Part shown: positions 1 to 57,185 of the stretch, one piece after another | Position numbering within the stretch: the stretch's first letter is position 1 | Layout: every line of letters begins with the position of its first letter | Notes under the pieces: generated by a model | Databases searched by the model: none | What the model saw: the letters and a program-made list of their open reading frames with translations, nothing else | Told to the model about the DNA's origin: nothing | Sequence record: SRR22947725_330 | Direction: 5' to 3' (one strand) | Length of the DNA stretch: 57,185 nt | Made by a program: the position numbers and the translations under genes

Positions 1-2786
1 GCAGTGAGCTGGCCAAGCGGCGACCCGATCTGCACCACGGCATGCTCAAGGCCAAGCACCGCATGCGAACTGTCGCGACATTGACCGGGCCGACGCGGCT
101 GCCTGGTCGAACCCTGGAGTTGGTGTTGCTCACGCTCGCCGAGTTGGTGGGTGGGATCTTCACCGGACGCCTCAGAGAAGCGTGGGCGTCCTTGCGTGCG
201 CTGGTCGGTTTGCTGCCCCGCTCAATGTCACTCCTGGCTCGTCGCCGTGCAGTCAAGCCATTGCGCCGAGTTCCCGAACGTGAAGTGCTCGGTCTGCAGA
301 TTCGCGGCAGTGCTCGGCTCACTGGATTTCTTCGCACCCGCGAGACCGCAACGTTCGTTGGTGCAGATTCGAGCATCCGACGGTGGAAGGACAGCACCAC
401 CGCACCGGTGCTGGCATGGATCGGTGTACTTGTGGCGATTCTGATCGGGAGCAGGCAGTTCATCTCGAGCGGGGTTCCCGCCGTCGGGGAGTTTCTGTCG
501 ATGCCCGAGAGTCCGCGTGTTCTGCTGTCGTCGTATACCTCCGCCTGGAACGGCAATGGGTTCGGAGCAACTTCACCCAATCCGACCGGATGGGCCACGC
601 TCTCCGGCTTGTCGGTGTTCACCCTGTTCCGGATGGGTGCCCTGCACACCGGGTTCATTATCGGTCTGGTGATCGTCGGACTCATCGGCGTCTGGAAGCT
701 CGCCACCGTGTTCCCATCGGTCCGAGCAAGAATCGCTGCGCTGGTCGTCTACGCAGCCAGTCCGCTCGTTGTCGGGGCAATGTCGACCGGTCGACTGACG
801 GTGCTCATCGCCTTTGCTTCGGCGCCCTGGATCGTGCACACGATCCGTCGGGCGGTCGGGGTCGAGACAGCCGACCCGCGCAGTGCCGCACTTGACCTGG
901 CCGACGGTGTCGTTGCGCTTTCCTGGCCAGAACGCACCCGTCGGACGGCCGGCGCGGCGCTTGTCATCGGACTCGCCGCAGCGTTTGCCCCGGTGATGGT
1001 GTTTGTGGCGCTCGCGATTGCCATCGTGCTCGGAGCGGCGACGCTGCTGGCGCTCGCCCCATGGCGGACCGCGCTGCTCTACGTTGGCGTCGGCATCGCA
1101 GCGTCCATCGGTGGGCTCCTCCTGAACTTTCCCTGGTTTCCCTCCTGGTCCTGGGAGCAACTCGTCGGTCCGCCACCGATTGGCGACCCCGGTGTCGGTC
1201 TCGCCGACCTGGCGTCGTTCCAGATCGGGATTGCCGACTTCGCGTACCTTTCGTTGGCGTTGTACCTGCCCGTCATTGCTGCAATCGCGCTCGGACGCGC
1301 TTGGCGCCTGACGTGGGCGGTTCGCTCCGGATTGCTGGTTGTGGTCTTCGGCGCGGCGGCGATATTGGCCGACAGCGGATCGCTGCCGTTCAACGGACCG
1401 GAGGCTGGCGTGCTGCTCGCTCCGGTGGCGGTGGGACTCGCAATCTCGTCGGCTGCAGCGTTGGCGGCATTCGACCTGGACGTCCGCGGTGGTTCGTTCG
1501 GGTGGCGTCAACCGCTCGGCCTACTCGCAAGCGTCGGCGTCGTCATCGGAGTGTTTCCTGGTGTCGTTGCGTTGGGTGATGGGGCATGGAACACCCCGAC
1601 GACACCGCTCTCGGTGCTGATTGAGGCGCAACTGCCCGACGACGCTCAGGATCGCGTGCTCGAAGAGAGCAATGAGAATGGACCGCTGATCGATCCCGGT
1701 GTTGGTGGTTACAACGTGTTGCTGGTCGGCGATGCGAGGCTGCTGCCGGTTCCCGCAGTCGAGTACCGCGATGGGGTCTCGTACGCGGTGATTGGCGACA
1801 GGCCACTCGACATCAGAGATCGTTGGGCTGCACCTGACAGCGATGCGGCCGATGCGGTTGAGATGGCCCTCGACCAAATGGCAAGTTCTTCCACGTTGCG
1901 AGCCGGGCGACTCCTCGCCCCGCTTGGAATTCGTTTTATCGTGGTGCCGGAGTTCGACAACGTCGAGTCGACGACTGCCGCACCGCTGCCGCTGCCTGGT
2001 GGCCTGATCTCTGCACTCGAGGACCAGCTCGACCTGACTTCGGTGACCGGGCTGCCGACGCTCGAAGTCTTCGCGAACACGGCGTGGTTGCCAGTGGTGA
2101 GTCAGTTGACCGGGACCACGGCGGAGGCGAGTGAATCGGCTGGGGCAGGTGCGCTTGTCCGGGCGGATCTGTCCTCGGCTTCACCGGCGTTCCTCGGCGC
2201 AGATCAGACCGCAGCATCCTCTGACGAGGTTGTCCCCGGTGTGATTCACCTTGCGGTGCCGTTCGACGAGAACTGGTCGCTCACCGTTGAAGGGGAGTCG
2301 GTCGAGCCTCGCCGGGCGTTCGGTGTGACCACCGCGTTCGATGTCGAGCGACAGGGTAATGCCGTCCTCGAATACTCGAGTCCGTCATTGCGATTGCTGC
2401 TGTTGCTCGTGCAAGTGGTGCTGTGGCTCGCGGTGTTGTTCGCAGCGACACGGGTCAGCATTCCGTTGGCCCGGCGCCGGGGCACGCTCGTCGCCGACGA
2501 AACGCTGATCGATTTCGACGATCTCACCGGAGCGGTCGCGTGGCCGGTCCTCGATCCGGGTCTTGACATGACTGGACAGGTCGCCCGAGCCCAGGTGCTC
2601 CCGATCGACGACGGTGACGGCAACGACACCCGCGATATCGGCGGCGAAATCGACGAGGCCAACGATCACGATGATGACGACATGGGCGACGAGATCGAGT
2701 CCATTGATGCCGAGCAGGTGGACGCCGACCTGACTGACGGCAGGGTCGATGAGTCGGCTGGGGATCAGAACGAGGGCGACCGATGA
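1..2786 (+). CDS. Large integral membrane protein, probably the C-terminal part of a GT2-family glycosyltransferase (5' end outside window)
   Basis: Many hydrophobic helices, NGFGATSP motif, acidic tail; directly upstream of a DUF5719 gene as in the conserved actinobacterial whiB2-GT2-DUF5719 locus. The frame is open from the window edge; the catalytic domain is not visible. Confidence 0.65.
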   Translation, partial: SELAKRRPDLHHGMLKAKHRMRTVATLTGPTRLPGRTLELVLLTLAELVGGIFTGRLREAWASLRALVGLLPRSMSLLARRRAVKPLRRVPEREVLGLQIRGSARLTGFLRTRETATFVGADSSIRRWKDSTTAPVLAWIGVLVAILIGSRQFISSGVPAVGEFLSMPESPRVLLSSYTSAWNGNGFGATSPNPTGWATLSGLSVFTLFRMGALHTGFIIGLVIVGLIGVWKLATVFPSVRARIAALVVYAASPLVVGAMSTGRLTVLIAFASAPWIVHTIRRAVGVETADPRSAALDLADGVVALSWPERTRRTAGAALVIGLAAAFAPVMVFVALAIAIVLGAATLLALAPWRTALLYVGVGIAASIGGLLLNFPWFPSWSWEQLVGPPPIGDPGVGLADLASFQIGIADFAYLSLALYLPVIAAIALGRAWRLTWAVRSGLLVVVFGAAAILADSGSLPFNGPEAGVLLAPVAVGLAISSAAALAAFDLDVRGGSFGWRQPLGLLASVGVVIGVFPGVVALGDGAWNTPTTPLSVLIEAQLPDDAQDRVLEESNENGPLIDPGVGGYNVLLVGDARLLPVPAVEYRDGVSYAVIGDRPLDIRDRWAAPDSDAADAVEMALDQMASSSTLRAGRLLAPLGIRFIVVPEFDNVESTTAAPLPLPGGLISALEDQLDLTSVTGLPTLEVFANTAWLPVVSQLTGTTAEASESAGAGALVRADLSSASPAFLGADQTAASSDEVVPGVIHLAVPFDENWSLTVEGESVEPRRAFGVTTAFDVERQGNAVLEYSSPSLRLLLLLVQVVLWLAVLFAATRVSIPLARRRGTLVADETLIDFDDLTGAVAWPVLDPGLDMTGQVARAQVLPIDDGDGNDTRDIGGEIDEANDHDDDDMGDEIESIDAEQVDADLTDGRVDESAGDQNEGDR

Positions 2787-4276
2787 ACCGCCGCTCGATT
2801 CCTGCCTTCATCATCGTGTTGGCCGGCATGATCGCCCTCGTCGTCGTTGGGCGAAACACCGAGGAGCAGCCGGCTCCGGTGTTCTCATCGCCGGCAGGTA
2901 CGTGGATGCCATCGGTGACGGACATCGGTTCGTTGACCGGCAGCTGGTTCTGTCCCGGAGTGCCGGCCACTGGCGAGGACGGCGTCGGCGGCTCGGTCGT
3001 GATCTCCAACCGCGCCAGCGATGTGCTCGAAGGTCGGTTCACCGTGCTCAGTCCTGAGGGGCTTGCGGCCGAGCAGAGCTTCAGCGTGGGCGCGTGGTCC
3101 CAGAGCACGATCGATGTCGATGCGTTCGTCACGGCGGCGTTTGCAAGTGTGGTCGTCGAGATTGATGGCGGGCAGGGGTTTGTCGAGCAGGTGGCCAATC
3201 ATCCCGCTGGCGACTCCGTCACCCCATGCGCGGATGACACCTCCAGCGAATGGCACCTCGCCGATGGTTTCACCGCAGGGGGAAGCACCGAGACGCTCAT
3301 GCTGACCAACCCGTACGACGACCTCGTTTTGACCGACCTCACGTTTTCAACCGAGTCCGGCTTCAGCGAGCCCAACGCGTTCAAAGGATTCTCGGTTCCA
3401 CCAAAGTCGGTCAAGGTGATTTCGATTGCCGAGCTCGGCAACCGTGACGAGCCGATCATTGCGGCGAGCGTCACGACTCGGAGCGGCCGTCTCGTTGTGG
3501 GTCGAGCACAACACTTCACGGGCGCGGGCCGCCTTGGCTACGACGTCTCGTTGGCGGCACCAGCGCTGCGCGACCAGTGGTGGTTCGCTGATGGCGAACG
3601 CGGCGAAGGCATCACCGAGACCTTCTCGATCTACAACCCGACCGACAACGACGTCTCGGTCACGCCGTTCTTCTTGGGGCTCCCTTTGGAGTTTGATGGC
3701 GGCGGGTTCGCCCCCATTGAGGTCCCGGCGCGCCAGGTGGTGGTGTTCGCGCCGTTCGAAGGTGCCGACGACGCCGCTGATGCCACTTCCGATTCCGGGT
3801 TCTTCGCGACGCGCATCCCGAATGGGCGCCATGCGATTGTCTTTTCGACGCTGTCGGACCCCTCGGTGGTTGTGGAACGAGTCCTCACGCGACCGTTCGG
3901 CGAGACCATCGCCACCAGCGTCGTGCAAGGTGCACCGCCACGGCCCGATGGGTTTGTGGCAAACCGCTGGCATGTCGGCATCGGACCGACCGAGCCCACC
4001 GAGGCAGCGCTGGTCGTCTACAACGTCGATCAGGAGCAGGCGACGATCACGATCGAGGCGGTTGGCCCTGGTGGACCCTCGGCGATTCCGAGTCTCACCG
4101 ATATTCCGCTGGGACCTGGCGCCGTGCTCACGATCGACCTCGTCGCACCTGATGCGCTGGGGCAAGAACTCATCGTGAACGCCTCGAATCGTGTCTTCAT
4201 CGAGCGGTCGCTCGAACGGGGCGGAGAGCTTTCGGGACGTTCGGGTTCATGGGCGCTGCCCGCTTCTGATTCCTGA
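2783..4276 (+). CDS. DUF5719-like exported protein
   Basis: N-terminal signal/TM, WFCPG motif, internal repeats (EWHLADGFTAGGSTETLMLTNP / QWWFADGERGEGITETFSIYNP); ATGA overlap with upstream gene. Confidence 0.7.
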   Translation: MNRRSIPAFIIVLAGMIALVVVGRNTEEQPAPVFSSPAGTWMPSVTDIGSLTGSWFCPGVPATGEDGVGGSVVISNRASDVLEGRFTVLSPEGLAAEQSFSVGAWSQSTIDVDAFVTAAFASVVVEIDGGQGFVEQVANHPAGDSVTPCADDTSSEWHLADGFTAGGSTETLMLTNPYDDLVLTDLTFSTESGFSEPNAFKGFSVPPKSVKVISIAELGNRDEPIIAASVTTRSGRLVVGRAQHFTGAGRLGYDVSLAAPALRDQWWFADGERGEGITETFSIYNPTDNDVSVTPFFLGLPLEFDGGGFAPIEVPARQVVVFAPFEGADDAADATSDSGFFATRIPNGRHAIVFSTLSDPSVVVERVLTRPFGETIATSVVQGAPPRPDGFVANRWHVGIGPTEPTEAALVVYNVDQEQATITIEAVGPGGPSAIPSLTDIPLGPGAVLTIDLVAPDALGQELIVNASNRVFIERSLERGGELSGRSGSWALPASDS

Positions 4277-4340
4277 CCTCTTCTCGCCAGCGCGCGGGCC
4301 GGTCGGAGAGGATCCTGCTGCAGGGGTACGGTCAGTGACG

Positions 4341-5756
4341 GTGAGCGAACCGATGGTTGACCCGAACGCGATGCCCGAACCGGGACGCGACGCTTGGATG
4401 GCCGTCGGGGTGACGACCTTGGTCTTCTTCCTTGTCGTGATCGATGTCGCCGCGGTCAACGTTGCGTTCCCGTCAATTCGTGACGACTTTGAGGTGTCAG
4501 ACGCGACGTTGGGGTGGGTGATCTCCGGTTACAACATCACCGTTGCATCGTTGCTCATGGTGGCAGGTCGCTACGCCGACAGCCTCGGACGCAAACGGCT
4601 CTTTCTTCCCGGTGTGGCCATTTTCATGCTCGGATCGATGCTGTCGGGTCTGGCACCGAGCGCAGGGCTGCTGATTGCGGCGCGCGTCGTGCAGGGCGTC
4701 GGTGGTGCGATTATTTCGCCGACGGCAATCGCTGTGGTGCTCCCTGCGTTTCCGGCGCACAAGCGGTCCACGGTCATTGGAATCACCGGAGCGACGGGGG
4801 CATTGGGTGCAGTTGCCGGACCGGCGCTGGGCGCGTTTATCACCGACGCGTGGTCATGGCGAGGGATCTTTCTCATCAACGTGCCGCTCTGTCTCATCGT
4901 GCTGGTGATTGCGCCGAAGCTGCTGACCGAGTCCAAGGATCCGGCCGCAACCGGTCGTGTTGACCTGCTCGGCGTGCCGTTGGGAACGGCTGGTGTTGCA
5001 GCAGTCATGTTCGCGATCGTGCGGTCCGAGTCGGCTGGCCTCACAGACCCCACCACCGTCGCGGTGTTCATCGTCGGCATCGCCCTGATCGCGGCGTTGG
5101 TCCGTCGCTCTGCTCATCAGGACGAACCTCTGATCGAACTCGACCTGTTCAGGCATCGATCGTTTTCGAGTACAAATCTCGGCTTAGCGTTCTACTCGAT
5201 GGCCTTCACCTCGGGCTTCTTGGTCAACTCTCTGCTCCTGCAGGAGCTGTGGGGCCAGTCGTTGGTCACGACCGGCGCGGCGTTGATGCTCAGCCCGCTC
5301 ATTGCCGCGGCGGTGTCGCCGTTTGCCGGGAGGTGGGCTGATCGTGTCGGCCATCGCTGGATTCTCACGGTCGGCAGCCTCTGCTGTGCTGCCGGCTACC
5401 TGGGGTATCGACTCGTGCTCACGGGCGAGCCGGCGGTGTGGAATCGATTTGTGCCGATGTCCGTGCTGGTTGGAATCGGTGTCGGGGCCACGATCGCCAC
5501 TTGGGCGAGCGCTGGGCTGGCGGACGTTGAGCCCGCCAAGTTCGGGACGTCCAACGCGATGATTCGAACGACGCAGCAGGTGTTCTACGCCTTGGGTATC
5601 TCGGTCGCGATCGCCATCATCTCCAGAGGGGCTGGCGACACGGTCGTTGCCAACTATCACCTGGCGTGGTGGTTCGTCAGCGGCTGCTACGCAGTGAGCG
5701 CGCTCGTCGTGGCGATGACGTTCCCGTCGGGGTCGAGTCGGAGCCGCGTGGCCTGA
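4341..5756 (+). CDS. DHA2/EmrB-QacA-type MFS transporter
   Basis: GRYADSLGRKR MFS motif A, WRGIFLINVP, about 14 TM. Start moved to GTG 4341, after the upstream stop and a TACGGT -10 box. Confidence 0.85.
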   Translation: MSEPMVDPNAMPEPGRDAWMAVGVTTLVFFLVVIDVAAVNVAFPSIRDDFEVSDATLGWVISGYNITVASLLMVAGRYADSLGRKRLFLPGVAIFMLGSMLSGLAPSAGLLIAARVVQGVGGAIISPTAIAVVLPAFPAHKRSTVIGITGATGALGAVAGPALGAFITDAWSWRGIFLINVPLCLIVLVIAPKLLTESKDPAATGRVDLLGVPLGTAGVAAVMFAIVRSESAGLTDPTTVAVFIVGIALIAALVRRSAHQDEPLIELDLFRHRSFSSTNLGLAFYSMAFTSGFLVNSLLLQELWGQSLVTTGAALMLSPLIAAAVSPFAGRWADRVGHRWILTVGSLCCAAGYLGYRLVLTGEPAVWNRFVPMSVLVGIGVGATIATWASAGLADVEPAKFGTSNAMIRTTQQVFYALGISVAIAIISRGAGDTVVANYHLAWWFVSGCYAVSALVVAMTFPSGSSRSRVA

Positions 5757-5813
5757 TCGGCGGGTTTTGATGCGAATTGCATCGGCCGCGCTCGCACCTA
5801 GCCTGAAGCCTCG

Positions 5814-6248
5814 ATGGAACGTCTCATCATTGCCGCCGTAATTATTGCCGTTGTGGGTGCTGTTGCCCTGGTCAGTCGGCAGCGGCGGACCGCCGACGCC
5901 CCCACCCAACGCGAGTACAACGTGCCACAACAACTCGACCGCGCCGACTTCGTCCGTCCCGACGCGCCATGGTTGGTGGCGGTCTTCAGTTCGGCGACGT
6001 GCGACGTGTGTGCGGGCGTGGCCGAGCGGGCTGTGATCCTCGAATCCAGTGAAGTGGCTGTTGCCGTCGTGGAGTACGGCGATGCACGAGCGCTGCACGA
6101 GAAGTACAAGATTGATGCTGTGCCGACACTGGTCGTGAGCGATGCCGATGGCGTCACTCGCAAGCACTTTCTCGGTCCGGTCAACGCCACCGATATGTGG
6201 GCAGCCGTTGCCGAAGCCCGGGAACCGGGTTCAGCACCTGGTCACTGA
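5814..6248 (+). CDS. Membrane-anchored thioredoxin-fold protein
   Basis: N-terminal TM, FSSATCDVC (CxxC), AVPT cis-Pro motif. Confidence 0.75.
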   Translation: MERLIIAAVIIAVVGAVALVSRQRRTADAPTQREYNVPQQLDRADFVRPDAPWLVAVFSSATCDVCAGVAERAVILESSEVAVAVVEYGDARALHEKYKIDAVPTLVVSDADGVTRKHFLGPVNATDMWAAVAEAREPGSAPGH

Positions 6249-6315
6249 CTGGCGTCGTGCATCACTTGGCGATGTCTGAGTGACGGCTGGTCCCGACCCC
6301 GGCGTCACTGGGGAG

Positions 6316-8283
<1,968 letters not shown>

Positions 8284-8580
8284 CCCACCATGATACGGCA
8301 GGACAGCGGCTGTGCCAGGTCGTGGTGTGCGACAGGATGCACACCGACGCGAAACGTTCGCGAAAGGCGCCTCCTCAAACAACTCCCCGCCACAGGTGGT
8401 GGTTGCCGTTTTGAACGCTGCACCCACGCGCGTGACGCGCGAGGTTTCGCGCGAGGGGTGACCATCCACCACTGAGCGGGCTGCTCGTTCTACGATTTTC
8501 TCATGACGTCACGTGCAGCAGTTGGGGCTCGCAAACTCACCAATCACTACACCGGCGAACACGTTCGTCCGGCCGTTGCA

Positions 8581-8808
8581 GTGATCTCCAATCGTCAGTG
8601 CACGCGCACCGGCTGTTCTGAGCGTGCCGAAGTGACGCTCACCTACGACTACGGGCAATCCCGCGCCTGGCTCGAGGTGCTGGCGGCCGAGCGTGATCCG
8701 CATACCTACGACATGTGTGCGCGGCATGCTGAGCGCCTGTCGGTGCCGTCCGGCTGGCATCTCGACGATCGCCGGCCGTCCCGCCATCTCGACCTCGTCG
8801 CTTCCTGA
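8581..8808 (+). CDS. DUF3499 family protein
   Basis: RQCTRTGC...TLTYDY...HTYDMCARHAERLSVPSGW pattern; expected position upstream of manB. Start uncertain (8503 or 8581). Confidence 0.8.
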   Translation: MISNRQCTRTGCSERAEVTLTYDYGQSRAWLEVLAAERDPHTYDMCARHAERLSVPSGWHLDDRRPSRHLDLVAS

Positions 8809-9000
8809 CGGCGCCACCTTCGCCGGTCCCGGCGTCGTGGCAAGTCTTGATTGAACAAGCTCAACTTCATCGCCTGGCCCCTTGGCCCCGACGAACCGTG
8901 AACCGCCGCCAGAGGACCGAATGACGAAACTTCGGGACAACGCAGACGTGGCGCGACCGCAGAAGTCCGAGGACGGTGCGGTGCAGTTAGCGTTTCGGCG

Positions 9001-9753
9001 ATGACTGGACCGGTGAAGCCTCCCGCGGGGGGATTTGGCGTGCGCGATGCGATCCATCCGACCGAATCGGTGGCGCCCATCGATGCCAAGACCGCGGTGT
9101 TCGCCTTCATCGCCGCATGGTTCGCTGCGCAGGTGCTGTCGGTCATCGTGCTCGGCGTCTTCGGTGAGACCGGCGGATCGGACACGCCGATTGGGGTTCT
9201 GGCGGTGGTGTTGTGTGCTGCGTGGTTTGCCTACGTCAGCGGCATGTGGATCGTGTCGGCTCGTCACGGCACCGCCAACCCTGTCGAGGACTTCGGTATT
9301 CGGGTCTTGCCGATTGATCTCCTCGGATTGGGCATCGGCGTGCTCGCCCAGCTGGTGGTCATCCGCATTGTGTACCTGCCGCTGGGGGCCTTGTGGCCAG
9401 GGACGTTCGCCGATGACGAGTTGCAGCGAAACGCGGAGGGGCTTGTCGACCGAGCCTCAGGTGTGACCACCGTCGTGCTCTTTGCCCTGGTTGTGTTTGG
9501 CGCGCCGATCGTCGAAGAACTCTTTTACCGCGGTCTACTTCAACGCTCGCTGCTTGCCCGCTTCAATGACGTGGTCGTCGTCGTTGGCGTCGCGGCCTTG
9601 TTTGCTGCCATCCACCTCCGCCCAATCGAGTACCCGGGACTCTTTGTCTTCGGCCTGATTGTCGGTGTGGCGGCGATGCTCACCGGACGGTTGGGTATGT
9701 CGATCATGGCGCACATCGGGTTCAACCTGACCGGTTTGTTACTCGTGCTGTGA
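9001..9753 (+). CDS. CPBP (Abi/CAAX) intramembrane glutamic endopeptidase
   Basis: APIVEELFYRGLL, FAAIH, AHIGFN motifs. Confidence 0.9.
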   Translation: MTGPVKPPAGGFGVRDAIHPTESVAPIDAKTAVFAFIAAWFAAQVLSVIVLGVFGETGGSDTPIGVLAVVLCAAWFAYVSGMWIVSARHGTANPVEDFGIRVLPIDLLGLGIGVLAQLVVIRIVYLPLGALWPGTFADDELQRNAEGLVDRASGVTTVVLFALVVFGAPIVEELFYRGLLQRSLLARFNDVVVVVGVAALFAAIHLRPIEYPGLFVFGLIVGVAAMLTGRLGMSIMAHIGFNLTGLLLVL

Positions 9754-9868
9754 ACAATTGCGAGCTGCCACCTCGGTCGGCGTCGTCTTTGTCAGAATGG
9801 TCACCCTGTATGACGATCACCTGCGACTGCATCGCGGCACATGCCGCTCGAACTGGTGACCGAGCCAG

Positions 9869-12862
9869 ATGACTGAGGACATGACGCGTCGGCACGACGC
9901 CGCTGGCGATGAGCCGCAACGAGATGTTGGTCCCGATCGGATCGGGGCGGGACCAGGCGCCGACGGTGAGGCTGCCGACGAGGTCGAGTTCGACGACCTC
10001 GACATCCAACTCGACCATCAGCTCGGAGACGACGGCGTGCAACGCATTGACTCACGCAATCACCGCATCGCGGGTGACGTTGACGAGACATTGATCGTCG
10101 ACGATGTGGTCAGCGACAGCTTGGTCGCCGACCCAATCGTTCCGACGCTGGCGCATCGCATCGGTCAGCGGATCGTACGGCGCCCACTCGCCTGGTGGAA
10201 CCGAGAGTGGACCAACGAACGGGTGGCGCGGGTGCTGGTCACATCGGCGACGCTCGTCACGACCACGGTCGTGATGATGCTCATCGTCCATTTCAATCCA
10301 CTGTCGCCCAGTCGTGATCTGTTGCTCGACAACACGACACCCACCGGGGGCGACATGGGTGCCCACGTTTGGGCCCCTGCGTTCCTTCGAGATCACTTTC
10401 TCCCGAACTTCCAGCTCAGCGGTTGGAGCATGGACTGGTACGGCGGGCTTCCGCTTTATCGCTTCTACATGGTCATTCCCGCCCTCGCAATCGTGGCGCT
10501 TGATGCCGTTCCGTTCGTCGCCTACGGCGTTGCGTTCAAGATCGTCGCTGCATCTGGGCTGTTGACGTTCCCGCTGGCCTGCTGGGCGTTTGGTCGCCTC
10601 GCCAACTTCCGTCACCCGATCCCCGAACTGTTTGCGTTCGGCGGGCTATGTTTCCTGCTCGACGAAAGCTTCGAAATTTACGGCGGCAACGTCAAGTCGA
10701 CAATGGCCGGCGAGTATTCGTTCTCGATTGCGCTCACGCTGGCCGTTCTCGGTCTTGGGCTCCTCGCGCACGGCCTGCGTACTGGCCGGTTCCGGGTGTG
10801 GACCGCCGTGGTGCTGTCGCTTGCCGCTGTGTCGCATGGCATCGTGCTGATCTTCGTTGCGGTCGCGGCAATTGTCATGTCGCTCGTGTGGATGGACAGC
10901 AAACGCGCCTGGTTTGCGGTGTCGACCGGCGTCACGACCTTGCTGCTCTCCGCGTGGTGGGTCGGTCCCTTCCTGTTTGGGCACGAGTTCATGACCGACA
11001 TGAAGTACGGATTCAGGCCGAGCGGTTCGAGCGACTCGTTCTGGGACATGTTCTTCCCGCTCACCACCGGCCTCGACATCTTGATCACGACGCTGGCCAT
11101 CATCGGCTTTGCGGCGATGATCGTGCGGCGGAACCTGACCGGCGTTGCCCTCGGCATCATCACCTTGCTGTTTGTCGTCGGGGTCTACATCGCACGCGAC
11201 AGCCTGCCGGGCATCGGCCTGTTGTGGAACCCTCGCCTGCTCCCGTTCGTCTATCTCCTCAGGTATTTCCTGATGATGATCGGTGCCCTCGAAGTGATCA
11301 CCTGGATGATCAACCTGGCCCGTCAGCGAATGGCGGATCGGGAACTGAACTCATATGAATCAGCGTTTGCAGCCGGTGCGATCGGCCTCAGCTGCCTCAC
11401 CGTGTTCGGCTTCATGTACGAGACCTTGCCGTTCGACGGCCGTGTGGTGGTGAACGCCGGAACCGACGACACTGCCGCTACCACTACCTATGCGTGGGGG
11501 CCGATCCAGAAGTCACCCGACGCCGGCCGCGCCGTAGCCGACGGATGGACTCGCTACAACTGGGGCGGGTACGAAGCGCGGACACAGTTCCCTGAGTACC
11601 ACGCGGTCGTCACCGAGATGACCGACATTGGGGCGACCAACGGCTGCGGCCGAGCGCTCTGGGAAAACAACGCCGACAACGGCCAATACGGCACGACGAT
11701 GGCGTTGATGCTGCTGCCGCACTGGACCGATGGCTGTATTGGCTCGATGGAGGGCCTCTTCTTCGAGGCCTCTGGCACCACGCCGTACCACTTCATCACT
11801 GCCGCGGCGGTCTCTGAAAGCTCGTCGAATCCTGTGCGCGAGTTGCGATACATCAATAACAATGCCGAGGTTGGGGTGCAGCACATGCTCGACCTCGGCG
11901 TCCGATACCTCATGGTCCGTACGGACCCGGCGAAGGCCGAAGCGTCGGAACAGGAGGAACTGCGGTTCATCACCACCTCCGCTCCGTGGGACATCTACGA
12001 GCTGATCGGTTCCAACATCGTCGAACCGCTGAGTGTGCAGCCGGTGGTCGTCAACGAACGCGCAGGCGACCAGCGAGAACGCAACCTCGAACTGGGCACC
12101 AGCTGGTTCCAGCGTCAGGACGATTGGGCCGCGATCCCCGCCGATAGCGGGCCCGACGACTGGCAGCGTATTGACGTCGAGATTGACATGGACGTTCGCG
12201 TCGGCGAACCGGGGGAGCGCAGCCGAAACGTCGACTACGTCCTGCCGGTGCAAGACATCGAACCGGTGGCGTTGCCCCAGATCAAGGTGTCCGACGTTCA
12301 AATCGGGCAGCAGTCTGTCGAGTTCAGCGTTGACCAGATCGGCGTGCCGGTCCTGGTACGCGTGAGCTACTTCCCGAACTGGGCCGTGAGCGGTGCAGAC
12401 GGTCCGTATCGAGTGTCGCCCAACCACATGGTGGTCGTGCCGACAAGTACCGATGTGCGCATGGAGTACCAGAAGACAGGCCTCGACTGGTTCTTCTACG
12501 GCCTCACCGTGCTCGGCATTGGGCTGTGTTTCTTCTGGCGGCGTCGGGGTGATCTGCAGTTCGCCGGCGAGTTCCCCAGCTGGGGATCGAACGGCACCGG
12601 CAACGACCTCCATCGCGACGGCGTCGACGGCAGTTTGACTGGCGAAGTGGCTGTCGTCCCAGACGTCTGGGCGCCTTCTCGTCCGACGGATGAAGTACCC
12701 GATCCAACACCGATGTATTTGCCGGACCCGCTTGCTGGCTCAAGTGCGCCGAGCGGTTCATCGGATCTACTCATCGACACTCAGCCCGGCGATGTCCCCA
12801 ACCCGTTGAGGGTCGATGACGGCGATGGTGCCGCCAGGTCACCCCAGTCGCCATCGGATTGA
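9869..12862 (+). CDS. Large polytopic GT-C-like membrane protein (PTPS-related/YfhO-like)
   Basis: GGDMGAH...GWSMDWYGGLPLYRFY first loop, more than 10 TM, C-terminal VSYFPNW motif and final TM. Confidence 0.65.
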   Translation: MTEDMTRRHDAAGDEPQRDVGPDRIGAGPGADGEAADEVEFDDLDIQLDHQLGDDGVQRIDSRNHRIAGDVDETLIVDDVVSDSLVADPIVPTLAHRIGQRIVRRPLAWWNREWTNERVARVLVTSATLVTTTVVMMLIVHFNPLSPSRDLLLDNTTPTGGDMGAHVWAPAFLRDHFLPNFQLSGWSMDWYGGLPLYRFYMVIPALAIVALDAVPFVAYGVAFKIVAASGLLTFPLACWAFGRLANFRHPIPELFAFGGLCFLLDESFEIYGGNVKSTMAGEYSFSIALTLAVLGLGLLAHGLRTGRFRVWTAVVLSLAAVSHGIVLIFVAVAAIVMSLVWMDSKRAWFAVSTGVTTLLLSAWWVGPFLFGHEFMTDMKYGFRPSGSSDSFWDMFFPLTTGLDILITTLAIIGFAAMIVRRNLTGVALGIITLLFVVGVYIARDSLPGIGLLWNPRLLPFVYLLRYFLMMIGALEVITWMINLARQRMADRELNSYESAFAAGAIGLSCLTVFGFMYETLPFDGRVVVNAGTDDTAATTTYAWGPIQKSPDAGRAVADGWTRYNWGGYEARTQFPEYHAVVTEMTDIGATNGCGRALWENNADNGQYGTTMALMLLPHWTDGCIGSMEGLFFEASGTTPYHFITAAAVSESSSNPVRELRYINNNAEVGVQHMLDLGVRYLMVRTDPAKAEASEQEELRFITTSAPWDIYELIGSNIVEPLSVQPVVVNERAGDQRERNLELGTSWFQRQDDWAAIPADSGPDDWQRIDVEIDMDVRVGEPGERSRNVDYVLPVQDIEPVALPQIKVSDVQIGQQSVEFSVDQIGVPVLVRVSYFPNWAVSGADGPYRVSPNHMVVVPTSTDVRMEYQKTGLDWFFYGLTVLGIGLCFFWRRRGDLQFAGEFPSWGSNGTGNDLHRDGVDGSLTGEVAVVPDVWAPSRPTDEVPDPTPMYLPDPLAGSSAPSGSSDLLIDTQPGDVPNPLRVDDGDGAARSPQSPSD

Positions 12863-12893
12863 CGGTCAAGCATCGGTAGCCTCGCCCGCGTCT

Positions 12894-14258
12894 ATGTCAG
12901 TACTCGACCAGATCGTCAAGGCGTACGACATCCGCGGCACGGTTCCCGATCAGCTCAATGCTGATGTGGCCCACGCCCTCGGAGTCGGGTTCGCCATTCA
13001 CATCCGCCAGGCCAGTACTGCAGAGCAGGTGGTCATTGCTCGTGACATGCGGCCCTCCGGCCCGCAATTCGTTGAAGCGTTCTCGCGAGGGCTGCTCGAT
13101 CAAGGCCTTGACGTGGTCGATCTCGGACTTGGGTCTACGGACATGATGTATTACGCGTCTGGCATCCTTGATGCGCCAGGCGCGATGTTCACCGCATCCC
13201 ACAACCCTGCCGAATACAACGGCGTCAAGCTGTGTATGGCGGGGGCTCGGCCCGTCGGCGTCGACACCGGCCTGCTTGACGTCAAGCGGGTCGCCGCCGA
13301 GGTGCTCGACGGAACGACCCCGAAGCCCGCAGCACGCGCAGGCACACGGGTCGAGCGCAACGTCCTCGACGACTTCGCCGAGCACGTGCTCACGTTCGTC
13401 GACCTCAATGACATTGGGCCGATGAAGGTCGTTGCCGACACCGCCAACGGCATGGGCGGCCTTGTGGTCCCTGCGGTGTTCGAACGGCTCGCCAACGTCG
13501 AACTTGAGGTGATGTACCCCGAACTCGACGGAACTTTCCCGAATCATCCTGCCGATCCGCTGCAACCAGCCAATCAGCGTGACCTGCGGGCGCGCGTCAC
13601 GAGCGGTGGATTTGACATCGGGCTGGCCTTCGACGGTGACGCTGACCGCGTGTTTGTCGTCGACGAGCAGGGCGAGGGGATGAGCGGTTCGACCACGACT
13701 GCGCTGTTGGCGGTCGCTGCTCTGCGCCAGAACCCTGGTGCCTCGATCTTGCACAACCTGATCTGCTCGCGAGCCGTCCCCGAAGTTGTGCGCGAGCACG
13801 GTGGCGTGCCGATTCGGACCAAGGTCGGGCATTCCTTCATCAAGCAGGTGATGGCTGATACGGGAGCGGTCTTTGGTGGTGAGCACTCAGCGCACTACTA
13901 CTTCGCGCGCAACTACAACGCTGATAGCGGACTGATTGCATCACTCGTCGTGATGGCCGAAGCAGGCCGGAGCGGTGTTCCGCTCTCGGAGGTTCGCCGC
14001 CCGTATGAGCGCTACTCGGCAAGCGGAGAGATCAACACCGAGGTTGATGACGCGTTGGCCGTGATCGAACGTGTCAGCAGCGAATACTCCGAATGTAAGC
14101 AGGATCGACTCGATGGGCTCACCGTCAACGGTGGCGAGTGGTGGTTCAATCTCCGGCCGTCCAACACTGAGCCGCTGTTGCGGTTGAATCTCGAGGCTGC
14201 AGACCGCGACTCATGCGACGACCGCGTGGCAGCGCTGCTTGGCTCGATCACGGCCTGA
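12894..14258 (+). CDS. manB: Phosphomannomutase/phosphoglucomutase
   Basis: KAYDIRG, TASHNP phosphoserine loop, FDGDADR, GGEHSAH, RPSNTEP. Confidence 0.92.
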   Translation: MSVLDQIVKAYDIRGTVPDQLNADVAHALGVGFAIHIRQASTAEQVVIARDMRPSGPQFVEAFSRGLLDQGLDVVDLGLGSTDMMYYASGILDAPGAMFTASHNPAEYNGVKLCMAGARPVGVDTGLLDVKRVAAEVLDGTTPKPAARAGTRVERNVLDDFAEHVLTFVDLNDIGPMKVVADTANGMGGLVVPAVFERLANVELEVMYPELDGTFPNHPADPLQPANQRDLRARVTSGGFDIGLAFDGDADRVFVVDEQGEGMSGSTTTALLAVAALRQNPGASILHNLICSRAVPEVVREHGGVPIRTKVGHSFIKQVMADTGAVFGGEHSAHYYFARNYNADSGLIASLVVMAEAGRSGVPLSEVRRPYERYSASGEINTEVDDALAVIERVSSEYSECKQDRLDGLTVNGGEWWFNLRPSNTEPLLRLNLEAADRDSCDDRVAALLGSITA

Positions 14259-14345
14259 CGTTCGTTCCAAACGTGTGGTGGATGACCTCGGTCTGTTGGT
14301 CGCCAAGAGCCGAATATTGGTCGGTTCGCCGTCTACGCTGCAGAA

Positions 14346-14585
14346 ATGTCACTGTCACCCGCGTTGCTGGAAATCTTGGCCTGTCCCGAAGACAAGGGGC
14401 CCCTGTACTACATCGAGTCTGAGTCGATGCTGTACAACCCGAGGCTCTCTCGGTCGTATGAAATTCGCGATGACATTCCGGTGATGTTGATCGACGAGGC
14501 CGTGGCCGTCGACGATGGCGAACACGGTCGATTGATGGCCATCGTTGCCGAACAGTCGATCGAGCCGACGTTCCAGGCGGGGTGA
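14346..14585 (+). CDS. Trm112/UPF0434 family protein
   Basis: LLEILACPEDKGPL...YEIRDDIPVMLIDEA; usual neighbour of manB. Confidence 0.88.
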   Translation: MSLSPALLEILACPEDKGPLYYIESESMLYNPRLSRSYEIRDDIPVMLIDEAVAVDDGEHGRLMAIVAEQSIEPTFQAG

Positions 14586-14714
14586 CGATCGAAAGATTGT
14601 TGGATTCGCTCAAGTTCGGCCTTGGCCCCGTCGATGAGAACAACGAGCAAGAGTTTCGATCCTGGGCCATGGCGTGTCGTCGGGTTCTATGACAGAGGGG
14701 TTACAGTTGAGAAT

Positions 14715-16196
14715 ATGAGTCAGAACAAGTGGTTCCGACAGGCGGTTGCTGTTGCCGCGGCATGTGCGATGGTGGCATCGGTCAGTTCGACAGGAGCCGT
14801 TGTCTCGGCCGTTGGCCCTGTCGACGCAGGCGGTGAGTTTCACCCGCTGACGCCGGCACGCATTCTCGATACTCGTCCAGAAGAGGGCAAGTACGATGTC
14901 GCCCCGTTGGGTCCGAAGCCAACCGGAGTTGGCAATGTCACGACTGGGGAGTGGTCCTTCGACCCGCTGGGACGTGGTGGGCTGCCTCAACCCGAAGATG
15001 CGGACGATGTCCTCGCGATCGTCGTGACCGTGACCGTGACCGAGCCAACACAGCCGGGTTACCTTGCGGCGTATCCGACAGGCTTTGATTTTGGTGGCGA
15101 CGAGATCTCGGCGCTACTTACCTTTGGCGCCGGCGCCAACGTTCCGAACCTCGCCGTCCTCGGCTTGGGTCCGAACGGCACGCTGACGTTCAACGCGAAT
15201 ACAGTCGCTGCAGGGTCCTACCATCTTGTGGTCGATGTGTTCGGTTGGATCTCAACGTCGACGCACGACAGCGGCGGGGGTCGACTGGAACTCGTGAATC
15301 CTGGACGGATCATGGACACTCGAGCGGTCGGCAACGGAGTCGAGAGCGGATGCAATCCCAATCCTCGGGCGCCAGGACAGTCTCTCGCGGCGGCTGACTC
15401 AGTCGCCCTCCAGATTCGCGGCGCCGCCGCGGTCTGCCCGGCTCAGCCGAGCATCGTGCCCAACGATTCGCGGGTCACCGCCGTTTTGGTGAACCTGGCA
15501 CTTGTCAACAACAACCCGACGAGCCAACCTACCTATGTCACGGCGACGCCTACTAGCGTCCAGACGAACCCAGACAAGACGGCGAACTCGCTTGCCGTCG
15601 CCGGCGGGATTCATGCAAACATGGCGGTGGTGCCCGTCGGCAACGACGGCAAGATTCATCTTTTCAATAACGCTGGCGAGCTCGACCTCGTCGTTGACGT
15701 GCTCGGCTACTTCATTGAGGATGTGGACGCCGACTGGGCAGCGACAAACCGCGGCAGGGTCGTGCCTCTCGAGGCTCCATTCCGGGCCTTCGACACCCGT
15801 GAAACCGCGTTTGGTGATGCGCCGCTCTCACACGGCACGAAAGAGTCTTGGAGCTTCAAGCAGTTCGCTGAATCCGTCACGCTCAACCCGGACGCCGATC
15901 AGCCGGAGGTTGCTCCTGAGCAGCTCGGATTGATTGGCGGCCTCTTCGCCGTTGACCTGCAAAAGACGTATGCCTCTGATGGTGATGGTGTGTCGTCATA
16001 TCTCCAGATGTATCCCGGTGGACTGACGGAGCGACCGCTGAGCGCGAACGTGAACTTCTTCCCCGGCGAAATCGTGCCGAACACCTCATTGATCAAGTAC
16101 GGCACCGTCGAGGCCGACGCATACGTGGTCGATGTCTATAACGCCTACGGGTCGATCGACTACGTGCTCGACGTGTACGCCATCGTCCTTGCTTAA
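14715..16196 (+). CDS. Secreted protein made of three PxRxxDTR-type beta-rich repeats
   Basis: Signal peptide MSQNKWFRQAVAVAAACAMVAS; repeats open with LTPARILDTR, VNPGRIMDTR, EAPFRAFDTR and close with VVDVFGW, VVDVLGY, VLDVYA. TACAGT 7 nt before the ATG. Confidence 0.75.
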   Translation: MSQNKWFRQAVAVAAACAMVASVSSTGAVVSAVGPVDAGGEFHPLTPARILDTRPEEGKYDVAPLGPKPTGVGNVTTGEWSFDPLGRGGLPQPEDADDVLAIVVTVTVTEPTQPGYLAAYPTGFDFGGDEISALLTFGAGANVPNLAVLGLGPNGTLTFNANTVAAGSYHLVVDVFGWISTSTHDSGGGRLELVNPGRIMDTRAVGNGVESGCNPNPRAPGQSLAAADSVALQIRGAAAVCPAQPSIVPNDSRVTAVLVNLALVNNNPTSQPTYVTATPTSVQTNPDKTANSLAVAGGIHANMAVVPVGNDGKIHLFNNAGELDLVVDVLGYFIEDVDADWAATNRGRVVPLEAPFRAFDTRETAFGDAPLSHGTKESWSFKQFAESVTLNPDADQPEVAPEQLGLIGGLFAVDLQKTYASDGDGVSSYLQMYPGGLTERPLSANVNFFPGEIVPNTSLIKYGTVEADAYVVDVYNAYGSIDYVLDVYAIVLA

Positions 16197-16204
16197 CAAC
16201 ACCA

Positions 16205-16240
16205 CCAGCCGGCGAGCACTGGTCGGTCTCGACCGGCTGG
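16205..16240 (+). terminator. GC hairpin after the repeat-protein gene
   Basis: CCAGCCGG...CCGGCTGG stem with inner CGAG/CTCG; no U-tract. Confidence 0.45.
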
Positions 16241-16254
16241 GCTCGTCGAGCCGG

Positions 16255-16383
16255 TACACTGACTCGACCGAATCACCGGGCTGATTCGATCGGCGCCTGA
16301 GGGCCCCGGCCCGGTTCGGAGAACTTCGACGCCGCAATGGTTGCGGCGTTCGTTCGAACTGTTCCACCCTCAGGAGGGTCCCC
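16255..16383 (+). promoter_or_regulatory. ahcY promoter (-10 TACACT) and structured 5' leader; riboswitch candidate
   Basis: TACACT 16255-16260; ACCGGGC/GCCCGGT; CCTGAGGG/CCCTCAGG overlapping SD AGGAGG (16372-16377); GACGCCGCAA/TTGCGGCGTT hairpin. Confidence 0.5.
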
Positions 16384-17865
<1,482 letters not shown>

Positions 17866-17894
17866 GCCTCCGTCCGGAGTCCTCAGCGAAGTGA

Positions 17895-17940
17895 ACGTGA
17901 GCCGCAGCTTCCACACGGAGGCAGCGGCTTGCGTCGTTTT
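17895..17940 (+). terminator. Probable intrinsic terminator between convergent genes
   Basis: ACGTGAGCCGC-A-GCTTCC-ACAC-GGAGGC-A-GCGGCTTGCGT followed by CGTTTT. Confidence 0.6.
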
Positions 17941-18015
17941 AGCTACGCGCTGCAGCCGTCGGTTTCGGCTATCTGACTTGGTTGCTCTGGTTGACTTGAC
18001 TGTTCCGGATGGGTT

Positions 18016-18690
18016 TCAGCGGCTGAGTCGCGCCCGAAAGAGCTTGACGGCACTGTTGGCTTTGCGTCGGTAGCGCCTCGCGGCCATCCGGAGTGGGTTG
18101 GCCTTGAGGTCGATGACGATGGTGAAACCGTTGCCGACCTTCTTGTCGGGGTCCTCGATGTAGATGACGTGATAGCCGAACGATTCACACATCGCGTGGA
18201 ACGACTGTGAAGTCCACCGCGAGTGATGCCAGTCGGTTGCGACTTTGGTGCTGAGCGGTTCGGAATAGCGGGCCCTGTGCTCGTCGATCGTGGTGAGCGG
18301 CAATCCAAGGTCTGTTGCGGCGGCATCGGGGTGCGGGCAGATGATGAAAATATATCTACGGGCGATCCGCGACCACTCGTCGATGGCGGTCATCGGGTCG
18401 TAGAAGTGTTCGACGACGTGAGAGTTGATCACAAAATCGAGTGATTTGTCAGCGAATGGCAGGCGGTCACCGGTTGACACGACGTCGATGGGCATCACCT
18501 CACCGCACATGTCGATCTGTGATGCCACGTACATGGCCGTCTGTGGGTCGCCGGGAGTGAGTCGATCGACGTTCCACGTGTTGAGGCCGAACGCGTTGTG
18601 CGCTGCACCTCCGATCTCGACTCCGACGAGTCCGTCGAGCAGTTCGTGAGCCAGCGTCGATTCGGGAAACTTGTCCGTCGCATCGGCCAC
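18016..18690 (-). CDS. Class I SAM-dependent methyltransferase-like protein
   Basis: GVEIGG motif I variant, LPFADKSLDFVINSHVVEH; TATACT 6 nt before the GTG. Confidence 0.75.
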   Translation of the reverse strand: MADATDKFPESTLAHELLDGLVGVEIGGAAHNAFGLNTWNVDRLTPGDPQTAMYVASQIDMCGEVMPIDVVSTGDRLPFADKSLDFVINSHVVEHFYDPMTAIDEWSRIARRYIFIICPHPDAAATDLGLPLTTIDEHRARYSEPLSTKVATDWHHSRWTSQSFHAMCESFGYHVIYIEDPDKKVGNGFTIVIDLKANPLRMAARRYRRKANSAVKLFRARLSR

Positions 18691-18750
18691 AAGTGCAGTA
18701 TACGACGTGGTTGGCGAGGGCCGAAACTAACGCAGTCAGGTCCTGGTCGC

Positions 18751-19395
18751 TCAGATTGGCTTCATCGTGAGGCGGGGAAGAAACACTTGAACAAGGGGGC
18801 CGATGCCAAACGCGAACACCGCTGTTCCGATGCCGATTGACCCGCCGAGCGCGATGCCGACACAGAGGACGAGCAACTCGACCGCGGTACGCGCGACGCG
18901 AATGGAAATCTGCCAACTGCCGATCGAGCGTTTGGCAAGGCCAGTCATCAAACCGTCACGCGGCCCAGGTCCGAGGCCGGCACCGATGTAGAAGCCCGAA
19001 CCGATCGCGATCACCGTGACCCCACCCAACATGAGCAGCGTGCGCGTGACGAGGAGGTTGGACTCAGGGATCCACGGCAGGGTGATATCGACGACGATGC
19101 CGATCACGGTCGCGTTGAGCAGGGTGCCGAGCCCTGGTCGTTCACGCAGCGGAATCCAGAGGAGAAGGAGCGCGAGACCGGTGAGGATGACAACGTTGCC
19201 GACCGAAATCCCGGTGATTTCGCTGACTCCGGTGTGAAAGACGTCCCACGGCGCAGCGCCGAGGTCGGCATCGATAATCATCGAGATGCCGAGGCCGAAG
19301 AGTGCCAGCCCGAAAAGGCAACGGACGAGCCGTTCGATGAAGCGGTCGCGAGGAACTCGCAAGGTCGGAGTCGGTGCCGCATTGGTTCCGGCCAT
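18751..19395 (-). CDS. YczE/YyaS/YitT family membrane protein
   Basis: LGAAPWDVFH, PGLGTLLN, LGPGPRDGLM, GIGT motifs. Start 19395 chosen from a TACCGT -10 box (alternative 19509). Confidence 0.85.
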   Translation of the reverse strand: MAGTNAAPTPTLRVPRDRFIERLVRCLFGLALFGLGISMIIDADLGAAPWDVFHTGVSEITGISVGNVVILTGLALLLLWIPLRERPGLGTLLNATVIGIVVDITLPWIPESNLLVTRTLLMLGGVTVIAIGSGFYIGAGLGPGPRDGLMTGLAKRSIGSWQISIRVARTAVELLVLCVGIALGGSIGIGTAVFAFGIGPLVQVFLPRLTMKPI

Positions 19396-19522
19396 CGGGT
19401 GCACGGTATCGAGTGGGTGGACCGCTGGGGCCAGCGGTTTCGGTCGCGCCGATGTGCGCACTGCTTCGTCGACCAGATCGGCACGGGCCGACTCTGTGAC
19501 AGTGCTCATTCATGATGGCAGC

Positions 19523-20164
19523 ATGCTCTTCGAAACTCGCTGTGCAGGCTGCGACACACCCGGCCTGGCCATCTGCAGGACTTGTCGATTCGCGTTGGTC
19601 GGCCGACCGCCGCAGCCACAGGCGCATGGCGTTATTGCCGCGGTGCCATTCACCGGGCGGGCACGCGACGTCGTGCTCTCGCTCAAGTACCGCAACCGCC
19701 GCCAAGTAGCTCGCCACCTGGGCGGATTGTTGGTCAACCGGCTTGTCGAGGCCGGGGTGCATGATGATCTTGACGTGGTGACGTGGGCGCCGACCAGTTC
19801 GCGCCGACGCCGACAGCGAGGGTTCGATCAGGCAGAAGAGATCGCGCGCACAGTCGGCCGACAACTGGGTGTGCCGACCCGCCGTCTTCTGGCCCGGCCT
19901 GGGTCGTCAACAGCACAAACGGGAAAGAATCGGTCTGAGCGCCTCGACGGCCCAGAGTTCATCGCCAAACCCGGTCTGTGGGGTCGCAACGTTGTGGTGG
20001 TGGACGACGTGGTCACCACCGGTGCCACGCTGCTCGCCGCCGCCGACGCGCTGCGGCAGCAGGGAGCGCGGGACGTGACGCTTGCTGCAGTCGCGTCGAC
20101 ACCGGCTGCGGTCGGCGCCAAGGTGCTGTCGTTCCGTCATGCGCCTCGGGCAGTGGCTGCCTGA
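19523..20164 (+). CDS. comF: ComF family phosphoribosyltransferase-like protein
   Basis: CAGC...CRTC zinc finger, RGFDQA, VVDDVVTTGATL; upstream of secA. Confidence 0.88.
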   Translation: MLFETRCAGCDTPGLAICRTCRFALVGRPPQPQAHGVIAAVPFTGRARDVVLSLKYRNRRQVARHLGGLLVNRLVEAGVHDDLDVVTWAPTSSRRRRQRGFDQAEEIARTVGRQLGVPTRRLLARPGSSTAQTGKNRSERLDGPEFIAKPGLWGRNVVVVDDVVTTGATLLAAADALRQQGARDVTLAAVASTPAAVGAKVLSFRHAPRAVAA

Positions 20165-20183
20165 CGGTAGGATTGGCGCCCTC

Positions 20184-22997
20184 ATGGGCATTCTCGATCG
20201 AATTCTTCGCGCCGGCGAAGGCAAGAAACTCAAGGCGCTCGAGGGCATCGTCCCCGAGATCAACGCACTCGAGGACGACTACCGCAAACTCACCGACGAC
20301 GCGCTCAAAGCGAAGACCGGCGAGTTCCGTCAGCGCCTCGAAAACGGCGAAGATCTCGACGACATGCTGGTCGAAGCCTTCGCGGTCACGCGTGAGGCGG
20401 CAGACCGCACACTCGGACAACGCCACTTCGACGTGCAGATGATGGGCGGCGCAGCGCTCCACTTCGGCTGGGTCGCCGAGATGAAGACCGGTGAGGGGAA
20501 AACCCTCACGTCGACAGCGCCCGTGTTCCTCAACGCCATTGCCCAGAAGGGCGTGCACCTCGTCACGGTCAACGACTACCTGGCCCAATACCAGTCGGAG
20601 CTGATGGGCCGCATCTACCGGTTCATGAACATGGACGTCGGGTTGATCCTGCCAGGTCGTGGCGCCACCGCAGCCGAGAAGCGCAAGAGCTACGCCGCCG
20701 ATGTCACCTATGGCACCAACAACGAACTCGGTTTCGACTATCTCCGCGACAACATGGCGCCCAGCAAAGACGCCAAGGTTCAACAGCGCGGTCACAACTT
20801 CTGCATCGTTGATGAAGTCGACTCGATTCTCATCGACGAGGCGCGTACCCCGCTCATCATCTCGGGCCGTGTCGCAGACGCAGCGAAGCTGTACTACCGG
20901 TTCGCCTCCATTGTTCGTTCGCTCAAGCGGGACGTGGACTACGAGTTCGAAGAAGACAAGCGGATCGTTGTACCGACGGAGCAGGGCATCGAGACCGTCG
21001 AAGCCGCGCTCGGCGTCGAGAACCTCTACGACACCGTCGAAGCGAACCTCGTGCACCAATTCACGGTGGCGCTAAAGGCGAAAGAGGTCTACAAGCGCGA
21101 CAAGGACTACATCGTCCAGGGCGGCGAAGTGAAGATCGTCGATGAGTTCACCGGCCGTGTGCTCGAGGGCCGTCGTTGGTCCGAAGGCATCCACCAGGCT
21201 GTCGAAGCCAAAGAGGGCGTCAAGATCAAGGAAGAGAACCAGACCCTCGCCACCATCACGCTGCAGAATTACTACCGGCTCTACGAAAAGCTTGCCGGCA
21301 TGACGGGCACGGCCGCCACAGAGGCAGCTGAACTGATGAACACCTACGGCCTCGGGGTGGTGCCCATTCCGACCAATCAGCCGGTGGTCCGCGCCGACGA
21401 GCCGGACTTGATCTACAAGTCCGAAGAGGCAAAATTCAACGCAATCATCGACGACATCGAAGAACGCCACGCGAAGGGACAGCCGATCCTTGTCGGTACT
21501 GCCAGCGTTGGCCGTTCGGAGCACCTGGGCCGTCTCCTCGATCAGCGCAACATCACCTGCGAGGTCCTCAACGCCAAGCAGCACACCCGTGAGGCCGAGA
21601 TCGTCACCCAGGCAGGTCGCCTCGGTGCGGTCACCGTCGCTACCAACATGGCGGGTCGCGGCGTCGATATTCTGCTCGGAGGCAACCCCGAAGGACTCGC
21701 CCAAACCGAGGTCCTGAAGGCCGGGTACACCGATGAGCATCTGAAGTCCGACTTCGAGTTCGCCGTGCCAGTCGAGCAGATGCCTGAAGAGTTTCAGGTC
21801 GAACGCAAGAAGGCCCAGACGTTGTACGACGACATGCTTGCCAAGTTCTCCGGTGAGTGTGAGCGCGAGCGTCAGCAGGTTCTGGATCAGGGTGGTCTCT
21901 ACGTCATTGGTTCCGAGCGTCACGACAGCCGCCGCATCGACAACCAGCTCCGTGGCCGTTCCGGTCGTCAGGGCGACCCTGGGGCGAGCCGCTTCTTCCT
22001 GAGCCTCGATGACGATCTGATGCGCCTGTTTGCGACCGGCGCGCTGAACTATGTCATGGGGCGAGCGCTGCCTGACGACGAGGCCATCGAGGCGAAGATG
22101 GTCACCAAGGCCATCGAGCGTGCACAGACCACGGTCGAGACCAAGAACGCCGAGATTCGCAAGAATGTCCTCAAGTACGACGAGGTGATGAACGAGCAGC
22201 GCAAGATCATCTACCAGCGCCGCGACCAGATCCTCGATGGCGCAGATCTCAAGAATGCCGGAGCTGAGTACTTGGCCGATGCGGTCGACGCGTTGATCAC
22301 GACGCACTGTGCTTCGGCTGCCGACGATGAGTGGGATCTCGACGGCCTGGCCAAAGAACTCACGCTCTACTGGCCAAATTCGAGCTCGGTCGAGCAGTTG
22401 CAGGCATGCGCTGACACCGACGAGATCTACGAGATGGTGATGTCGAACGCCACTGCTCACTACGAGCAGCGTGAAGAAGAGATGGGCGCCGACACGCTGC
22501 GTCAGGTGGAACGCCAGGTGATGCTGCGCATCATCGACCAACGCTGGCGCGAACATCTCGAAGAGATGGACTACCTGCAGGGCGGAATCAACCTGCGAGC
22601 CATGGGTCAGAAGGATCCCCTTGTCGAATGGCAACGCGAAGGTTTCGAGATGTTCGGCACGATGATGACCGGTATTGCGCAGGACTTCGTCAAGTACGTC
22701 ATGCATGTGCAGGTCGTCAAAGACGGCGAGGCACAGCCGGTGGTGGGCGCAGCGGCAGCAGCAACCGTTCAGAACCTCCAGACCAGCTCGTCCGACGACG
22801 TCCAGTCGAGTGGCTTTGACCGCGCCGCACGCGCTGCTGCAGCCGATGCCGCAGGTGCGCCCGCAACTGCAGCCGAAGCGCCCGAGCCGAAGAAGCAGGA
22901 GACGGTGGTCAAGGACGCCTTTGAAAAGACGCCCCGCAATGCGCCGTGTCCCTGTGGTTCTGGCAAGAAGTTCAAGAACTGCCACGGCGAAGCCTGA
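20184..22997 (+). CDS. secA: Preprotein translocase ATPase SecA
   Basis: EMKTGEGKT, VDEVDSILIDEARTP, ATNMAGRG, QLRGRSGRQGDPG, C-terminal CPCGSGKKFKNCH. Confidence 0.98.
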   Translation: MGILDRILRAGEGKKLKALEGIVPEINALEDDYRKLTDDALKAKTGEFRQRLENGEDLDDMLVEAFAVTREAADRTLGQRHFDVQMMGGAALHFGWVAEMKTGEGKTLTSTAPVFLNAIAQKGVHLVTVNDYLAQYQSELMGRIYRFMNMDVGLILPGRGATAAEKRKSYAADVTYGTNNELGFDYLRDNMAPSKDAKVQQRGHNFCIVDEVDSILIDEARTPLIISGRVADAAKLYYRFASIVRSLKRDVDYEFEEDKRIVVPTEQGIETVEAALGVENLYDTVEANLVHQFTVALKAKEVYKRDKDYIVQGGEVKIVDEFTGRVLEGRRWSEGIHQAVEAKEGVKIKEENQTLATITLQNYYRLYEKLAGMTGTAATEAAELMNTYGLGVVPIPTNQPVVRADEPDLIYKSEEAKFNAIIDDIEERHAKGQPILVGTASVGRSEHLGRLLDQRNITCEVLNAKQHTREAEIVTQAGRLGAVTVATNMAGRGVDILLGGNPEGLAQTEVLKAGYTDEHLKSDFEFAVPVEQMPEEFQVERKKAQTLYDDMLAKFSGECERERQQVLDQGGLYVIGSERHDSRRIDNQLRGRSGRQGDPGASRFFLSLDDDLMRLFATGALNYVMGRALPDDEAIEAKMVTKAIERAQTTVETKNAEIRKNVLKYDEVMNEQRKIIYQRRDQILDGADLKNAGAEYLADAVDALITTHCASAADDEWDLDGLAKELTLYWPNSSSVEQLQACADTDEIYEMVMSNATAHYEQREEEMGADTLRQVERQVMLRIIDQRWREHLEEMDYLQGGINLRAMGQKDPLVEWQREGFEMFGTMMTGIAQDFVKYVMHVQVVKDGEAQPVVGAAAAATVQNLQTSSSDDVQSSGFDRAARAAAADAAGAPATAAEAPEPKKQETVVKDAFEKTPRNAPCPCGSGKKFKNCHGEA

Positions 22998-23021
22998 GCG
23001 CGAAAGGACACCACTGGGTTC

Positions 23022-24131
23022 ATGCGCGACTTCACACACGACATCCGCGAGGTACAACGTCGACTTGCCGAGGCCGAGGTCTATCTCTCGGTCGTCGAGA
23101 ACCGCGAGCGTTTCGCAGTGCTCGAACACGAGGTGGCTGAGCCGGGACTTTGGGATGACCAGGACCGAGCCAAGAAGCTCAACGCCGAGTACGCCAACAT
23201 CAAAGATGACCTTGAGGCGTTCGACACGCTGACCGAAGACATCGAAAACGTCGAGGTGCTCCACGAGTTGGCGCGCGACGAAGACGACGTCAGCCTGGAG
23301 CCCGAAATTGAGACGGCGATTGGCGCGATTGCGGCAACGTTCGATCAGCTTGAGTTGCGCAGCATGTTCACCGGCGAGCACGACGACACCGACTGCATCG
23401 TGCAGATCAACGCCAAGGATGGTGGCGTCGACGCCCAGGACTTCTCCGAGATGCTGCTGCGCATGTACGAGAAGTGGTGTGAGCGGCGCGGCTTCACGAT
23501 CACCCTCAACGGTGTGTCCGAAGGCGCTGAAGCCGGGATCATGTCGGCGGAGGTCACGATTTCTGGCCGGTATGCCTATGGCTTGATGAGCGCGGAACGG
23601 GGCACCCATCGGCTGGTGCGCATCAGCCCCTTCGACAACCAAGGGCGGCGTCAGACTTCGTTCGCAGCAGTCCAGGTGTGGCCGCTACTCGAAGATGTCG
23701 AGCTGGACATCGATGAGTCCGACATCGAAATGCAGGTGTTCCGAGCGTCAGGCGCTGGCGGCCAACACATCAACAAGACGTCGTCCGCGGTGCGTTACAT
23801 CCACCACCCAACCGGTCTGGTGGCGAGCTCGCAGGAAGAGCGGAGCCAGTTGCAGAACCGTGAGCGGGCCATGGGCCGCTTGAAGTCGATGATTGCGGCG
23901 AAGGCTGAAGAAGACCGCCAGGCCGAACTCGATGCCATCGCAGGCAAGCAAGCCCAGGTCGGCTGGGGGAGCCAGATTCGCAGCTACGTGATGCAGCCGT
24001 ACCAGATGGTGAAGGATCTCCGCACCGAGATCGAGACGGCCAACGTCAGTGGCGTGCTCGACGGTGATATCGACTTCCTCATTGAAGGCTTTCTGCAGTT
24101 CAAGCGGGCTCAGGGTGAAGCCGACGCCTGA
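23022..24131 (+). CDS. prfB: Peptide chain release factor 2 (continuous ORF)
   Basis: RISPFD (SPF), GAGGQH, WGSQIRSYV. Confidence 0.96.
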   Translation: MRDFTHDIREVQRRLAEAEVYLSVVENRERFAVLEHEVAEPGLWDDQDRAKKLNAEYANIKDDLEAFDTLTEDIENVEVLHELARDEDDVSLEPEIETAIGAIAATFDQLELRSMFTGEHDDTDCIVQINAKDGGVDAQDFSEMLLRMYEKWCERRGFTITLNGVSEGAEAGIMSAEVTISGRYAYGLMSAERGTHRLVRISPFDNQGRRQTSFAAVQVWPLLEDVELDIDESDIEMQVFRASGAGGQHINKTSSAVRYIHHPTGLVASSQEERSQLQNRERAMGRLKSMIAAKAEEDRQAELDAIAGKQAQVGWGSQIRSYVMQPYQMVKDLRTEIETANVSGVLDGDIDFLIEGFLQFKRAQGEADA

Positions 24132-24257
24132 GCCGGTGGGCGCCGTGTGTGAGCCACTGGTCACGAAATATGCGGGTGGGGTGCCTCATTGCCTGTGTGT
24201 GACGGCGGTACTGTCTTGCAGCGCTGATCGGACCGTTCCGACTAGACAACCTTCCTT

Positions 24258-24935
24258 ATGATTCGCCTCGAAAACGTCACCAAGAGCTACTCCGCCGAAG
24301 TCGTGGCACTCCGCGACGCAGGATTCGACATCGCCAAAGGCGAGTTCGTCTTTCTCGTGGGCCCATCCGGCTCCGGCAAGAGCACGCTGTTGCGGATGCT
24401 CAACCGCCAGGATCGGCCCGAGCGCGGTGCCGTCTGGGTGGCAGGTCGCAATATCGTCGACATGCCGCCGGGCCGCGTACCGCACCTTCGCCGCAACATT
24501 GGCAACATCTTCCAGGACTACAAGCTCCTGCTCGAAAAGACGGTGTTCGAGAACGTGGCGTTTGCGCAAGAGGTCATTGGACGCCCGAAGCACGTCATCA
24601 AGCAGCAGGTCCCGGCGGTCCTCGAGCTTGTCGGTCTCGCTGGCAAAGAAGATCGTCTTCCGCATCAGCTGTCCGGTGGCGAGCAGCAGCGTGTTTCTGT
24701 CGCTCGGGCATTCGTGAATCGGCCGCTGATTCTTCTCGCGGACGAGCCCACGGGCAACCTCGATCCGGCTACCGGCGAGGGAATCATGCGCTTGCTTGAT
24801 CGCATCAACAAGACTGGCACCACCGTGGTGATGGCCACCCACGACCAACGCATCGTGAACACGATGCGCAAACGAGTCATTCAGCTCGATCGCGGCGTCA
24901 TTGTCCGGGACCAGGCTCGCGGCGTCTACGAGTGA
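24258..24935 (+). CDS. ftsE: Cell division ATP-binding protein FtsE
   Basis: GPSGSGKST, IFQDYKLL, LSGGEQQRV, ADEPTGNLD; lies between prfB and ftsX. Confidence 0.93.
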   Translation: MIRLENVTKSYSAEVVALRDAGFDIAKGEFVFLVGPSGSGKSTLLRMLNRQDRPERGAVWVAGRNIVDMPPGRVPHLRRNIGNIFQDYKLLLEKTVFENVAFAQEVIGRPKHVIKQQVPAVLELVGLAGKEDRLPHQLSGGEQQRVSVARAFVNRPLILLADEPTGNLDPATGEGIMRLLDRINKTGTTVVMATHDQRIVNTMRKRVIQLDRGVIVRDQARGVYE

Positions 24936-24956
24936 CTCGGGAGATCTCAATCCACC

Positions 24957-25859
24957 ATGCTTTCACGCCTCCGATACACGCTTCGCGAAACATTTGACAG
25001 TTTTCGCCGTAACGCCACGCTGACACTCGCGGCAATCATCACCGCGGCGATCTCGCTGCTGGGGGTGGGGCTCACCCTGCTGAGCCAGAAGGGGTTCGAC
25101 AACTTGCTCTCGAAGTGGGAGGGCGGCGTCGAGATGATCATCTTTGTCAACGCAGGTGCCAGCGCGGATCAACTTGGTGTCATCGAGGGGGCCCTCGGCA
25201 ACAACCCGCAGTTCGTTGAAAGCTTCGGCTATTGCGACTCGCAGTGCTCGCTGAACGAAGCTGAGATTGTACTTGCTGGCGAGCCGGGCACGCTTGAGTT
25301 GCTGACCGCCGACAACATTCCGACCCAGTACAAGGTGGTGCCGACCGAGGGGACCGACGTCGAGCTGCTGCGACAGCTTGAGGGTGCGTTCTCTGAGCTC
25401 CCCAACGTGTTCAACGTCCAATTTGCCGAGGACCAAATCAGCCTGATCGGGCAACTGCAGGACTTCTTCGGTTTCCGCTTGTTGTTGCTGTCAGTGTTCC
25501 TGTTGCTCGCTGCGGTGCTGCTCATCTGGAACACGATTCGCACGGCGATCTTTGCTCGGCGACGAGAGATCGAAGTGATGAAGCTCGTCGGTGCGACCGA
25601 CTGGTTCATTCGCATTCCGTTCATGCTCGAAGGCCTGCTGCACGGAATTATTGGTGGCGTCCTGGCGAGTGCTGGCTTGTGGGCATGGAACAGCCAGTGG
25701 ACCAGCGGCGTCGGTGAGTTTCCCGATGGCAGCGGGTTTGCGGCACTTGTCGTGACTGACGGATACGACAAACAAGTGATGCTGATCATGCTTCTCATCG
25801 GTGCCGCGGCTGGCGCCATCGGCTCCGGCATTGCCGCCTCGCGCTTCTTGGACGTCTGA
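24957..25859 (+). CDS. ftsX: Cell division permease FtsX
   Basis: NTIRTAIFARRREIEVMKLVGATDWFIRIPFMLEG. Confidence 0.93.
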   Translation: MLSRLRYTLRETFDSFRRNATLTLAAIITAAISLLGVGLTLLSQKGFDNLLSKWEGGVEMIIFVNAGASADQLGVIEGALGNNPQFVESFGYCDSQCSLNEAEIVLAGEPGTLELLTADNIPTQYKVVPTEGTDVELLRQLEGAFSELPNVFNVQFAEDQISLIGQLQDFFGFRLLLLSVFLLLAAVLLIWNTIRTAIFARRREIEVMKLVGATDWFIRIPFMLEGLLHGIIGGVLASAGLWAWNSQWTSGVGEFPDGSGFAALVVTDGYDKQVMLIMLLIGAAAGAIGSGIAASRFLDV

Positions 25860-25921
25860 TTCTTGACTGATGCTGTCGTTGCGATCGGGGCGACGACGAC
25901 ACCGATCACTACGTTGCTCGG

Positions 25922-26785
25922 ATGGAGTACACCCAGATCGTCTATGAGGTCGCTGACAACATCGCGACCATCACGCTGAATCGCCCGGACAAGCTGAATG
26001 CCTTCACTGGCACGATGATGTACGAGATGATCGATGCCTTCGATCAGGTTGACGCCGATGATGAAGTTCGCGCGGTGATCGTCACCGGTGCCGGCCGGGG
26101 ATTCTGCGCTGGAGCCGATCTCTCAGCGAGCGGGGGAGAGACCTTCTCGAGTGGCGGCAGCGATATTCAGACCGATGCCGGCGTTCCTCGCGACGGCGGC
26201 GGAATGGTGTCGCTGCGGATCTTCAACTGCACGAAGCCGGTGATCGGGGCCATCAACGGAGCCGCCGTCGGGGTGGGCGTGACGATGACCTTGCCGATGG
26301 ATTTCCGGCTGGCCAGCGAGCACGCGAAGTTTGGTTTCGTGTTTGCCCGTCGTGGCATCGTGCCCGAAGCGTGTTCCTCGTATTTCCTTCCTCGGCTCGT
26401 CGGCATCAGCCAGGCAACCGAGTGGTGCTACACCGGACGGGTCTTCCCGGCCGACGAGGCGCGTGCCGGAGGACTCGTTCGCAGCGTTCATGCTGCGGAC
26501 GAGCTCCTTCCTGCAGCGCGCGCGATTGCTGCAGAGATCGCCGAGAACACCGCGCCGGTATCGGTGGCGCTCACCCGTCAGATGCTGTGGCGGATGCTCG
26601 GAGCCAGTCACCCGATGGAAGCCCACCGGGTCGACTCGCGCGGCATCCTGTCGCGCGGCGCCAGCGATGATGCTCGTGAGGGCGTCACGAGCTTCCTTGA
26701 GAAGCGCCAACCGGACTACCCGGTCAAGGTCAGCGGCGGCCTGCCCGAGATCTTCCCCGACTGGGTCGACCCCACCTTCGACTGA
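25922..26785 (+). CDS. Crotonase/enoyl-CoA hydratase family protein
   Basis: LNRPDKLNA, FCAGADL, INGAAVGVG, GIVPE. Confidence 0.9.
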   Translation: MEYTQIVYEVADNIATITLNRPDKLNAFTGTMMYEMIDAFDQVDADDEVRAVIVTGAGRGFCAGADLSASGGETFSSGGSDIQTDAGVPRDGGGMVSLRIFNCTKPVIGAINGAAVGVGVTMTLPMDFRLASEHAKFGFVFARRGIVPEACSSYFLPRLVGISQATEWCYTGRVFPADEARAGGLVRSVHAADELLPAARAIAAEIAENTAPVSVALTRQMLWRMLGASHPMEAHRVDSRGILSRGASDDAREGVTSFLEKRQPDYPVKVSGGLPEIFPDWVDPTFD

Positions 26786-26873
26786 GCCCAGTGGGTGCGG
26801 TCCGTCACCGTTGACCACCACCTGCGACCCGCACAAACATGGAAGGTGGCGGTTGGCACAGCGCCGCAGGGAA

Positions 26874-26900
26874 TTTCTCAAGTTTCTAGAGGTTCTAAAG
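26874..26900. repeat. Three tandem 9-bp direct repeats in an AT-rich promoter region
   Basis: TTTCTCAAG-TTTCTAGAG-GTTCTAAAG. Confidence 0.5.
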
Positions 26901-26952
26901 GAAGAACACATAGCAGCAATAATGCTGACAACTCCTCCCAGAAACGGCCCCC

Positions 26953-27168
26953 ATGAACATGATGTTGATGCAAGAACTGACCGCCGGTGACGTGATCGAA
27001 GTCAAGACCGCAGCCAATGTCGACGACGACATGATGACCGTTCTTGTCCTCCTGGCAACTGACGAGTTTGTCATCCTCGATCCGTGCAACGACTCCACGC
27101 CGTTCGTGTTGAAGAACAGCGAACTCATCGAATTCCGCAAGTTTGACGCGGCACTCGCCTCGGCCTGA
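26953..27168 (+). CDS. Small hypothetical protein (about 70 aa, beta-rich)
   Basis: Host-like codon usage, fills the gap, AT-rich promoter-like region upstream. Confidence 0.6.
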   Translation: MNMMLMQELTAGDVIEVKTAANVDDDMMTVLVLLATDEFVILDPCNDSTPFVLKNSELIEFRKFDAALASA

Positions 27169-27263
27169 CTTCCCCAGCAAGGCTGGCAGAGCTTCGGTCT
27201 GGCAACGTCGTCGACGAGACCTCCGAAACATCTGACCTCCGAAGTTCCTTCAAGACCCCTAAC

Positions 27264-27722
27264 GTGGGCGCCGTGGTTGACACGGCGCCTTCGCTCTTTT
27301 TTCGAGTCGGAAGCGACGATGCCAGTCGCTCCGCCTTCTTCGAGCGCCTTGTCGATGTGTTCTACGAGGGAGTGGCGACCGATCAGGTGCTCCTTCCGCT
27401 GTACCCCGAGCAGCCTGACCTGACCGGTGCACGCCATCGACTCACGCTCTTTCTCATTCAGTACTGGGGCGGACCGACGACGTACATGGAGGAACGTGGA
27501 CACCCGCGCCTGCGGATGCGGCACTTCCCGTTCCATGTGGGCCCGCTCGAGCGTGACCGGTGGTTGCTCCATATGGCGGCTGCGGTGGAGACAGTGTGCG
27601 ATGACGTGGCCGTCCCAGCGGAAGTTTCTGCCGAGCTGATGGGGTACTTCGTGCCAGCAGCTGAGCACCTTCGCAACGACACGGGACTGCCAATTACATC
27701 GGCGAACTATCCCCGCACGTGA
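27264..27722 (+). CDS. glbO: Group II truncated hemoglobin
   Basis: LVDVFY, QYWGGPTTY, RGHPRLRMRH, RDRWLLHM. Confidence 0.88.
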   Translation: MGAVVDTAPSLFFRVGSDDASRSAFFERLVDVFYEGVATDQVLLPLYPEQPDLTGARHRLTLFLIQYWGGPTTYMEERGHPRLRMRHFPFHVGPLERDRWLLHMAAAVETVCDDVAVPAEVSAELMGYFVPAAEHLRNDTGLPITSANYPRT

Positions 27723-27783
27723 CCTGGGCGCCAGGCGTCTGCCGGCGATCTGATCCTCGGATCGGGTTCGGTACGATCAATCG

Positions 27784-28710
27784 TTGATGGCTGCAATCGA
27801 CGTTCGCGACCTGCACAAGCACTACGGAGACAACCGCGCCGTCGATGGTGTCAGCTTTCACGTCGCCGAAGGCGAGGTCTACGCGTTGCTCGGCCACAAC
27901 GGTGCGGGTAAGTCGACCGCTGTGGAGATACTCGAGGGCCACCGCACCATGACATCGGGCTCGGTGTCGGTGTTGGGGTTCGACCCTGCGAAAGCGCAAC
28001 GTGAGTTCCGCGATCGGATCGGCGTGGTCCTCCAAACCTCCGGGGTTGAGAACGAATTCACGGTGCGCGAGGTCATTGATCTGTACGCGAGTGCCTATCG
28101 CCGTCGACGGACACTGGACGAAGTCGTCGAACTCGCCGGACTCGAGGAGAAGGTCGACGAGCGGGTTGGTTCGTTATCCGGGGGTCAACGACGTCGCGTC
28201 GATCTGGCGCTGGGCATCATCGGGCGTCCTGATCTGTTGTTTCTCGACGAGCCGACCACCGGGTTTGACCCCGCAGCGCGCCGGAAGTCTTGGGATTTGA
28301 TCGAAGCCCTGGGCGACGATGGCGTCACGGTGCTCCTCACGACGCACTATCTCGACGAAGCCGAACACCTGGCGGACCGAGTCGGCGTGCTGGCCTCGGG
28401 CAAAATGATCGCCGAGGGCACTCCGGCGCAACTGATCGAGGGAATCAGCGGCACCGTCGTCAGTTTCATGCTGCCCGACTCGATTGGGACCGCTGATGCG
28501 ATCAGCACCTTTGGTCCCGTGCTCGGTGGGGACGTCCGCCTGTCCGGGCGGCTGGTTGAAGCAACGGTCGACCGTGCCACCGAGGTGGTGCATCGGGCAA
28601 CGGGCTGGGCGATCGAGAATGGGGTCGAGCTTGAGTCGCTGCGAGTTGCTCGTGCTTCGCTCGAAGATGTGTTTCTCCAACTGACCGAGCGGTCGGAGGA
28701 GGCTTCATGA
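27784..28710 (+). CDS. ABC exporter ATP-binding protein
   Basis: GHNGAGKST, LSGGQRRR, FLDEPTTG, TTHYLDEA. Confidence 0.92.
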   Translation: MMAAIDVRDLHKHYGDNRAVDGVSFHVAEGEVYALLGHNGAGKSTAVEILEGHRTMTSGSVSVLGFDPAKAQREFRDRIGVVLQTSGVENEFTVREVIDLYASAYRRRRTLDEVVELAGLEEKVDERVGSLSGGQRRRVDLALGIIGRPDLLFLDEPTTGFDPAARRKSWDLIEALGDDGVTVLLTTHYLDEAEHLADRVGVLASGKMIAEGTPAQLIEGISGTVVSFMLPDSIGTADAISTFGPVLGGDVRLSGRLVEATVDRATEVVHRATGWAIENGVELESLRVARASLEDVFLQLTERSEEAS

Positions 28711-29540
28711 GCGCATTTCCGTCGAGCCTGTCGATGGTGCTGCGTCAGACCCAGTACCAGCTCAAGTACTTCACCCGAGTTCCGGTGGCGCTGTTCTTCA
28801 CCATCATCCTGCCGCTGGTGATGCTGGTGCTCTTCAACGCACTGTTTGGAGACAACACCATCGAGACTGACGAGGGTGATTGGTCGGTCCGCCAGTTCTA
28901 CACCGGTGGCCTTGCGGCGTACACAGCGGTCTCGGCAACGTTCTCCAATCTCGCGAACATGGTTCCGATCCGACGTGACGAAGGCGTCTTGAAACGCTGG
29001 CGCAGCACGCCGCTCCCGACGTGGATCTACATTGCCGGCTTTATCTGCTCGGCCATCGTGATCGCCTTCGTCGGTGCGATGGTGATGCTCACGGTTGGCG
29101 TGGTCTTCTACGACCTCTCGATCGAATGGGCGAAGATGCCGGCAGCGGCGGTGACCTTCTTGGTCGGCGTGGGAGCGTTCGCTGCGCTGGGGATGGCCTT
29201 GGCGTCGATCATCAAGACGGCGAGCTCGGCTTCAGCGGCCGCCAACGCCACCATCCTGCCGTTGGCCTTCATCTCTGATGTCTTCGTTGCCACTGACGGC
29301 GACAGTGCGCTGACCACCATCGCGAACATCTTCCCGCTCAAGCCCTTCGTCAACGCCTTCCAGGATTGCTTCAACCCATTCGTTGCAGCACCAGCGTTCG
29401 ACTGGGGAGCACTTGCCTTCGTGGCCGCCTGGGGCCTCCTCGGCCTCGGCATCGCAATGAAGAAGTTCACCTGGGAACCAAGTGGCGCCGGCCCACGCGG
29501 CCGTCGTGCCGCCCGCGCCGCAGCGACAGCGCAAGGTTGA
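28707..29540 (+). CDS. ABC-2 type permease
   Basis: RDEGVLKRWRSTP motif, 6 TM; ATGA-coupled to the ATPase gene. Confidence 0.88.
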   Translation: MSAFPSSLSMVLRQTQYQLKYFTRVPVALFFTIILPLVMLVLFNALFGDNTIETDEGDWSVRQFYTGGLAAYTAVSATFSNLANMVPIRRDEGVLKRWRSTPLPTWIYIAGFICSAIVIAFVGAMVMLTVGVVFYDLSIEWAKMPAAAVTFLVGVGAFAALGMALASIIKTASSASAAANATILPLAFISDVFVATDGDSALTTIANIFPLKPFVNAFQDCFNPFVAAPAFDWGALAFVAAWGLLGLGIAMKKFTWEPSGAGPRGRRAARAAATAQG

Positions 29541-29591
29541 GGCGTCGCCGGTGGCCGAGCACGCCCGGCTGTGGCCTAGATTCGGGATTGC

Positions 29592-31961
29592 GTGATGAGT
29601 TCTGCTGCCTCGGAGACCGATCGGTCTGACGCCGGCCTGTACCGGCATCCGTCCGATGTCGCCCGCCTGGTCTTCGCGCTGATCGCACTCGGTTTCCTGC
29701 TGCTGCTCGCGTTGCTGCTCGACAGCCAGGTCTCGAACGTGTCTGCCGACATTCTCGCAGTCGTCGAGGCGTTCCCCAATGCACTGGTGAACGGCCTCGT
29801 TGGACTCGTTCAGCTTCTCGTCACACTCGTGCCGGTGGTCGCGCTGGTGGTGCTGGTACGGCGTCGCCGCTGGTATTTGCTGATGCTTTTGGTGTTGGCT
29901 TCGATGGTCGCAGCGATCGCGATGAGCTTGCTCACCGGGGTGATCGACGAGAGTGTGCCGCGCGAGCAACTCGGTTACGACCGGGTTGTATCCTGGTTCA
30001 TCGGGAGCCAGTACCCGTCGAGCACCTACTTGGCGATGTTGACGGCGTGGCTGGTCACGGCGGGTCCATGGATGATGCGGTCATGGCGTCGGACCGGCTG
30101 GGTGTTCGTCATCTCCGCAATGGTCGCGCAGGTGCTCTCGTCGACGGAGGTTCCGGTTCGCAACTTGATGATGCTGGCAGTGGGAGCGGCTGCGGGGTCG
30201 TTGGCGCTCGTTGTGTTTGGTGCGCCGCGTCGAAGTGTCAATCTGGACTCGGTTCGAGAGGCGCTTGTTCGGTCAGGTATCCAGATCGACCACATCGAGC
30301 CGCACGAACACGGCACCGGGACACCGACGTTCGCGACCTCTGAGCCCGACGGCCGGAGGCTGTTCGTCAGGGTGATCGGTCGCGATCAGCGAGATTCAGC
30401 GGCACTTCTTCGTCTCTGGCGCAGTCTGTCGCTGAAGGGTGTCGGTGGGGGTGTCTCGGCGACGCCACGCCGGGCGGTCGACCACGAAGCGTTGGCGCTC
30501 GGCATCTTCGGCGCAGTGGCGCCGACTCCTGCTCCGGTTGCCGTGTTGGGGGCCGCTGACGAGGCTGCGCTGATGGTCTCCACGTACATTGCCGGCGACC
30601 GGCTGGCGGATCGCTCTGATGTTTCAGACGAGACATTGCGCGAGCTGTGGTCGTACGTTGCGGCGCTGCAGCGCCGTCGCTTGGCGCACGGCAATCTCGA
30701 CACAACCAGCGTTCTGATCAGTGCTGATGGTGCGACCCTGGTCGACCTCGGACGCGCCAATGTCGATGCAAGTGACGCAGCGCTCGGCGCGGACGTTGTC
30801 GAACTCCTCGCCTCGCTGGCGCTGCTGGTCGGCGTCGACCGAGCCGTCGATGCTGCTCGAGCGGAGCTTCCCGACGACGTGCTCGAACGAGCGGTGCCGA
30901 TGATCCAGAGCGCAGTGCTGTCCAAGCAGACTCGTGCCGCCGTCGAGGACAACGAACTATTGGATTCGCTCCGCGACGCCACCGCTGCGGCCGTCGGCAT
31001 TGAGCAGGTTGAGCTCGCACCAGTTCGACGGATCACGATCGGTGGTGCGGTTTCGTTCGTCGGCTCGCTTGTCCTGCTCGGCTACGTCTTCAACCTCGCT
31101 GCGAACTGGGACCAGACGTGGGAAGCGTTCAAGTCCGCCAACCTCGTTTACGCCATCCCGATCATCTTGCTGATGATCTCGACGTACTTCTCGGGAGCAA
31201 TGAGCTTGCTCGGGGCGACGACGATCGAACTGATCTACAACCGGACCGTCGCGGTCATGTTCGGGCAGTCGTACCTGAACCGTTTCACCCCGGCGAACGC
31301 CGGAGGTATGGCGATGCGGGTGCGCTATCTCCAGCTGAACGGTCTTGAGACAGCGGTCGCAGCGTCGGCGATTGCGTTGACATCAGGCGCCAGTGGCGTC
31401 GCCCAGGTCGTCACGATTGTGGTTTTCCTCATATGGGGAGGCTCTAGCGACAAGCTGAGCGACTTTGAGTTCCCTGACATGGGATCGATTGTCATCATCA
31501 TCCTCGTGATTGGGGCGATTGCAACGCTGGTGTTGATCACGCGGTTTGGTCGAACGGTGCTCCGGCCGTGGGTTGCCTCGGCGATGTCCAAGATCTGGGA
31601 CTCGATTGGCGACCTGCTGCGGCGGCCGACCAAGCTTGGACAGCTGTTCGGTGGTGCACTGCTCGGCAAATTGGCCAACGTGATCGCCTTCTGGGCGAGC
31701 ATGTTGGCATTCGGCGCCGACATCTCGTTTCCGATGGCTGGAGCGATGTACATCATTGCGACCACGATTGGCTCTGCAGTGCCGACACCGGGCGGCGTCG
31801 GCGGTGTCGAGGCGGCGTTGACCGCTGCATTGATTGCCTACGGCATCGACAACGCGACTGCCGCAGCGATCGTGCTGTTCTTCCGCACGCTCACGTTCTG
31901 GTTGCCAACGATTCCCGGGTATGGCTTCTTCCGCTACACGCAGGCGAAGGGCATCGTCTGA
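29592..31961 (+). CDS. Lysylphosphatidylglycerol-synthase-TM (flippase-like) protein with N-terminal TM region and central kinase-like domain
   Basis: LAHGNL...LVDLG kinase-like remnants; PTPGGVGGVEAAL and FRTLTFWLP. Confidence 0.8.
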   Translation: MMSSAASETDRSDAGLYRHPSDVARLVFALIALGFLLLLALLLDSQVSNVSADILAVVEAFPNALVNGLVGLVQLLVTLVPVVALVVLVRRRRWYLLMLLVLASMVAAIAMSLLTGVIDESVPREQLGYDRVVSWFIGSQYPSSTYLAMLTAWLVTAGPWMMRSWRRTGWVFVISAMVAQVLSSTEVPVRNLMMLAVGAAAGSLALVVFGAPRRSVNLDSVREALVRSGIQIDHIEPHEHGTGTPTFATSEPDGRRLFVRVIGRDQRDSAALLRLWRSLSLKGVGGGVSATPRRAVDHEALALGIFGAVAPTPAPVAVLGAADEAALMVSTYIAGDRLADRSDVSDETLRELWSYVAALQRRRLAHGNLDTTSVLISADGATLVDLGRANVDASDAALGADVVELLASLALLVGVDRAVDAARAELPDDVLERAVPMIQSAVLSKQTRAAVEDNELLDSLRDATAAAVGIEQVELAPVRRITIGGAVSFVGSLVLLGYVFNLAANWDQTWEAFKSANLVYAIPIILLMISTYFSGAMSLLGATTIELIYNRTVAVMFGQSYLNRFTPANAGGMAMRVRYLQLNGLETAVAASAIALTSGASGVAQVVTIVVFLIWGGSSDKLSDFEFPDMGSIVIIILVIGAIATLVLITRFGRTVLRPWVASAMSKIWDSIGDLLRRPTKLGQLFGGALLGKLANVIAFWASMLAFGADISFPMAGAMYIIATTIGSAVPTPGGVGGVEAALTAALIAYGIDNATAAAIVLFFRTLTFWLPTIPGYGFFRYTQAKGIV

Positions 31962-31989
31962 CGGCTTGCCGGGTGGTGAGCGCGGGTGT

Positions 31990-32850
31990 TCACGAGTAGA
32001 CGATGGTCTTGTGCCCGTGCACGGCGACCTTGTGTTCGAGGTGCGAGCGCACCGCACGGGCGAGCACGACGGTTTCGATATCGCGTCCGCGTGCGGTGAG
32101 CTGGGCGACGTTCTCGCGGTGCGTGACATGCGCTGTTTCCTGGGCGATGATCGGGCCCTCGTCGAGGTCTGCAGTGGCGTAGTGAGCCGTGGCGCCGATG
32201 AGCTTCACGCCCCGCTGGTGGGCTTGCCGGTATGGGTTGGCTCCGATGAAGGCTGGGAGAAACGAGTGGTGGATGTTGATGATGCGCATGGGGTGATGCG
32301 ACACGAAGTCTTCGCTGAGGATTTGCATGTAGCGAGCCATCACCACGAGTTCAACGCCGTGCTGGGCAAGCGTTGCGAGAACCTGTTGCTCCTGCTGTGG
32401 CTTGGTCTCTTTCGCGACGGGCAGATGGGCGTACGGAACCCCCATGTGCTCGCAGATGTCACGGTGATCAGGATGATTGGACACGACGACGCGGAGGTCC
32501 ATGGGGAGTTCGCCGCTGCGCCACCGCGTCAGCAGGTCATAGAGGCAGTGCGGCTGCTTGGATGCCATGATCGCCGTCGGAACGGGGACCGCCGTGTTGC
32601 GGAGATCAACGGTCATCTCGAACTGCTCAGCGACGACCTGAAAGGCGTCGAGGAAAGCCTCGTGGGTGACGTCGAGGCGAGCAAGGTCAAACTCGATGCG
32701 TTGAAAGAAGACCGAGACGTCATTTCCGGCCAGTCGGTCGACGTGCTGCTCGGCGTGGACGATGTTGCCATCGAAGCTGGCAATGAACGCAGAGGTCGCA
32801 GCGACGATGCCTTGCTGGTCGGGACAAGACAGAAGCAGGACGCCAGACAT
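31990..32850 (-). CDS. purU: Formyltetrahydrofolate deformylase
   Basis: CPDQQGIV, ARYMQIL, INIHHSFLPAFIGANPY, DLDEGPII. Confidence 0.95.
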   Translation of the reverse strand: MSGVLLLSCPDQQGIVAATSAFIASFDGNIVHAEQHVDRLAGNDVSVFFQRIEFDLARLDVTHEAFLDAFQVVAEQFEMTVDLRNTAVPVPTAIMASKQPHCLYDLLTRWRSGELPMDLRVVVSNHPDHRDICEHMGVPYAHLPVAKETKPQQEQQVLATLAQHGVELVVMARYMQILSEDFVSHHPMRIINIHHSFLPAFIGANPYRQAHQRGVKLIGATAHYATADLDEGPIIAQETAHVTHRENVAQLTARGRDIETVVLARAVRSHLEHKVAVHGHKTIVYS

Positions 32851-32878
32851 TGCTGCTTTCTATCGACGTACAGCGAAT

Positions 32879-33679
32879 TCAGGCGCGCAACGCCCAGCAC
32901 GCCACTGCAGTAGCTGCCGCAGCGTTGAGGGAGTCGACCCCGGCGGCCATCGGGATGCGGACCGGAATGGAGAGGTCGACCAGTTCTTCGCTCAGTCCGC
33001 TGCGCTCGGAACCGATCAAGATGGCGGCGCGGGACCCTGCCTGCACGTCGTCGAGGGGCCGAGCAGTCGGATCAGGCGTCAACGCATACAACTCGAAGTC
33101 GTTGAGGGTCAGAAGCTCCGCTGCGAGATGCTGCGTTCGTGCATGGGGGAGCGAGAAGGCTGTGCCCATGGCGACGCGCAGTGAGCGACGAGACAGCGGA
33201 TCGGCGCTCGTGTGGTCGAGAATGAGGCCGTCCCACCCCAGAGCGGCGGCGTTGCGGACAATCGAACCGACGTTGACTGGGTTATCAACCGCTTCGGCAA
33301 CGACGAGGCGCCGGGCAGACGAGGCGAGTCCACGTACTGACGGGCGCGCTGGGCGTTCGAACAGCGCCAGAATCGATAGCGGAAAGCCCATCTTCGCGAC
33401 AAGCGTTCGGATTGCTGACCCGCCGCCGTACAACGCACAGCCGAGCTCTCCGGCGATGTCGGGAATGCGTTCCGTGTCAATCAGGGCAGCCGTCGGCACG
33501 CATCCGGCGCGAAATGCTCGCTCGACGACCAGGTCGCCTTCGGCCAGGAACAGCCCAGCGCCAGCATCATCGCGTTTCTGTGCTCGGCTCGCCAGCGCTC
33601 GTTCGTTGACGCGGAACTGCCCGAATCGAGGGTCGTCGGGGTCCTCGATGATCTCGATGTGGAAGTCCATGGCCTCCAT
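32879..33679 (-). CDS. TrmH/SpoU family RNA methyltransferase
   Basis: DNPVNVGSIVRNA, RVAMG, IGSERSGL, IPMAAGVDSLN. Confidence 0.9.
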   Translation of the reverse strand: MEAMDFHIEIIEDPDDPRFGQFRVNERALASRAQKRDDAGAGLFLAEGDLVVERAFRAGCVPTAALIDTERIPDIAGELGCALYGGGSAIRTLVAKMGFPLSILALFERPARPSVRGLASSARRLVVAEAVDNPVNVGSIVRNAAALGWDGLILDHTSADPLSRRSLRVAMGTAFSLPHARTQHLAAELLTLNDFELYALTPDPTARPLDDVQAGSRAAILIGSERSGLSEELVDLSIPVRIPMAAGVDSLNAAAATAVACWALRA

Positions 33680-33716
33680 CAAAACCCAACCCTGACGACA
33701 ACCAGGAGAACAACCA

Positions 33717-34655
33717 TTAGAAGTGGTACGGGAACGGTGACCAGTCGGGCGAGCGCTTCTCGAGGAAGCTGTCGCGTCCTTCTGCAGCTTCGTCGGTTCC
33801 ATAGGCGAGGCGCGTGGCCTCGCCGGCGAATACTTGCTGGCCGACCAATCCGTCGTCGATCAAATTGAATGAGTACTTGAGCATCCGCTGGGCGGTGGGG
33901 CTCTTCCGGCAGATCTCGCGCCCCCATTCGAGCGCAGTTGCTTCAAGTTCTGCGTGCGGTACCGATTCGTTGACGGCACCCATGTCCTTCATCTGGTCAG
34001 CGGTGTACTCGCGCCCGAGGAAAAAGATCTCGCGCGCGAACTTCTGGCCGACTTGGCGAGCCAGGTACGCGGAGCCGAAACCGCCATCAAAACTTGCGAC
34101 GTCAGCGTCGGTCTGCTTGAAACGGGCGTGCTCGGTCGACGCCAGGGTAAGGTCGGCGACGACGTGCAACGAGTGCCCGCCGCCAGCCGCCCAACCGGGA
34201 ACCACGCAGATCACCACCTTTGGCATGAATCGGATGAGGCGTTGCACCTCGAGAATGTGCAGGCGACCGGCGCGTCCGGGCTCAATCGTGTCAGCCGTCT
34301 CGGATTCGGCGTACTTGTAACCGTCCTTGCCGCGGATGCGTTGGTCGCCACCGGAGCAGAACGCCCATCCGCCGTCCTTCGGTGACGGTCCGTTGCCGGT
34401 GAGGAGGACGCAGCCGACATCGGTCGACATTCGAGCGTGGTCGAGGGCCGCGAACAACTCGTCGACCGTGTGCGGACGGAACGCATTGCGGATCTCCGGT
34501 CGATTGAAAGCGATGCGGACAACGGCGCCATCGGGGCCCTTGCCAACGGCGCGGTGGTAAGTGATATCGGTGAAGTCGCAACCTGGAACAGCGGTCCACG
34601 CTGCAGGGTCGAAGATCTCGGAGACCGATTCGGTGGGGTCGGAACTGTTCGCCAT
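33717..34655 (-). CDS. menB: 1,4-dihydroxy-2-naphthoyl-CoA synthase
   Basis: RNAFRPHT, FCSGGDQR, AGGGHSLHV, SFDGGFG, EGRDSFLEKR. Confidence 0.95.
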   Translation of the reverse strand: MANSSDPTESVSEIFDPAAWTAVPGCDFTDITYHRAVGKGPDGAVVRIAFNRPEIRNAFRPHTVDELFAALDHARMSTDVGCVLLTGNGPSPKDGGWAFCSGGDQRIRGKDGYKYAESETADTIEPGRAGRLHILEVQRLIRFMPKVVICVVPGWAAGGGHSLHVVADLTLASTEHARFKQTDADVASFDGGFGSAYLARQVGQKFAREIFFLGREYTADQMKDMGAVNESVPHAELEATALEWGREICRKSPTAQRMLKYSFNLIDDGLVGQQVFAGEATRLAYGTDEAAEGRDSFLEKRSPDWSPFPYHF

Positions 34656-34689
34656 CGGCCCATCTTGCCCGCTGCGCTACCGTCCATCC

Positions 34690-35475
34690 ATGCCCCACGC
34701 TCAGATCAACGGTCAGAAGGTCTACTTCGAAGACACCGGCGGCGACGGACCGCCGGTGATCTTGGCGCACGGGTTCCTAATGGACCATGAAATGTTTGCA
34801 CCGCAGGTCGCTGCGCTGCGTGACACCCACCGTGTCATCACGTGGGACGAGCGTGGCTTTGGACTGACCGAATTCGACGGGCAGCCGTTCTCCTACTGGG
34901 ACTCGGCAGCAGACTGCATTGGGCTTCTCGACCACTTGGGGATCGACCGAGCGGTTGTCGGGGGGATGAGCCAAGGAGGATTCCTGTCACTCCGCGTCGC
35001 ACTGACGGCGCCCGAGCGGGTGCGCGGGTTGATCCTCCTCGATACGCAAGCCGGCCTTGACGACGACGAAACCAAAGCCGGCAATGATGCGATGAATCAT
35101 GTGTGGCTTACAGAAGGGCCCGGCAGCGGGCTCGCCGATGTCGTTGCTTCGATCATCATCGATGACGCTCAGCACAGTCCGGCATGGATCGCCAAGTGGA
35201 ATGAGCGTCCCAAGGAGGCATTCCGTGAGCCGTATCAGTGCCTGACAGGTCGTGATGACATCACCGATCGGCTGAGCGAGATCACGTGCCCCGCCGTAGT
35301 CGTGCACGGTATGGATGACACGGCAATCACCATGGATCGTGCCGAAGTTCTCGCCCGAGGGCTCGTCGGCTGCTCCGGTGTTGTGCAGGTAAGCGGTGCC
35401 CATGCTGCCAACCTCACCAACCCCGAGCCAGTCAACGCAGCAGTCGCCGCGTTCCTCGCCGACCTTCCGGGTTGA
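34690..35475 (+). CDS. Alpha/beta fold hydrolase
   Basis: HGF oxyanion loop, GMSQG nucleophile, GAHAAN. Confidence 0.88.
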   Translation: MPHAQINGQKVYFEDTGGDGPPVILAHGFLMDHEMFAPQVAALRDTHRVITWDERGFGLTEFDGQPFSYWDSAADCIGLLDHLGIDRAVVGGMSQGGFLSLRVALTAPERVRGLILLDTQAGLDDDETKAGNDAMNHVWLTEGPGSGLADVVASIIIDDAQHSPAWIAKWNERPKEAFREPYQCLTGRDDITDRLSEITCPAVVVHGMDDTAITMDRAEVLARGLVGCSGVVQVSGAHAANLTNPEPVNAAVAAFLADLPG

Positions 35476-35480
35476 GAAAC

Positions 35481-36233
35481 ATGGCGCACATTCAAATCTT
35501 TGGTGTCAAGGGACTTCCCGAGATCGAGTCAGGCGCTGATCTGGCCGCCATGATTCACGCAGCGGCGATCACCCAGGGCGATCCGCTTGCTGACGGTGAC
35601 GTTGTCGTCGTGACCTCCAAGATCGTGTCGAAGGCAGAAGGCCGTGGCATCGAGTTGGCAGATGTCGAGGCGTCGCCGTTTGCGACGACATGGGCTGGGA
35701 AGTGGGACAAGGATCCCCGGCTGGTTGAAGTGGTGCTGCGCGAATCGAAGCGCGTGATTCGACAGATTGGTCCGGTGTTGATCACCGAAACCCACCATGG
35801 ATTCTGTTGCGCGAACTCAGGTGTCGATCAGTCGTCGAGTGGGGCCGAAGGACGTGTGCTGGTGCTCCCGGAGGATCCGGATGCGACGTGCAGGGCGCAC
35901 CGCGCCCGGTTTGCCGAGTTGGGTGTCGATGTCGCCGTGATCATGAGCGACACGTTCGGGCGTCCCTGGCGTGAAGGTCAGACCGACATTGCGATCGGGA
36001 TTGCCGGCATGCAGCCGCTGTACAGCTACATCGGGCAGCACGACCCCCACGGACACGAGTTTCGCGTGCAGGAGCTGTGTATCGCCGACGAGCTTGCCGC
36101 AGCAGGTGAACTCGTGAAGGGCAATACGAGCCGCGTCCCTGTCGCGGTGATTCGTGGGCACGAATGGGTGCGTGACGACACTGCATCGTTGGCGCCGGTG
36201 CTGCGGGACAGCGAGAAGGATCTCTTCAGATAG
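35481..36233 (+). CDS. cofE: Coenzyme F420-0:L-glutamate ligase
   Basis: TSKIVSKAEG, ANSGVDQS, LPEDPD, DTFGRPWREG, ADELAAAGELVKG. Confidence 0.92.
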   Translation: MAHIQIFGVKGLPEIESGADLAAMIHAAAITQGDPLADGDVVVVTSKIVSKAEGRGIELADVEASPFATTWAGKWDKDPRLVEVVLRESKRVIRQIGPVLITETHHGFCCANSGVDQSSSGAEGRVLVLPEDPDATCRAHRARFAELGVDVAVIMSDTFGRPWREGQTDIAIGIAGMQPLYSYIGQHDPHGHEFRVQELCIADELAAAGELVKGNTSRVPVAVIRGHEWVRDDTASLAPVLRDSEKDLFR

Positions 36234-37127
36234 ATGTCATTTGCGGTTCGCCAGGCCTGGGACGCGGATCTCGAACGGCTCGTTGAGCTTGCCGTTGACT
36301 GTCAGAGGGACCCCAACCGGAGTTGCCGCTACCTGAGCAGCGATATTGCTGCGCTGCGGACCGAGCTACGGGAAATCGAAGGGGTTGACTCGTGGACCAC
36401 GGCGACCTGGGTTGCGCTCGACGATGCGCGCAACGTGATTGGGTGGATCGCCGCAGAGTCTGATCGGCTGATGGGTCGGGTCTGGTGGTTTGGCCCGTTC
36501 GTGGTCGATGCGGATCTGCCGATTGCCGATGCAATTGCCGATGGCTTGTTTGGCGCTGGTCGCCGCTCTCTTGCGCAGTTCCCTGAACACGAGTTAGCAA
36601 TCGATGCCCGGTCGTCGTGGCTGCAGCGCTTCGCTGAGCGCAACGGTTTTCAGGCCGAGGAGGGGTCCGTGGTGTTGCGTCTGTCGGACCTCCACATCGA
36701 GGTGCCAGGCTCGTCGGTGCGAATCGAGGCGGCGGAGGAGTCGATCGATGCAGAGGTTGTCGCACTGCACGACGCGATCTTTCCGGGAACTCACTCGACG
36801 GGGGCGCATCTGTTCGGGCTGACGGGCGGCCGGCACGACCGTTTCGTGGCGCGCCACGAAGGCGACGTTGTGGGCTACGTCGCAACCGAAGTACAGCACG
36901 ACGGATCGTTGTACATCGACTACGTCGGCGTCTCCGATGCGAGCCGTGGACAGGGGATCGGTCGCGCACTCGTGGGCACAGCGATTCGGGCTCGAGTCGA
37001 CGAGGCAACACACGCCCATCTCACGGTGCGGGTGTCAAATGCGGCGGCTCGGGAACTGTACGCCTCGCTCGGCTTCGTGGAGGAACTCGTCCTGGTTCCA
37101 CATCGCCTCGGTTTCACGCTCGAGTGA
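36234..37127 (+). CDS. Tandem GNAT family N-acetyltransferase
   Basis: C-terminal VSDASRGQGIGRAL and NAAARELYASLGF. Confidence 0.82.
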   Translation: MSFAVRQAWDADLERLVELAVDCQRDPNRSCRYLSSDIAALRTELREIEGVDSWTTATWVALDDARNVIGWIAAESDRLMGRVWWFGPFVVDADLPIADAIADGLFGAGRRSLAQFPEHELAIDARSSWLQRFAERNGFQAEEGSVVLRLSDLHIEVPGSSVRIEAAEESIDAEVVALHDAIFPGTHSTGAHLFGLTGGRHDRFVARHEGDVVGYVATEVQHDGSLYIDYVGVSDASRGQGIGRALVGTAIRARVDEATHAHLTVRVSNAAARELYASLGFVEELVLVPHRLGFTLE

Positions 37128-37169
37128 GCGTCAGGGGGGGCAGGGGTCAGCGTCAGGGGGCAGGGGTCA
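37128..37169. repeat. Tandem G-rich duplication between convergent genes
   Basis: GCGTCA-G7-CA-G4-TCA then GCGTCA-G5-CA-G4-TCA. Confidence 0.7.
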
Positions 37170-38516
37170 GGTGAGGAGTTCTTTGGTGATGCCGTAGAAG
37201 TACTCGGCGGCAAGGCCGAGTGACTCCAGATCGATGCGCTCGTCGTTGCCATGGAAACGCGCGCCGAACGTGGCAAAGTCCATCTTGCCCGAGTAGAGCC
37301 CGGCACCATACGCGACGCTGCCACGTTCTCGGTAGAAGCGGGCATCGGTACCGCCCGTGATCAGGCCCGGAATCAACTTGGCGCCGGGGTAAGCGATCTG
37401 AGTGTGTTTCGTGACGGCATCCCACAGCGGGTTTCCATCACCGTATGCGCATGCGGTGGGGTCGGAGCTCTGGAGCTCGCTGACCTCAACGTGGTCGTAG
37501 AGGTCACCGATTGCATCACGGAGATGTTGCTCGACATCGGCCTTGGTGGTGCCAGGAACGGTGCGGATGTCGACATCGATGTCGATGACGTCGGGGATGG
37601 TGTTGGTCTTCTGCCCACCGTGAATAACGTTGGGAGAAAAGGTGGTGTGCGTCAGGGCATGACACGTGCGGGCGAGGCCAGGAGGGAGCGTCTTCAGCGT
37701 CTCCCAGATCTTGTCGGAGGACTTCATGGCATCGCGCATCTCGTCAGGAAGTCCGAAAGCGTCGACCTGCGCCTCCCAGATCGCATCGATGTGCGCGGAC
37801 GGCTGATACTCGGCGATGCGGCGCACAATCTCGGTGGCCTTGATCAGTGCGTTGTCCGAACCGAACGGCATCGACCCGTGGCCCGGTGTGCCTCGCACCC
37901 GAATGCGGCGCCAGGCAAGACCCTTTTCGCCCACGTTGACCGTGATGGTGCGAGTGCCGTGATCGTCGACCGTCGACCATCCGCCGAGTTCGGTGAGGAC
38001 ATGGTCGGCTTGCATGTCGTCCCAATGGTGCTCGGCCATCCACTTGGCGCCCCAGACGCCACCCGCCTCTTCATCAGCAACGCCGAAATAGATGAGGTCG
38101 CCTTTGGGGCGAAAGCCTTCGTTCGCGAGCTGACGAAAAACGACGGCCATCGTGGAAGTGAGGTTGAGCATGTCGACCGCGCCTCGCCCCCAGACCTCGC
38201 CATCGATGATCTCTGCAGCGAACGGGTCGTGCGTCCAGCCGTCGACGTTGACAGGGACGACGTCGGTATGGCCCATCAGACACAGCGAAGGAGCGTTCGG
38301 ATCTGATCCGGCGATTCGAGCAATCATCGAGTCGCGGCCAGGGCGCGGGCTGTAGGTCTGGATGTCGACACCAGTGCCTTCGAGGTAGCTGACCAGCAGG
38401 TCTGAGTTGCGAGTCTCGTTGCCTGAGTCAGGCGTGCCGTCGTTGACGCACTCATTGCGGATCAGCGCCTGCAGCAGCTCGGTCGACGGTCCAGTGAAGT
38501 CCGCGGCGTTGGTCAT
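37167..38516 (-). CDS. M20/M25/M40 family metallopeptidase/hydrolase
   Basis: GHTDVVP, WGRGAVDM, DEEAGG, GGTDARF, HGNDER. Confidence 0.9.
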   Translation of the reverse strand: MTNAADFTGPSTELLQALIRNECVNDGTPDSGNETRNSDLLVSYLEGTGVDIQTYSPRPGRDSMIARIAGSDPNAPSLCLMGHTDVVPVNVDGWTHDPFAAEIIDGEVWGRGAVDMLNLTSTMAVVFRQLANEGFRPKGDLIYFGVADEEAGGVWGAKWMAEHHWDDMQADHVLTELGGWSTVDDHGTRTITVNVGEKGLAWRRIRVRGTPGHGSMPFGSDNALIKATEIVRRIAEYQPSAHIDAIWEAQVDAFGLPDEMRDAMKSSDKIWETLKTLPPGLARTCHALTHTTFSPNVIHGGQKTNTIPDVIDIDVDIRTVPGTTKADVEQHLRDAIGDLYDHVEVSELQSSDPTACAYGDGNPLWDAVTKHTQIAYPGAKLIPGLITGGTDARFYRERGSVAYGAGLYSGKMDFATFGARFHGNDERIDLESLGLAAEYFYGITKELLT

Positions 38517-38587
38517 GCGGCGAAGCTAGTTCGAAGCCATTGTCCGGTCCACTGCGCAGTGAGGCCAACCGCCACAGGTTCAGTTGA

Positions 38588-39166
38588 TCAGGCGAGCGGA
38601 TCGGGGCGGCCAATGCCCGTCAGGATGGTCTGCCACGCGAGATCGAACTGTGCGGGCGTCAGGGGTCTGGGTGGCAACGTGAGAAGCCAGTCGGTGAGGC
38701 GTTGGCCTTCGAGCGCGACGGTCGCCGCGCCGGAATCAAGCGCGGCAGGCCGTTCTGGCTGGAGTGCACCCCAGTACACCCGGGCGAGGATGTCGCACGA
38801 GAGCCCCGCTCGCGCCGCGAGGTCGTCCACGGGCGATCTCATCACCGCGGCATTGGCCATGTTCTGTGGGTCGGGCGTTTCTGCGTCTTCGGGCCGGCCG
38901 AACATGAGCGTGCTGGCAGCAATGATGCCGCAGGGGCCAATCATGACCTGATCGACGCCGCCGAGTCGGTCGGCGCTGATTTCGAGCACGAAACGCCAGG
39001 GTGGCGATGGAAGCTGCTGCAGGCGCTCGCTGGTCAACCTCGCGCCGTTGATCTGGCGCGCCTCGGAGCCGACCTGCATCGAAGCGATGTACCGGCGATA
39101 CGCCGTGTACCCGCCGACAATCAGGGCAGCCAGCACAATCAGCGAAAGAGTGATGCGGAGGTTCAC
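38588..39166 (-). CDS. Membrane-anchored hypothetical protein, degenerate NERD-like
   Basis: N-terminal TM; VDQVMIGPCGII resembles the NERD core. GTG start with CAGCAT 6 nt upstream. Confidence 0.55.
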   Translation of the reverse strand: MNLRITLSLIVLAALIVGGYTAYRRYIASMQVGSEARQINGARLTSERLQQLPSPPWRFVLEISADRLGGVDQVMIGPCGIIAASTLMFGRPEDAETPDPQNMANAAVMRSPVDDLAARAGLSCDILARVYWGALQPERPAALDSGAATVALEGQRLTDWLLTLPPRPLTPAQFDLAWQTILTGIGRPDPLA

Positions 39167-39263
39167 CACACAATGCTGGCATTGATCTCCAGCCCGATCT
39201 GGGACTGTCGTGAAAGCACAGAAAAGGGTGTGGTGCAGACGATGCTGAGGGGAAGGGAACCCG

Positions 39264-41864
39264 TCAGTTGAGTCGGCGAATCGGTGACTCGTCACGCTGA
39301 TGGCGACGGACGACAGCTTTCACGTCGGTCACGACGGCGCTCGCTGACGTGACGATCACCGGGTTGAGGTCAAGTTCAATGATGCCTGGGTGATCCGAAG
39401 CCAACAATGCTGCTGTGAGAATCAGGTCGACCAGAGCGTGCATCTCGATGTCGGCGTCGGCGAGCGCTGCTGCGACCTTGGTGTCGTCGATCATCGCTGC
39501 TGCGCCGGTGCGCGAGACCGGTGCGATGCGGGTGGCTCGGTCGTCAATGACGTCGGCGTGTACGCCGCCCAATCCGACGGACACGATGACGCCGAGGCGG
39601 TCGTCGTGCTCACAGCGGATTCGAACGTCGAATCCAGGGGTGGTCATTTCTTGAACAATGAGCGTCGCAGCGTCATCGCCCAAAGACTCGACCATTTGCG
39701 CGACTGAATCCGCTACGTCGTCGTCTTCGACCAGATCGAGCGCGATGCCAGCCTTCACCGATCGGCCAACTCCGCGGCGCGCCGCCTTGACGGCGACCGG
39801 ATACCCGATTGAACGTGCTGCCTCGACGGCTGAATCGGGTGTGGCCTCGAGCGCTTTGGCCGTGGTGATGCCGTAGGCCGCGAGCAGATCATGCGTGACG
39901 CGAATTCCGAGACGCACGGGCTCATCATCAGCCCGCCCCTCCAGTTCGTTGCTGATGATGGTGTGCGCGACATCAGGATCGATGGGCGTCACAGGCAGCG
40001 ACCCGGTGTCGGATTCGGAGGCCAACCACTGGCCGTACCGATGCGACCGGGCGAGGACCGCGGCAGCCTGCTCGGGGAAGCTGAAGTTGGGAACTGCGGA
40101 TCCCGGACGAACCGGACCGTCGGCGCTGCCGAGGAGCACGCCAACCACCGGTTTGAGTGCGCCTGTTTCAGCGACATCGATGGCTTCGGACGCATCGGAG
40201 TCAATGTCAGAGGCAACCGCCGGAGCGTGGATGACGAGGACGCCGTCGACGTCGGGCGCGGCCAAGGCCGCTCCCATTGCCTGTCGGAACATCGCTGGCG
40301 TTGCCTCGACCGGCAGCCGGGAAATTGGGGCGTCCAGTCCGGCGCCTTGGAGGGCGGCTGTTGCGAGTGTCGCCGGACTTCGCGAGTTGGTGACGATCCG
40401 GATCGCAGGGCCCCGAAGAACCGGCTGGCTGGAGAGGACCCGCGCGGTGTCGAGGAGAGCGTGGACGGTTGGCACTTCGATCACGCCGGCCTGTTGAAAG
40501 ACAGCACTCCCGATTGCGCCGTCAGCTGCAGAACCGGTGCGCACCGCGACGATGGGGCGACGATGACTGACGCGGCGTGCGATTCGAGCGAACTTTGCCG
40601 GGTTGCCGAACGACTCGGTGTACATCGCGATCACCCGGGTCTGGTCGTCGTCTTCCCAAAATTGAAGCAAGTCGTTGCTGGAGACGTCGCTCTTGTCGCC
40701 GAGCGACACGAACCAGGAGAGTCCCAGGCCGATGTCTCGCGCCTGTCGAAGCACAGCGCCGCCCAGCGACCCGGACTGTAGAGAGATCGCAACGTTTCCG
40801 ATAGGGAGCGCCACGTTGACCAACGCAGCTTGCATCGGATCGTCGCTGCGCAAGGCCGCGGCGCCCATGCTCGAGGGCCCGATGATACGGAGACCGTTTC
40901 GACGCGAACGGGCGACAAGGGCAGCGACGTCGACTGTTGAGTCTCCAGGCGAGGTGGTGTCGACGTCGGTGACAATGATGGCGCCGCGCATTCGTTTGGC
41001 GATGCACTCGTCGATGGTGGCGTCAAGCGCAGCCGGTGGCACTGCCACGATGGCGAGGGACACGTCGTCAGGGACATCGGAGACCGAGGCATAGCTTCGT
41101 TCGCCTCCGACTTGATCGTGGTTCGGATTGACGGCATATGCCGGCACGGAGGAATTCCTGGTGACGTGTCGCCACAGTGCAGCCCCAACCGAATGCTGCC
41201 GATCAGATGCCCCGACGACGACAACCGCCTTGGGAATCAGCAGGCGAGCGACCGCGCGCGAATCAGCGCGTTGCTCGCGCCGCTCGACGCTGTCGAGAAA
41301 TTCGTCGGTGGCGGCGAGGTCCCAGTCGAGGTCGACGACGCCGGAGTCGAAGCCTCGTTTGAGTGGCCAGCCAGCCTTGGAAAACACGGCCAACATGCCC
41401 CGGTTGTCACCGAGGACTTCTGCGGTGAATCGCTCGATCCCGTTTGTTCGAGCGATCGCAGCCAGGTGCTCGAGCAGCAGCGTGGCAACCCCGCGGCCGT
41501 GGTACTCGTCGTCGACCATGAAGGCGGCCTCGGCCTCGTTCCGCCCCGGCCACCGTTCGTAACTTGCCCATGCCGCGAATTCGTCTTGGGACTCAACGGC
41601 AAGCGCTGCTCGATCGACCATGTCAACGGTGGTGAAGTGAGCCAACTCGCTTGCAGACAGGGTCGGCTTGGGAGAGAAGTAGCGGCGATAGACGCTTTGT
41701 TCTGACTGGCGTTCGTGGAATGCGAGCAGGTTCGCGCTGTCGGCTGGAGCGAGTGGACGGATGTACGCGGTGTCGCCACTGCCGAGGACCACGTTGCTTT
41801 CCCAACGCGAAGCGGATGCTGTTATTGGAGCGCCGGTCGCGGGCTGGTGGACGGACTCGATCAC
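39264..41864 (-). CDS. GNAT / acyl-CoA synthetase (NDP-forming)-like / ATP-grasp fusion; Pat-type protein lysine acetyltransferase
   Basis: N-terminal GNAT (YHGRGVATLLLEHL), CoA-binding VGAS..YAVNP, QSG, SLGDKSDV, C-terminal ELDLNPV. Start set to GTG 41864. Confidence 0.85.
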   Translation of the reverse strand: MIESVHQPATGAPITASASRWESNVVLGSGDTAYIRPLAPADSANLLAFHERQSEQSVYRRYFSPKPTLSASELAHFTTVDMVDRAALAVESQDEFAAWASYERWPGRNEAEAAFMVDDEYHGRGVATLLLEHLAAIARTNGIERFTAEVLGDNRGMLAVFSKAGWPLKRGFDSGVVDLDWDLAATDEFLDSVERREQRADSRAVARLLIPKAVVVVGASDRQHSVGAALWRHVTRNSSVPAYAVNPNHDQVGGERSYASVSDVPDDVSLAIVAVPPAALDATIDECIAKRMRGAIIVTDVDTTSPGDSTVDVAALVARSRRNGLRIIGPSSMGAAALRSDDPMQAALVNVALPIGNVAISLQSGSLGGAVLRQARDIGLGLSWFVSLGDKSDVSSNDLLQFWEDDDQTRVIAMYTESFGNPAKFARIARRVSHRRPIVAVRTGSAADGAIGSAVFQQAGVIEVPTVHALLDTARVLSSQPVLRGPAIRIVTNSRSPATLATAALQGAGLDAPISRLPVEATPAMFRQAMGAALAAPDVDGVLVIHAPAVASDIDSDASEAIDVAETGALKPVVGVLLGSADGPVRPGSAVPNFSFPEQAAAVLARSHRYGQWLASESDTGSLPVTPIDPDVAHTIISNELEGRADDEPVRLGIRVTHDLLAAYGITTAKALEATPDSAVEAARSIGYPVAVKAARRGVGRSVKAGIALDLVEDDDVADSVAQMVESLGDDAATLIVQEMTTPGFDVRIRCEHDDRLGVIVSVGLGGVHADVIDDRATRIAPVSRTGAAAMIDDTKVAAALADADIEMHALVDLILTAALLASDHPGIIELDLNPVIVTSASAVVTDVKAVVRRHQRDESPIRRLN

Positions 41865-41973
41865 GTCACCAGCATGGCACTCTCGCCAGTGGATTGCTGG
41901 CCCGGTCGGGGTGACCGATATGCACCTCGTCTGCTGGGCCGTTGTGAGGGGGCGAAGTCCGTAAGGTGGGAGC

Positions 41974-42984
41974 GTGGGCGTACCGATTGTTGTCTTCACC
42001 TCGGCGGAACTGGACCAACACCTCACGCCATTTGGACATCCGGAACATCCGGGCAGGCTCGACGCGTCGCTGGCAGGAATCAGCGAGGCGGGTTTGTTGG
42101 ATGCGGTGTCGTTTCGTGTGCCGCGACTGGCGACGGCGACGGAAATCAACCTCGCGCACACGACTCGCCACATCGACAGAATGCGGTCGCTGAGCGAACA
42201 GGGAGGCGGAGAAATCGACGGTGACACCTTCGTGTCGACCGGCTCGTGGACGACCGCGACCCGAGCGGTCGGGGCGGTTCTCGATGCTGTCGATGCACTC
42301 CGGGCGGGCGAGTGCGATGTGGCATTCGCTGCGAGTCGGCCTCCGGGGCACCATGCGGTGTCCGACGCTGCGATGGGCTTTTGCCTGTTCAATAACGTGG
42401 CGGTAGCTGCGGCGGCGTTGGCCGAACGCGGAGAGCGTGTTGCGATCGTCGACTGGGACGTGCACCACGGCAATGGCACCCAAGACATCTTCTACGACGA
42501 TCCGAGGGTGCTCTACGTATCAACTCACGAAGCCCCCCTGTACCCGGGCACCGGCCGAGCCGACGAGACCGGCGGTCCAAACGCGCCCATGTCGAACCTG
42601 AACCTTCCCTTCCCCGCCGGCACGCGGGGCGACGTCTTCCGCCGTGCACTCGACGAGGTGGTGGCACCGGTCGTGGAGCGGTTTGCGCCGGATTGGCTGA
42701 TCATTTCGGCGGGATTCGACGGACACCGCCAGGACCCGCTCGCAGGCCTCGAACTCACCTCGGCGGACTACGCCGACTTTGCCATCCGACTGCAGCAGCT
42801 CGTGGGGCCCGGCCGCACCCTGGTCGCGCTCGAGGGCGGGTACGACCTGGAAGCATTGACCTTGTCGACGGGTGCGACGTTGTCGGCGCTCATCGGCGAG
42901 TCGTATCGCCCGGAAGCTGCGTCGAGCGGTGAGGTCGGTGTGCCGACGATTATGGCTGCTCGCGAAAGGTGGCAACTGGCCTGA
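41974..42984 (+). CDS. Zn-dependent histone-deacetylase-family protein
   Basis: HPEHPGRL, RPPGHHA, GFCLFNN, DWDVHHGNGTQ, SAGFDGH, LEGGY. Confidence 0.93.
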   Translation: MGVPIVVFTSAELDQHLTPFGHPEHPGRLDASLAGISEAGLLDAVSFRVPRLATATEINLAHTTRHIDRMRSLSEQGGGEIDGDTFVSTGSWTTATRAVGAVLDAVDALRAGECDVAFAASRPPGHHAVSDAAMGFCLFNNVAVAAAALAERGERVAIVDWDVHHGNGTQDIFYDDPRVLYVSTHEAPLYPGTGRADETGGPNAPMSNLNLPFPAGTRGDVFRRALDEVVAPVVERFAPDWLIISAGFDGHRQDPLAGLELTSADYADFAIRLQQLVGPGRTLVALEGGYDLEALTLSTGATLSALIGESYRPEAASSGEVGVPTIMAARERWQLA

Positions 42985-43415
42985 TTGAACGCAGTGGTCG
43001 CAGCATTCGGCGGTATTGACTTTGGCTATCGCCGAGATCGCTTGGAAACGTTGAGACCACGCAATCACCGATGCGGCTGCCAAGAAAAACTTGGCTGACT
43101 AGTTGCAGCGGTGGCAGCGCAACCTCTGTTGAGCAGCTTCAGGCAGCTCAAGCGGTCGAGCGGAGGGGCGACCCCGTCCGGTATGACACCCAGGCGTGGG
43201 GCTGGACACCACTATTTGTTCACTTAAAGCGTCGCTGTCGGAGCGGCATCATCTTCGAATGCTGCATCACCGTCGACCCCAAGCGTTGTTGCGAGAAGGG
43301 CGACAACCCGGAAGACCATGAAAAGCGACGAACGCCACTTTTGCTAGTGACCGCTGCAGTTGCGCCGCCGCCGCCTTAAGCCAAGCTCACCAGTAGCCGG
43401 ACCAGTACGTTAGGC

Positions 43416-44594
43416 GTGGTGGATGGCAGTTTGGAGACCGTGCTTGAGTGCACTGACGTTACTGCAATGGTCGAGTTCTTCACCGCTGAACTCGGCTGTC
43501 GACTTGAATTGGTTACGCCGGCTGACGATCCGCATGAGTATGTCGTTTCGTTCGGTGCAGTATGCATTCGTCTGGTCCGCTCAAGTCGCGATGTGCCAGG
43601 GCGACTCCGGTTAACACAATCAGTGGCGAGTTCATCTGGTGGCGTCCAGGCGCTGGTGACTGCACCGAATGGGACGGTCGTCGAGGTTGTAGCGGCCCGA
43701 CGCGACACGGAGGTGCCGACGAACCGACCGTCTTTGTCAGTGGTGCGTGTGGCCGATGGCGACGCTTTCGGTGAAGGGCGCGCTGGGATGAGCTATCGCG
43801 ATTTGCTCCCCGACCGCTGGGGAGGTCGTTTCATTGTGTCGCACATTGTAATTGCCGATGGCGGGAGCGTTAAGGACTACGTCCACTTTCACCGCATCCG
43901 ATTCCAGATGATTTTCGTTGTCACTGGGTGGGTTGAGGTTGTCTACGAGGACCAGGGTGAGCCCTTCAGGATGGTGGCGGGTGACTGTGTGCTTCAGCCA
44001 CCTGAGATTCGACACCGTGTGTTGCGAAGCTCGCCGGGACTTGAGGTCATTGAGGTCGGCTGCCCGGCCGAGCACGACACTCTCGTCGAACACGAGATCA
44101 CGTTGCCGACTGCGACGACCGACGCCGAGCGAGTGTTTGGGGGGCAGCGTTTCGTGCGTCACGTCGCAGCTGTCTCATTACTGACGCCATCCGCGACCTC
44201 TGGTTTCTTGAGTCGCGACACGGGGATTGCTGAAGCAACAGATGGCCTTGCCGATGTTCAAGTGCTCACTCGAACACAACGTCCAGTTGAAGAGCTTTCT
44301 GAAATGGTCCACCTTGGTGAGTTCGCTATGTATGTTGTTTTGACGGGGTCAGCAAGGCTGACAATCAATCATGACGGCGATCAGCGAATGGAGCAGATCG
44401 GTCCCCGAGACGCCGTCGCAATGCCGCCGGGGTCTCATTGGTCGTGGGACCACCGCAGTCATGATCTCGCTGTGCTTCAAGTCGTCCTGCCGAGCGGTTG
44501 CGTTGTGCCGGTTGCGGGAACAGAGCCAAAAAAATCGATGCTCGCTGACTCGCTCGCCGGTGCCGAACGTCCGTCGAGTTCAGTGATCTGGTGA
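43416..44594 (+). CDS. Cupin-domain protein with VOC/glyoxalase-like N-terminus
   Basis: VHFHRIRFQMIFV...GDCVLQPPEIRHRV cupin; FFTAELGCRL VOC-like start; weaker second cupin. Confidence 0.7.
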   Translation: MVDGSLETVLECTDVTAMVEFFTAELGCRLELVTPADDPHEYVVSFGAVCIRLVRSSRDVPGRLRLTQSVASSSGGVQALVTAPNGTVVEVVAARRDTEVPTNRPSLSVVRVADGDAFGEGRAGMSYRDLLPDRWGGRFIVSHIVIADGGSVKDYVHFHRIRFQMIFVVTGWVEVVYEDQGEPFRMVAGDCVLQPPEIRHRVLRSSPGLEVIEVGCPAEHDTLVEHEITLPTATTDAERVFGGQRFVRHVAAVSLLTPSATSGFLSRDTGIAEATDGLADVQVLTRTQRPVEELSEMVHLGEFAMYVVLTGSARLTINHDGDQRMEQIGPRDAVAMPPGSHWSWDHRSHDLAVLQVVLPSGCVVPVAGTEPKKSMLADSLAGAERPSSSVIW

Positions 44595-44704
44595 CCATGC
44601 AGTAAGTCATTGCTTGTAATGCAACAGTGGCAGCCAAGGCGCGAGCACGGCCGAAAGTCCCGGTTGCTGCATCATTCTTCGCTGCTGTTTGCGGTGTAAC
44701 TGCT

Positions 44705-45178
44705 TTATGCAAAAACGGTTCGCCCAATCCATTCCGCGACGAGCGCTGGTTTCTCAACGTCCTCAATTTGAACGGTCATTGCCCGGGTCTGGTCGACGGC
44801 GTTTCCTTTTAGCTGCACGTCAACAGTTGCTGCGGTGGCGCGTACCCGCGAGCCCGATGGCACAGGGTTGACGAAACGAACCTTGTTCATCCCGTAGTTG
44901 ACACCCATCAGTACTCCGTTGAAGGGGAGAAGGTCGCTTGGAATGCTGGTCGACAGGTGAACCAGCAGACTAAGCGTGAGGAAGCCGTGCGCGATCGTGC
45001 CGCCGAACGGTGTCTCTGCGGCTCGTTCCGGGTCGAGGTGGATGAATTGGTGGTCAAGCGTTGCGTCGGCAAAGGCTTGAATGCGGTCCTGGTCGACCTG
45101 GAACCAGTCGCCGGCGACTGGATCGTTCCCAATCAATTGGTGGATGGCGTCGTAGGCAGCTTGGGCGTTTTCGCTCAT
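44705..45178 (-). CDS. MaoC family dehydratase
   Basis: FADATLDHQFIHLDPE, IAHGFLTL, NYGMNKVRF. Confidence 0.9.
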   Translation of the reverse strand: MSENAQAAYDAIHQLIGNDPVAGDWFQVDQDRIQAFADATLDHQFIHLDPERAAETPFGGTIAHGFLTLSLLVHLSTSIPSDLLPFNGVLMGVNYGMNKVRFVNPVPSGSRVRATAATVDVQLKGNAVDQTRAMTVQIEDVEKPALVAEWIGRTVFA

Positions 45179-45483
45179 AATAGTTTCCGTTCGTGTGATG
45201 TATCGGTGTGGGGTTGTTCAGTGTGACCGTTGCGGTTGCTGCGACGCTAGTGATCGCGCGCTGAATGCTTGCACCTCGGGCGGTGGTAGCAGCCAGACGA
45301 CGATTGGAAGTTTGTCGACGTAAGTCGGTCGGGTGGCGCTCGTGGTTGCGCAACGAACCGTCAGCGGTCGGCTCTAGAGATCACGCTTGAACCGTTGAGA
45401 TATCTGTCGGGTCATGTCGCAGATGTCATCGCCGTCGTGGCCGAAGCAGCCGTCCGCGTGCCTTCGTAGGCGGCGTAGGAAGC

Positions 45484-45936
45484 TCAGGTCTGACCGGTAG
45501 CGGCAGCCGTGGCTGCAGCGAGCACTTCCTTGGCCGAGAGGCCCAATGCATCGGCTGCGGCAACAACATCGTCCCACTCGACGCTTCGGTTCACCGGCTG
45601 GCCGTCGAGGAACGCCGTCTTGACTCCGACGGTTGCGCTATCAACGGCGACGTGGCTGCTGGTGCGCTGCAGAACAAATTTCTGTAGTGCCGTCTCACGG
45701 AGACCGATGGTTGAGGTCTCTAGGAAGATCACCCGTCGCACCGCTTCGGCGTCAGCGGTGGAGCACATGGCGCTCAGCGTGAAAGCAGGCCGACCCTTTT
45801 TCATGACGATGGGAGTGACCCATGCGTCGTGGGCGCCGGCTGCGAGCAGTTTGTGGATGACGTGAGGCCACACTCTGGGGTCGAGGTCATCGATATTGGC
45901 GTCGTATTGAAACGCCGGCTCGACAGGTGTCTCCAC
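45484..45936 (-). CDS. Stand-alone LarC (DUF111) C-terminal domain
   Basis: ANIDDLDP, GAHDAWVTPIVMKKGRP, ETSTIGLR, EWDDV; no N-terminal domain. Confidence 0.75.
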   Translation of the reverse strand: METPVEPAFQYDANIDDLDPRVWPHVIHKLLAAGAHDAWVTPIVMKKGRPAFTLSAMCSTADAEAVRRVIFLETSTIGLRETALQKFVLQRTSSHVAVDSATVGVKTAFLDGQPVNRSVEWDDVVAAADALGLSAKEVLAAATAAATGQT

Positions 45937-46307
45937 GTTCTTGACGTTACCCGCAATTCCCGGCAAGCCTGAGAGTCAGACACTGAGTCGATTGGTTCTG
46001 GCCATCTTGGTTCTGGTGGTGATATTTCGACGCATGGCTGGACTGTGGCTAACGGGATTGAATTGGCGTGCCGATTCGACTGTCTGTGAGTAGCGCTCGG
46101 AGCATCCGTTGGCGGTGCTCAGGAATTCGGGCACGGATCGATTTGACGTGATTTGCCAAAGCGGGCGGATCCACTGGCCAATGAATTTTGGCCCCGATCT
46201 GCGCCATCGTTACTTGGTGGCCGGCACCAGCTTGGGCTGACCGCCTAGGACAGGCCAGATAGTCAGTGAGAGCGCGATGCGGCAGGGTCGTGGACTACGG
46301 TTCGGGC

Positions 46308-46970
46308 ATGGCTGCTGCGCAACTCGATTTGATGCCGGGCGAGCACATGGTGCTCTCAGGAAACCCACACTGGTGGTATTTTTGGAAGCAAGTAGCAGCC
46401 GCTGTCGGTGTGCTCGCATTGCTGTTTCTGCTGCTCAGCGTCGATAAGGACTGGGTGTCGACGGGGATCAAATGGGTCGCGGCGCTGGCGTTTGTTGTGT
46501 GGCTGGCGAACACGATCTATGCGCTTGTGCAATGGCGTACGACACGTTTCGCAGTGACAGACCAGCGTGTCGCCTACCAAAGCGGGATCGTTCGCCGTTC
46601 AGGTGTCTCGATTCCTCTCAACCGGATCAACAACGTCAACTTCGAACAGTCACTGATCGCCCGCATGCTCAACAACGGCGTCGTGACCATTGAGTCCGCC
46701 GGCGAAACGGGCGACTCGGTGTTCGAAAACATCCCTGGTCCAGAGAAGGTTCGCACGGTCATCTTCGGCCAGATGCAGGCCGACGAGCAGGCCGACTCGC
46801 ATCGCGACGCCGCAGCGATCCGCGATGCTCTCCAGGGGCAGCCACTCAGTGGCTCGTCGGGCCCAACAGCTCAGTCGCGCCTTGATGAGCTTGAAGAACT
46901 GCAGCGCCGCGGCCTGGTCTCTGATGAGGAATTTGAGATCAAGCGCCGTCAAATCGTCGAAGATCTCTGA
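46308..46970 (+). CDS. Bacterial PH (bPH_2) domain membrane protein with C-terminal SHOCT
   Basis: PHWWYF, 2 TM, AVTDQRV..SGIV..IPLNRINNV, LEELQRRGLVSDEEFEIKRRQI. Confidence 0.85.
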   Translation: MAAAQLDLMPGEHMVLSGNPHWWYFWKQVAAAVGVLALLFLLLSVDKDWVSTGIKWVAALAFVVWLANTIYALVQWRTTRFAVTDQRVAYQSGIVRRSGVSIPLNRINNVNFEQSLIARMLNNGVVTIESAGETGDSVFENIPGPEKVRTVIFGQMQADEQADSHRDAAAIRDALQGQPLSGSSGPTAQSRLDELEELQRRGLVSDEEFEIKRRQIVEDL

Positions 46971-46971
46971 T

Positions 46972-46990
46972 CCGGCCCGAACCGGGCCGG
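46972..46990. terminator. GC hairpin between convergent genes
   Basis: CCGGCCCG-AAC-CGGGCCGG. Confidence 0.5.
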
Positions 46991-46996
46991 TTGGTG

Positions 46997-47297
46997 TCAG
47001 CCGTGGCGACGTTCGGTGACATCCTTGCGATGCTCCCGCCGAATCTGAGTGGCCAGCCTTGTCGACAGCGGCCATCGAGCTCTAGTCCGTATCGGAGGCG
47101 TCGAAGCGGTGTCCCGATCCCCACACCTGGGCGTGGACCTTGGTCTGCTCATCGGGTCCGCCCTCCCATGAGATGGTGACATGTCCGTTCTGTAGCGAGT
47201 CCATGTGCTCGTCGAGCCCGCCAATCTTCGCAGGAATTTCGTCTTTGAGCTCGTCGTTCAGCTCGTAGCCCTGGCCGTCAATCTTGAGGTCGATCAT
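46997..47297 (-). pseudogene. Disrupted short HPF/RaiA ribosome hibernation factor
   Basis: RBS GAGAGGA; MIDLKIDGQGYELNDELKDEIPAKIGGL; in-frame TAG 47082-47084; SSMAAVDKA continues in frame; TQIRREHRK tail in another frame. Confidence 0.65.
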
Positions 47298-47387
47298 CTG
47301 GTCCTCTCATGATTTCGACGCACGATTGCGGCACCCCTCTCGACATCAATTGTAGCGGCCGAATGGGCCGCTATCGGGTGACAGCTT

Positions 47388-48044
47388 TCAGTGTCGGGTC
47401 AACGTCACGTAGCGGATTCCGATGGCGCTGCCGAACTCGGGATGCAGGGGCAGATAGGGCTCCGGAGGCGAGATCGCGACGTCGCAGACACCCTCGTCGC
47501 CCAGGTCCCTCAGCAGCTGGGCAAAGTGTCGCTCGTCCCACAGATCGGTGCGCTGCGTGAACACGACCGGCCCACCGACCTGGACGATCCGAAGCAGTTC
47601 TCGGATCGTGGCCCCGGAATCGGTGAGGTAGGAAAACACGCCGATGCTCGCGACGGCACGAAACGCGCCGTCGGCGAAGTGGAGTGGACGGTTCAGGTCG
47701 AGGTGGATGACGTCGCTGTAGATCCCTTGCGATCGTGCCGTCTCGACCGACGCTGCTGAAAAGTCACCTCCGATGATCGGAAAAAGCCCACGTCGCTGCA
47801 GCTCTGCGCCGACAAGCCCCGAGCCGCACCCGGCGTCGAGCACGGGGGCAGCAGAGGTCGATGTTGAGATCAATTTCGACATCATCTCGGCCGCGCGAGC
47901 TGGAGCGCGGTACCCCCAGGCTGCAAGGTCGGCGTCATAGCGGGTGACGACCCAGTCGTCGTAGAGGGCGGCTACATCGGCCGGCGCCGCATCGAACTGA
48001 GCCGCAAGCCCCTCGCCTGCCTCGCCCAATGTGTCGTCGGCCAT
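47388..48044 (-). CDS. Class I SAM-dependent methyltransferase
   Basis: LYDDW...GYRAP, VLDAGCGSGLVG, GDFS. Confidence 0.87.
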   Translation of the reverse strand: MADDTLGEAGEGLAAQFDAAPADVAALYDDWVVTRYDADLAAWGYRAPARAAEMMSKLISTSTSAAPVLDAGCGSGLVGAELQRRGLFPIIGGDFSAASVETARSQGIYSDVIHLDLNRPLHFADGAFRAVASIGVFSYLTDSGATIRELLRIVQVGGPVVFTQRTDLWDERHFAQLLRDLGDEGVCDVAISPPEPYLPLHPEFGSAIGIRYVTLTRH

Positions 48045-48174
48045 TTCAGAAACCTACGTGATTCAAGCGATCGCCGCCACAGCTCCGACCGCAATCTACG
48101 GGGGAGTGGGGCGCTGCTCTGGTTGTTCTCTGGTCCAGTCGGCGGCGGCCCAGGCGCCCACGCCGTCGGAACGT

Positions 48175-49563
48175 CTACATGAACTTGCGGATGATCTTCT
48201 GCTTGGTGGCGGTGTAGGGCGGGTACATCAGTGCGGGGTCAGGCCGAGTGGGCTTACCAAGTACTGCCTTGAAGTGGCTGAAGGTGTCGAATCCGGACTT
48301 GCCGTGGTACGAGCCGGTGCCGCTCTCGCCAACACCGCCGAATGGTAGGTCAGGGACGGCGAGGTGGAGCACCGCATGGTTTAGGGTGACGCCGCCAGCC
48401 GAGGTGTTGGCCACGACGTGTTCGAGCGTGTCGTCGTCGTTGCTGAAGGCGTAGAGGGCTAGGGGTTTCTCGCGGTCGTTCACGAAGCGAATGGCCTCGC
48501 CGACATCGCCGACGGTGAGGACCGGCAGGATCGGTCCGAAGATCTCGTCGGCCATGACGGCTGCATCAGGCTTGACCCCGGCAAGTACCGTCGGTGCAAG
48601 GTACCGACTCCCACGATCGCCGGTACCACCGAACACGGTGGCGTCGAACCCTCCGTCGCTGAGCAGCTTCATCAACCGGTCGTGGTGTCGTTCGTTGACG
48701 ATGCGGGCGTAGTCCTCGGACTGTTGAGGATCATCGCCATAGAAAGTGGTGACGGCTTCGGCGAGCGCCTCCAGGAGTTGGTCTTTGGCCGCTTCTTCGA
48801 CCAGCACGTAGTCAGGCGCCACACAGGTCTGGCCGGCGTTGAGGAACTTCGCCCACGCAATCCGCTTGGCCGCAATGTCAATGTTGGCATCGGCGGCGAC
48901 GATCGCCGGGCTTTTGCCTCCCAACTCGAGGGTGACTGGGGTCAGGTGTTCTGCCGCTGCACGCATGACGACCCGGCCAACCTGACCATTGCCGGTGTAG
49001 AAGATGTGATCGAACCGCTCTTCGAGCAGCGCTGTTGTCACCTCCACTGCGCCGTTGACCACAGCCACCGTTGAGCTGTCGAAGTACCTTGGCACGAGTT
49101 CCTCGACGAGCGCGGCCACCGATGGGGTGACCTCGGACGGCTTCAACACCGCGGTGTTGCCGGCCGCCAGCGCTGGGACGAGCGGAGCGAACAACAGCTG
49201 AACCGGATAGTTCCATGGAGCGATGATGCAGACGGTTCCAAGTGGTTCGGGTTGCAGTCTGGCCTTGCCGGGCTTGAACGTGATCGGGACTTTCACCTTC
49301 TCGGCCTTGGTCCACGCATTGAGGTGTTTCAGCGTGTGGTCGATCTCGTTGATCGTGAACGCGATCTCGGTGGTGTACGCCTCGATACGAGGCTTGCCAA
49401 CGTCGGCGACCAAGGCATCGATCAGGCGATCCTCCTGCTCGACGAACAAGTCACGCAGGCGACGGAGATGAGTCCGACGCGACTCGACATCGCTAAGCAC
49501 GCCCGTTCGAAAGCCGGCCCGGAGTTCCCCAACGGTCTCGGGAATGTGGTCCACGGAAGTCAT
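48175..49563 (-). CDS. Aldehyde dehydrogenase (ALDH3-like)
   Basis: PWNYP, KPSE, LELGGKSP, NAGQTCVAPDY, EIFGP, PFGGVGESG. Confidence 0.93.
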   Translation of the reverse strand: MTSVDHIPETVGELRAGFRTGVLSDVESRRTHLRRLRDLFVEQEDRLIDALVADVGKPRIEAYTTEIAFTINEIDHTLKHLNAWTKAEKVKVPITFKPGKARLQPEPLGTVCIIAPWNYPVQLLFAPLVPALAAGNTAVLKPSEVTPSVAALVEELVPRYFDSSTVAVVNGAVEVTTALLEERFDHIFYTGNGQVGRVVMRAAAEHLTPVTLELGGKSPAIVAADANIDIAAKRIAWAKFLNAGQTCVAPDYVLVEEAAKDQLLEALAEAVTTFYGDDPQQSEDYARIVNERHHDRLMKLLSDGGFDATVFGGTGDRGSRYLAPTVLAGVKPDAAVMADEIFGPILPVLTVGDVGEAIRFVNDREKPLALYAFSNDDDTLEHVVANTSAGGVTLNHAVLHLAVPDLPFGGVGESGTGSYHGKSGFDTFSHFKAVLGKPTRPDPALMYPPYTATKQKIIRKFM

Positions 49564-49715
49564 CGCGCCAGGCTAATTCGTGAAATCGGCTGATGTGCGG
49601 GGTCGTGATTGTGGTCGCGGTGAGCGAATCGGATGTGCTGAGTCTCGTCGCCGCACAGCTCGATGGGCACCTAGATGACGCTCGGTCAGATTGCAGCAAC
49701 GTGACTCGGCGGCGG

Positions 49716-50648
49716 TCAACGTGTCCGATGAAACGCGGCAAGCACGCCGCCGAGCCAATCGATCGAATCGCGAGTGATCGGATCGACGCACAATTGAATG
49801 TGTGCGGCGCCGGCGGCTTCGAACCCACGGAGCTGGTCGGCCAATTCGTCCGGCGATCCGGCGAGTGGTTCGATGACGGCGTCACCGACGTAGTCACCCA
49901 TGAGCCGACCGGTGCCACCTTCGAGGCGGACATGTACTGCAGCTGTTGCCTCGACATCGGTGGCAGATCGACCAGCAGCTCGAATCAGCTGATCAACCCG
50001 AGACTTTTCGCGGGCGAAGCCTGCCGCGGTGTTGCCGTACTGGCTCCACCACATGTTCCAGGAATCGACGTACGGAAGCGTGATGTCGAGCATTCGATCC
50101 CCGATCGATCCGATCATCAGCGGCGGTCCACCGGGCCGAGGTGATCTCGGGTGCAGCACACATTGGTCAGCGTCGTAGAAATTGCCGTGATAGTCGATCT
50201 CGCCGTCGGTGAGCAATGTCCTGATGATCGTGAACGCTTCCTCGAATCGGCTGACGCGCTTGTCGTAGGCGAAACCGAAAGCGTCGTACTCGCGTTGGTT
50301 CCAACCTGCGCCGAGACCGACGATGAGACGCCCCTGTGAGATGGCGTCAACCGTTGCAGCTTGCTTGGCGAGCATCGCCGGTGCGTGAAAACTCGTCGAG
50401 GCGACCAGCGGGCCGAGTTCGATCGTCGTCGTTGCCTGAGCAATGGCAGCAAGGCTGGTCCAGGCTTCCCACGGCCCGCGCGCCCCCACTGCGAGGTCGT
50501 AGATGAGGTGATCGCCGTACCACACGGAATCGAAGCCAACTCGTTCTGCTACCTGCGCCATCTCGATCAGCTCGGGGAATGGAACTTCCCACTCCACTTC
50601 CGGGAGCTGCACACCGATTTTCATTCGCGGTATCGACTTCGAAGCCAT
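49716..50648 (-). CDS. LLM class flavin/F420-dependent oxidoreductase
   Basis: GFDSVWYGDH, LAKQAATVDAISQGRLIVGLGAGWN. Confidence 0.88.
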   Translation of the reverse strand: MASKSIPRMKIGVQLPEVEWEVPFPELIEMAQVAERVGFDSVWYGDHLIYDLAVGARGPWEAWTSLAAIAQATTTIELGPLVASTSFHAPAMLAKQAATVDAISQGRLIVGLGAGWNQREYDAFGFAYDKRVSRFEEAFTIIRTLLTDGEIDYHGNFYDADQCVLHPRSPRPGGPPLMIGSIGDRMLDITLPYVDSWNMWWSQYGNTAAGFAREKSRVDQLIRAAGRSATDVEATAAVHVRLEGGTGRLMGDYVGDAVIEPLAGSPDELADQLRGFEAAGAAHIQLCVDPITRDSIDWLGGVLAAFHRTR

Positions 50649-51924
50649 CGCGAGCACCGTAGCCACGTTGACGTCAGGCTGTTCGGTGTGACTTCTTGGC
50701 TTGGACTGGTACAGATAGCGGCCGGGGAGGGGATGCGGCGGGCACGCGCTCGCTGTATCGAGCGCTCATGATGGGCAAGTGACCACTTCGCCGGGCAATC
50801 CGTTTGGGTGCGACCTTCAGGGGCGTACCGCTTGGCCGGGATCGAACCACGTTCGCTGCAACGCTCGGAGGTGGTGGCGCTCGTGAGCGTTGACTGGGAG
50901 CGATCCCTCGGCTGGTTACGCGCGATGAGTTTCCTCGAGGTGAGGCCCGGCGAGATTACGTTCCATGACTGAGGGCATCCCTTGGGTGTTGCGACTACTG
51001 GTCGGCTTCTTGGACGAACGCGTTGAAGTCGAAGGGTTCACATCGATGGTCGCCGCATTGCTTCATGGCCGCTCGCCGGCCCAAGAGTCATCAACAGCAG
51101 TCGCTCCGGCCCAACGCACCCTCGCCTCGACTTCAGGGCCGGTTCGACCGTTCTTGACCTACGTTTGACCCAGGAATTTGGCTGCTATTCCGTGTCCACG
51201 CTGGGCTTTCGTCATCGTGAACCGATCGTAGGTCATAGGTCGGCCGGGAAATCGGAGACGTACAGGGGAAGAATAGCGTGAGAGTTCGACAGAGACGCTT
51301 GAGACTTTTTACTCTCTGCCGTAAACGAACGAAACGATTTGCCCTCGTTTTGGTCGACGACCCCCACCTATTTGGACAACACCAGCCCAACCTATGCAAT
51401 TTCTGCTTCTTCGTGGCACGGATCGTAGGTGAGCCACTAGCGGCAGCCTCGAGCGTCGGGGATGATGGTCGGGGCGCTGATGTAGCTCGACAAGAAGGCC
51501 TTGGGCTAGGGATTGACCGTCGTCCGCGATGGACCGAGTGGCGTGGAGGTTGGCTCGGGTGGAAAGGAGCAACTCGCACTACGCGCGACCCATCGCATCC
51601 TCAGGAGAACTCGGCTGCCAGACGTGTGTTAGCGCACAGTCTTAAGGAGGGCGTCAGGCAGTCGTCGCGGGAGCTTAGAAACGACGAGCTGGAACCGCTG
51701 TGGGTGGTGCTTCGTTCACAGTTGGCCTTGCGCCACGGTCTCGCTATGAATATGCTGCTAAAATCCATATCTCCGATGCGTTTTGCTCATTCGGTTGAGA
51801 TAACACACTCTCGGCGAACTGTGACATCCATAATGTTAGGTTATGAGAGTCGTCACTGCAGAAGAGCATCGAGGGTCCGAAGAGGGGCGATGCAAGGTGT
51901 CCCGAATGCAGAAAGATGGTTGGA

Positions 51925-52473
51925 ATGAAGGGTTTAGTCTTTAATGTTGCTGAGGAAGTCGTAACCGACAACTACGGCGCAGATGTTTGGGACTCCCTGC
52001 TTGATTCCGCCAACGTTGACGGCGCCTATACATCACTTGGGAACTATGACGACGAAGAGATTCTGGCGATTGTCACTGCTGCGGCGTCCCTCCTAGAAGA
52101 AACTGTCGACGAAACGTGGCGAATTCTGGGCCGAAAAATGCTCCCCCTTTTTGCGTCTCGTATTGAGGAAACGATAGCTGAATTCGATGGAGCTGAGTCA
52201 CTCTTGAGAGCGGTTAACAGTATAATCCATCCCAATGTGAAGGTGCTCTACCCGGACGCTGCTCCACCAATTTTTGAATTTAAAGACACCGATTCCGGAC
52301 TTCTCGTTCGTTATATATCGGCTCGAGGTCTTGCCGCCCTGGCCGAGGGACTGATAATCGGTTGCGGCGATTTCTACAATGAAGTAGTCGATCTGGAAAG
52401 GCTTGACCCTGACAGTCCGAACGACTGTCGCTTCATCGTTTCATTTCCGAAGGCTCGGCATTATTCGACATGA
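51925..52473 (+). CDS. Heme NO-binding (H-NOX/HNOB) protein
   Basis: MKGLVF start, GAYTSLGNYDDEE, IHPNVKVLYPDAAPP (proximal His and Pro), YISAR (YxSxR), GLI. Confidence 0.92.
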   Translation: MKGLVFNVAEEVVTDNYGADVWDSLLDSANVDGAYTSLGNYDDEEILAIVTAAASLLEETVDETWRILGRKMLPLFASRIEETIAEFDGAESLLRAVNSIIHPNVKVLYPDAAPPIFEFKDTDSGLLVRYISARGLAALAEGLIIGCGDFYNEVVDLERLDPDSPNDCRFIVSFPKARHYST

Positions 52474-55427
52474 GTTCTATCGAACGATTAGAGAAGCGGA
52501 TTCTCCGGGAGAAGACGGCACGCCTTGAAGCTGAAAAGATTGCAGACGCCGGGCTGAGGGAGTTGAACTTAGAGCGGGAATCTCTGGCTCAGACGGTGGA
52601 ATTCCAAGCCAGCGAACTTCGACATCACATCAAGCTGATAGAGGAGTCACGTGTTCGGGCCACTCACAGTGCGCTCTGGGAGATCGGCGATAGGTTCAAC
52701 TCTGCGGGATTTGATGATGTCGTGGGATCGATTCGTGCTTCGCTTGAGGGTATCGTCAAGATCTCAGGAGCATTATCAGCAGGTGTTTGGGAAATTGAAC
52801 AGGAATCTTTCCAGATCAATAATATTGCTCGATTCGTTGATCCTGAGTCAACAACGGAGGCGCTTCAGCGAGTAAAAATCGACATCGTCGGTCAAAACTT
52901 CATGTCGGACTTGTCTGGTGCTCACGAAGGCACTTTTCTTGTGTACACGCCTTCCGCGGTGGAGGAGGTTTTGCCGCAACTGCACCTTTGGAACCCTGGA
53001 CTTGATGAAATAAGTGAACCCACCCTTCGTCTTGGTGTCGGCGTTGTTCGAGATCTGAAGGGCAAGACCACCATCATCGCTGCCTCGTTCCGAAGTGAAG
53101 TCGGGGCCAGCGAAAGGGATAAGTTGGTCAGCACTATGATTCGTGGCGTGATGGTGTTGCTGCGGCAGTTTCTCTCCCGCATCGACCTTCAAAATGAACT
53201 GTTGTTGTTCAACCGCAAACAGTCGGAAGTGCACAGCAGTTTTATGAAGGCTGCCGGCAAGTTGATGATGGTCGAGGACCATGATCTTGACCGACTAGTT
53301 ACAGAAATCATGCAAGAGACGGCGTTTCTTGTTGGAGCAACAGGTATCACTGATTGGAAGTTTGATTACGAATCCGAACGGTACGAGCTCTCCAGGTTGT
53401 GGCTTCATCCCAGTGTTGCTCACCGTAGCGTCGTGGAGAGCGCAGCATTCGGAAGCAGGGCGTTTCTCGACGCTACACGCGAAGCTGGGGGAACTCTTCA
53501 GATTAACCCGGAGACGCCAACACTCGCAGAACCAAACAGGATCTCAGTTGTGCGCTCGAGGGCGGGCGTGCCGACCGGAATTCTCATGGCTGCGAAGTTA
53601 GACCCGAATCCCTGGAATGAATTAGAGATTGAGATTCTTGAGCGTCTAAGCGCTCTCTTGTTGGCGGTCGAAACTCGCCTTAGTTCCGACACCCGTGCCA
53701 ATGCGGCAATCGATAACTCGCCGATGCCAATTGCACTTCGGAGCCTGAACGGGAAACTGTTGTTGGACTGCAACGAAGCCTTTTTGAAAATGGTTGGGCG
53801 AACATCTGCCAAGGGTTTGCTTGGGACGCCGCCCGAAACGTTGTTGTTCCAGAGCATCGAGGATGTCGATCCAAAGTATCGTGTTTCATCGAAATGGATG
53901 TTTGATAACGATGGGTATCATACTTCTTTCTCCGGTGCTTCTAATACGTCAGGGGGCACAACGGACCTGGTCTATCGAGGCCCTCAGGGTAGACCGATTC
54001 TCGCTGAAACTCGATGCGTTGAGGTCACGCCCTCTTATGACAAGCCATTTCTTCTAGTTCATGCCGATGACGTTACCGAAAAGCGCCAAGCGGAGCACAG
54101 GCTACGATCTAATATAGACGACCTCGCTTTCATTAATGCCCATGACGATCTGACCGGCCTGTTCAACCGTCGTGGAATCTTGCAAACAATAAGTGAAATG
54201 GATTCAGAGTCAGGCGGCGGGGCTTTGGCGATCATTGACCTCGACAGATTCAAGAACGTGAATGACTCGCTGGGGCACGAAACTGGGAACATCATTCTTG
54301 AAAGAGTCGCTGAGGTTCTTCAGCGCAATGTTCGTGATGGAGACGCGGTCGGTAGATTGTATGGCGATGAATTTGTCGTCGTTCTGCGCGGCCCGGTTAG
54401 CGAGGTTGTTGCTCGGGCAATCGTCCAAAAAATCATGGACCAAGCTGGTGCCCTCGTGGCCATCGACTCGCACCGGTATTACCCTTCGCTTAGCGTTGGA
54501 ATTGCATACTGGAATAGCTTCCGGGAATCCGGTGAAGCCTTCCGTCAAGCGGATGCTGCGATGTACGCGGCGAAGCGCGATGGCGGAAACCGTTTGGTAC
54601 TTTACGACGACAGCATGAAGTTAGCGGAAGCCTCGAAGCAGCAGTTGGAGGTTGACCTACGACAGGCAATTGAGCGTGACGAATTTTGCGTCCACTACCA
54701 GCCTGTGTTTTCGATGGAGAACAGCACAATTGTCGGAGTCGAAGCGCTCGTTCGGTGGCAGCACCCTGAACGGGGTCTTCTTGTCGCTGGCAGCTTCATC
54801 GAAGACGCAGAACAGATGGGGTTTGCTTCAGAAATCGGGTTAATTGTACTCCGTATCGCCTGCACCGAGGCCAGAACCTGGCCCATCGGGACCGCACCGT
54901 TCACCCTCAACGTGAACATCGCTGCTTCGCAGATAGCAGACGGACCGGCACTGACAGATCATGTATCGAATGTTCTTATGGAGACTGGTTTTGATGCTGG
55001 TCGCCTTTGCCTTGAGGTCACTGAGTCGTCATTAATTGGAGACCTTTCCAAAGCTGAGCAGACCTTGGCTGAGTTAAGTCGTCTTGGCCTTCAGTTGGCG
55101 TTGGACGATTTTGGTACTGGATACAGTGGTCTCACGTACCTCAAACGCCTCAAAGTAGACACACTGAAGATTGACAAGTCTTTCGTCAACGATCTCACCA
55201 CAGATGAAGATAGCGTGAAGTTTGTTCAATCAATAATTAATTTGGCCGATATGTTGGATCTCGGTCTTGTTGTGGAGGGCGTTGAAACCGAAGCCCAGGC
55301 GGAGATGCTGCGCTCGCTTGGATGCGATCGAGCACAGGGTTGGCACTTCCATAAGGCGATGCCGGCTGAGGCGTTGGAGCGTCTACTTGCAGGTCAAGCA
55401 GATTCGGTGACGAATTCCTTTGTTTAG
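52470..55427 (+). CDS. H-NOX-associated coiled-coil/GAF-like/PAS/GGDEF/EAL c-di-GMP enzyme
   Basis: HDDLTGLFNR, DLDRFKNVNDSLGH, RLYGDEF, EALVRW, DDFGTGYS, KIDKSF, EGVE; ATGA overlap with the H-NOX gene. Confidence 0.92.
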   Translation: MSSIERLEKRILREKTARLEAEKIADAGLRELNLERESLAQTVEFQASELRHHIKLIEESRVRATHSALWEIGDRFNSAGFDDVVGSIRASLEGIVKISGALSAGVWEIEQESFQINNIARFVDPESTTEALQRVKIDIVGQNFMSDLSGAHEGTFLVYTPSAVEEVLPQLHLWNPGLDEISEPTLRLGVGVVRDLKGKTTIIAASFRSEVGASERDKLVSTMIRGVMVLLRQFLSRIDLQNELLLFNRKQSEVHSSFMKAAGKLMMVEDHDLDRLVTEIMQETAFLVGATGITDWKFDYESERYELSRLWLHPSVAHRSVVESAAFGSRAFLDATREAGGTLQINPETPTLAEPNRISVVRSRAGVPTGILMAAKLDPNPWNELEIEILERLSALLLAVETRLSSDTRANAAIDNSPMPIALRSLNGKLLLDCNEAFLKMVGRTSAKGLLGTPPETLLFQSIEDVDPKYRVSSKWMFDNDGYHTSFSGASNTSGGTTDLVYRGPQGRPILAETRCVEVTPSYDKPFLLVHADDVTEKRQAEHRLRSNIDDLAFINAHDDLTGLFNRRGILQTISEMDSESGGGALAIIDLDRFKNVNDSLGHETGNIILERVAEVLQRNVRDGDAVGRLYGDEFVVVLRGPVSEVVARAIVQKIMDQAGALVAIDSHRYYPSLSVGIAYWNSFRESGEAFRQADAAMYAAKRDGGNRLVLYDDSMKLAEASKQQLEVDLRQAIERDEFCVHYQPVFSMENSTIVGVEALVRWQHPERGLLVAGSFIEDAEQMGFASEIGLIVLRIACTEARTWPIGTAPFTLNVNIAASQIADGPALTDHVSNVLMETGFDAGRLCLEVTESSLIGDLSKAEQTLAELSRLGLQLALDDFGTGYSGLTYLKRLKVDTLKIDKSFVNDLTTDEDSVKFVQSIINLADMLDLGLVVEGVETEAQAEMLRSLGCDRAQGWHFHKAMPAEALERLLAGQADSVTNSFV

Positions 55428-55843
55428 AGCGCCTAGTGAAGGCGTGCAGCGGAATGTGAGTTCGAAGCGCACATCCCATCTGCATGGTGATCGTGTTGTC
55501 GGACTCGATAAACGTAGCGGAGCCTCGGCCCGAGCCGGAGCACACCTGGTTTCTGTTGGTGCGTTTCACCGTACGGTAAGCGATGCTGAGCAAGGCTGTC
55601 GGCAATCAGAATGGCACGATTTTGGACACAAGTAAACGACCAGTCGAGCAGTGGGTTCTGGTTCCGGCGGTGAGCTAACACGTCCGATCACCGGCAGAGC
55701 CGAAGGCAAGGCTGCTGCTCAGCCAATCCCGCGAATGCGAATACGAATACTGCACCGGTGGAAGTCGCTCTGCGCCGCGCCACAACTTCCTGCAGCTACC
55801 GTTTGCTAAGGGTGAAGCGCCCCGGGTTTGATGACTGCTCTGG

Positions 55844-56776
55844 TTATTGGGTGACGGCCTTGTCGGCCGGTGTTGTTTGACGGTAGTAGTCGACCTCTGC
55901 TTCGGCCGGAATTGTGTAGCTGGAGTCGTCGGTGATCTCGCCGTGGAGCCGGCGCTGGTTGAACCAGTCGACGTAGGTCATGGTCGCGAACTCGATGTCG
56001 TCGAGGCCGCGCCAGGGGCCTTGCGGGTAGATCAGTTCCCACTTGTAGAGCCCGTTGAATGACTCGGCCATCGCGTTGTCGTAACTGTCGCCCTTGGACC
56101 CAACCGACGCGACGATGTCGTTGTCAGCAAGCCGCTCGGAGTAGCGAATCGACAAATATTGGACGCCGCGGTCGCTGTGATGGACCAACTGATCGAGGTC
56201 CCGGCCGACGCGTCGCCGGTTCCAGACCGCCATCTCCAACGCGTCGATCGCCAGATCAGACCGCAACGATCGGCTGGCTTGCCAGCCGACGATCATCCGC
56301 GAGTACACGTCGATGATGAACGCGACGTAGACCCAACCCGAGTGCGTCTTCACGTAGGTCAGGTCCGCAACCCAGAGCCGGTCAGGTGCCGGCGCCCGAA
56401 ACTTGCGAGCGACCAGATCGGCGGGCCGGTGCAACCGGTCATCGGCATGGGTGGTGATCGTGAACGCCTTGCCCCGCCCGGCCCCGGAGAGTCCTTCGGA
56501 GCGCATCAACCGCTCGACAGTGCAGCGCGCGACCCGGATCTCTTCACGGTTGAGCTGGGTCCAGATCTTGTCCGCGCCATAGACGAACAAGTTCTCCTCA
56601 AACACCCGGTGCACCTCGACCACGAGTGCGGCGTCGCGCAAGGCTCGTGCTGATGGCGGTCGTTTCTTGGCGGCCCAATACGTGTTCGGGGCAATCCCGC
56701 AGTCGTGCTCGCGGAGCACTTTGCAGATCGGCTCGACCCCGAACTGGTCGCGATGCGCGTCGATGAACGCGATCAC
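55844..56776 (-). CDS. IS3 transposase OrfB (DDE integrase core)
   Basis: [27 protein letters not shown]. Confidence 0.95.
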
Positions 56777-57105
56777 TTCTTGGACTGGCGGTCGAGCTCC
56801 GCCCCGAAGAAAGCCGACGCCGCCTTCAAAATGTCGTTCGCCCGGCGCAGCTCTTTGTTCTCACGCTCGAGCTGTTTCATTCGGGCACGCTCGTCGGTAG
56901 TGATACCGGGACGGGTCCCGGCGTCGGTCTCGGCGCGGCGGACCCACTGACGCAACGTCTCGTGATTGACGCTCAGCTTCTTCGCGATCGACTCGATTGC
57001 TTTCCACTGCGACGGATACTCGTGCTGGTGATCCAGCACCATCCGTACTGCGCGTTCACGGAACTCGTCCGGATACCTACCCGGTCGACGCTTCTTCTCT
57101 GACAT
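56773..57105 (-). CDS. IS3 transposase OrfA (HTH)
   Basis: [47 protein letters not shown] overlap with orfB. Confidence 0.95.
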
Positions 57106-57185
57106 GTGCTCATCCTCTCAAGAGAACAAGCAGTCACCGATCCCGGGGCGCTTCAGTTTTGTTCACACCGAGGGCTGCGACTGGT

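Follow-up and report, generated by a model that had tools for sequence, protein, structure and literature searches.

A conserved bulged hairpin in the ahcY leader of Acidimicrobiales, a candidate for a new SAH-sensing riboswitch

Introduction

The gene ahcY is the classic target of the SAH riboswitch (RF01057). This RNA is an SAH-induced ON switch, by which the build-up of SAH activates the very gene that removes it, and it controls metH and metF too (PMC1950547). Several structural riboswitch classes have been described for SAM (PMC13314739), and in the literature that we searched one SAH-selective riboswitch class only turned up.

Three further systems are close to the locus described here. 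The SAM/SAH riboswitch RF01727 is characterised in PMC7367207 as an H-type pseudoknot which holds the Shine-Dalgarno (SD) sequence, is nearly always located 5′ of metK in Rhodobacterales and works as an OFF switch. The SAM-Chlorobi motif occurs in Chlorobi upstream of metK-ahcY and, according to PMC2864571, bound neither SAM nor SAH when it was probed in a preliminary way; a gene context by itself is therefore no proof of a ligand. SahR-type transcription factors, too, respond to SAH by regulating genes of the SAH cycle, ahcY among them (PMC4239095). Here we describe a structured RNA domain in the ahcY leader of Acidimicrobiales, and we compare it with these systems.

Results

The locus was analysed within a window, i.e. 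the whole stretch of 57,185 nucleotides from sequence record SRR22947725_330. An ORF on the plus strand, which starts with the ATG at 16384 and ends at 17865, matched the Pfam family AdoHcyase (7e-143) and the model TIGR00936 (626 bits, cut-off 497.6). These matches bear out an earlier sequence-only reading of this DNA, in which the gene had been named ahcY, encoding adenosylhomocysteinase. The ORFs after ahcY (18016-18690 and 18751-19509) are both on the minus strand, and for this reason ahcY is apparently monocistronic. The first of them, which is convergent to ahcY, resembles a methyltransferase only weakly (MftM, E 2e-5, well under the cut-off), and the one that follows it is a YczE-type membrane protein.

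Immediately 5′ of the ahcY promoter, the plus strand carries an ORF of 524 amino acids (14622-16196) which has no match in Pfam or NCBIfam. Its C-terminal end (DVYAIVL...) and its place beside ahcY are conserved within the genus. From the stop codon of this ORF to the -10 box, the plus strand is occupied by a long GC-rich hairpin without a U tract (16204-16255). The expected -35 region overlaps with this hairpin, which may terminate or insulate the upstream transcript. A search for intrinsic terminators on the plus strand between 16000 and 16500 found none. Far from ahcY, an ALIL pseudoknot (RF01497; 83.1 bits, E 1e-19) at 56687-56815 on the minus strand was the sole match of the window to Rfam 15 at gathering score. 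This element serves insertion sequences of the IS3 family as a frameshift signal, so that a transposase may be present at this site.

A sequence check located every box and every pairing which the sequence-only reading had listed for the ahcY leader, including the GACGCCGCAA/TTGCGGCGTT hairpin. Downstream of the -10 promoter box TACACT (16255-16260), the predicted leader covers positions 16267-16383, its start being predicted from the conserved -10 box. Two alternative folds had been proposed. The first of them, fold A, was described as a pairing of ACCGGGC (16275-16281) with GCCCGGT (16309-16315) around a small hairpin. Both helices exist, and both had to be redrawn. The outer helix, P1, comprises nine instead of seven base pairs between ACCGGGCUG (16275-16283) and CGGCCCGGU (16307-16315), of which the outer two pairs covary in relatives. 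The inner hairpin, P2, reads GCGCC-UGAG-GGCCC (16293-16306) and has five pairs, with a C.C mismatch at the second pair. Alignment consensus placed a bulge of 9 nt, AUUCGAUCG (J1/2, 16284-16292), on the 5′ side only. The domain formed by these elements spans about 41 nt of the window (16275-16315).

The second arrangement, fold B, comprises a 5′ hairpin CGAAUCA/UGAUUCG (16269-16288), which is seen in the sequence as well as in the centroid fold and which is mutually exclusive with P1. In addition, CCTGAGGG at 16296-16303 is fully complementary to CCCTCAGG at 16367-16374. The anti-SD segment of fold B, CCUGAGGG, lies inside P2, and its perfect 8-bp pairing is contained in the minimum free energy (MFE) structure. 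The SD sequence itself, AGGAGG at 16372-16377, forms the best anti-SD duplex (-11.8 kcal/mol) found 5′ of the ATG. For the leader, RNAfold returned fold B as the MFE structure, and the aptamer fold lies only 5.3 kcal/mol above it; the region 16197-16400 as a whole folded with -91.9 kcal/mol (z = -2.87 versus shuffles). The MFE structure also contains a composite hairpin at 16312-16361, equivalent to the helix termed P3 below, in which an outer helix pairs 16312-16320 with 16353-16361 and a GC-rich hairpin is inserted at 16327-16351. Its 5′ arm has four nucleotides (CGGU) in common with the 3′ strand of P1. When the aptamer fold was enforced, a local hairpin ACCCU-CAGG-AGGGU at 16366-16379, which includes the SD sequence, was predicted.

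No Rfam family matched this leader. Comparison of positions 16150-16450 with Rfam at E <= 10 yielded no match on the plus strand and three weak matches on the minus strand only; the scan for SAH and SAM families which the sequence-only reading had called for accordingly left the leader without a family on the sense strand. Among 20 diverse members of the motif described below, no relevant Rfam match was obtained at E <= 1. In five motif-carrying genomes (G001, G014, G018, G033 and G084), the RF01057 model reached 18-24 bits at best, compared with a gathering score of 37, and none of these matches was located at the ahcY locus; the SAM-IV family was likewise not found in these five genomes. As matching with the covariance models was tested and failed, the domain belongs neither to RF01057 nor to RF01727. 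Our full-text searches of the literature returned no description of the motif.

As had been suggested in the sequence-only reading, ahcY upstream regions of relatives were collected; the leader proved to be conserved, with covariation. The gene was located by means of the AhcY protein in 39 of 41 related genomes, and the upstream regions were aligned with MAFFT. A single block was conserved far above its flanks. It consists, from 5′ to 3′, of TAnnnT, ACYGGGCUG, a variable stretch of 9-10 nt, a short hairpin, CRGCCCGGU, a GGUUCG...CGAACC hairpin and the SD sequence. Covariance models were built from 25 copies (R1) and 31 copies (R2), and an alignment fitted to the covariance model (A6) comprises 99 members, of which 85 are distinct.

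In this alignment, P1 has the core GGGCUG/CRGCCC, extended by up to three variable outer pairs. J1/2 measures 7-17 nt, with a mode of 9 nt in 49 of the 85 distinct members, and follows the consensus A-Y-N-C-G-A-N-Y-C-G, in which the G and the A are each present in 67 members and the last G in 70. P2 abuts the 3′ strand of P1 without a linker and is composed of five pairs with an N.C mismatch, closed by an NGNN loop. The mismatch at its second pair (U.C, C.C or A.C) occurs in 70 of the 85 members, the remaining 15 having G-C. No variation was seen in CUG, in the basal G-C pair of P2, in the G at the second position of the P2 loop or in CCC; the two G residues preceding CUG in the P1 core are nearly invariant. 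Opposite the U of CUG stands G in 43 members, A in 36 and U in 6. The consensus of P1, 5′ bulge and P2 gave no evidence of a pseudoknot, nor did a duplex scan of J1/2 against downstream sequence in eight members, which returned weak pairings of about -3 to -6 kcal/mol at inconsistent places.

Two distant members (L026 and L042) carry a small extra hairpin within J1/2, CCCGCUGGG and ACCCGUUGGGU, respectively, which, judged from sequence, would turn the fold into a three-way junction. Modular hairpin insertions are frequent in riboswitch aptamers. We also noted that the base which opens the P2 loop (16298 of the window, alignment column 44) is associated with the R of CRGCC (16308, column 54), with the combinations A/A in 31, A/G in 20, U/G in 22, U/A in 5 and U/U in 5 members. 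A tertiary contact between these two bases was considered and judged to be weakly indicated, the association being probably phylogenetic.

Evolutionary conservation of the pairing is evident from several measures. Standard pairs fill 89.7% of the cells of the alignment, compared with 25-54% after sliding the 3′ partners by 1-3 columns. Cells altered on both sides numbered 60 among the 99 aligned relatives, compared with 13.4 +/- 4.7 in shuffles and reached in 0 of 500 of them, figures which establish fold A as a conserved, covarying, aptamer-like structure and which overstate the support because the members are kin. The covariation score was 0.204 versus 0.130, and at most 0.045 with slid partners. 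Full compensatory changes affect four pairs: the two outer P1 pairs (AU/GC/GU/CG/UG/UA and CG/GC/UA/UG/AU) and pairs 3 (GC 75, AU 7, GU 3) and 4 (CG 73, UA 10, UG 2) of P2. The number of pairs with any double change (4 of 14) is not above that of the shuffles (249 of 500); since most of the P1 core never varies, double changes are restricted to these four pairs and covariation is moderate. RNAalifold recovered the P1 core and P2 from an independent MAFFT alignment of 29 diverse members. With the mismatch pair left out, G.U combinations were counted 102 times and A.C combinations 3 times. This asymmetry means that it is the sense RNA which maintains the pairing, and not the DNA or an antisense RNA.

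The distribution of the motif was determined in four genome samples. In the order sample, R1 matched 14 of 151 genomes, and 12 of these 14 matches adjoin ahcY; the two that do not are the weakest (E about 0.006). R2 matched 22 of 151 genomes of the class sample, where all 18 matches within the order lie upstream of ahcY and none of the four in other orders (E 0.005-0.02) adjoins this gene. Nine of 151 genomes were matched by R2 in the phylum sample, three of them in the window's family and already known, the other six not beside ahcY. The family sample was the richest source, with R2 matches in 68 of 151 genomes and 31 of 61 genera and with 57 of 58 new places upstream of ahcY; the exception is a second, weak match in a genome whose other match precedes ahcY. 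Each matched genome of this sample has one match, except G486 and G550 with two each. Within the order, all matches are directly upstream of ahcY save three weak ones, and none of the order, class, phylum and family samples contained the motif beside another gene at a convincing score. Weak matches outside the order (E 0.002-0.04 in the class and phylum samples) are not near ahcY and were taken as false.

A complementary picture was obtained from 80 ahcY loci of many phyla. R2 found an upstream match in seven of the nine loci labelled Acidimicrobiia (Ilumatobacteraceae 3, Acidimicrobiales 2, Microthrixaceae 1, Acidimicrobiia 1) and in none of the 71 loci of other taxa. The AhcY loci closest to that of the window belong to Ilumatobacteraceae (87% and 82% identity) and also to Acidimicrobiales. 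The domain is common to Acidimicrobiales, including Ilumatobacteraceae and Microthrixaceae, and is found only in front of ahcY. In one Acidimicrobiales ahcY locus without the motif (L191, 440-640), TACACT is situated 10 nt before a GTG, which is followed by an ATG; from this spacing, ahcY seems to be leaderless in some relatives.

The -10 box TACACT which the sequence-only reading had pointed out was corroborated by its conservation. A TAnnnT ending 6-24 nt 5′ of the GGCUG core is present in 96 of 99 members, as against about 2% expected from background frequency; an earlier count had given 42 of 43 members. Judged from the conserved box, the domain begins at the 5′ end of the mRNA or no more than a few bases from it, and for the window a transcription start site is predicted near 16266-16268. 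Public RNA data were inspected as well. Part of the stretch is contained in 19 of 23 listed runs, which are available as contigs only, and four metatranscriptome runs were examined. Contigs from relatives span the leader from 16266 or 16296 on, and two extend upstream with unlike sequence. As contigs cannot show starts and as they reach upstream of 16266, they fix no transcription start site.

Pairing with the SD region was examined at the level of the family. In the members, the SD sequence and the ATG follow 24-88 nt after the domain. Of fold B, the 8-bp complement is present and belongs to the MFE structure of the window, and even the closest relatives do not preserve it: an A.C mismatch interrupts the CCUGAGGG/CCCUCAGG anti-SD helix in L001 and L002, and other members lack the helix altogether. 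This helix, as well as the CGAAUCA/UGAUUCG hairpin, is confined to the subclade of the window. The 5′ arm of that hairpin occurs only in the window's close relatives, all of which have the flank ACCGAAUC. In a generic test on 43 members, the aptamer was paired with the 25 nt surrounding the SD sequence, and the best duplex of each member was compared with 300 dinucleotide shuffles; complementarity was no better than that of the shuffles (mean z = -0.07), and two of the 43 members fell below -1.64. Because this test gave no excess, fold B is not a feature of the family. The individual z values were -1.92 for the window (3% of shuffles as good), -2.13 for L052, -0.62 for L001 and -0.25 for L002; the 8-bp helix of the window is only marginally above chance.

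Another helix, P3, connects the domain with the ribosome binding site in much of the family. With its 5′ arm it shares the final 2-4 bases of the P1 3′ strand, and with its 3′ arm it borders on the SD sequence or overlaps with it. A P3 of at least 4 bp is present in 52 of 97 members, compared with 22.5 expected from dinucleotide shuffles. The sequence of the helix is specific to lineages, namely GGUUCG/CGAACC (plus CC/GG of the SD), CCACGA/UCGUGG(AGG), CCGCG/CGCGG(GAG), CUCC/GGAG, CCUGG/CCAGG and CGUCUCGA/UCGAGACG. In the window's own subclade the P3 test gave k = 0, and the general closing helix is absent. The P3 equivalent of the window (16312-16320 with 16353-16361) contains the inserted hairpin, a spacer comes after it, and the 16366-16379 hairpin is able to accommodate the SD sequence in either state. 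RNAfold predictions with the aptamer enforced versus free shifted SD pairing without a consistent direction, the SD being freed in some members and the opposite being obtained in others.

Discussion

The conservation of this domain, its strand-specific pairing and its position leave us highly confident that it is a real conserved cis-regulatory RNA of ahcY. We regard a metabolite-sensing aptamer as the best single reading, because it brings together a strand-specific covarying domain, invariant bases clustered at the junction, a conserved bulge that varies in length, a competing helix extending to the SD sequence, a conserved promoter and the exclusive link to ahcY. That the domain is the aptamer of a previously undescribed riboswitch class, with SAH as its most likely ligand and activation of ahcY translation as its most likely action, is in our estimation an evenly balanced proposition. 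More tentative is the narrower proposal of a second, structurally unrelated SAH-specific class in Acidimicrobiales, in which a hairpin of about 41 nt with a one-sided bulge, placed at the 5′ end of the ahcY mRNA, might switch translation ON by drawing the 3′ strand of P1 away from an SD-proximal helix.

Within this proposal we infer that the domain binds a ligand, that this ligand is SAH, as suggested by the gene context alone, and that binding acts in the ON direction. Without ligand, the 3′ strand of P1 and adjacent bases would pair with sequence at or beside the SD. The helix formed in this state would be P3 in most members and, in the window, P3 together with the CCUGAGGG/CCCUCAGG helix. 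The ligand would stabilise the junction at which the upper end of P1, J1/2 and the lower end of P2 meet; the stabilised junction would keep P1 closed, the 3′ strand of P1 would leave the competing helix, and the ribosome binding site would become free. From the switch that the sequence-only reading had envisaged, this proposal retains the conserved aptamer-like fold A tied to ahcY, the -10 box and the lack of an Rfam match, and the anti-SD helix of fold B is reduced to a trait of one subclade.

Of the other explanations, the one which fares best, unlikely as we consider it, assumes that a protein, be it AhcY or some other regulator, binds to the hairpin and thereby governs how the ahcY mRNA is translated or how stable it is, without any sensing of a small molecule. 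Protein-binding leaders, too, look like a simple hairpin whose bulge is asymmetric and whose helix bases (here GGGCUG/CRGCCC) are invariant, the link to a single gene fits autoregulation, and no pseudoknot or higher-order fold emerged from the scan of eight members. However, no candidate gene for an RNA-binding regulator is conserved beside the locus, where the 524-aa ORF upstream lacks a family match and the genes downstream are convergent.

It is rather improbable that the domain is a riboswitch for a ligand other than SAH, such as adenosine, homocysteine, SAM or NAD+, possibly with OFF logic. As SAH is suggested by gene context only and AhcY produces adenosine and homocysteine, such ligands come into consideration. 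OFF logic would agree with the small overlap of P1 and P3, which amounts to just 2-4 nt in many members and could therefore allow both helices to stack and form together, and with the inconsistent direction of the RNAfold predictions. For a hydrolase that detoxifies, however, feedback by its products or by SAM would be less economical than induction by the toxic substrate, and the known ahcY riboswitch is SAH-induced and ON (PMC1950547).

Quite improbable, in our view, is a constitutive stem-loop which senses nothing and merely blocks 5′-end-dependent decay or fixes the level of translation. Hairpins at the 5′ terminus are known stabilisers of mRNA, and the conserved -10 box, which ends 7-20 nt 5′ of the core, locates the domain at the predicted 5′ end or only a few bases away from it. 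Such a role would need no invariant bases, no conserved mismatch, no conserved bulge sequence and no fixed loop G, and it leaves unexplained why a lineage-variable helix competes with P1 and reaches the SD sequence. The possibility that GGGCTG...CRGCCC and the P2 arms, which are DNA inverted repeats beside the -10 box, form an operator for a transcription factor binding 3′ of the promoter is very improbable, given that the excess of G.U over A.C shows pairing to be maintained on the sense RNA only, that the repeat spacing varies from 7 to 17 nt and tolerates hairpin insertions, and that compensatory changes preserve pairing and not sequence.

If the SAH riboswitch reading is true, a second SAH aptamer, small and of another fold, would represent another RNA route to discriminate SAH from SAM, and it would offer a compact SAH sensor for methyltransferase activity assays. 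It would also provide a riboswitch candidate for Acidimicrobiia, which are abundant, mostly uncultured actinobacteria of water and soil. Even with another ligand or with a protein as partner, the domain would constitute a well-delimited new cis-regulatory RNA family with about 100 members, a covariance model and a clear gene link.

Among the systems described so far, the SAH riboswitch RF01057 is likewise a cis-acting element of the ahcY 5′ leader, and its logic is the one expected here (PMC1950547); its metH and metF contexts contrast with the motif found here, which precedes ahcY only and occurs in Acidimicrobiales only. The two RNAs also differ in architecture. RF01057 folds as a pseudoknot and its model has 78 positions, whereas the present domain is a single hairpin with an asymmetric bulge and 48 model positions. 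RF01727 is also a very small aptamer of a translational leader, and it binds an adenosyl-sulfur metabolite (PMC7367207); in contrast to that pseudoknot in front of metK, the domain reported here precedes ahcY, has no Rfam match and shows no evident pseudoknot. The SAM-Chlorobi motif is, according to PMC2864571, likewise a lineage-restricted structured leader of ahcY operons with a promoter-like sequence just 5′ of it, but it belongs to the metK-ahcY operons of Chlorobi, and the domain of Acidimicrobiales matches no Rfam family. SahR-type regulators, finally, are DNA-binding proteins of Proteobacteria (PMC4239095), whereas the signal described here is strand-specific RNA pairing.
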